From the NCBI GenBank assembly GCA_002794465.1, contig MTSL01000159.1, positions 97,790 through 129,789 on the forward strand: a stretch of DNA of 32,000 nucleotides, in the 5' to 3' direction. Each line of letters starts with the position of its first letter. The first letter of the stretch is position 1. Under the pieces are notes generated by a model. That model was not told where the DNA came from, ran no database searches, and saw only the letters and a program-made list of their open reading frames with translations. Made by a program: the position numbers and the translations under genes. Shown here one piece after another: positions 1-32,000 of this stretch. Source of the stretch: Paramicrosporidium saccamoebae KSL3. Taxonomy: Eukaryota > Fungi > Cryptomycota.

Positions 1-563
1 TGATGGATGCTGATTACGTAATTCTGAAACACCAACATGTACAGAACGGCGGGACTGTTCAAATCCAGTCCATCCATAGAGGGTCTCCTCCCCAGATTAT
101 TAGTGGTCGAGGAAAGGAATTTCTGGTCACAGGTCTGTATGCAGAGAAAGAGATAGTGTTCAAATATTTCGCACTTTTCCCTCGAGTCGGCCATTTGCAC
201 ATCCTCAATGGACAACGGATGCACTCCAAAGACACTGGCCAGTCTAGACAAGTCGTCACTGTTCGGTGTGACAATGTCTATCCAAAACGGTTCCTTTGAT
301 CCACTGAACATGTCGTTGGTGACTTCGCCAGGCTGCAGGAGCGCGTCCAACGACCATGCTTGTCGGATATCCGTATCATTGGAATAATATGTATATTTGA
401 TGGATGGCGAATACGCCTGGAATGGCTTACTGAACGAGGCAGGATTGGACAGGTCGGTTCGGGAGGAATCCGAGGGCGGTTCAAACGAAGGGACCCTCCG
501 TAACGAGTCCATCGCAATTATTGAATGGCGCGTCCCAGTGGTGGGTGTACTTGGCTCGCTCAT
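1..563 (-). CDS. CorA/Alr1-family Mg2+ transporter, 5' part; runs off the left edge (not in the ORF track)
   Basis: Manual translation of the minus strand from ATG 563 gives an open frame to the edge: ...YTYYSNDTDIRQAWSLDALL...EPFWIDIVTPNSDDLSRLASVFGVHPLSIEDVQMADSREKCEIFEHYLFLCIQT...VLYMLVFQNYVISIH. This matches the FWLD / FGVHPLTVEDI / REKCE blocks of the CorA at 6390-7457. The start codon is uncertain. Confidence 0.85.
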   Translation of the reverse strand, partial: MSEPSTPTTGTRHSIIAMDSLRRVPSFEPPSDSSRTDLSNPASFSKPFQAYSPSIKYTYYSNDTDIRQAWSLDALLQPGEVTNDMFSGSKEPFWIDIVTPNSDDLSRLASVFGVHPLSIEDVQMADSREKCEIFEHYLFLCIQTCDQKFLSSTTNNLGRRPSMDGLDLNSPAVLYMLVFQNYVISIH

Positions 564-950
564 TGCGGCTAGAGACGGAGGCGCTCGGCTTGTTGAGGTG
601 TCGTGTTACAAGGCGCACGAATAGACAGCCTCTCCTGCAACTGCCAATGGATAGGAATGCAACCGTCGCCTGGAGAACCAATCAACGACGAGAGTCTCGC
701 CAATCAATGAAAACCGTTCCACCAATCTGGTATGCCGGAATTTTCGTTTTGGTCACATCCAAGTTGAGATTGTCAGTAATAAGCCAATGCTGTCTAGCAG
801 AGACGCCAACTGTAAGCAGATCCTGTTGATTAGCGAAAGTGCATCTTTATTAAAGACAGCATTATAGACCACGGCTTGTGGGGTAGCTATCATAGGAACC
901 AATCGTAAGCGGATACTGTTGAGCGGTCTTTAGACAATTTATTATCGACA

Positions 951-2138
951 TTACCATTCGGAATCATCATTATCGGAATCTGAATGGGCAAGTTTCCTAT
1001 TCCTCTCCGCCAGCGCCTTGGCTAACATGCTGGCCATAATGTCTGACTGATCATCAGAGGCTACCGATGGGGTGTTGAGACTATTTGTCGAGTTGGATCG
1101 TTCAACAGCTCGCAATTGCTGCTTGTCCGTATTCCTAATACTAGCTAATAGATTTGCACGGCCGGCGTCCATTGGCACAGCCTGTGGAGTTGGTTTTGGA
1201 TTCAAAAGGCCTTCCTCTGGCATCGGGACTTCTCGTTGTGTATTAAGCATTGGACTTTCTTGTCGAGTTTCAGGCCGTGATCGGGTGGGCGGAGGTGGGG
1301 CCGGGCCCTTGATGGACTTTGCAGGTGGTGGGGGAGGGGGGCCCTTATTCCTTGTTTTGAAGCTCTGTTGTGAACTACTCTTCCCTGGCCCATCCATCTG
1401 CTTTACAAAGTCTGCAATAAAGCCAGCCGTATCCTTGTTCTCAAGTTGCTCCGTAGTCACTCCGGCCTTCTGGAAGATTGCTTTCCATTCGGCAGGGATG
1501 TTCTGCACATCAAAGGCACCCGTTGATGCATTAAATCCAATGTGCGCCAAATGTCGAAATTCGGTTGGATCACCAATATCGTTAGCAGTCAGCTCGCTGG
1601 ACCGGCGCTTGTCCTTTTTGGATCTAAACAGTCCAAAGAATCCGCCACTCTCCTTGTCCGTGACCGATTTAATAGAGCCCTCCCGACTGGGCGAATTGTC
1701 ACCCGATCTACGCGACGAAAGTTGCAATATCTCTGACTTTTGATAGACAACCTGTGCAAAGTCTGCCGCTTCCTTCTCGTCTGCAAACAGCAGCCCAATC
1801 TGCCGTCCGTCGTCCGATTCGAAAGAATGGAAAAAGTCACAATCCAAACGGTATTCAAAATCAAAGCACACTTCGTGTTCCCACACAATTCTTGCATTAT
1901 CCAGATGGACAAGTCGAAAGAAGAGTCCGCCGAGGGTGCGGTCTTTGAGGAGCACCAAGGCGCCCTCATGTCCTTGCGGAGTCCACCGGTCCGGCCGCAT
2001 GCTGGTCAAGTACAGCTTTGCCACTGTAGCGGCCACAATCTACCAAGTTATTTACACTTAAAAGCGGACTACCTCGACCTTTGGACCCAAAGCGGACTTT
2101 ATGGTATTTTTGTCAGCCGACCTTATAGTGCCGACCAT
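951..2138 (-). CDS. WASP: WASP/Las17-family Arp2/3 activator (WH1-CRIB-polyPro-WH2-C-A); exons 2138-2073 and 2039-951
   Basis: Exon 1 MVGTIRSADKNTIKSALGPKVE is joined by a 33-nt GTAGTC..TAG intron to IVAATVAKLY. The protein has a WH1 domain, CRIB-like IGDPTEFRHLAHIGF, a PPPPPP tract, WH2 RANLLASIR, central LAKALAER and an acidic C-terminus DSDNDDSEW. Confidence 0.92.
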
Positions 2139-2469
2139 TTAACAAGAAATGTGTTTCTAAACACGTGAGATAGCATATCAGGAGCGGGGATTTGGGAAGA
2201 GTACAGCTACAGGTCCCAGCCCTTTGACGCTAAATAGCACATTGATTTACAAATTCCAACCCGAGAATCCATCTCATTTATATGGTTCAAAAAGCTATCC
2301 CATACAGGAACCTCATTTCATACAACTCGAAAATCTAGCTGTCGTGTAGTGGGGATAATACCACAAACGGGAAGGGGGATTCGTTCACTGCTAATCATAG
2401 AATGGTATGGATACACATCCCACTATCCTCAAATACCCGGCAAAGTGGTCCACTCTAGCACACAAATAC

Positions 2470-2539
2470 CCAACTAATCGACCCTCTGCCTCTACGTCAC
2501 TTAGCCAACTAATCAATCCTCTGCCTCTACGTCATATAG
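2470..2539. repeat. 35-bp direct repeat x2 just downstream of the CWC15 stop
   Basis: CCAACTAATCGACCCTCTGCCTCTACGTCACTTAG followed by CCAACTAATCAATCCTCTGCCTCTACGTCATATAG. Confidence 0.9.
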
Positions 2540-2555
2540 CCAATACGTGTAAATC

Positions 2556-3140
2556 TCATTTTATATAACGGTCCATAAATTTACGATGAAAGTCGGACCT
2601 CAGAGTATCATTGACAAAGCGCTTTTTCGTCTTTGTTTTGGGCTTGTTCTGGTTTTTAAACACTACATCATCGTCCCATCGACGTTTTACTGTAAACGAG
2701 TTACGGTCTGGATCAAGTAGCGGGTTGCCGTGTATGCTGCGCTCCAGCTTGGCGCTGTCTTGACGGAGTCGTTCTGCTTCACGCTCCTTTTTAATCTTTT
2801 CCAGCTCGAGCAGCAATGCCTCTGTGTCATCCTCTTCTTCCTCTTCCTCTTCCTCTTCCGAATCTGAATCTGAATCTGAATTAGAACCAGCTTCAGGTTC
2901 AGAGACACTTGCCTGAAGCAGCTCAATATCTTTATCATCTTCAACATTCACGACACTCTGCTTCTCGCCAAGTAGTTCGGCACGCAAGTCTCGTTTCCTC
3001 ATCTCCTCTGGCGCTCCTTGTCCCGTCTGTCGCAGTTTTAGCTTTGCATGAGCAGTAAGGTCGCGGCTGCTGTATTGGGCGGTCGTAGCGGTGGCCGAGC
3101 CAGTGGCAGCGGACCAAGTAGGGCGTGACGCATTCGACAT
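2556..3140 (-). CDS. CWC15: Spliceosomal NTC/Prp19-associated protein Cwc15
   Basis: N-terminal ASRPTW and QYSSRDL..H.KLKLRQ, an acidic middle, then FTVKRRWDDDVVFKN and FVNDTLRSDFHRKFMDRYIK, which are the Cwf15/Cwc15 signature blocks. Confidence 0.95.
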   Translation of the reverse strand: MSNASRPTWSAATGSATATTAQYSSRDLTAHAKLKLRQTGQGAPEEMRKRDLRAELLGEKQSVVNVEDDKDIELLQASVSEPEAGSNSDSDSDSEEEEEEEEEDDTEALLLELEKIKKEREAERLRQDSAKLERSIHGNPLLDPDRNSFTVKRRWDDDVVFKNQNKPKTKTKKRFVNDTLRSDFHRKFMDRYIK

Positions 3141-3243
3141 GAATCCCCGGCCTCCATGTTTAGAATTTATTTATGTCTAGTGCAAGGTTTGGGAGATAAG
3201 GGCCTCTTTGTAAACCCCTCCCACGCCGTTACGCTTGGAACAT

Positions 3244-3981
3244 TTAAGAGAATAGCTCAGGGAAGATGGTGGGGAGTTCATGCACTTTGGACATTTGCTT
3301 CATGCCTTTCGAGCTTGGAACGACCGAATCTCCAGTTTCAACAACCTGGGCACCATTCCATCCCCGCGATAGGGCAACCTCTACATTTTTTTTGCGATCA
3401 TCCACAAAGTACAACTGTCCTGGCTTTGCATTCAGCAAATTCTCGACCCTGATATAAGATTCCACGTTGGGCTTTAGATAATATCCCTGGGATGTATGGT
3501 CGCCGTACACAATGGCATTGACCAGCTTGTGGACACCTAATTCGGAGAGTACACGTTCCGCATGCATGACGCCAGAATTTGTGTAGATGACAATGTTGGC
3601 TTTTACAGAATCTAGCACACTGAACAGTGCATGATCAATGTCGATGAGATTATAGTCGATAGTATTGTCAAGGAATTCTTCATAGGTTCTTGGATTCACA
3701 TCATGTTCTGCCATCAGACCGCGGATAGCCAGTCCGTAGCCTCGATAGTATTGTTCATCTAGCTGGTTAGCTTCAGCTTCAGTGCATTTTATGGAGTGCG
3801 CAATGTAGCTACGGTTAGCGGTTATCAGAGACTCGAGTAAACCCGAGGCGGCCGAGTACAGGGTATCGTCAAGGTCGAGTAACAACGTTCGTTCCTTGGT
3901 AAGCTCTCTCAATATCTTATGCGCAGGCCTAGCGGCTGCTACCAGAGCTGCAAATGCGCATGCAAGTGGGACAATGTACAT
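3244..3981 (-). CDS. HAD-superfamily Sdt1/Phm8-like pyrimidine 5'-nucleotidase with a putative signal peptide (copy 1)
   Basis: Motif I LLDLDDTLY, motif II IYTNS, motif III LKP, motif IV YFVDDRKKNV..A..RGW, C-terminal HELPTIFPELF. N-terminus MYIVPLACAFAALVAAA is hydrophobic. Confidence 0.85.
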   Translation of the reverse strand: MYIVPLACAFAALVAAARPAHKILRELTKERTLLLDLDDTLYSAASGLLESLITANRSYIAHSIKCTEAEANQLDEQYYRGYGLAIRGLMAEHDVNPRTYEEFLDNTIDYNLIDIDHALFSVLDSVKANIVIYTNSGVMHAERVLSELGVHKLVNAIVYGDHTSQGYYLKPNVESYIRVENLLNAKPGQLYFVDDRKKNVEVALSRGWNGAQVVETGDSVVPSSKGMKQMSKVHELPTIFPELFS

Positions 3982-4061
3982 GTGGCGATCTTAGAGGCGG
4001 CCTTTTTATTAATTAAGATGGCGGGTGATCATGTCCAAAGGTATTGGACCAATTTACTGGA

Positions 4062-4802
4062 TTAGTTAGCAAACAAATCTGAGAAAACTGAAGGAGTATC
4101 GTATATATACTTGATCACCTGTATGGCGTTTTTGGAAGGCACAACAGCGTCTTCTTGGAATTCAAACACGTGTGCGACGTTCCAGCCGCGTTCCTGAGCA
4201 ACCCGGACGTTGGTTTCATTGTCATCAAGAAAATAAAGATTCGATGGATCAGATTGGAGTAGTGTCTCTACTCTTCCATAGGCTTCTTGGAATGGCTTTA
4301 CAGTAAATTCAGGGTCCATGCATTCAGCATATATCACCATGTGTACATAGGGGAGTACTCCGAGAATTTCCAGTGTCCGAGTAGTGTGCTTGATCCCCGA
4401 ATTCGTAAACACGATTACATCAGCCTCAACCTTCTTCAACAGCTCCAATAGCCTGTCATCATGTCCTATGGTTGTATAATCTACATTTTGGTCGATAAAA
4501 TCTTCATAATCCTTGAGATTGATGTTATGATCTCGCGCCAACCCTTTTGACGTCATTCCGTACTGCCGATACAGTCGAGTAGACTCTGTCTTGGCAGACT
4601 CGAAATCATAACCAAGCTTCGTTTGGGCGTATGCGTCGATTGCCGAGATGAGGCTTGCATTCAAACCACAGGAGTGTGAATAGCAAGTATTATCGAGGTC
4701 GATCACTAGCTTTGGTCGGGACGTTAATTCCAAACGCTGAAAATGGTGGACGAATGTTGCAGCGGCAGCAGTGGATATCAAGAAGGCAAGACGAAGAAGC
4801 AT
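4062..4802 (-). CDS. HAD Sdt1/Phm8-like nucleotidase with a putative signal peptide (copy 2)
   Basis: Motifs VIDLDNTCY, VFTNS, VKP, YFLDDNETNV..A..RGW. N-terminus MLLRLAFLISTAAAA from ATG 4802; an alternative ATG lies at 4826. Confidence 0.85.
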   Translation of the reverse strand: MLLRLAFLISTAAAATFVHHFQRLELTSRPKLVIDLDNTCYSHSCGLNASLISAIDAYAQTKLGYDFESAKTESTRLYRQYGMTSKGLARDHNINLKDYEDFIDQNVDYTTIGHDDRLLELLKKVEADVIVFTNSGIKHTTRTLEILGVLPYVHMVIYAECMDPEFTVKPFQEAYGRVETLLQSDPSNLYFLDDNETNVRVAQERGWNVAHVFEFQEDAVVPSKNAIQVIKYIYDTPSVFSDLFAN

Positions 4803-5085
4803 ATTGGCCAAAGTGAGGGACCGCATAAAGTCCGGACTGAGATATTAAATCGGATTCAAAGGATTGGACTGGTTTGATCGATCGCCATCCATATAGCAAT
4901 CATGGGCAAGTAAAATACTATTTAATAGGCATATAGTAGTTTTGAGAATAATTACAGGCGTCTGCTCGATACGGGGCATAGTTAGCATATTGGCACTAAT
5001 GAAGATCGATCCTAGTTTACGCCATTTGGACTGTAATGTTTAATCAAAGGGGTTTATTTGTTAAATCCACTCGAGTATCTCATGT

Positions 5086-5811
5086 TTAGAATATATTGGG
5101 AAAGGCTTGGCGGATACTCTTGGCCCAAGGGATTGAGGCTGAATGACTGTCCTGCCCGTCTACATTTTGAACCTGGAGAATATTCCAGCCCAAACTCTGT
5201 GCAATCTCTGCACTCTTCAGATCGGCATCAACAAAGTACATGTTTTTAGTTTCCACAGCCAGGCTCTTTTGCAGCTGCTGATACGCCTCTTGCTCGGGCT
5301 TAGCACACGCTTCAGTATTGGCAAAGTCACGATACACAATCTGATGCACAAAACCCTGGATTCCCAGTCGGAAGAGCACCTGCTGAGCATGCAAGAGTCC
5401 CAGTTCAGTAAACACGATAATGTCTGCATTCGAATTTTGCAAGCAGTCAATCAGTTTGTCGCTGGTTTTCAGAGATTCATAATCAACACGCTGTTTTACA
5501 TATTCATCGTATCCACCCAGTGATTGATCGCTATTACAGGTCATTCCGACAAGCAAAGGGTGGAAATCACGCACGTAATTATCAGAGATTGCTGCTTGTT
5601 GGTTCTCGGCAAAGCAGCTTGCAAAACACTCCATGAGATACTGTCTGTTAATGTCTTCCAGATGACGATGGAATTCATGCATGGTAGAGTAAATGGTTCC
5701 ATCGAGACCTAGAACTAGCTTGGGGCGGCTGGTCAACTCTTTAAGCACGTGGGTCGATGCTGCCACAGCCGCAATTAGGGAAAGCGAGACGCATTTAAAT
5801 AGGCACTGCAT
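5086..5811 (-). CDS. HAD Sdt1-like paralog with degenerate catalytic motifs and a putative signal peptide (copy 3)
   Basis: From ATG 5811: MQCLFKCVSLSLIAAVAA-STHVLKELTSRPKLVLGLDGTIY. It shares ELTSRPKLV with copy 2. The motif I Asp is Gly, and motif IV reads VDADLKS. Confidence 0.8.
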   Translation of the reverse strand: MQCLFKCVSLSLIAAVAASTHVLKELTSRPKLVLGLDGTIYSTMHEFHRHLEDINRQYLMECFASCFAENQQAAISDNYVRDFHPLLVGMTCNSDQSLGGYDEYVKQRVDYESLKTSDKLIDCLQNSNADIIVFTELGLLHAQQVLFRLGIQGFVHQIVYRDFANTEACAKPEQEAYQQLQKSLAVETKNMYFVDADLKSAEIAQSLGWNILQVQNVDGQDSHSASIPWAKSIRQAFPNIF

Positions 5812-6150
5812 GTGACAATATTGTTCTTTAACAAATGAATATTCTTTTAGCAGGAAATGTAATACATTACAGACCTGGATCCCGATCTGGGCCCAGAGTC
5901 TATTTACTGTATAAATGCACCAAATACTAAATAGTGTTAGGAAGGCCATCAACAATACCGTTTAATGCAGGACTTGACAGCTCTACCCTACCAATGAGCT
6001 ATTGATTAGGACGTGCATGGAATATATTGAGTGATTCAGATGTTGCGCGGTGAGTGTGAGCACAATGTCAATAGAAGTGGACGATAAGGGACTGTTTATT
6101 ACTAGTTGGCATGGACTCGACGGCATAGTATACCCAAACATTGGCAAGTC

Positions 6151-6260
6151 AATATTCCATTATATCTCATTATATTCCCTTATATCTCATTATATTCCAT
6201 TATATCTCGTTATATTCCATTATATCTCATTATATTATGCTATATTCTATCCCATTCCAT
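6151..6260. repeat. Degenerate 10-bp (20-bp higher-order) tandem repeat downstream of CorA
   Basis: Alternating TATATTCCAT / TATATCTCAT units, about 10 copies, decaying to the right. Confidence 0.9.
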
Positions 6261-6389
6261 CCCTCACCTCTGGCTTCCCTTTGCACATTTGGAACAAGAA
6301 GCCAGCTAAACATTGCAATACATACACAAATATCATGTTTTGAAACAGGCTGGTCAGTCTAGTGCCACATTTATTAAAATCTCACAAGA

Positions 6390-7457
6390 TTAGAGCCACT
6401 TTTTATAGCGACCAGCCATAAATACTATGGTAACTAATGCAACCATGGAAACCATCAACAGCCAGAATGGCAGCAGATTCGCAAAAGGGGACTCTTTTGG
6501 GAAATCCTGGAATGGCACCCTCGTGTTCATGCCCATAATTGTGCTAATTGCCATGGCGAAACCAATGACAAACGTCAGGGCCGTCATTTTTTTGACCGTC
6601 ACGTTCATGCGATGACCAGCCATTGCCAATTCAATATCGCTCTGGCCTAGGTAGTTGTCGTGCGAACGATCCAGCGCCTCCCTGAATTCGGTTAGGTCCT
6701 GACGTAGAGTCTGCAGGTGATCCTGCACATCCCTCAGATATAAAACGGTCCGCGTCTCCAGCCTGTCCATATGACGCTCTGTTAGTAGATGTATGATTTC
6801 TAATTTGGGTTGGATGAGACGGGCAAGGATGGTGGTGCGTCGATGTGCTTGATAGATGCGACGTAACATATCCGCCTGGTCAAACCTCCCCAGTGTCAAT
6901 GTCAAATCTTCAATGGTGTCGACTTCAGCCTGCAAAAGCGTTGCCTGTCTGGTAAAGTCGTCCACAATCTCATCCAGGAAAATGTAGGACAGCCAGTCGC
7001 CAGTGAGAGCATTCCGCGCGTCATTCACGACGATTCTTCGGGTCAGAATTTGTGACAAAAAGGGCAAACCGACGGAGCGGATGGAGATGAGATAATGCGG
7101 GAATATTAAAAGGTAGCAGTTTGTGTTAGAGTTGGGATTATAATGCCCTTTGGACTCTCCCCTCTCCTCCAATGGGGAATGCAGCCGCCCGTAAAACTCT
7201 TCCTCGTCAAGAAGCTGCACCGAAATGAAGACGTAGGTGTCATAGCTTTCGCATTTTTCGCGCGTCTCGCCGAGCTGAATATCTTCAACTGTGAGGGGAT
7301 GGACACCAAAGCTGGTTTCGAGAAAATACAAGTCGTGGGATGATGGGTGACGAATATCAAGCCAGAAAAATTCGTCGTTTGGTAATTTTTCCAACGAACT
7401 TATGGGGACGGCACCAGTTTTGGGCTGGTACAAGAGATACTCGGCATCAGTGGCCAT
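6390..7457 (-). CDS. CorA/Alr1-family Mg2+ transporter
   Basis: FFWLDI..P, FGVHPLTVEDI, REKCE, LSYIFLDEIVD, and two C-terminal TM helices with the GMN signature (TIMGMNTRVP). Likely start MATDAEY at 7457. Confidence 0.93.
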   Translation of the reverse strand: MATDAEYLLYQPKTGAVPISSLEKLPNDEFFWLDIRHPSSHDLYFLETSFGVHPLTVEDIQLGETREKCESYDTYVFISVQLLDEEEFYGRLHSPLEERGESKGHYNPNSNTNCYLLIFPHYLISIRSVGLPFLSQILTRRIVVNDARNALTGDWLSYIFLDEIVDDFTRQATLLQAEVDTIEDLTLTLGRFDQADMLRRIYQAHRRTTILARLIQPKLEIIHLLTERHMDRLETRTVLYLRDVQDHLQTLRQDLTEFREALDRSHDNYLGQSDIELAMAGHRMNVTVKKMTALTFVIGFAMAISTIMGMNTRVPFQDFPKESPFANLLPFWLLMVSMVALVTIVFMAGRYKKWL

Positions 7458-7802
7458 ATGCTTGGGCCGTGGAGAGGCTACCCTAAGAGAACCAATGAAT
7501 ACTGGTCGAATATTATTGGTGCATGTCAAGTTACAAGTCCTTTTAGTGTAATTCATATGAGATCCATGCGAGGCTCATACTTTACTCAAGTCTTGATCCA
7601 TGTAAGGCTTAAATTTTCGATCCGGTATCCATTAACTTCCACAATTCTTGACCCGTATACATGATCTCTGAGATATAATATATCATATACTCTCTTTCAC
7701 AATCTCACAGTCCCTGGTCCGGAGGTATACTCTCATTACCTCGTACTCTTTCACGTTCCCGCACTCTCTTACAGTGAAACTTTTAACAGTTCTATCGTAT
7801 TA

Positions 7803-8747
7803 ATGACGGACGGTACGGCTTCTCAAATGACCTTGAAGATTCGCATTGGCGGGCTGGTCGAATCACCACCATTTCCGTACACATATGAGGAACAGTTTAT
7901 TCTGCGTTTCCCTCCGTCAGTGGCGGCTGAACTGCGAGAAGAATTACGCGAGTCCTCTCAGCCGGATGACTTGTCCATTACCTTTACTGACACTCGTCGT
8001 GCCCAAGTCAGTTTCCATGGCCGAATGTATGTAGGAGTGCTAGTTGATTTACCCACCATTCTGGAGACGCATCGCACCTTTGACCGTTCCCAATATTACA
8101 AGACGGCTGACATTTGTCAGATGCTTCTCGTCATGCCGGATGGACCTGAGACGCAGGCCAAAATTCAGCATTATGAGGCAAACGGCTGGCAACATCCGGA
8201 TGGTCTGACACCGCCCCTCAAGGACGTCCGAACACGTCGTTTCTCACGCACAGCCTCTTACGGAAAACAAAAGGACGTGGAGGCTATTGAGAAACGGGTA
8301 CAGGCGTTGCTGGACCGGGATACAGCAGCGGCGTCGTCGAGCTTTACCATTTACGACTCTATGGGAAAGACGCTACTAGTGGGTGGAGCGACAGATGGCA
8401 AGTTTGAGCCGCCAGAGGAAGGGAAAGAAGAAGACGAAGAGGAATCGGATGACGAGTTTGCTGCTGAATTGGAAGAGGCCATGTTGGCGGAGGATGCGAT
8501 GGAGGTGGAAACGCAGACGGAATCGGCAGCTCCGATAGAAGATGGAGGACAAGAAATGCCAGCCGAGGAGCAGGAAGCGCCGACACCCGAACCACCGATG
8601 CCTGTACAATCGACTGCAGTGAAGGAGCTGCAGGCAAAGATTGACGAAAGAAAGGCCCAATTGGCGTCAGTGACCAATCCTATGATCAAGGCGCGTCTGG
8701 CAGATGTCATTAGACAATTAGAAGAAGATCTTTACTCTCGTCTGTAA
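7803..8747 (+). CDS. TAF7: TFIID subunit TAF7 (TAFII55 N-terminal domain)
   Basis: EEQFILRF, LVDLPTILETHRTFD..QYYKTADICQML, DGLTPPLKDVRTRRF, an acidic linker and a C-terminal coiled coil. Confidence 0.93.
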   Translation: MTDGTASQMTLKIRIGGLVESPPFPYTYEEQFILRFPPSVAAELREELRESSQPDDLSITFTDTRRAQVSFHGRMYVGVLVDLPTILETHRTFDRSQYYKTADICQMLLVMPDGPETQAKIQHYEANGWQHPDGLTPPLKDVRTRRFSRTASYGKQKDVEAIEKRVQALLDRDTAAASSSFTIYDSMGKTLLVGGATDGKFEPPEEGKEEDEEESDDEFAAELEEAMLAEDAMEVETQTESAAPIEDGGQEMPAEEQEAPTPEPPMPVQSTAVKELQAKIDERKAQLASVTNPMIKARLADVIRQLEEDLYSRL

Positions 8748-8760
8748 AATGTTGTAACTT

Positions 8761-9000
8761 GATATGAGGTGGGTTAGTGCGAGTTTGGTTGATGCGGGTT
8801 GGATTGATTCGAGTTGGATCGATGCGGGTTGGATTGACGCGAGTTGAATTGATGTGGGTTGGATTGATTCGATTTGGGTTTATACGAGCTGGATTGATGC
8901 GGGTTGGGTGTAGTCTCATGCATTGATGCAAGTTGGAACGTAATCTCATGTGATGCAAAGTGTGCGGTAACCTCATGTATGAATGCGGGCTGGGCTGTAA
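8761..9000. repeat. 15-bp minisatellite x10 (8761-8910) followed by about 30-bp units x3 (8911-9000), downstream of TAF7
   Basis: Consensus GATGCGGGTTGGATT; then TA(G/A)(T/C)CTCATG-initiated units. Confidence 0.9.
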
Positions 9001-9336
9001 TTTTTGCAAGACAATATCTAATACTCATTGGCGGTTCCAATCCAATGACAATCTCGCTCCCTTATACCTGGTAAAGGTGGCCATCTTACGTGTCACGCCA
9101 TTTACTAAATAGTTTTTTGTTTTACTCAACACTCATCTATAATCGTGTCAGTAGCTACATACCATATTAATAATTAAACTAAATCTTCCCCCCCCTTACA
9201 ACTGCACTTGACATTATGACCAGCATTGCACCAAACACGGTTCTCACAACTTTATTCGATACCATATTTGATTCATCATCGTTTCTATCTATGTATATGC
9301 CACCACATTTAAATCAACCTAGACAAAGGGGTCAAA

Positions 9337-12300
9337 ATGCGCACATTCGATACACCCCGGCTGACGGCTCAGATGAGTTCGGTACGGAAGGAACCTGCTG
9401 GACAAGTCGAATCATTATGGGGACGCATTAAAATGTCAGAAATGGGAAGTCGCATTTCCCATGATCGGCCTGTCATCGGCGCCCTTCCCGCCAAGAAGGA
9501 GCGCAGTCTGTTGACGGCAACGGCAGAGCTCGCTGGAATGCACTATCGGCCACGCACAAAGGAGACTACCGCCGCCTGGGAATATTTGCTGTCGTTTGTG
9601 GGCGGAAAGGTGGGAGAACAACGGGATGTGTTGGCTGCAGCTGCGGAGGAATGCTTGAGGATATTGAAAGAGGAAGGCCGCGATTTGGATAAAAAGGAGG
9701 CCGTGGAGGGAGTGCTGGGAGGGATGGATTCGGATGCGTTTGCGCAAATTACCAATTTAGCCAAACGAATTACGGATTATGCACCGGAAACGACATCGAC
9801 AGCCCATGATGACGACGATGGTGGAGTGGCGGTGGTCTTTGAGGAGGAAGACGAAGGCCAATACGCTGCTGGTGACGAGGAAGAAGATGAAGCCGAAATC
9901 CAGGCTTCAATTCCGGTCATCAGAATGGATTCGGGCTACATGCAACCACAAGAAGAGGGCGACTTTCAAGTCGAACCAGCGGACATGGCCTCGACAGAAG
10001 AAGCCTTGCAGACGGTGGACTTGGATTCGTTGGCATTCACTCAGGGTAAGGATTCTTTGATTGTAACTGATTTGCATAGGGGGACACACCATGACGAATA
10101 AGAAATGCATCGTCCCAGAAAAGTCGAAAAAGATTAGCAAGCCTGGCTATGAAGAGATTCACATTCCAGCTCCCTCTCCAAGACCGTTGGAGGCAGGTGA
10201 GAAATTGGTACCGATTGCAACGCTTCCGGAGTGGGCACAGCTGGCATTTGCGGGAGTGGAAAAGCTGAACCGTGTGCAGAGCAGATTAAAGACGACGGCA
10301 TTGGATACGGATGACAATTTGTTGCTGTGTGCCCCAACTGGAGCTGGTAAAACCAATGTAGCTCTATTATCCATGCTCCACGAGATTGGAAAACATTGCG
10401 ATTCTGATGGCAAGATGACAGCGCCAGCACGGGACTCGTTCAAGATTGTGTACATTGCACCGATGAAAGCGCTGGTGCAAGAAATGGTCAGTAATTTTGG
10501 AAAGAAATTGGCTCCGTTTGGACTGACCGTTGCTGAATTGACGGGAGATCAACAGCTCACCAAGGCACAAATCGCTTCGACCCAGGTCATTGTAACGACC
10601 CCCGAGAAATGGGATATCATTACACGTAAGAACAATGACACAAGCTATACAAGATTGGTGCGGCTTGTCATTATTGATGAAATTCATTTGCTTCATGATG
10701 ATCGTGGACCTGTACTGGAGGCCATTGTGGCCCGTACTCTGCGACAGTCAGAGGAGACTCAACAATGGACTCGACTGGTGGGACTGAGCGCAACCCTTCC
10801 CAATTATATGGATGTGGGACGGTTCCTTCGAGTGGATGTCAAGAAAAACATCTTTTATTTCGATTCTTCGTTCCGACCGTGTCCATTGGAACAACAGTTT
10901 GTGGGAATCACTGAAAAAAGACCGCTGCAACGCAACCAAATGATGAATGAGATTGCGTATGAAAAGGTGATGGAGAGGGCAGGAGTGTCCCAAGTGTTGA
11001 TTTTTGTCCATTCACGAAAGGATACGGCCAAGACGGCCAAGGCCATCAGAGATATGGCCATCCAAAAGGGCACAGTGGCCGCTCTGCTCAAAGAATCTGC
11101 CTCGAACCGACAAGCATTGGCCGCGGCCGCAGAGGAGACAAAAAATCCCGATCTACAGGATCTGTTCCCATACGGATTTGCCATGCATCATGCCGGAATG
11201 ACTCGAGAAGATCGAAACTCTGTAGAGTCCATGTTTGCTGCAGGACAGATTCAGGTGCTGGTGAGCACTGCAACTTTGGCTTGGGGAGTCAACTTGCCCG
11301 CCCACACGGTCATTATTAAGGGAACGCAAGTGTACAATCCGGAAAAGGGAAGATGGTGCGAACTCAGTGCGCAGGATGTGTTGCAGATGCTTGGACGTGC
11401 CGGTCGTCCCCAATATGACACGCATGGAGAGGGAATCATTATCACCACGCATGGAGAGGTACAATTCTATCTGAGTCTGCTCAACCAGCAACTCCCCATT
11501 GAGAGTCAGCTCATCACCAAGTTGGTGGACCATTTGAATGCGGAAATTGTGCTTGGTAGTATTCGAACCCGGGATGAGGCGGTCCAATGGCTTGGCTACA
11601 CCTATCTCTTTGTGCGTATGCAGCGTGACCCATTGCTATATGGTGTGGCTCCAGAAGGCCTGCTTAAGCGACGCATTGAACTAATTCACACGGCGGCCAC
11701 GATTCTGGAAGAGGCAAATTTGGTGCGATATGATCGACGCTCGGGGATTCTACGCGGGACGGAACAGGGACGAATTTCAAGTCACTATTACATTGGACAT
11801 GCCTCCATGTCCACGTTTAATCAGCATCTCCGTCCCACAGCCACCGAACCGGACATTTGTCGCATCTTTTCCCTATCGCAGGAATTTCGACTGATTCCGG
11901 TGCGACAGGAAGAGCGACTTGAGTTGACTCGTCTTGCGGAAAGAGTGCCCCTACCCATCAGAGAGAATCCCGAAGAGGCCTCGGCCAAGATTAATATTCT
12001 GCTTCAGACGTACATTTCACGACTTTCTCTGGATGGCTTTTCTTTGGCAGCAGATATGGTATATGTGACGCAGTCGGCGGGACGTATCCTCCGTGCCATT
12101 TTTGAACTCTGTCTGCGTCGAGGTTGGGCCAGGACGGCGGCTCGTTCCTTGGAATTGTGCAAAATGGTGGAACAGCGAATGTGGCGCTCCATGACTCCAC
12201 TCCGTCAATTATCCGATCTGCCAGCCGATGTTCTGCGCAAACTAGAACGCAAGGACTTTCCATGGGAGCGACTCTTTGATCTGAATGCCCAAGAGTTGGG

Positions 12301-15103
12301 AGAATTGATCCGAACGCCGCCGGCGGGAAAAATGCTTCATCAGGCTTTGCGTCGGTTTCCGCGAGTTACATTGGAGGCACAGGCGGTGCCCTTGACCCGG
12401 GATTTGCTTCGCATCGATGCAACTATCACTCCGACATTTGAGTGGACTAGTGCCAGTACTGCAGTTTGGATTCTGGTGGAGGATGTGGATGGAGAGACGA
12501 TTCTGTTTTCTGATAGTTTGGTACTGAAGGCGTCTAATAAGAATTCGGCAGTCACTCTTTCAATGCACGTACCAATTCAAGATCCCCTGCCGCCTGCCTA
12601 TTTTGTCACGGTGATTTCTGATCGATGGCTTGGCTGCGAAACGCGTCTGCCCGTGGTACTGGGACCAATGGTTCTTCCAGAGAAAAAGTCACCTCCATGC
12701 GAGGTGGAGGGTACATTGCTATCGCCCGCTGTTGCATTTGCTATGCATCCGCAGCTCCAATCCTTGTACCGGGACGATTTTGATGAGATCCAAAGTATGG
12801 TGTTTCCAGCACTGTTCCGGTCTGACGAAAACGTCCTGGTGGGGTGCAAAGCGGCCAGCATTCCAGGAGGATCAGCGCTCGTCTGTGCTGAATTTGCCCT
12901 TTGGAGGGCATTGATTCAAGACGCATCAGCCAAGTGTGTTGTGATTACTAAATCCGAAGTCGTTTCCAAGATTGTATCGCATTGGCAAACAATTTTCGAG
13001 CCCACTTTTGTGTCGGAACTGACAGGGGACACTGCCACTGACTTGAAGCTTTTAGAACGCGGTGGAATAATCCTAAGCGATCCCCTCAAATGGGACCAAA
13101 TCTCTCGTCGCTGGAAGTCGCGCAAAAATGTCCAAAATGTTTCCCTGTTCATTGTCGATGGCTTGCACTGGTTAAGCAGCGACCCGATCTTGGAGGTGGT
13201 CATCTCGCGAATGAGACTTCTCTCTTCCCAATTGGAGAAGAATGTACGTATTGTGGCGCTGAGTGCACCAATGTGGAATGTACGTGAAATATGCGGATGG
13301 CTGGGCGTGTCAAGCAATACGTGCTATAATTACGAACCCACCGTGGGTAGTGCGACAATCCAGTTACAGGGATTCAATTTTGGTCATTATCCTTCTCTGT
13401 TGTTGGCCATGACCCGTCCTGCCTTTCGCGCTGGAAGGGATTCGGGAAAAGCGTTGGTGTTTGTAAATGATGCGAAACAGGCCCGGGCTACTGCAGCCGA
13501 TCTTGCAGCCCTAGTTGTTGCCAGCAAAGAATCTGCTGCAGCAGTGTTGGACAATGAGCTGTTGGGTGATGAACTGTTGGATGGCGTTATGAGAGATCGA
13601 GTTGGTTTCTTGGATCAATCACTTGGAAGGGAGCGCATCCAAAAGGTAGTGGAGTTATTTAATCATGGCCAAATTGATTTTCTGGTTGCACCTCGTCAGA
13701 TGGTGTGGGATGTGGAATTGAAGAGCAATTTGGTGGTTGTGATGGGCACTCAACAGTATTGCGGACGGGAACGACGCTATGTGGATTATTCAATGGCCGA
13801 ATTGCTTGCATTGATTGCTACGGCTCATCCGACCAGTGGGACAGCTTTGATCATGTGTCACTCGTCCAAGCGATCCGCGCTGACATTACTGTTGGAGGAG
13901 CCGTTGCCGTTGGAGAGTGCCATGGACACTACCTTTACTGATCAGCTGAATGCCGAGATTTCAGTCCGTTCTATAGGCTCAAAGCAGGATGCAGTGGATT
14001 ATCTAACTTGGACGCTCTTTTATCGTCGTTTGGCAAGGAATCCGAATTACTACGGCCTAACTGCAGTGGGACAGGTGGCTTTGTCAGAATATCTGAGCGA
14101 ATTGGTAGAAAGTTCGATTGCCGAGTTGGTAGAGGCCAAATGCATTGAGGAGACGGAAGACGAACTGACCAGTCTGAATTTGGGACTTATTGCTGCATAT
14201 TATGGCGTCAGGTGTGTGACCATTGAAATGTTGGCATTGTCACTGACAGCTGGCACCAAGACTCGTGGTATTCTGGAATGCATTGCAGCAGCTGCCGAAT
14301 TTGACGAGTTGCCACTGCGACAGGGCGAATATGCATTATTGGAAAGATTACAGGAGCGACTGCCCATCAAGTTGGGCGACAATTTCCACGACCCGCATGT
14401 CAAGGCCAATTTGCTTTTGCAGGCGCACTTTTCCCGCATCCCTCTGCCACACGCACTGGACATGGATAGACAAAGTGTGGTAGGAAAGACGCTCCCGCTG
14501 ATTCAGGCAGCGGTGGATGTGCTCAGCTCATACGGATTTCTGGTCCCTGCATTGGCTGCCATGGAATTCAGCCAGATGGTGGTGCAGGCCGTTTGGAATA
14601 CGGATCCTCCCCTACGACAGATCCTTGATGGCCCCGTCCTGCAGACAGTTGTGGAAAGTGGCATTACTTCTGTCTATGATTTGGATGCTTCAATGTTGGC
14701 TGGAATGTCCACAGCAATGCAGCAGAGTGTCGTCTTGGCCGCCAATCGATATCCGTCTCTTGAAGCAGAATATGGACTGGATTCGACCACTGTGACAATT
14801 GGACAGGATCTGTCCCTTAGGGTTGCCATTACCCGACAATCTGCTCCCGGACCGGTCATTTCCCCCCACTATCCCTTGCGCAAGGAAGAAGCGTGGTGGT
14901 TGTTGGTGGGAGTCCCAAGCACCCGCAGCATCTTGGGCATTAAGCGGTTTGTACCCGGTGATACTGCCAATGTGCATCTTGAATTTGCAGCACCCGAAGT
15001 TGTTGGCCAACATTCCCTGAAAATGTATTTGGTATGTGATGCCTATGCGGGCGCCGATCAAGAGTTTGATCTCAGTATCATTGTCGAATCCGAGCAGGAG
15101 TAA
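9337..15103 (+). CDS. BRR2: U5 snRNP helicase Brr2 (SNRNP200); exons 9337-10045 and 10080-15103
   Basis: N-terminal YRPRTKET..AWE and a 34-nt GTAAGG..TAG intron that restores AFTQGGHTMTNKKC. Cassette 1 has APTGAGKT and DEIH plus a Sec63 domain; a second degenerate cassette and Sec63 follow. About 1910 aa; start uncertain. Confidence 0.95.
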
Positions 15104-15244
15104 GTGAGGGGTTTAATTAACAAGTGTGAGTTTTGATATTGTGAGGCTTGTTAAATAAAGAGGTAGAGTGAGCAAATATAAACGATGCTAAAATATGAGC
15201 GATACCCGCTCTATTTGACGAGCCAGGAAATACAATAGGAGTTT

Positions 15245-15305
15245 AAATTTAAGTCGGCGAATTTAAGCCGACAAGTCGACAAATTCAGGTCAACAAATTT
15301 AACAG
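15245..15305. repeat. Degenerate 14-bp repeat immediately upstream of the NDUFS7 ATG
   Basis: AATTTAAGTCGGCG / AATTTAAGCCGACA / AATTCAGGTCAACA / AATTTAACAGTC. Confidence 0.6.
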
Positions 15306-15307
15306 TC

Positions 15308-15928
15308 ATGCCGACTGGTTTGGTAAGGTTCATGCGGCCGCAGTCCGCATTGGTATCTTCTACATTGGTTAAACCCGCTGCAATAGCATTCAGGAAATAC
15401 AATGCCGCTCCGGTGGTGCCATTGCGACCGCCACTCCCCAGTCATCTGACACCGCAGAACCGTCTGGAATACATCACCACCACATTGGACCAAATTATTA
15501 ATTATGTGCGCACTGGCTCGCTGTGGCCCATGACCTTTGGATTGGCGTGTTGTGCAGTGGAGATGATGCACATGGCTGTCAGTCGCTATGACCAGGACCG
15601 TTTTGGCGTTCTGTTCCGTGCGTCGCCCCGTCAGTCGGATGTAATGATTGTTGCCGGGACGCTGACCAACAAGATGGCTGCGCCCCTCCGAAAGGTATAT
15701 GACCAAATGCCCGAGCCGCGGTGGGTTATCAGCATGGGCAGTTGTGCCAATGGCGGCGGGTATTATCATTACAGTTATTCCGTGGTGAGGGGATGTGATC
15801 GTATTGTTCCCGTTGATGTCTATGTTCCCGGCTGTCCCCCCACTGCCGAGGCTCTGCTGTATGGCGTGTTGCAGTTGCAAAAAAAGATTAAACGGTCTCG
15901 ACCTGTGACCATGTGGTTCCGTCGTTGA
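15308..15928 (+). CDS. NDUFS7: Mitochondrial complex I PSST / 20-kDa Fe-S subunit (NuoB)
   Basis: [46 protein letters not shown] and [11 protein letters not shown], preceded by an Arg/Ser-rich presequence-like N-terminus. Confidence 0.97.
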
Positions 15929-16003
15929 AAATAAAGCCATGTTGGGTTAGTGTGTGTCTTGGTTGTGTAAACCGTTGGCTAGGGTGTAAATCAGCTTGTC
16001 GAG

Positions 16004-16145
16004 TAAAGTTGAATGTAGTTGGGCGTAGTTGAGTGTAGTTGAGGCATACTAGTCAAAGCTCATACATTTATACACTTATACACTTATACATTTATACACC
16101 TACACACTTGTACACTTATAAACACTCATAACACACATGTAACAC
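16004..16145. repeat. Back-to-back minisatellites between convergent NDUFS7 and PMC1
   Basis: TGTAGTTGAG-like 10-mers x4 (16004-16043), then ATACACTTA-like 9-mers (16061-16145). Confidence 0.85.
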
Positions 16146-16150
16146 AGCTA

Positions 16151-19100
16151 TTAGTCTTCATTGGATGGGGGCTTATGAGCACGTCGGAGTGCAGTAAAAA
16201 AGGCCAAACTTCGTCTCACATCTCCAATGGCCGCTTGCCAATGCAACCGTTCGCGTGACATGTAAATCCGTTCGGGTCCCGTCGGCTTGGCTGTCCAATC
16301 GGGTAGTAGACGGATGATCAGGGCAACGGGGAGCGATAATATTCCAATTCCCAACGAAATGAGCCATAATTGCCACGATATAGGGACAGTGCTAAAAGCG
16401 GCTCCTCCAAAGAACACTAGGAAGACTTGTGCAATCACAGTTCCCACCCAGATTCCAATGAATATATTGTTTTGCAGCAGACCGCGGAAGGGATTAAGTC
16501 CGCCATTCAGGATCCGACAGTTGATTTCGTTAAAGAGCTGCATGAACACGAAGGAATTAAAAATCACCGTTCCCAGAATGGCGTTGGAGGCCGGTTCGTC
16601 GGGCAGACGGAATAATGCATGGCCTGCGTAAAGCAGGGTCAGCATGGCTGCCACCTGGAATATGGCTTGGCCAATGATCATTTTGGTCATTTTCACTGTA
16701 ATCAGACTCGAATGACTCGGCTCTGGAAAGCGTTCCAGGATTTCTTCACTCGGCCGATCGGTTGCCAAGGCTAGCGCTGCAAAAGTGTCCATAATCAGAT
16801 TGACCCAAAGCAGCTGTACTGCCGACAGCACTGATCGACTCTGTGGATCAAAAGCCGCACTGGCAAATGCAATGACCACGGCACTCACATTGACAGTCAG
16901 TTGGAATTGTAGAAACTTGCGGACACTATCGTTGACACACCGACCCCAGGCAACTGCCTTTACAATGCTCTTGAAATTGTCGTCCAATAGGACAATTGCC
17001 GAGGCTTCCTTAGCAACCTCAGTGCCAGCAATGCCCATGGCAAAACCCACATTTGCCGCCTTCAAGGCCGGTCCATCGTTTGTTCCATCACCAGTCACAG
17101 CAACCACCTCTCCCATCTCTTTCAACTTTCGCACGAGAATCTGCTTGTCCAACGGCGAAGAGCGTGCCAGTACTTGTAGTCGGGGGATCACATCTTCAAG
17201 GGCCTCGCTGGACAGTTCCCGAAAGCGGACCCCCTCCATCACCACTCCACCTCTCATCAAAATTCCGCATTTGCGAGCAATGCTTTGTGCCGTCACCACA
17301 TTGTCACCCGTCACCATTCTGACAAAGATCCCCGCCTTTTGACAGGTCGAGACGGCTTCGAGTACTCCCTCACGGAGGGGATCCTCAATGCCCACCAAGG
17401 CAATCAAGGTCATGGCCTCTAATGGCGGCCCCTCTCCCTTCCGACTCTCATATTGGCTGACTGTCATGTCACAATATGCAATCGCTATGGTCCGCAGCGA
17501 CTCTTGTGCCATGTCCATAATATGTCGTTTGAGGTTGCGCTGGTCATCCAAACTAATGGTTTCGATGCGACCCGATTTTCTAATCCACGAATTGCAAGTG
17601 TCAAGGACAATCTCAGATGCGCCTTTGCAGTGAATCCGAACCATTCCGGGACCACCCGCTTCAATCACTGTCGTCATGGATTTGCGTTCTGATGCAAAGG
17701 GAAAGACATCAATGACTTTGGCGTTGCTGCGAGTCGCTGTGTAATCAAAGTTCAATTTACGGATAAACTCGAGAAGAGCCGTCTCTGTCTTGTTCCCTAT
17801 AAACATACTTTCACCATGGCTCGAACTTTCAAAGGCCGTTGAGTTTACGGAAATTGCCTCGTCAAGACGTTCCAGTACGCTCGGATCGGCTGTTGAAAAG
17901 TCTTCACTCTTTCCCGCGTGATATTCAATGTCGCTGATTATGCCACGAACTACAGTCATTCGATTTTCTGTCAATGTGCCCGTCTTGTCTGAACATATAC
18001 TTGTGGCATTTCCCATCGTCTCACATGCTGACAGAACCCGCACCAAATTGTTGTCCTGCAGCATTCGTGTAGTGGCATAGGCCAAGGCCAAGGTTACGGC
18101 CATCGGAAGACCTTCGGGTACTGCCACCACTACCACTGTTACCGTCTCAATCACAATCAGTAAGAACCGTTCCAAGATTGTGGCCGGAGAAGGAAGGGGT
18201 GCCGAATCCAGGCTGAGCTGCACAATGTATTTAATGGTCAGCGTCAGGAACATTAACAAGGCAACAGAGGCGCCTGTCTTGGCTATCGACTCGGCAAGTC
18301 GATTGAGTTTGACCTGCAGAGGCGTTTCACTGACATCTTCCCGAAGCGCCATCATCATTCGGCCATGATAGGAATTTTCTCCAACGGCAATGCAAAGCAT
18401 CTGTCCTGTGCCATCAATAACCTTTGTGCCTGAGAGGAAGAATGGATCAAGCTTTACATCCGTATCGGGATCTCCTTTTCTAATGGCATCCGTTTCGCCC
18501 GTGGCACCAGATTCGTCGCATTGAAGATTGTGTCCAGTAATGTAAACGCCGTCACATGGAACTATTTCCTAAAATTTATGGCAATAATTGCGTGACTTAC
18601 GCCGGGCTCTAAAAGGACAATGTCGCCCACCGCAAGATCAAATATCGACAACCGATCGGGTTTGCCGTTCCGCAGGATATTTACCAGTCGATCTTCAGCC
18701 CTTTCGGACAATTTCCGGAACTGAATTTCTCGCTGGTAGTCATTTAGTGCATTCACGAGGACAACAATAACAACTGCTACCAGAATGGCGGCACCCTCAA
18801 TCCAATGCGTCAATGTTCCATCCCGCACATCTTGGTAAATCCCAATTCCAACTGAGACTAGCGCTGCCGCCGTCAGCAATAGCAAAATCTTGTCTAGTAA
18901 TGCGGCTAGCATCATGCGCCAAAGGGAAATGGGCTCCTTGGCCGGAAGGGTATTCTTGCCAAAATTTTGTTGTGAGGGGGAACGTGCACTGTCGGCCAAG
19001 CCGGTGACAAGACTAACACAGAACTGGCGAGCGAGCCCATTCACTCCGCCAAGCTGGCTCAATGCTTCGGGATTTTTTGGGTCAATCATGTGCGTCAACT

Positions 19101-19248
19101 GCGATGGAGTCAATTCGTAACAGACGCTACCCGCTTCCAGTGCAAGCTCCACGTCGCTTTGTGGACTTTGTGGCGGGCTGGATTTTTCATCCGTATGCCT
19201 TCCGCGGCCGACCAGACGACGGATTTTCTCTCCGAGTCGGCCCGCCAT
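16151..19248 (-). CDS. PMC1: P2B-type (PMCA/Pmc1) Ca2+-transporting ATPase; exons 19248-18601 and 18568-16151
   Basis: DESGATGE, VVAVPEGLPMAVT, SDKTGTLT, KGASE, MVTGDN, VTGDGTNDGPAL and QLLWVNLIMDT. A 32-nt GTAAGT..TAG intron restores LEPG-EIVPCDG. Confidence 0.95.
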
Positions 19249-19524
19249 GAATGTAAACAAGACCAGGATATGGAATGCATTAATCAGAGAAGGAAAATGA
19301 AAATGTGGCTGAGGGGTTAATCCATAATAGTCACGTTATAGAATGACTAGTGTATAGTGTATGGGGGTTTGCTACGACGATGAAGCGCAGAGATTAACTA
19401 TGCTAAATACACTGCAGGGTCAAGTCTCGTTGTTTTATTATGACACATACTGAACATTCGGGACTCTAACAAAGATACTAACAATCTTGTAATAGATATT
19501 TTCGTTACTTTGGCCGAGTTAGTC

Positions 19525-20246
19525 ATGGTAAGAGTCGTCAGTCCGCGGTCATGCTTGTAGAGTGCTGTGAAAAAGACCAAAAACTTGTCGTTTGAAGAAA
19601 AGCGCAAAAGAATGGGCGACTACTTTTTGGAGAAGCGCGACTACTTCCAATTGAAGGAGCTGGAGAAGCACCTTCCGAAGGAAAAGGGAATAGTGCAGCA
19701 ATCCGTCAAAGAGGTCTTACAAACTCTGGTAGATGATAGACTGGTGAATCTTGAAAAAATTGGAACTAGCAACTACTATTGGTCATTCCCGAGCACGGCC
19801 TTACAAACAGTACTACAATAGATACGGCTGACGGTGTAGAGGAAAACCAAGGTTGATACGCTAAAGGCGGAATTGGAAAAGTACGAGCGTCAAAGCACCG
19901 AGCTCAAAAAGCAGGTGAGTGAAGCGCTTGCATCTCGACCTGACGGCGCTGAGAGGGAAACTCTAATTAATGATTTGGAGGCATTAAAGAAGCTGAATCA
20001 CGAATATAGCACTGAATTGGAGCAATTCAAAGAGATGGATCCAGACTTGTTTGAACAAAAGAGTAAGCCATGCTTAATGATCTAACCCAGATAGAAAAGC
20101 TAATGCTGGAGGCCAAGTCGGGCTCAGATCGTTGGACTGACAATATTCTCACCCTCCAATCCCACTGTGCCAACAGCTTTAATCTTAGTCGCAGTGACTT
20201 TGCCAGCCAGTTTGGTCTTGCAGAGGACTTTGACTATGTACAATAG
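19525..20246 (+). CDS. MND1: Meiotic recombination protein Mnd1; exons 19525-19527, 19561-19809, 19840-20062, 20095-20246
   Basis: [52 protein letters not shown] and C-terminal DRWTDNI. Three introns (33, 30, 32 nt) give a 208-aa protein. Confidence 0.93.
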
Positions 20247-20389
20247 CTATGGGACTGAAATAAAGAGTGTTGAAATTGGTATGAAAGTTGATGCAAGACG
20301 ACACCCACATCGGAACTCTCGATCAAGGTGGATACTGTCTAACAGGGTCTCCCCAACTGCCACTCTCACAAAAAATAATTATTTTATAA

Positions 20390-20809
20390 ATGGGGCCGGC
20401 CGATGAACAGCTCCTTCGACAGGTACTCGCCATGCTACTCTACAGTAGACGCTTCCACCGAGCGTCTCGACCGGCTCTCGATGTCTTTTCATCAGTTTTG
20501 GAGGCTGTCATGATGCTACTATGGCGGCAAGCAGCCAGTTTTGCGAGAATGACAGACTGTCCGGTAAGCCTGCCGGTGGTGATGAATGAGCTGTTGCGGA
20601 CGGGGAAGCCGTTTTACTTGGATAGACGCGAACTGCTCGAGTATGAAGGAGAGCAGCCCGAGGGCGAAGCGGGAAGTGTGATGGAAGAGCGAGGACTGTT
20701 GAATGCACAATTGAGGGTGTTGGCAGGGACTCGGGTTGATGAAAAGCTGCATTGTATTGTAGTTGACCCGTCGGCCGACGCTGTTGAGAATCCCAATAGA
20801 AATGTATAA
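20390..20809 (+). CDS. Small bromodomain-associated (BTP) histone-fold protein, TAF3/TAF8/Spt7-like
   Basis: LLRQVLAMLL...FHRASRPALDVFSSVLEAVMMLLWRQA resembles BTP histone-fold helices. Resemblance is by eye only. Confidence 0.55.
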   Translation: MGPADEQLLRQVLAMLLYSRRFHRASRPALDVFSSVLEAVMMLLWRQAASFARMTDCPVSLPVVMNELLRTGKPFYLDRRELLEYEGEQPEGEAGSVMEERGLLNAQLRVLAGTRVDEKLHCIVVDPSADAVENPNRNV

Positions 20810-21012
20810 AAAGTTGCATGCTGGTGTCGGCGTGGGGGAAGGGTGTGACATGGTGTGATGGTGTAGTATAGAATGGTATAACGTGGCATGACAATATGTT
20901 GATATAATAACGCACTGATTTGTCAATCTTGGTACATGATACGATCGACTATCTAACAAATCCTATTTATATAACCACCTACCCTACCTACACCTACGGT
21001 CAGCAAAAAGTA

Positions 21013-21803
21013 TCAATAAATGTTCAAATAGCCATATCTACGTGCAAATACGATCAGTGCCAGGATGACTCCAATCGTGATATATGCTCGAATTTTGTCA
21101 CGGTTGATCCAGGCAACAATGCGTCTCTGTGAGGAATAGGCCATGTTTCCAACAACTTCAAAAGACTTCATGTTCAGAACAGCATGTCTAGTGGGCTCCT
21201 TTATGGGCTTCTTTGACTTTTCGGAAAACTCGGTCCAGTCTGCATTAGCAATGTACAAGAGACCATCTAGAGACGGCGAGGAAATGTTGGATCCATGCAT
21301 ATGGCCATCTTGGACCAAGATGAACGAAGGTAGTTTCTGAACGGCAAGCGCGGCAGAGATGACTGGACTATCAGAAAAAGATACTGTGGCGAGAATGGGC
21401 GGGTCTGCGGGAGGGACGCTGCAAAGCTTGGTCGCTAAATCCTTCCATAAATTCTTGTACGGCACGGAAAGGGGACACCAGTCTGCCCGTCTAAACATTA
21501 CGGTAGGGAATAGAACACTTACACCAAAATAAACCACTTGCCTTTGCGAAGCTTTGGAAGGTCGCTGTCAGTGAGCTGCATTTGGACGATGGGATCTCGT
21601 ATTGCTGCCTTCAAGCCGGCTTGGATGGGGAATTCGAAATCTCGGGCTATGTGCTCTTGGTGTTGGGCAGAGGTAGTTATATTCACAGAGTGGACAAGTG
21701 GTGCGGTTGGAGATGTGGAATTTTGCGAACCATAGTAGACCCAACCCGCGCCAGAAAACACTGCAGCTATGGTCACTGATAAGGCATGGAACGTCGAGAC
21801 CAT
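21013..21803 (-). CDS. ER membrane thioredoxin-fold protein (TMX/PDI-like) with a CxxS active site; exons 21803-21523 and 21490-21013
   Basis: A 32-nt GTAAGT..TAG intron joins KWFILV to RADWCPLS. Later LAVQKLPSFILVQDG matches the Trx 'PT' region. It has a hydrophobic N-terminus and a C-terminal TM helix AYITIGVILALIVFA. Confidence 0.75.
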
Positions 21804-21892
21804 GTCCAAGCGACTGACGGGCGAGACGTGTCAGCCAATAGGAAATAACCGACTTTTTGTTATTGAAGGATTGACAGTCAGAGCTGCTCGCA

Positions 21893-24512
21893 ATGCGCAT
21901 CCTGTCTCGTTTTGTAATTTTTCGACTTGGCGCACGAGGGTATGCCAACGTAGTTGAGACATATGCGCCCCAAACTGTCCTGAAAAAGATTCGACGCATT
22001 CAATTGCAGCCAGAAACCCCCATCGAATGTCCTGATAAGGTCGAAATACTTTGTGAAAAAAAGACTGATTCAAAAAGAGTATCTCTGGTGCTTGAGCAAT
22101 ACAGAGAATTGCAGCTTAAATATCCCAAGCACATTATTTTGATGCAGGTCGGGGATTTTTTCGAAATATTCGACAATGCCGCCAAGAATGTCAGCCAGGT
22201 TCTTGATATTGGTTTGTGTGAGAGCCGATATGGCACCACGATGACTGGTTTTCCCCTCCGTACCATGGACACGTATCTGGACCGGCTGGTAAGAGCGGGT
22301 AGCTCGCTGGTTTTGGTTGAGCAGCAAGAAGCGAGGCCACCAAACACGGCAATCACCAGGAGAGTCACTAGGATCATTACTCCGGGGACCATTACCGAGG
22401 AAAACTTGCTGGACAGTGGTACTAACAATTTCATGCTTTCAGTGGAAGAATCGGCTGACGGTTATGGGCTTGCATGGATTGATCTCTCTACGGGCTATTT
22501 TCGAATACTGGAGATTGAGGGGAAAGAACTATATAACGAGCTCGTGCGGATAAATCCAATAGAAATAATATCTGCTCCGAACTTGTGGAAGCTGGAAGAG
22601 ATGGATCGATTTGTCAAAAATCATCGCGCAGTCTTGTCGGATCTCGAGTTTCCAAAAGATTCGGCAGCGTTTGTCAAGCTCTTTGGGAGCGACTTCAATG
22701 ATACTACTTTTACAGCCTCTGAATTAGCGGCAGGACTGAGACTGCTGAATTATGTAACAGCAACTCAAATGGAGAAACGTCCATACATTGAATGCCCCCA
22801 GCGGCATAGTCAACAGGACTCGGTGCGCTTGGATGCTGCGGCACTGAGGGCACTGGAGATTTTGAGAAACAATTCAACCAACACTAAGGAGAATTCGCTT
22901 TTGGATGTAATTGACGAGACGTGTACGGCTGCAGGATCGCGTTTGTTGATTCAGAGGTTGCAGACACCACTATTGAAAATGGCAGAGATTGATAGGCGAC
23001 TTGATCAACTTGCCCTGTTTTATGAAAGAGAGGAATTGCTGACGGATATTAGGAGTTTTTTAAAAAAGTGTAAAGATTTGGAGAGGTGCTTTCAGCGGCT
23101 GGCCCTCAACCGTAGCACTGGTGGTCCCCGGGACATGCAGGCAATTCAGCAAACATTAAAACAAGCCTGTGAGATACAGCAACGACTGTGTGCCGTAGAT
23201 GCTCTGCTGGCCGCTGATTTGGGCCATCGCATTGATTCCTGTCTTCAACTGATCGATGAGCTTGAGCGGGCAATTGTAGATTCTCCCCCATCAAAGGCCT
23301 CAGATGGCAGCTTGATAAGAACAGGCTACTCTGCAGCTCTTGATGAGTTGCGTGGCGAGTCGGTGAGTCTTGAATCGAGGTGTGCCGCGCTAGTTGAACA
23401 ATATCGCAAAGAAACCAGTAAACATCATACCACAGCTCTTATGTTTAGAATCAAAGAGTTTGCGACTAGTCAACAGGAAGACGCTGGGATGGTTTGTGGA
23501 AGTAAACCGATCTGAAGGAAAACTGGAGAGTGATCGCTTTGTGCTCGACGGGCAAATTGACAAAAAGTATCGCTACAGAACTGACGAGCTTAATGGCTTG
23601 AATCGAGATTTTGCCATGGGAGGAGAAGAGATTCTAAAGGAAGAGATGCGTATCTATGAGGAGCTCCGTGGCAAGGTTATTGGCGCGGGGGACAAGATTA
23701 TGGCGACGGCAAGAACACTGGCCGAACTAGATGTCATTGCTTCCAATGCACTGCTCGCAAAGAAACGGGGATTCACCAGGCCACTATTAAAGGACAATTT
23801 TGAATTTACGGTTGAGAACGGTCGACACCCAGTTGTGGAACACAAACATGCCGATGTTGGGAGATCGTTTGTGCATAATTCGTGTGATTTGGGCCCTTCT
23901 AAACGTTTTGCATTAGTCACTGGGCCCAATATGGGAGGGAAGAGTACATTTTTGCGACAAAATGCACTGATTGCAATCATGGCCCAATGTGGAATGTATG
24001 TTCCTGCTGATAGAGCTGTGCTGGGACTGGTTGATGCAGTTTACACGAGAATCGGGGCCAGCGATGACTTGTCGCGAGATCGAAGCACCTTTATGGTGGA
24101 AATGATAGAAACGGCAAATATTTTGAATCAGGCGTCGCCCCAAAGCCTTGTGATCATGGACGAGGTGGGACGGGGAACGGCAGCCAAGGAGGGATACTCA
24201 CTGGCGTGGGGAATTTGTAAATATTTATACTCTAAAGGCTGTCGTACGCTCTTTGCCACGCACTACTCTGATCTATCTAAATTGGTCACTACTTTTCCAC
24301 ATAGTCAGTGCTTAATGTCGGCAGCACGACTGGATGCTGATGGTTTGTATTTTCTCCACCAGATATTCAAAGGCGTGGCTACAAAGTCGCATGCGATAGA
24401 AATTGCCAAGCTTGCAGGCATGCCCAAAGAAGTCCTGATATATGCATTAGAGGTTGGGGCGATTGGTGAATCTGAGAAGCCTGGAGAGTCTGGGGGGAGT
24501 AGGGTTAGTTGA
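21893..24512 (+). CDS. MSH1: Mitochondrial MutS homolog Msh1; exons 21893-23417 and 23449-24512
   Basis: Presequence-like MRILSRFVIFRLGARGYA, QVGDFFE mismatch motif, RIITPGT, TGPNMGGKSTFLRQ, STFMVEM, MDEVGRGT and FATHY. A 31-nt GTAAAC..TAG intron joins the two ORFs. Confidence 0.9.
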
Positions 24513-24595
24513 TTGAACGGTTAGTCGATTGAAATATTAGTCAATTGAATGATTACTCTACTGCACCATACCACACTGAACCGCACTACACTATA
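24505..24595. repeat. Back-to-back repeats between convergent MSH1 and CAF1
   Basis: 16-bp TTAGT(T/C)(G/A)ATTGAA-nnn x3 (24505-24552; the first copy includes the MSH1 stop), then C/A-rich 5-mers (CTACA/CCATA/CCACA). Confidence 0.8.
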
Positions 24596-24621
24596 GTAAA
24601 GCTTTAATCATGAATACAGAA

Positions 24622-25521
24622 TTATTGAACCATTGGGGGCGTAGTGCTATAAATGGCAGACGGATCAGTCGACGAAAAGGCACCCGTGATAAAGGGATTA
24701 TTTGATGGCCCATTGATCACTGGTTTAGTGGATGATTCGGCTCCTCCCCCAAGACCATATAATAGACCTTGATATTTGCCATCGTCAATTTTTTCTTCAA
24801 AGAACATGTGCCGGATTTTGAAAAAGGCCTGGAGGGTTAGTAAACTGTCACTACCAGCTTGATGTTGAGTTCCAACGCGCTCAAGACCGAGATCATCGGC
24901 GATATCCTGCAGACCTCCTTTTAGACTCTTGCAGCTCTTCATCATGTGCTTAATGTCGTAGAAATTGGGGAAAAAGATGCAAAGCAGTTCAAAAAACTCT
25001 CCCTCTTCGGCCGGAAGAGGGTTGCACGTCAGAACCTTGAGGAAATAGCCAAAGTCGTAGCCGCTGTGGAAGCTAATCCACTTGACTTCTGGAAGTAGCA
25101 CCAGTCCGGATGTCATTACAAGCTCGCCAAAGTCGCTAACGTCGATACCTCGTGATTTGTGCTGTCTAAAGTCGATACCCGAGTTGGTCAGCAAGTCTAT
25201 AGAGTCTTGAGCATAGGTGTCCTCATCCAAGTTGAATTTAAAGTTGAACTGCCAGGTGCAGACTTCTGGAGGCAAGTTGCCATGCTCGTCTGACAGGGTA
25301 ATGCCCAGCTGAATAACCCTCAACAGGTCCACGTTGCAACGCAGGGTCTGGTACACAAATTCAGACTGTGTGCGAAAATTTCCCAGCGGACGAGCAACAA
25401 TGCCCGGAAACTCGGTATCCATGGCTATATAAGGGTACTTTGGCACAAGCTCTCTGACCGCAGCCATTTCCGTCTCCAGAGTGTCGGCCCAGACATCCCT
25501 AATAAGGACCTTGCGATCCAT
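24622..25521 (-). CDS. CAF1: CCR4-NOT deadenylase Caf1/Pop2 (CNOT7/8)
   Basis: IRDVW, YIAMDTEFPG, LRCNVDLLRVIQLG, WQFNF, WISFHSGYDFGY, YDIK and HQAGSDSLLT, the DEDDh fold. First ATG at 25521. Confidence 0.96.
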   Translation of the reverse strand: MDRKVLIRDVWADTLETEMAAVRELVPKYPYIAMDTEFPGIVARPLGNFRTQSEFVYQTLRCNVDLLRVIQLGITLSDEHGNLPPEVCTWQFNFKFNLDEDTYAQDSIDLLTNSGIDFRQHKSRGIDVSDFGELVMTSGLVLLPEVKWISFHSGYDFGYFLKVLTCNPLPAEEGEFFELLCIFFPNFYDIKHMMKSCKSLKGGLQDIADDLGLERVGTQHQAGSDSLLTLQAFFKIRHMFFEEKIDDGKYQGLLYGLGGGAESSTKPVINGPSNNPFITGAFSSTDPSAIYSTTPPMVQ

Positions 25522-25536
25522 GCACCCCGGAACGGC

Positions 25537-25782
25537 ATGTCCGAAGAAACCAAGGACGACCAGACGTCCAATGTACAACAAATACTACAGTTACGTGCCA
25601 TGTATGAAATGACGACGGCCATTACTTCAAAGTGCTTCCAGACATGTCTTACCCGACTAAACCCACGCCTTGAGGATTCCGACAAAAATTGCATCTCCAA
25701 CTGTGCTGCCAACATTCTTCACATGAAGTTGCTGTTTACGCGGAGACTCATCGAGGCAGCCCAGTCTAACCAGCTTGCATAA
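25537..25782 (+). CDS. Mitochondrial IMS small Tim chaperone (Tim8/9/10/13 family)
   Basis: 81 aa with a twin CX3C motif (KCFQTC ... CISNC). The subfamily cannot be assigned by eye. Confidence 0.88.
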   Translation: MSEETKDDQTSNVQQILQLRAMYEMTTAITSKCFQTCLTRLNPRLEDSDKNCISNCAANILHMKLLFTRRLIEAAQSNQLA

Positions 25783-26062
25783 ACTGACAAACACAGTGGA
25801 CCTGGCTTAAAGGCATATGCCAGCAGGTGGATTTGAGGATTTTACGTGGTACATAGAGTAGTAGGATTATAAAAGGACGGTTGTTTTTATAGCAAGAGTC
25901 GATTATCATGCACACTGTCCACGCTCGAACAAGTACCAATGATAAATTCCTCACAGAATATAATTGGGCCGTGTCTTGATTGGCCAGCGGAGTCTCCTTG
26001 ACCTTTGACCTTTCCCCCTCGAGCTTCATCCCTCGTTCACGACGTCTTAAACTGGCACCGTC

Positions 26063-26738
26063 ATGCCCAAGATATACCAATACAAGCTGGTGCTCCTTGG
26101 CGAGTCGGCAGTGGGAAAGTCGAGCCTTGTGTTGCGTTTCGTAAAGAATTCGTTCTCGGACCATCAAGAGTCAACAATTGGAGGTATGTTTATTATGCAT
26201 GCCACTGTATGTTGTAGCGGCTTTTCTCACTCAGACACTCCAAGTCGACAAAGATACTCTCAAGTTTGAGATTTGGGACACGGCGGGACAGGAGCGCTAT
26301 AATTCCCTAGCTCCAATGTACTACCGCGGGGCTCATGCTGCCGTCGTAGTATACGATATCACAAAGCGGGTAAGGGTGTGGGTTTGAGTTGACATTTAGG
26401 ACTCGTTTGAGAGGGCAAAGAAGTGGGTCACTGAATTGCTTCGAAATGCGTCGCCGAATATCGTGATTGCGCTGGTTGGAAATAAGCTTGACTTGGCCAC
26501 TCATCGCCAAGTAACCTTGGAAGAAGGGCAGGCATATGCTGATGAAGCCAATTTGCTATTTACAGAAGCCAGTGCACGCAGCGGTGATGGAGTGAGTGAG
26601 GCATTTATCAAGATTGCCAAGAAGCTGCCCAAGACGGAGCAGCAAATGGCCTCTCCTAGATTGGCGCCGGATGCACGACGTGTAGACCTGAATCGTTCTG
26701 GTGCTGAAAGCTATCCCACCACCAATCGTTGCTGCTAG
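26063..26738 (+). CDS. RAB5: Rab5/Ypt51-family GTPase; exons 26063-26183, 26218-26369, 26400-26738
   Basis: [61 protein letters not shown] and a C-terminal CC. Introns of 34 and 30 nt. Confidence 0.95.
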
Positions 26739-26790
26739 TCTGGAGTCTGAAGCAGCCTAAAGCCAATAAAGCTGTCGCTATTTCCGTGTT

Positions 26791-26961
26791 TTGAGTGTTG
26801 TTGAGTATTGGTTGGGGTATTTTGGGTGTTGTTGGGGTATTTTGGGTGGTGTTGAGTATTGTTGAGTATTGTTGGGTATTACTACTGAGTGTCAACTACC
26901 GCATGTCGACTACCTCGCGCCGACTACCTCGTATCGACTGCCGCACTTCAACTACCGATTC
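26791..26961. repeat. Back-to-back minisatellites between convergent RAB5 and eIF2B-beta
   Basis: TTGAGTATTG-like 10-mers (26791-26880), then 14-bp TC(G/A)ACTACC-based units x5 (26892-26961). AATAAA at 26765 precedes the first array. Confidence 0.9.
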
Positions 26962-26998
26962 TACTTCTTATACTTTGTAATAAATCACAATGATATGT

Positions 26999-28124
26999 TT
27001 AGACATCAAGGGTATAATCTTCCAGGTCATACATTTCTCTAAGCAGGCGATACACGTAGGATGGTGGATGGCCTCCAGTGTTTGTAATGAAAAGACTGAC
27101 ATATGGGGAGGGGACATAGTCAAAATGTGGATTGACAATATTGACCTTTGACATTAAATCTCCATCAGCAAAGGAAAGCACAGAATCGGGATTCCCAAGA
27201 ATATTAAATGTATCATGGTTCTCGGGGTAGATGGGAGTCAGCTTGTAGAGGCCTGCAACAACACAGACGGGAGTAGAGTGGTGTTTGGCTGCAGTGGCAA
27301 TAAGCTGGCATCCAGAGGGAGCAATAAGACCTCCGTTAGCAGTGACTGCATGGCAGCCGATAATGACCTTGTTCACTCGAGCCATCAGGGCAAATATAGC
27401 AGCGTCAGAAATCAATAATGTCTCTACACCGGCAGCAGCAAGACTTTTGCAGAGATGGTGGCCTCCATAGGTGGGAGAACCTTCGGCCACAATCACCTGA
27501 AACTGGCGCTTCTTTGCGGCAGCAAGCAGAAACCTCTCCACAGCCTTTGACCTTCCAATGGTCATGATAATTTCATTCGAGTGAATATGCTCAAGGGACT
27601 GTTGGGCAAGTGTGTCAGAGACCGACTCGAGTTCGTCAATAATCTCATTGACGCCTTGAATGATGAGTTGCTTCAGCTGGTAGCATTGTCTGCTGTAATC
27701 CGTAGCAGGCGTTGTTGACTCTGCCAACAAGTTGAACATGGACGATTCGCCAGCCGTACTTCTGGTCGAATCATGGGAATCACTGTCTAACGATGTGGAC
27801 GAGTCCACCTTGCAAAGTTCCTTGGTGCTGTTTCGATATTCCTCTCGGATCAAGTGGAGGACTCTTCTAATAATATTCCCAACAGCAAATTCTACAAGAG
27901 ATTACAGCACACGGCTGAATAATGGTACCAACGGGCTGGGCTTGCAAGAGCCGCACTGAGAGCTCTCGAATGTGCTGGATGAGAGAGGCGGCGTTTGTCC
28001 ATCGCGAGTTACTAATGACAGTCCGCAGAAGTTGGGCCGTCTCTAATGCAGTATGGTTGGAGCCGTATATTTGGCGTCGCTTCAGCTGAGACACGAAATG
28101 GTCGACGCTTTGAGAAGTGGTCAT
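26999..28124 (-). CDS. GCD7: Translation initiation factor eIF2B beta subunit (Gcd7); exons 28124-27929 and 27891-26999
   Basis: LKRRQIYGS..TALETAQLLR, then a 37-nt GTACCA..TAG intron that restores AQPVEFAVGNIIRRV. Also EHIHSNEIIMT, RVNKVIIGCHAVTANGG and SLFITNTGGHPPSYVYRL. Confidence 0.93.
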
Positions 28125-28153
28125 TCCAGTGACCCTGGGCCAACCTGTACATA

Positions 28154-30113
28154 ATGTCTGGCCAGAGCTCTCCAAAGAGCGGCGTGGAAGAGGATCATGA
28201 CCAGCTGCGGAAAGCCAGCAGGACGCGGATTCAGTCGCCTGTTCAGCGCGAATTAGACTGGTTCAAACAAAAGTCACCCCGCGCCCTGCCAAAAACGATG
28301 GGATTTCACCCGCTAAACAGTCTCAACCCACAGTATAGCAGCACACGTATAAATCGTACCGTCTCTTGTGACGACGTATTTGACCAACAACGTGAACTGT
28401 CAGCTGATAAGAAGCACGCTACGTCAAATGTTGGATTGCTTACGTTTGCGGATGGATTTCGCAAATACAGTCATGCTAAAAGGGCGGCCGAAGGGCGTCG
28501 TGCTGAGGAGTGTTGTGGTAAGGGGCGCTATAGTAAGGAGCGCTGTAATGAGGAGTGTCGTAGTAAGGAGCGCTGCATCAAGGAGCGCTGTAGTGAGGAG
28601 CGTCACAACGAAGAACATTGTAGCAAGGAGCGTCGTCTTGCCTCACACAGTGGAATTTCTTCTCCTGTTTTTAACATTTCTGATGGAGAACCCGATAATA
28701 TTAGCACCGATTTGGCCGACTTGCGGAAAAGAATTCAGGTAAAATTGATACAGATGGGAGACGCTGTACGGATTATTGACAGCTCTATTGCATCAATGAC
28801 ACTGGCATTGGACTCTATCCTTAGTCGCTTTTCCTACGACAACAAGACGGTTTTATTTGGCTCTAGTAATGTAAAGTGGATATCTGGATACTTTGGAAAG
28901 GTCGGTGCATATCTCGATATTAAATTTGCACAAGTTCCATCCGAATTTGCCGATCTGATGGGCACCATTTCTTTCGGTACCGTATTGATTAGGTTTGAAT
29001 TTGACCTGCGATCGGTCGGCAAGCGGATAATACAAAGGATATTGAGAGAGTCCTTTAAAGGTCGTGTCACAATGCTGTTAGAACCTCTTGAGTATGATCC
29101 AACTTTTGAGCCTGACCCCAAGGCACTCGAGGATGGTAGTCCTGCCCGAAGCACCAGAACTAAGAGCCTCGCTCGAGATACTAGTCTTGACAGGAGAGCC
29201 TCTCGTATCTCAACACCAACCCGGCCAGCCATTCCCCTCACGGACCGGAACCCACGAATATTGTTTACGTTTCCTCCCATGGAGCTTGATGCCGTCACCA
29301 TTACAAGCAATGAGTTGCTGCACCTCCCTGAAGGGGTTTATCTTAACGACTCGCTGATTCAATTTGATCTAAAACTCATCTTGGAGCAAACGAGCGCAGA
29401 CGTCAGGGAAAGAACCCACATATTTAGTTCCTTCTTTTTCAAGAAACTGCTTGACGGAAGTCAGGCCGACTCTGTGACAAAATGCAATATTTTTGACAAA
29501 AAGTTTGTTTTTGTTCCCATCAATGAACAGTACACAATGTTAATGTCTCATTTGTAGTCTCCATTGGTATTTGGCAATGATATTCAACCCATCAGCCGCG
29601 CTCTTGAAAAGCACAAATGCTGACAGTGAGTCGAACGCACCAAATGAATCAAACGAGTCTAAAGAGTTGAAATCTTTTGGTGATCATAGATGCGTAATTG
29701 TTATTTTCGACTCACTTGGGTCTAAACACCGGCGAGTCGTTACTGAACGACTAAAGTCCTTGATTGTCGATGAGGCAAAATGGAAGAAGCAAATTGAAAT
29801 TGACAGCAAAGTCATTTCTGCAACTTATCCAAGACTCCCTCTACAGCAGAATCTCACAGATTGCGGGTGCTTTTTACTCGAATATGTAGAGCAGTTTCTG
29901 CAAAATCCCGACAAGATGATGGCGTGCATTTTACAAAAGGAAGACTTGTCAAATTGGTTCACGCCTGATGATGCAGCTCTTAGGAGGCTAAATTTGCGTA
30001 ACAGAATCGAAGACTTTGAGCAGAAATATGGCAATCCAGTGGAGACGAACCAAATGTCAGCATCTAGTGACGTTGAGGAGATTATACCCCGTACTTTAGA
30101 TTTCGCCGAATAG
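28154..30113 (+). CDS. Ulp2-like C48 SUMO protease; exons 28154-29529 and 29558-30113
   Basis: YLNDSLIQF, HIFSSFFFKKL, and a 28-nt intron restoring VPINEHLHWYLA (catalytic His). FDSLG (Asp) and QQNLTDCGCF (Cys) complete the triad. Long low-complexity N-terminus. Confidence 0.88.
28502..28636 (+). repeat. In-frame 15-bp x9 coding minisatellite in the Ulp2-like gene
   Basis: Consensus AGTAAGGAGCGCTGT, encoding SKERC-like pentapeptides. Confidence 0.9.
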
Positions 30114-30117
30114 AGTT

Positions 30118-30581
30118 TTATTGTATTTTTATGATTGTCGGTCTTCCGTGGGCACAGATGAGCGGCTTTTTGCATTTCCACAGCCTAACGAGCATATTCC
30201 TGATAGTTTCCATTGTTAGATTGTCGGTTATCTTGTATGCACCTAACGATGTCCATAAGCAAGTTTGTACTCGACATGACTACCTTTGCATGCTCTCGTT
30301 TTGAACTCGTCCATGCGCATGGTAGATTTTTTCTTGAGAAACTCGACGTCTTGTACAGTCAATCCACTATCACCAATAGCCTCACTATAATTTTCGAGCA
30401 TCTCTAAGCGAATTCGTTCATGAATTGCGTGCTGATCCCCAAGAAAGACTTGAGTTCCATGAGTAAAGAGAAGAAATCCAGTAGCAAATTTACCAATGAT
30501 AGTAAAGTCGCCTTCTTCCGCAGCATCCCCGCAGCAGCTCCGCAGCATCCCTGTGGCATCCCCATGGACTCCTGATGGCAT
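30118..30581 (-). CDS. Stand-alone MutL C-terminal (endonuclease) domain, MLH3-like, 140 aa; exons 30581-30284 and 30242-30118
   Basis: IIGKFATGFLL...DQHAIHERIRLE. A 41-nt GTAGTC..TAG intron then restores RACKGAYKITDNL, followed by KCKKPLICAHGRP. Confidence 0.85.
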
Positions 30582-30606
30582 GAATGAGTTTATTTTAGAC
30601 AAATTT

Positions 30607-31891
30607 TCAATCTTGGTCGGAACCGATATTGGTAAACTTTACAAGAGACTCCCGAGTGCAATCTCCTCCCTTGGCAGGATCAAACCTAAATCGATAGAAT
30701 GATCCATCTACGGACGCAACAAGAACAGTTGATGGATCTTGCCCAAATGTTGCAACGCATTTCTGCTCGCCAACTTTACATTGTGCAAAGCTCCATTGCG
30801 AAGAAAAATACTTTGGAAGCAAATCCTTCATAAAGAACAGACTAAAGGATAAGATTGTCGTGCTGTAATAATACCTTGAATGCTTATTCTGTCCTTCATC
30901 ATGAACAGGGCCATATTCTGCGACGAACGCTGCATTAGGGCTTACTGCATTAGGGTTGGCTGCATTTGTGGGGCCATCGAGAGAAAAAACATGAACAGTG
31001 CCCTTATCGCTGGCGACGCATAACTTGCTTCCGTCCCGACTAAACTCAACGCTAAAGATTTCTGCACGATCTGTCCCCCTTCGTAGCTCACATAGTAGCC
31101 TCCCAGATTTAATGTCAAATACTCTGATTAGCGTGCCTTTTTCCGAAGCGGTAGCCAGCAAATTTCCTGCATAGTCAACAGCCAAAGCAGCGAGCGGGCT
31201 TTCGTGAGCAGGCACAATTGACGTCACTGACGCATTTCCACCAATTCCAGTGATGCAGACATGTCCATCATGTGAGGCAGGGAATGCCATTACATTAGAG
31301 TCATTTGCAGTACTCACAGAGCATAATCCTAATGGATTGAGATTGGTGCAGAGAGAGGAATACCAGAAGGATTTTCGTGTGTCTCGTAGGCTTGGAGAAG
31401 CTTGGGAGACTTTTCTAGCGTAAACACGTGGATTTTGCCATCCAGAACGACTACAATCCTAAAGTTCAAGCGGCAACGAAACGGCGCTGTACCGGTCTTT
31501 CCTGAGGATTACTCTCTTTACTTCTGAACGAAATTCTAGCTCCGCTTGAGGCTTGCCAAGCTTTTCATCAAAGAGGATCACCTTGTTTGGAGCATATCTT
31601 GGCGACCTCCCCCCGCCGACAATTGCCAGTATATTGGTTCTGTGCAGCATTGATACCTGTCCAATGCCACCGTCCTCAAAATCTAAAAGTATATCGGCAT
31701 ATGCCCGTCATACCTCGACGCAGGACTTTGCGCACCGGCTCTGTTGAGTAGACACAAAAGCCATATTCAAATCCTGCTGCAAAACACGTTGAATCTTGAT
31801 TGAAGCTGAGGCCGAGAATTGGCATTCTTCCTGGGGCCACTGACGACAAACTGCCGGAGCGCGTGTGACTTTGACAGCTGGACATTGACAT
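30607..31891 (-). CDS. PROPPIN WD40 protein, WIPI3/4-Hsv2/Atg18 family; exons 31891-31714, 31682-31493, 31458-31364, 31328-30875, 30841-30607
   Basis: [57 protein letters not shown], the LRRG phosphoinositide motif, SDKGTVHVF and [10 protein letters not shown]. Four introns of 31-35 nt. Confidence 0.92.
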
Positions 31892-32000
31892 TGCTCAACA
31901 ATACGAGAAAATACGGAATTTATAATGTCATCAAAGTTTTTGTGTTTGTTATGGGAGAGAGATGGGGGGGGGGGCGAATGTTTATAAGGCGGATGTTTTA

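What the first reader, a model, noticed from the sequence alone, without database searches (positions are those of the whole stretch)
30118..30581. Stand-alone, miniaturised MLH3-like endonuclease domain with no ATPase half
Seen: a 140-aa protein with all MutL-family nuclease metal motifs: DQHA(x)2E(x)4E (DQHAIHERIRLE), ACK and CAHGRP. ERIRLE and CAHGRP are MLH3-type. The WIPI gene stops 25 bp upstream in a different frame, so there is no room for the N-terminal GHKL ATPase and linker. Only about 35 aa separate the first motif from ACK, so the regulatory subdomain found in PMS1/PMS2/MLH3 seems deleted too. Established: MutL-gamma (MLH1-MLH3) nicks DNA to resolve meiotic crossovers, dimerising through the CTDs. 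Inference: either a split MLH3 with the N-terminal half encoded elsewhere, or a minimal ATP-independent nuclease module docking on MLH1. I know of no described example, but could not search.
Basis: partly seen in the sequence, partly recalled or inferred. Interest (0 to 1): 0.72.

Follow-up and report, generated by a model that had tools for sequence, protein, structure and literature searches.

The report
Stand-alone mini MutL (MLH3-like) nuclease gene
The amoeba parasite Paramicrosporidium saccamoebae has a real, conserved 140-residue gene that encodes only the DNA-cutting core of an MLH3-like repair and meiosis protein, with no ATPase half, in a lineage where published gene inventories say MLH3 is missing.

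Summary
On the minus strand at 30581..30118 there is a two-exon gene. It has a 41-nt GT..AG intron at 30283..30243. It encodes a 140-aa protein with DQHAIHERIRLE, ACK and CAHGRP.

The window is the last 32 kb of contig MTSL01000159.1 of Paramicrosporidium saccamoebae. The deposited gene model misses the intron and stops at 112 aa. This probably explains why the genome paper lists Mlh3 as absent.

The gene is neither a misjoin nor a pseudogene:
- The same short gene lies next to the C48 protease gene, usually also downstream of PROPPIN/WIPI, in independent assemblies of at least five related lineages.
- At least seven relatives share the same intron position.
- dN/dS is 0.21.
- All metal-ligand residues are invariant.

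An AlphaFold model (pLDDT 86.6) superposes on the naturally minimal Aquifex MutL endonuclease domain (rmsd 1.6 Å). No MutL ATPase domain is encoded in the window or in any of the 15 fetched loci.

Classical microsporidia carry orthologues of 220-323 aa. These have the same mini domain plus a non-ATPase N-terminus.

MLH3 ancestry is favoured by signature residues and by 69% of bootstraps, but it is not proven. Pairing with the MLH1 C-terminal domain is inferred and untested.

Verdict: a new variant of a known kind, of moderate to high interest.

The parts
30118..30581 (-). Whole gene (ATG to stop) for the 140-aa stand-alone mini MutL C-terminal (endonuclease/dimerisation) domain protein
   Evidence: Splicing and translation. 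Family profile against PDB, E = 1e-20. AlphaFold pLDDT 86.6.
30284..30581 (-). Exon 1 (residues 1-99 plus the first base of G100)
   Evidence: The same exon boundary is seen in L004 and L002.
30243..30283 (-). 41-nt phase-1 GT..AG intron, directly after ACK-G. It contains an in-frame stop and its length is not a multiple of 3.
   Evidence: Relatives have an intron at the identical position and phase: 35 nt (L004), 38 nt (L002), and 39-48 nt inferred from in-frame read-through in P0058, P0006, P0013 and P0017. The C48 gene in this window has a 28-nt intron, so very short introns are normal in this genome.
30118..30242 (-). Exon 2 (rest of G100, residues 101-140, stop codon)
   Evidence: dN/dS of exon 2 against L004 is 0.21.
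30510..30581 (-). Unconserved, predicted-disordered N-terminal tail (residues 1-24)
   Evidence: pN is 0.68 against L004. pLDDT is 48-56. The tail is absent in L002.
30402..30437 (-). Metal-site motif DQHA(X)2E(X)4E = DQHAIHERIRLE (D49-E60)
   Evidence: Invariant D, Q, H, A, E, E in 44 and in 16 aligned sequences.
30294..30401 (-). 36-residue helical connector (residues 61-96) in place of the ~100-130-residue regulatory subdomain
   Evidence: DQH-to-ACK spacing is 48 here, against 101-164 in canonical CTDs. The model shows two short helices, 76-83 and 90-100.
30285..30293 (-). ACK motif (A97-K99; C98 is a metal ligand by homology)
   Evidence: C98 is invariant.
30139..30156 (-). CAHGRP motif (C129-P134; C129 and H131 are metal ligands by homology)
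30582..30606 (-). 25-nt spacer between the PROPPIN stop and the mini-gene ATG
30607..31317 (-). Context: last exon of the upstream PROPPIN/WIPI gene, on the same strand
   Evidence: Pfam PROPPIN. This adjacency is conserved in L002-L004 and L009-L011.
28154..30113 (+). Context: convergent Ulp1/SENP-type Peptidase_C48 gene. Its stop lies 4 nt from the mini gene's stop.
   Evidence: The neighbour is conserved in L002, L003, L006-L008, L010, L011 and L013.

Best explanation
This is a genuine, spliced gene under purifying selection in Paramicrosporidium saccamoebae. It encodes only the catalytic/dimerisation subdomain of a MutL-family endonuclease. It has no GHKL ATPase, no linker and no regulatory (clamp-binding) subdomain.

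It belongs to an old family of ATPase-less MutL C-terminal proteins shared by Paramicrosporidium-like Rozellomycota (106-163 aa) and classical Microsporidia (220-323 aa, with an unrelated N-terminal region). The family most probably descends from MLH3.

Shown:
- the gene structure;
- the fold;
- the five conserved metal ligands (H51, E55, C98, C129, H131);
- the stand-alone arrangement;
- purifying selection.

Inferred:
- The protein binds two metal ions and nicks DNA, as other MutL endonuclease domains do.
- It most likely does so as the nuclease subunit of a lopsided heterodimer with the C-terminal domain of full-length MLH1. MLH1 would then supply the only ATPase and the contacts to partner proteins, giving a stripped-down MutL-gamma for crossover resolution and/or mismatch repair.
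For: Gene model and motifs.

Organism: contig MTSL01000159.1 of GCA_002794465.1; MTSL is the P. saccamoebae genome accession.

Conserved stand-alone arrangement in independent assemblies: L002/L003, L004, L006-L008, L009, L010/L011, L013/L014.

Same intron position in at least seven relatives.

Selection: dN/dS is 0.21 at dS 0.66 over the core, while the N-terminal tail is unconstrained.

Invariant residues: D, Q, H, A, E, E and C98 are invariant, and C129, H131, G, R, P are at least 90% conserved, in 44 sequences. All are invariant in the 16 ATPase-less members.

Structure: AlphaFold pLDDT 86.6 and pTM 0.81. Foldseek finds the Aquifex minimal MutL endonuclease domain 5b42/8h1g at rmsd 1.6 Å and TM 0.78-0.79, plus yeast PMS1 and MLH3 CTDs.

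No MutL N-terminal domain in the window or 15 loci, nor in the window's large ORFs.

Microsporidian orthologues (Hamiltosporidium, Pseudoloma, Conglomerata, Edhazardia, Astathelohania, Gurleya, Vairimorpha, Spraguea) have the mini domain. Their N-terminus has no Pfam, hhalign or Foldseek similarity to a GHKL domain.

MLH3 affinity:
- ERIRLE and CAHGRP are shared with yeast Mlh3, and not with yeast Pms1 or Aquifex MutL.
- Diagnostic columns agree: I57, L59, G100, K103 and C123, plus a non-Trp hydrophobic at residue 127 (F in most family members, L here), where PMS-type sequences have Y/F, F, K/T/S, M, L and W.
- The four-cluster bootstrap groups the family with MLH3 in 69% of replicates.

Literature:
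- Isolated or minimal MutL CTDs are dimeric metal-dependent nucleases (PMC10366529).
- The equivalent yeast Mlh3 ligands H525, E529, C670, C701 and H703 are essential, and the endonuclease motifs overlap the Mlh1-interaction domain (PMC5578695).
- The genome paper lists MLH1, PMS1 and Msh4 as present.
Against: - No expression, splicing or protein data were available here.
- The rest of the genome could not be searched for an orphan N-terminal half.
- The partner (MLH1 or self) is untested.
- Profile scores do not separate MLH3 from PMS1 or bacterial MutL (77.1, 76.4 and 75.7 bits).
- A neighbour-joining tree put the PMS-type sequences beside the Rozellomycota-type members. For that subgroup alone the MLH3 grouping has only 51% support.
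- In yeast, Mlh3 ATP-binding and linker mutations impair function (PMC5578695), so an ATPase-less MLH3 runs against the canonical mechanism.
- The gene the genome paper lists as msh5 looks like a bacterial-type MSH1. The presence of a complete MutS-gamma partner is therefore uncertain.
Confidence: 0.6

Rival explanations
1. Homodimeric stand-alone nickase. The mini protein pairs with itself, as the Aquifex MutL C-terminal domain does, and works independently of MLH1.
For: The best structural match is the homodimeric Aquifex CTD. Bacterial CTDs alone have nuclease activity (references cited in PMC10366529).
Against: The family resembles the eukaryotic MLH3/PMS subunits. These are obligate partners of MLH1, whose C-terminus completes the active site (PMC5578695). 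The signature residues are of MLH3 type.
Confidence: 0.2
2. Split MLH3. The ATPase and linker half is encoded by a separate gene elsewhere, and the two halves reassemble through MLH1 or directly.
For: The window ends 1.4 kb upstream of the gene, at the contig end, and the rest of the genome was not searchable here.
Against: The genome paper's inventory finds only MLH1 and PMS1-type MutL genes in P. saccamoebae and in 20 related genomes. No N-terminal domain was found in 15 loci. Microsporidian orthologues carry a non-ATPase N-terminus in cis, with no sign of a GHKL domain.
Confidence: 0.08
3. The family derives from a different source, not MLH3: a duplicate of the PMS1 C-terminal domain, or a transferred prokaryotic MutL domain. 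The mechanism would be unchanged.
For: Equal profile scores to yeast PMS1, B. subtilis MutL and yeast MLH3. In the NJ tree PMS-type sequences sit next to the Rozellomycota-type members. The 'KITD' after ACKGA has Ile, as PMS-type sequences do. Some prokaryotic MutLs also have ERIRLE/CAHGRP, for example P0115.
Against: 69% of bootstraps (82% for the microsporidian members) group the family with MLH3, 26% with PMS and 5% with bacterial sequences. Five or six diagnostic columns agree with MLH3 against PMS. Among JGI-named fragments the highest-scoring eukaryotic hits are named MLH3 (100, 95 and 92 bits) and the PMS2-named ones score 91, 90 and 86. The spliceosomal intron and the fungal-type neighbourhood argue against recent transfer.
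Confidence: 0.2
4. Catalytically dead MLH1-binding regulator, or a decaying remnant or annotation artefact.
For: Pfam MutL_C is below its threshold. The deposited model is a 112-aa hypothetical protein.
Against: All metal ligands and the GRP turn are invariant across the ATPase-less family. dN/dS is 0.21. The intron and the synteny are conserved across lineages as low as about 40% identical. The fold is predicted with high confidence.
Confidence: 0.04

Closest known systems
MLH3, the endonuclease subunit of MutL-gamma (MLH1-MLH3); yeast CTD structures 6RMN/6SHX
   Same: The metal-site motifs DQHA(X)2E(X)4E with ERIRLE, AC[KRH]GA.K and CAHGRP. An extra Cys six residues before the CAHGRP Cys. 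A short C-terminal tail. The fold of the dimerisation/catalytic subdomain.
   Different: No GHKL ATPase, no linker arm and no regulatory subdomain: 140 aa against 715 aa in yeast. Orthology is favoured but not proven.
Aquifex aeolicus MutL C-terminal endonuclease domain (5B42, 5Z42, 8H1G)
   Same: A natural MutL endonuclease domain without the regulatory subdomain. The model superposes at rmsd 1.6 Å and TM 0.79. Same metal motifs.
   Different: In Aquifex the domain is the C-terminal part of a full-length MutL with an ATPase, and it is homodimeric with CPHGRP. Here the domain is a separate gene product, carries a 36-residue helical connector, and has eukaryotic MLH3-like signatures.
PMS1 (yeast) / PMS2 (human) C-terminal domain of MutL-alpha (4E4W, 4FMN)
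   Same: Top Foldseek and profile hit. Same catalytic architecture. The active site is completed by MLH1.
   Different: PMS-type signatures (DE[KR]YNFE, ACR.SIMI, PW.C) are not shared. PMS proteins have a regulatory subdomain with a PCNA motif and an ATPase.
Database-only microsporidian 'putative MutL-like / MutL C-terminal dimerisation domain' proteins (e.g. Hamiltosporidium TBU00203.1, Pseudoloma KRH94266.1, Edhazardia EJW01741.1, Vairimorpha WUR02884.1)
   Same: The same mini domain with 27-35 residues between the motifs. Shared family-specific residues, for example the invariant Lys three residues before ACK. No ATPase.
   Different: They carry a poorly conserved 120-220-residue N-terminal region of unknown fold and lack the intron. 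None has been discussed in the literature I could search.
Oopsacas minuta (glass sponge) LOD99_13526 and six similar ENA clusters
   Same: A 240-250-aa product with a MutL C-terminal domain that has only 35-40 residues between the motifs. No ATPase domain within 10 kb on either side.
   Different: These cluster inside canonical MLH3 (PFQCAHGRPS, a long C-tail), not with the microsporidian/Rozellomycota family, so the loss is probably independent. It is not verified that the gene model is complete.

Membership tests
MutL-family endonuclease C-terminal domain | DQHA(X)2E(X)4E motif | tested here: met
   DQHAIHERIRLE, residues 49-60. Invariant in the alignments.
MutL-family endonuclease C-terminal domain | ACR/SC[KR] and C(P/A/N)HGRP motifs supplying the Cys/His metal ligands | tested here: met
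   A97-C98-K99 and C129-A-H131-G-R-P134. Conserved.
MutL-family endonuclease C-terminal domain | Fold of the dimerisation/catalytic subdomain | tested here: met
   AlphaFold pLDDT 86.6. Foldseek probability 1.00 to PMS1, MLH3, Aquifex, B. subtilis and N. gonorrhoeae CTDs. Aquifex match at rmsd 1.6 Å.
MutL-family endonuclease C-terminal domain | Pfam MutL_C (PF08676) gathering score | tested here: not met
   19.6 bits against a cut-off of 25. Only profile positions 1-36 of 142 match, because the regulatory-subdomain part is absent.
MutL-family endonuclease C-terminal domain | Regulatory subdomain with the clamp (PCNA/beta) binding motif | tested here: not met
   Only 36 residues lie between E60 and A97, against about 100-130 in canonical CTDs. 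The model shows two short helices only.
MutL-family endonuclease C-terminal domain | Metal-dependent DNA nicking activity | not testable with these tools
   Needs purified protein.
Eukaryotic MLH3 (MutL-gamma subunit) | N-terminal GHKL ATPase plus transducer domain in the same polypeptide | tested here: not met
   The upstream gene ends 25 nt before the ATG. tblastn with five N-terminal domains gives nothing with E < 0.1 in the window or 15 loci.
Eukaryotic MLH3 (MutL-gamma subunit) | MLH3-type signature residues in the catalytic subdomain | tested here: met
   ERIRLE, ACKGA.K, C123 and CAHGRP match the MLH3 column consensus, and differ from PMS-type at five or six columns. They are shared with yeast Mlh3.
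Eukaryotic MLH3 (MutL-gamma subunit) | Phylogenetic placement within MLH3 | tested here: inconclusive
   Four-cluster bootstrap: 69% MLH3, 26% PMS, 5% bacterial. For the Rozellomycota-type members alone: 51/40/9. The NJ tree is unresolved.
Eukaryotic MLH3 (MutL-gamma subunit) | Heterodimer with MLH1 through the C-terminal domains | not testable with these tools
Minimal (regulatory-subdomain-less) MutL CTD of the Aquifex type | Catalytic subdomain directly reconnected, without the regulatory subdomain | tested here: met
   Structural match with TM 0.79 normalised on the 101-residue target. The literature statement that Aquifex lacks the subdomain is in PMC10366529.
Minimal (regulatory-subdomain-less) MutL CTD of the Aquifex type | Being part of a full-length bacterial MutL with ATPase; CPHGRP; bacterial descent | tested here: not met
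   This is a separate eukaryotic gene with a spliceosomal intron and CAHGRP. It groups with bacterial sequences in only 5% of bootstraps.

The most novel reading that the evidence does not exclude
Microsporidia and their Rozellomycota relatives have kept, for their whole history, a natural 'minimal MutL-gamma'. In it the endonuclease subunit is reduced to a ~115-residue catalytic/dimerisation core that works with full-length MLH1. If so, the MLH3 ATPase, linker and PCNA-binding regulatory subdomain are dispensable for a biologically useful MutL nuclease. It would also mean the clade has not lost MLH3, as published inventories state. Glass sponges may have reached a similar state independently.
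Probability: 0.4. Interest if true: 0.78.

Novelty: new variant of a known kind. Interest (0 to 1): 0.62.

Why it matters
MutL endonucleases are thought to need an ATP-driven N-terminal clamp and, in eukaryotes, PCNA contacts to license cutting. A selected, ATPase-less, regulatory-subdomain-less paralogue is a natural experiment on which parts of MLH3 are essential. It also offers a very small, tractable model for the MutL active site.

The finding corrects the record for this genome and clade. The P. saccamoebae genome paper and its 21-species table list Mlh3 as absent everywhere (PMC5701793). Yet an MLH3-like nuclease gene is present here, mis-modelled as a 112-aa hypothetical protein. It is also present in many microsporidia. 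This bears on whether these parasites can make interference-type meiotic crossovers.

Tried and rejected
- Misjoin or assembly artefact: rejected. The window end is the contig end, 1.4 kb upstream, but the PROPPIN-mini-C48 order recurs in independent assemblies.

- Pseudogene: rejected by dN/dS, the conserved intron and the invariant ligands.

- Trachipleistophora hominis 145-aa protein as an independent 'stand-alone' example: rejected. Its ORF runs open upstream into a ~1-kb run of N. Gap-free relatives are 220-323 aa.

- A functional link to the neighbouring MutS gene ('msh5' by locus-tag order): rejected. It is a full-length bacterial-type MutS, i.e. MSH1-like.

- The microsporidian N-terminal region as a degenerate ATPase: no support from Pfam at E <= 1, hhalign (probability 0.03) or Foldseek on an AlphaFold model.

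- Separating MLH3 from PMS1 by profile score against solved structures: uninformative.

- Literature searches for an ATPase-less MutL or MLH3 found nothing.

Full report
**Observation**

Translating the minus strand of 30050-30720 shows the protein split over two frames. Removing a 41-nt GT..AG intron (30283-30243) that starts right after the codons for ACK-G joins them. The result is one 140-codon reading frame from the ATG at 30581 to the stop ending at 30118.

The product carries DQHAIHERIRLE (residues 49-60), ACK (97-99) and CAHGRP (129-134). The PROPPIN/WIPI ORF on the same strand stops at 30607, 25 nt before the ATG. The convergent C48 protease gene stops at 30113, 4 nt from the mini gene's stop.

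Very short introns are normal in this genome. The C48 gene becomes a single 643-codon frame when a 28-nt GT..AG intron at 29530-29557 is removed.

**Source**

The unspliced product (P0001, 112 aa) is encoded on NCBI contig MTSL01000159.1 of GCA_002794465.1. Window base 32000 is the contig end. MTSL00000000 is the Paramicrosporidium saccamoebae genome (PMC5701793).

The deposited model is the 112-aa read-through product. It lacks CAHGRP and has no Pfam hit. The genome paper states that Mlh3 is the only meiosis-related gene missing from this species, and that it is absent from all 21 Microsporidia/Rozellomycota genomes compared.

**Is it real?**

Homologues were found with 78%, 45% and 40% identity. 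The loci of the 78% and 45% relatives show the same order: PROPPIN, then the mini gene, then (where the contig extends that far) the convergent C48 gene. They also show an intron at the identical position and phase, 35 and 38 nt long.

Further environmental relatives of 106-163 aa fall into three groups:
- some read through an in-frame intron of 39-48 nt at that position;
- some stop inside it;
- some lack it.

Their loci repeat the arrangement (L009, L010/L011). Alternatively they have a divergently transcribed upstream gene (L006-L008, with 1.1 kb free of sense-strand ORFs, and L013/L014).

Between the window and the 78% relative, the conserved core has dN/dS = 0.21 at dS = 0.66. The first 24 residues are unconstrained. 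In a 16-member alignment of the ATPase-less family, D, Q, H, A, E, R, E of the first motif, A-C of the second and C-H-G-R-P of the third are all invariant. A misjoin, a pseudogene and a chance ORF are therefore excluded.

**No ATPase**

tblastn was run with the N-terminal 260-400 residues of five full-length MLH3/PMS-type proteins. It gives nothing below E = 0.1 in the window or in any of 15 fetched loci. The C-terminal domains of three of the same proteins detect the mini gene in every locus that carries it.

The other large ORFs of the window are ordinary housekeeping genes:
- WH1/PBD protein, two HAD hydrolases, CorA, TAF7;
- Brr2-type helicase, P-type ATPase, Mnd1, MutS;
- CAF1, Arf, eIF2B subunit, C48 protease, PROPPIN.

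The rest of the genome could not be searched with the tools available.

**Fold**

An AlphaFold2 model built on a 44-sequence alignment has mean pLDDT 86.6 and pTM 0.81. The core is above 90 and only residues 1-24 are poorly predicted.

Foldseek against the PDB returns only MutL-family C-terminal domains with significant scores. The best superposition is the Aquifex aeolicus MutL endonuclease domain (5b42, 8h1g; rmsd 1.6 Å, TM 0.78-0.79 on the 101-residue target). Yeast PMS1 and MLH3 CTDs match over the catalytic subdomain only.

[quoted passage not shown] The window protein is therefore the catalytic/dimerisation subdomain, with a 36-residue two-helix connector where other eukaryotic MutL homologues have 100-130 residues.

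**Wider family**

An exhaustive profile search gave 10,744 hits, and the best ones are short proteins. Classical microsporidia carry 220-323-aa proteins with the same mini domain (27-35 residues between the motifs). They also have a poorly conserved N-terminal region. The species are Hamiltosporidium, Pseudoloma, Conglomerata, Edhazardia, Astathelohania, Gurleya, Vairimorpha (on a gap-free chromosome) and Spraguea (partial).

That N-terminal region has no Pfam match at E <= 1 and no hhalign similarity to MLH3 N-terminal domains (probability 0.03). An AlphaFold model of it has no PDB structural match.

The 145-aa Trachipleistophora protein, the first named hit, is probably truncated. Its ORF is open upstream into a ~1-kb run of N.

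These proteins carry automatic names ('putative MutL-like DNA mismatch repair protein'). I found no paper that discusses them or any ATPase-less MutL or MLH3.

**MLH3 or not?**

ERIRLE and CAHGRP are shared with yeast Mlh3, and not with yeast Pms1 (DEKYNFE, CPHGRP) or Aquifex MutL.

I aligned 102 columns of the catalytic subdomain from 56 sequences. The family agrees with MLH3 and differs from PMS-type sequences at window residues I57, L59, G100, K103, C123 and L127, the last being F in most family members and W in PMS-type sequences. The microsporidian members also share the MLH3 Phe in GAIKF. The Paramicrosporidium-type members have Ile there, as PMS-type sequences do.

A four-cluster distance test with 1,000 bootstraps gave:

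| Subset | With MLH3 | With PMS | With bacterial MutL |
|---|---|---|---|
| Whole family | 69% | 26% | 5% |
| Microsporidia alone | 82% | 16% | 2% |
| Paramicrosporidium-type alone | 51% | 40% | 9% |

All. A neighbour-joining tree is unresolved, and profile scores against solved PMS1, B. subtilis MutL and MLH3 domains are equal. MLH3 descent is therefore the best reading, but it is not settled. It fits the published inventory, in which MLH1 and PMS1 are already accounted for.

**Mechanism**

Shown: a compact MutL catalytic/dimerisation fold with the five ligand positions H51, E55, C98, C129 and H131 conserved under selection. These correspond to yeast Mlh3 H525, E529, C670, C701 and H703, which are essential for mismatch repair and crossing over (PMC5578695).

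Inferred from established knowledge of MutL-alpha and MutL-gamma: the endonuclease motifs overlap the MLH1-interaction domain. The most economical model is therefore a heterodimer of this protein with the MLH1 C-terminal domain. MLH1 would provide the only ATPase and the partner contacts.

Without a regulatory subdomain, licensing by PCNA through that surface would be lost. Without an N-terminal domain, ATP-driven N-terminal dimerisation is impossible.

A homodimeric Aquifex-like nickase is the main rival. A meiotic role is plausible, because the genome paper reports most meiotic genes, but it is untested.

**Side finding that weakens one contextual argument**

The MutS gene 6 kb away (21893-24512) is, by locus-tag order, probably the one listed as msh5 in the genome paper. 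It is in fact a full-length bacterial-type MutS. It scores 331 + 395 bits on the NCBIfam MutS equivalog over model positions 4-785 of 793. It scores 197 bits to E. coli MutS against 48 bits to MSH3/MSH6, and it has a MutS_I domain. It therefore looks like mitochondrial MSH1, not MSH5.

**A possibly parallel case**

The glass sponge Oopsacas minuta has an annotated 244-aa protein with a MutL C-terminal domain with 37 residues between the motifs. A P5-type ATPase gene ends about 100 nt upstream, and there is no MutL N-terminal domain within 10 kb. Six similar ENA clusters exist. In the tree these sit inside canonical MLH3. Whether the models are complete was not verified.

**Verdict**

It is a new variant of a known kind: a MutL-family, probably MLH3-derived endonuclease reduced to its catalytic core and encoded alone. 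It is conserved across Rozellomycota-like lineages and Microsporidia, and the literature has overlooked it because of a missed 41-nt intron and reliance on reciprocal BLAST. Biochemical function and partner remain to be shown.

Noticed in passing
window 21893-24512 (+): The MutS gene here is a full-length bacterial-type MutS (MSH1-like, probably mitochondrial). It scores 726 bits in total on the NCBIfam MutS equivalog, 197 bits to E. coli MutS against 48 to MSH3/MSH6, and has a MutS_I domain. By locus-tag order (mnd1 PSACC_02425 plus three genes) it is probably the gene listed as 'msh5' (PSACC_02428) in the genome paper, so that call looks doubtful.
   Followed up: partly
window 30243-30581 (-): The deposited gene model (112 aa) reads through the 41-nt intron to a stop, loses the CAHGRP motif and has no Pfam hit. 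This probably explains why Mlh3 was reported absent from this genome.
   Followed up: yes
window 29530-29557 (+): A 28-nt GT..AG intron in the C48 protease gene. Removing it gives one 643-codon frame that matches an intron-less homologue in L006. Introns in this genome are extremely short (28-41 nt seen).
   Followed up: partly
window 30113-30118 and 30582-30606: The stop codons of the convergent C48 and mini genes are 4 nt apart. In L013 the two genes overlap by 4 nt. The PROPPIN stop is 25 nt from the mini ATG. Promoter and terminator signals must lie inside neighbouring genes, or transcripts must overlap, as described for microsporidia.
   Followed up: no
L001 2620-4292 (Trachipleistophora hominis JH993804.1): The annotated 145-aa 'MutL, dimerization' protein abuts a ~1-kb run of N, and its reading frame stays open for 65 codons upstream into the gap. 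The true protein is probably ~250-320 aa, like other microsporidian orthologues.
   Followed up: partly
L012 10001-10735 (Oopsacas minuta JAKMXF010000011.1): A glass-sponge 244-aa MutL_C protein (LOD99_13526) has only 37 residues between DQHA..E and ACH, and no MutL N-terminal domain within 10 kb. Six similar ENA clusters exist (P0020, P0025, P0030, P0031, P0033, P0036). This may be an independent loss of the ATPase in MLH3.
   Followed up: partly
P0054 and relatives (alignment A3), residues ~1-200: The microsporidian orthologues share an N-terminal region that is predicted partly folded (pLDDT 70-90 in stretches). It has no Pfam, hhalign or PDB structural match. Its origin and role are unknown.
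   Followed up: partly
L013 (GCA_016307145.1 JADMIO011701063.1) and window 16151-30581: A block of neighbours (P-type ATPase, Mnd1, C48, eIF2B subunit, Arf, CAF1) is shared between the window and a contig in an unrelated very large WGS project. That assembly probably contains a Paramicrosporidium-like organism as a passenger.
   Followed up: no
window 31964-31974: A run of 11 G lies 26 nt before the end of the contig (window end = contig end). This is a likely cause of the assembly break.
   Followed up: no
P0024, P0034, P0257: Short annotated 'MutL C-terminal' proteins (213-242 aa) with a full-size CTD occur in a bee (Colletes gigas), a bug (Nesidiocoris tenuis) and a fluke (Paragonimus westermani). 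They may be partial gene models or further ATPase-less forms.
   Followed up: no
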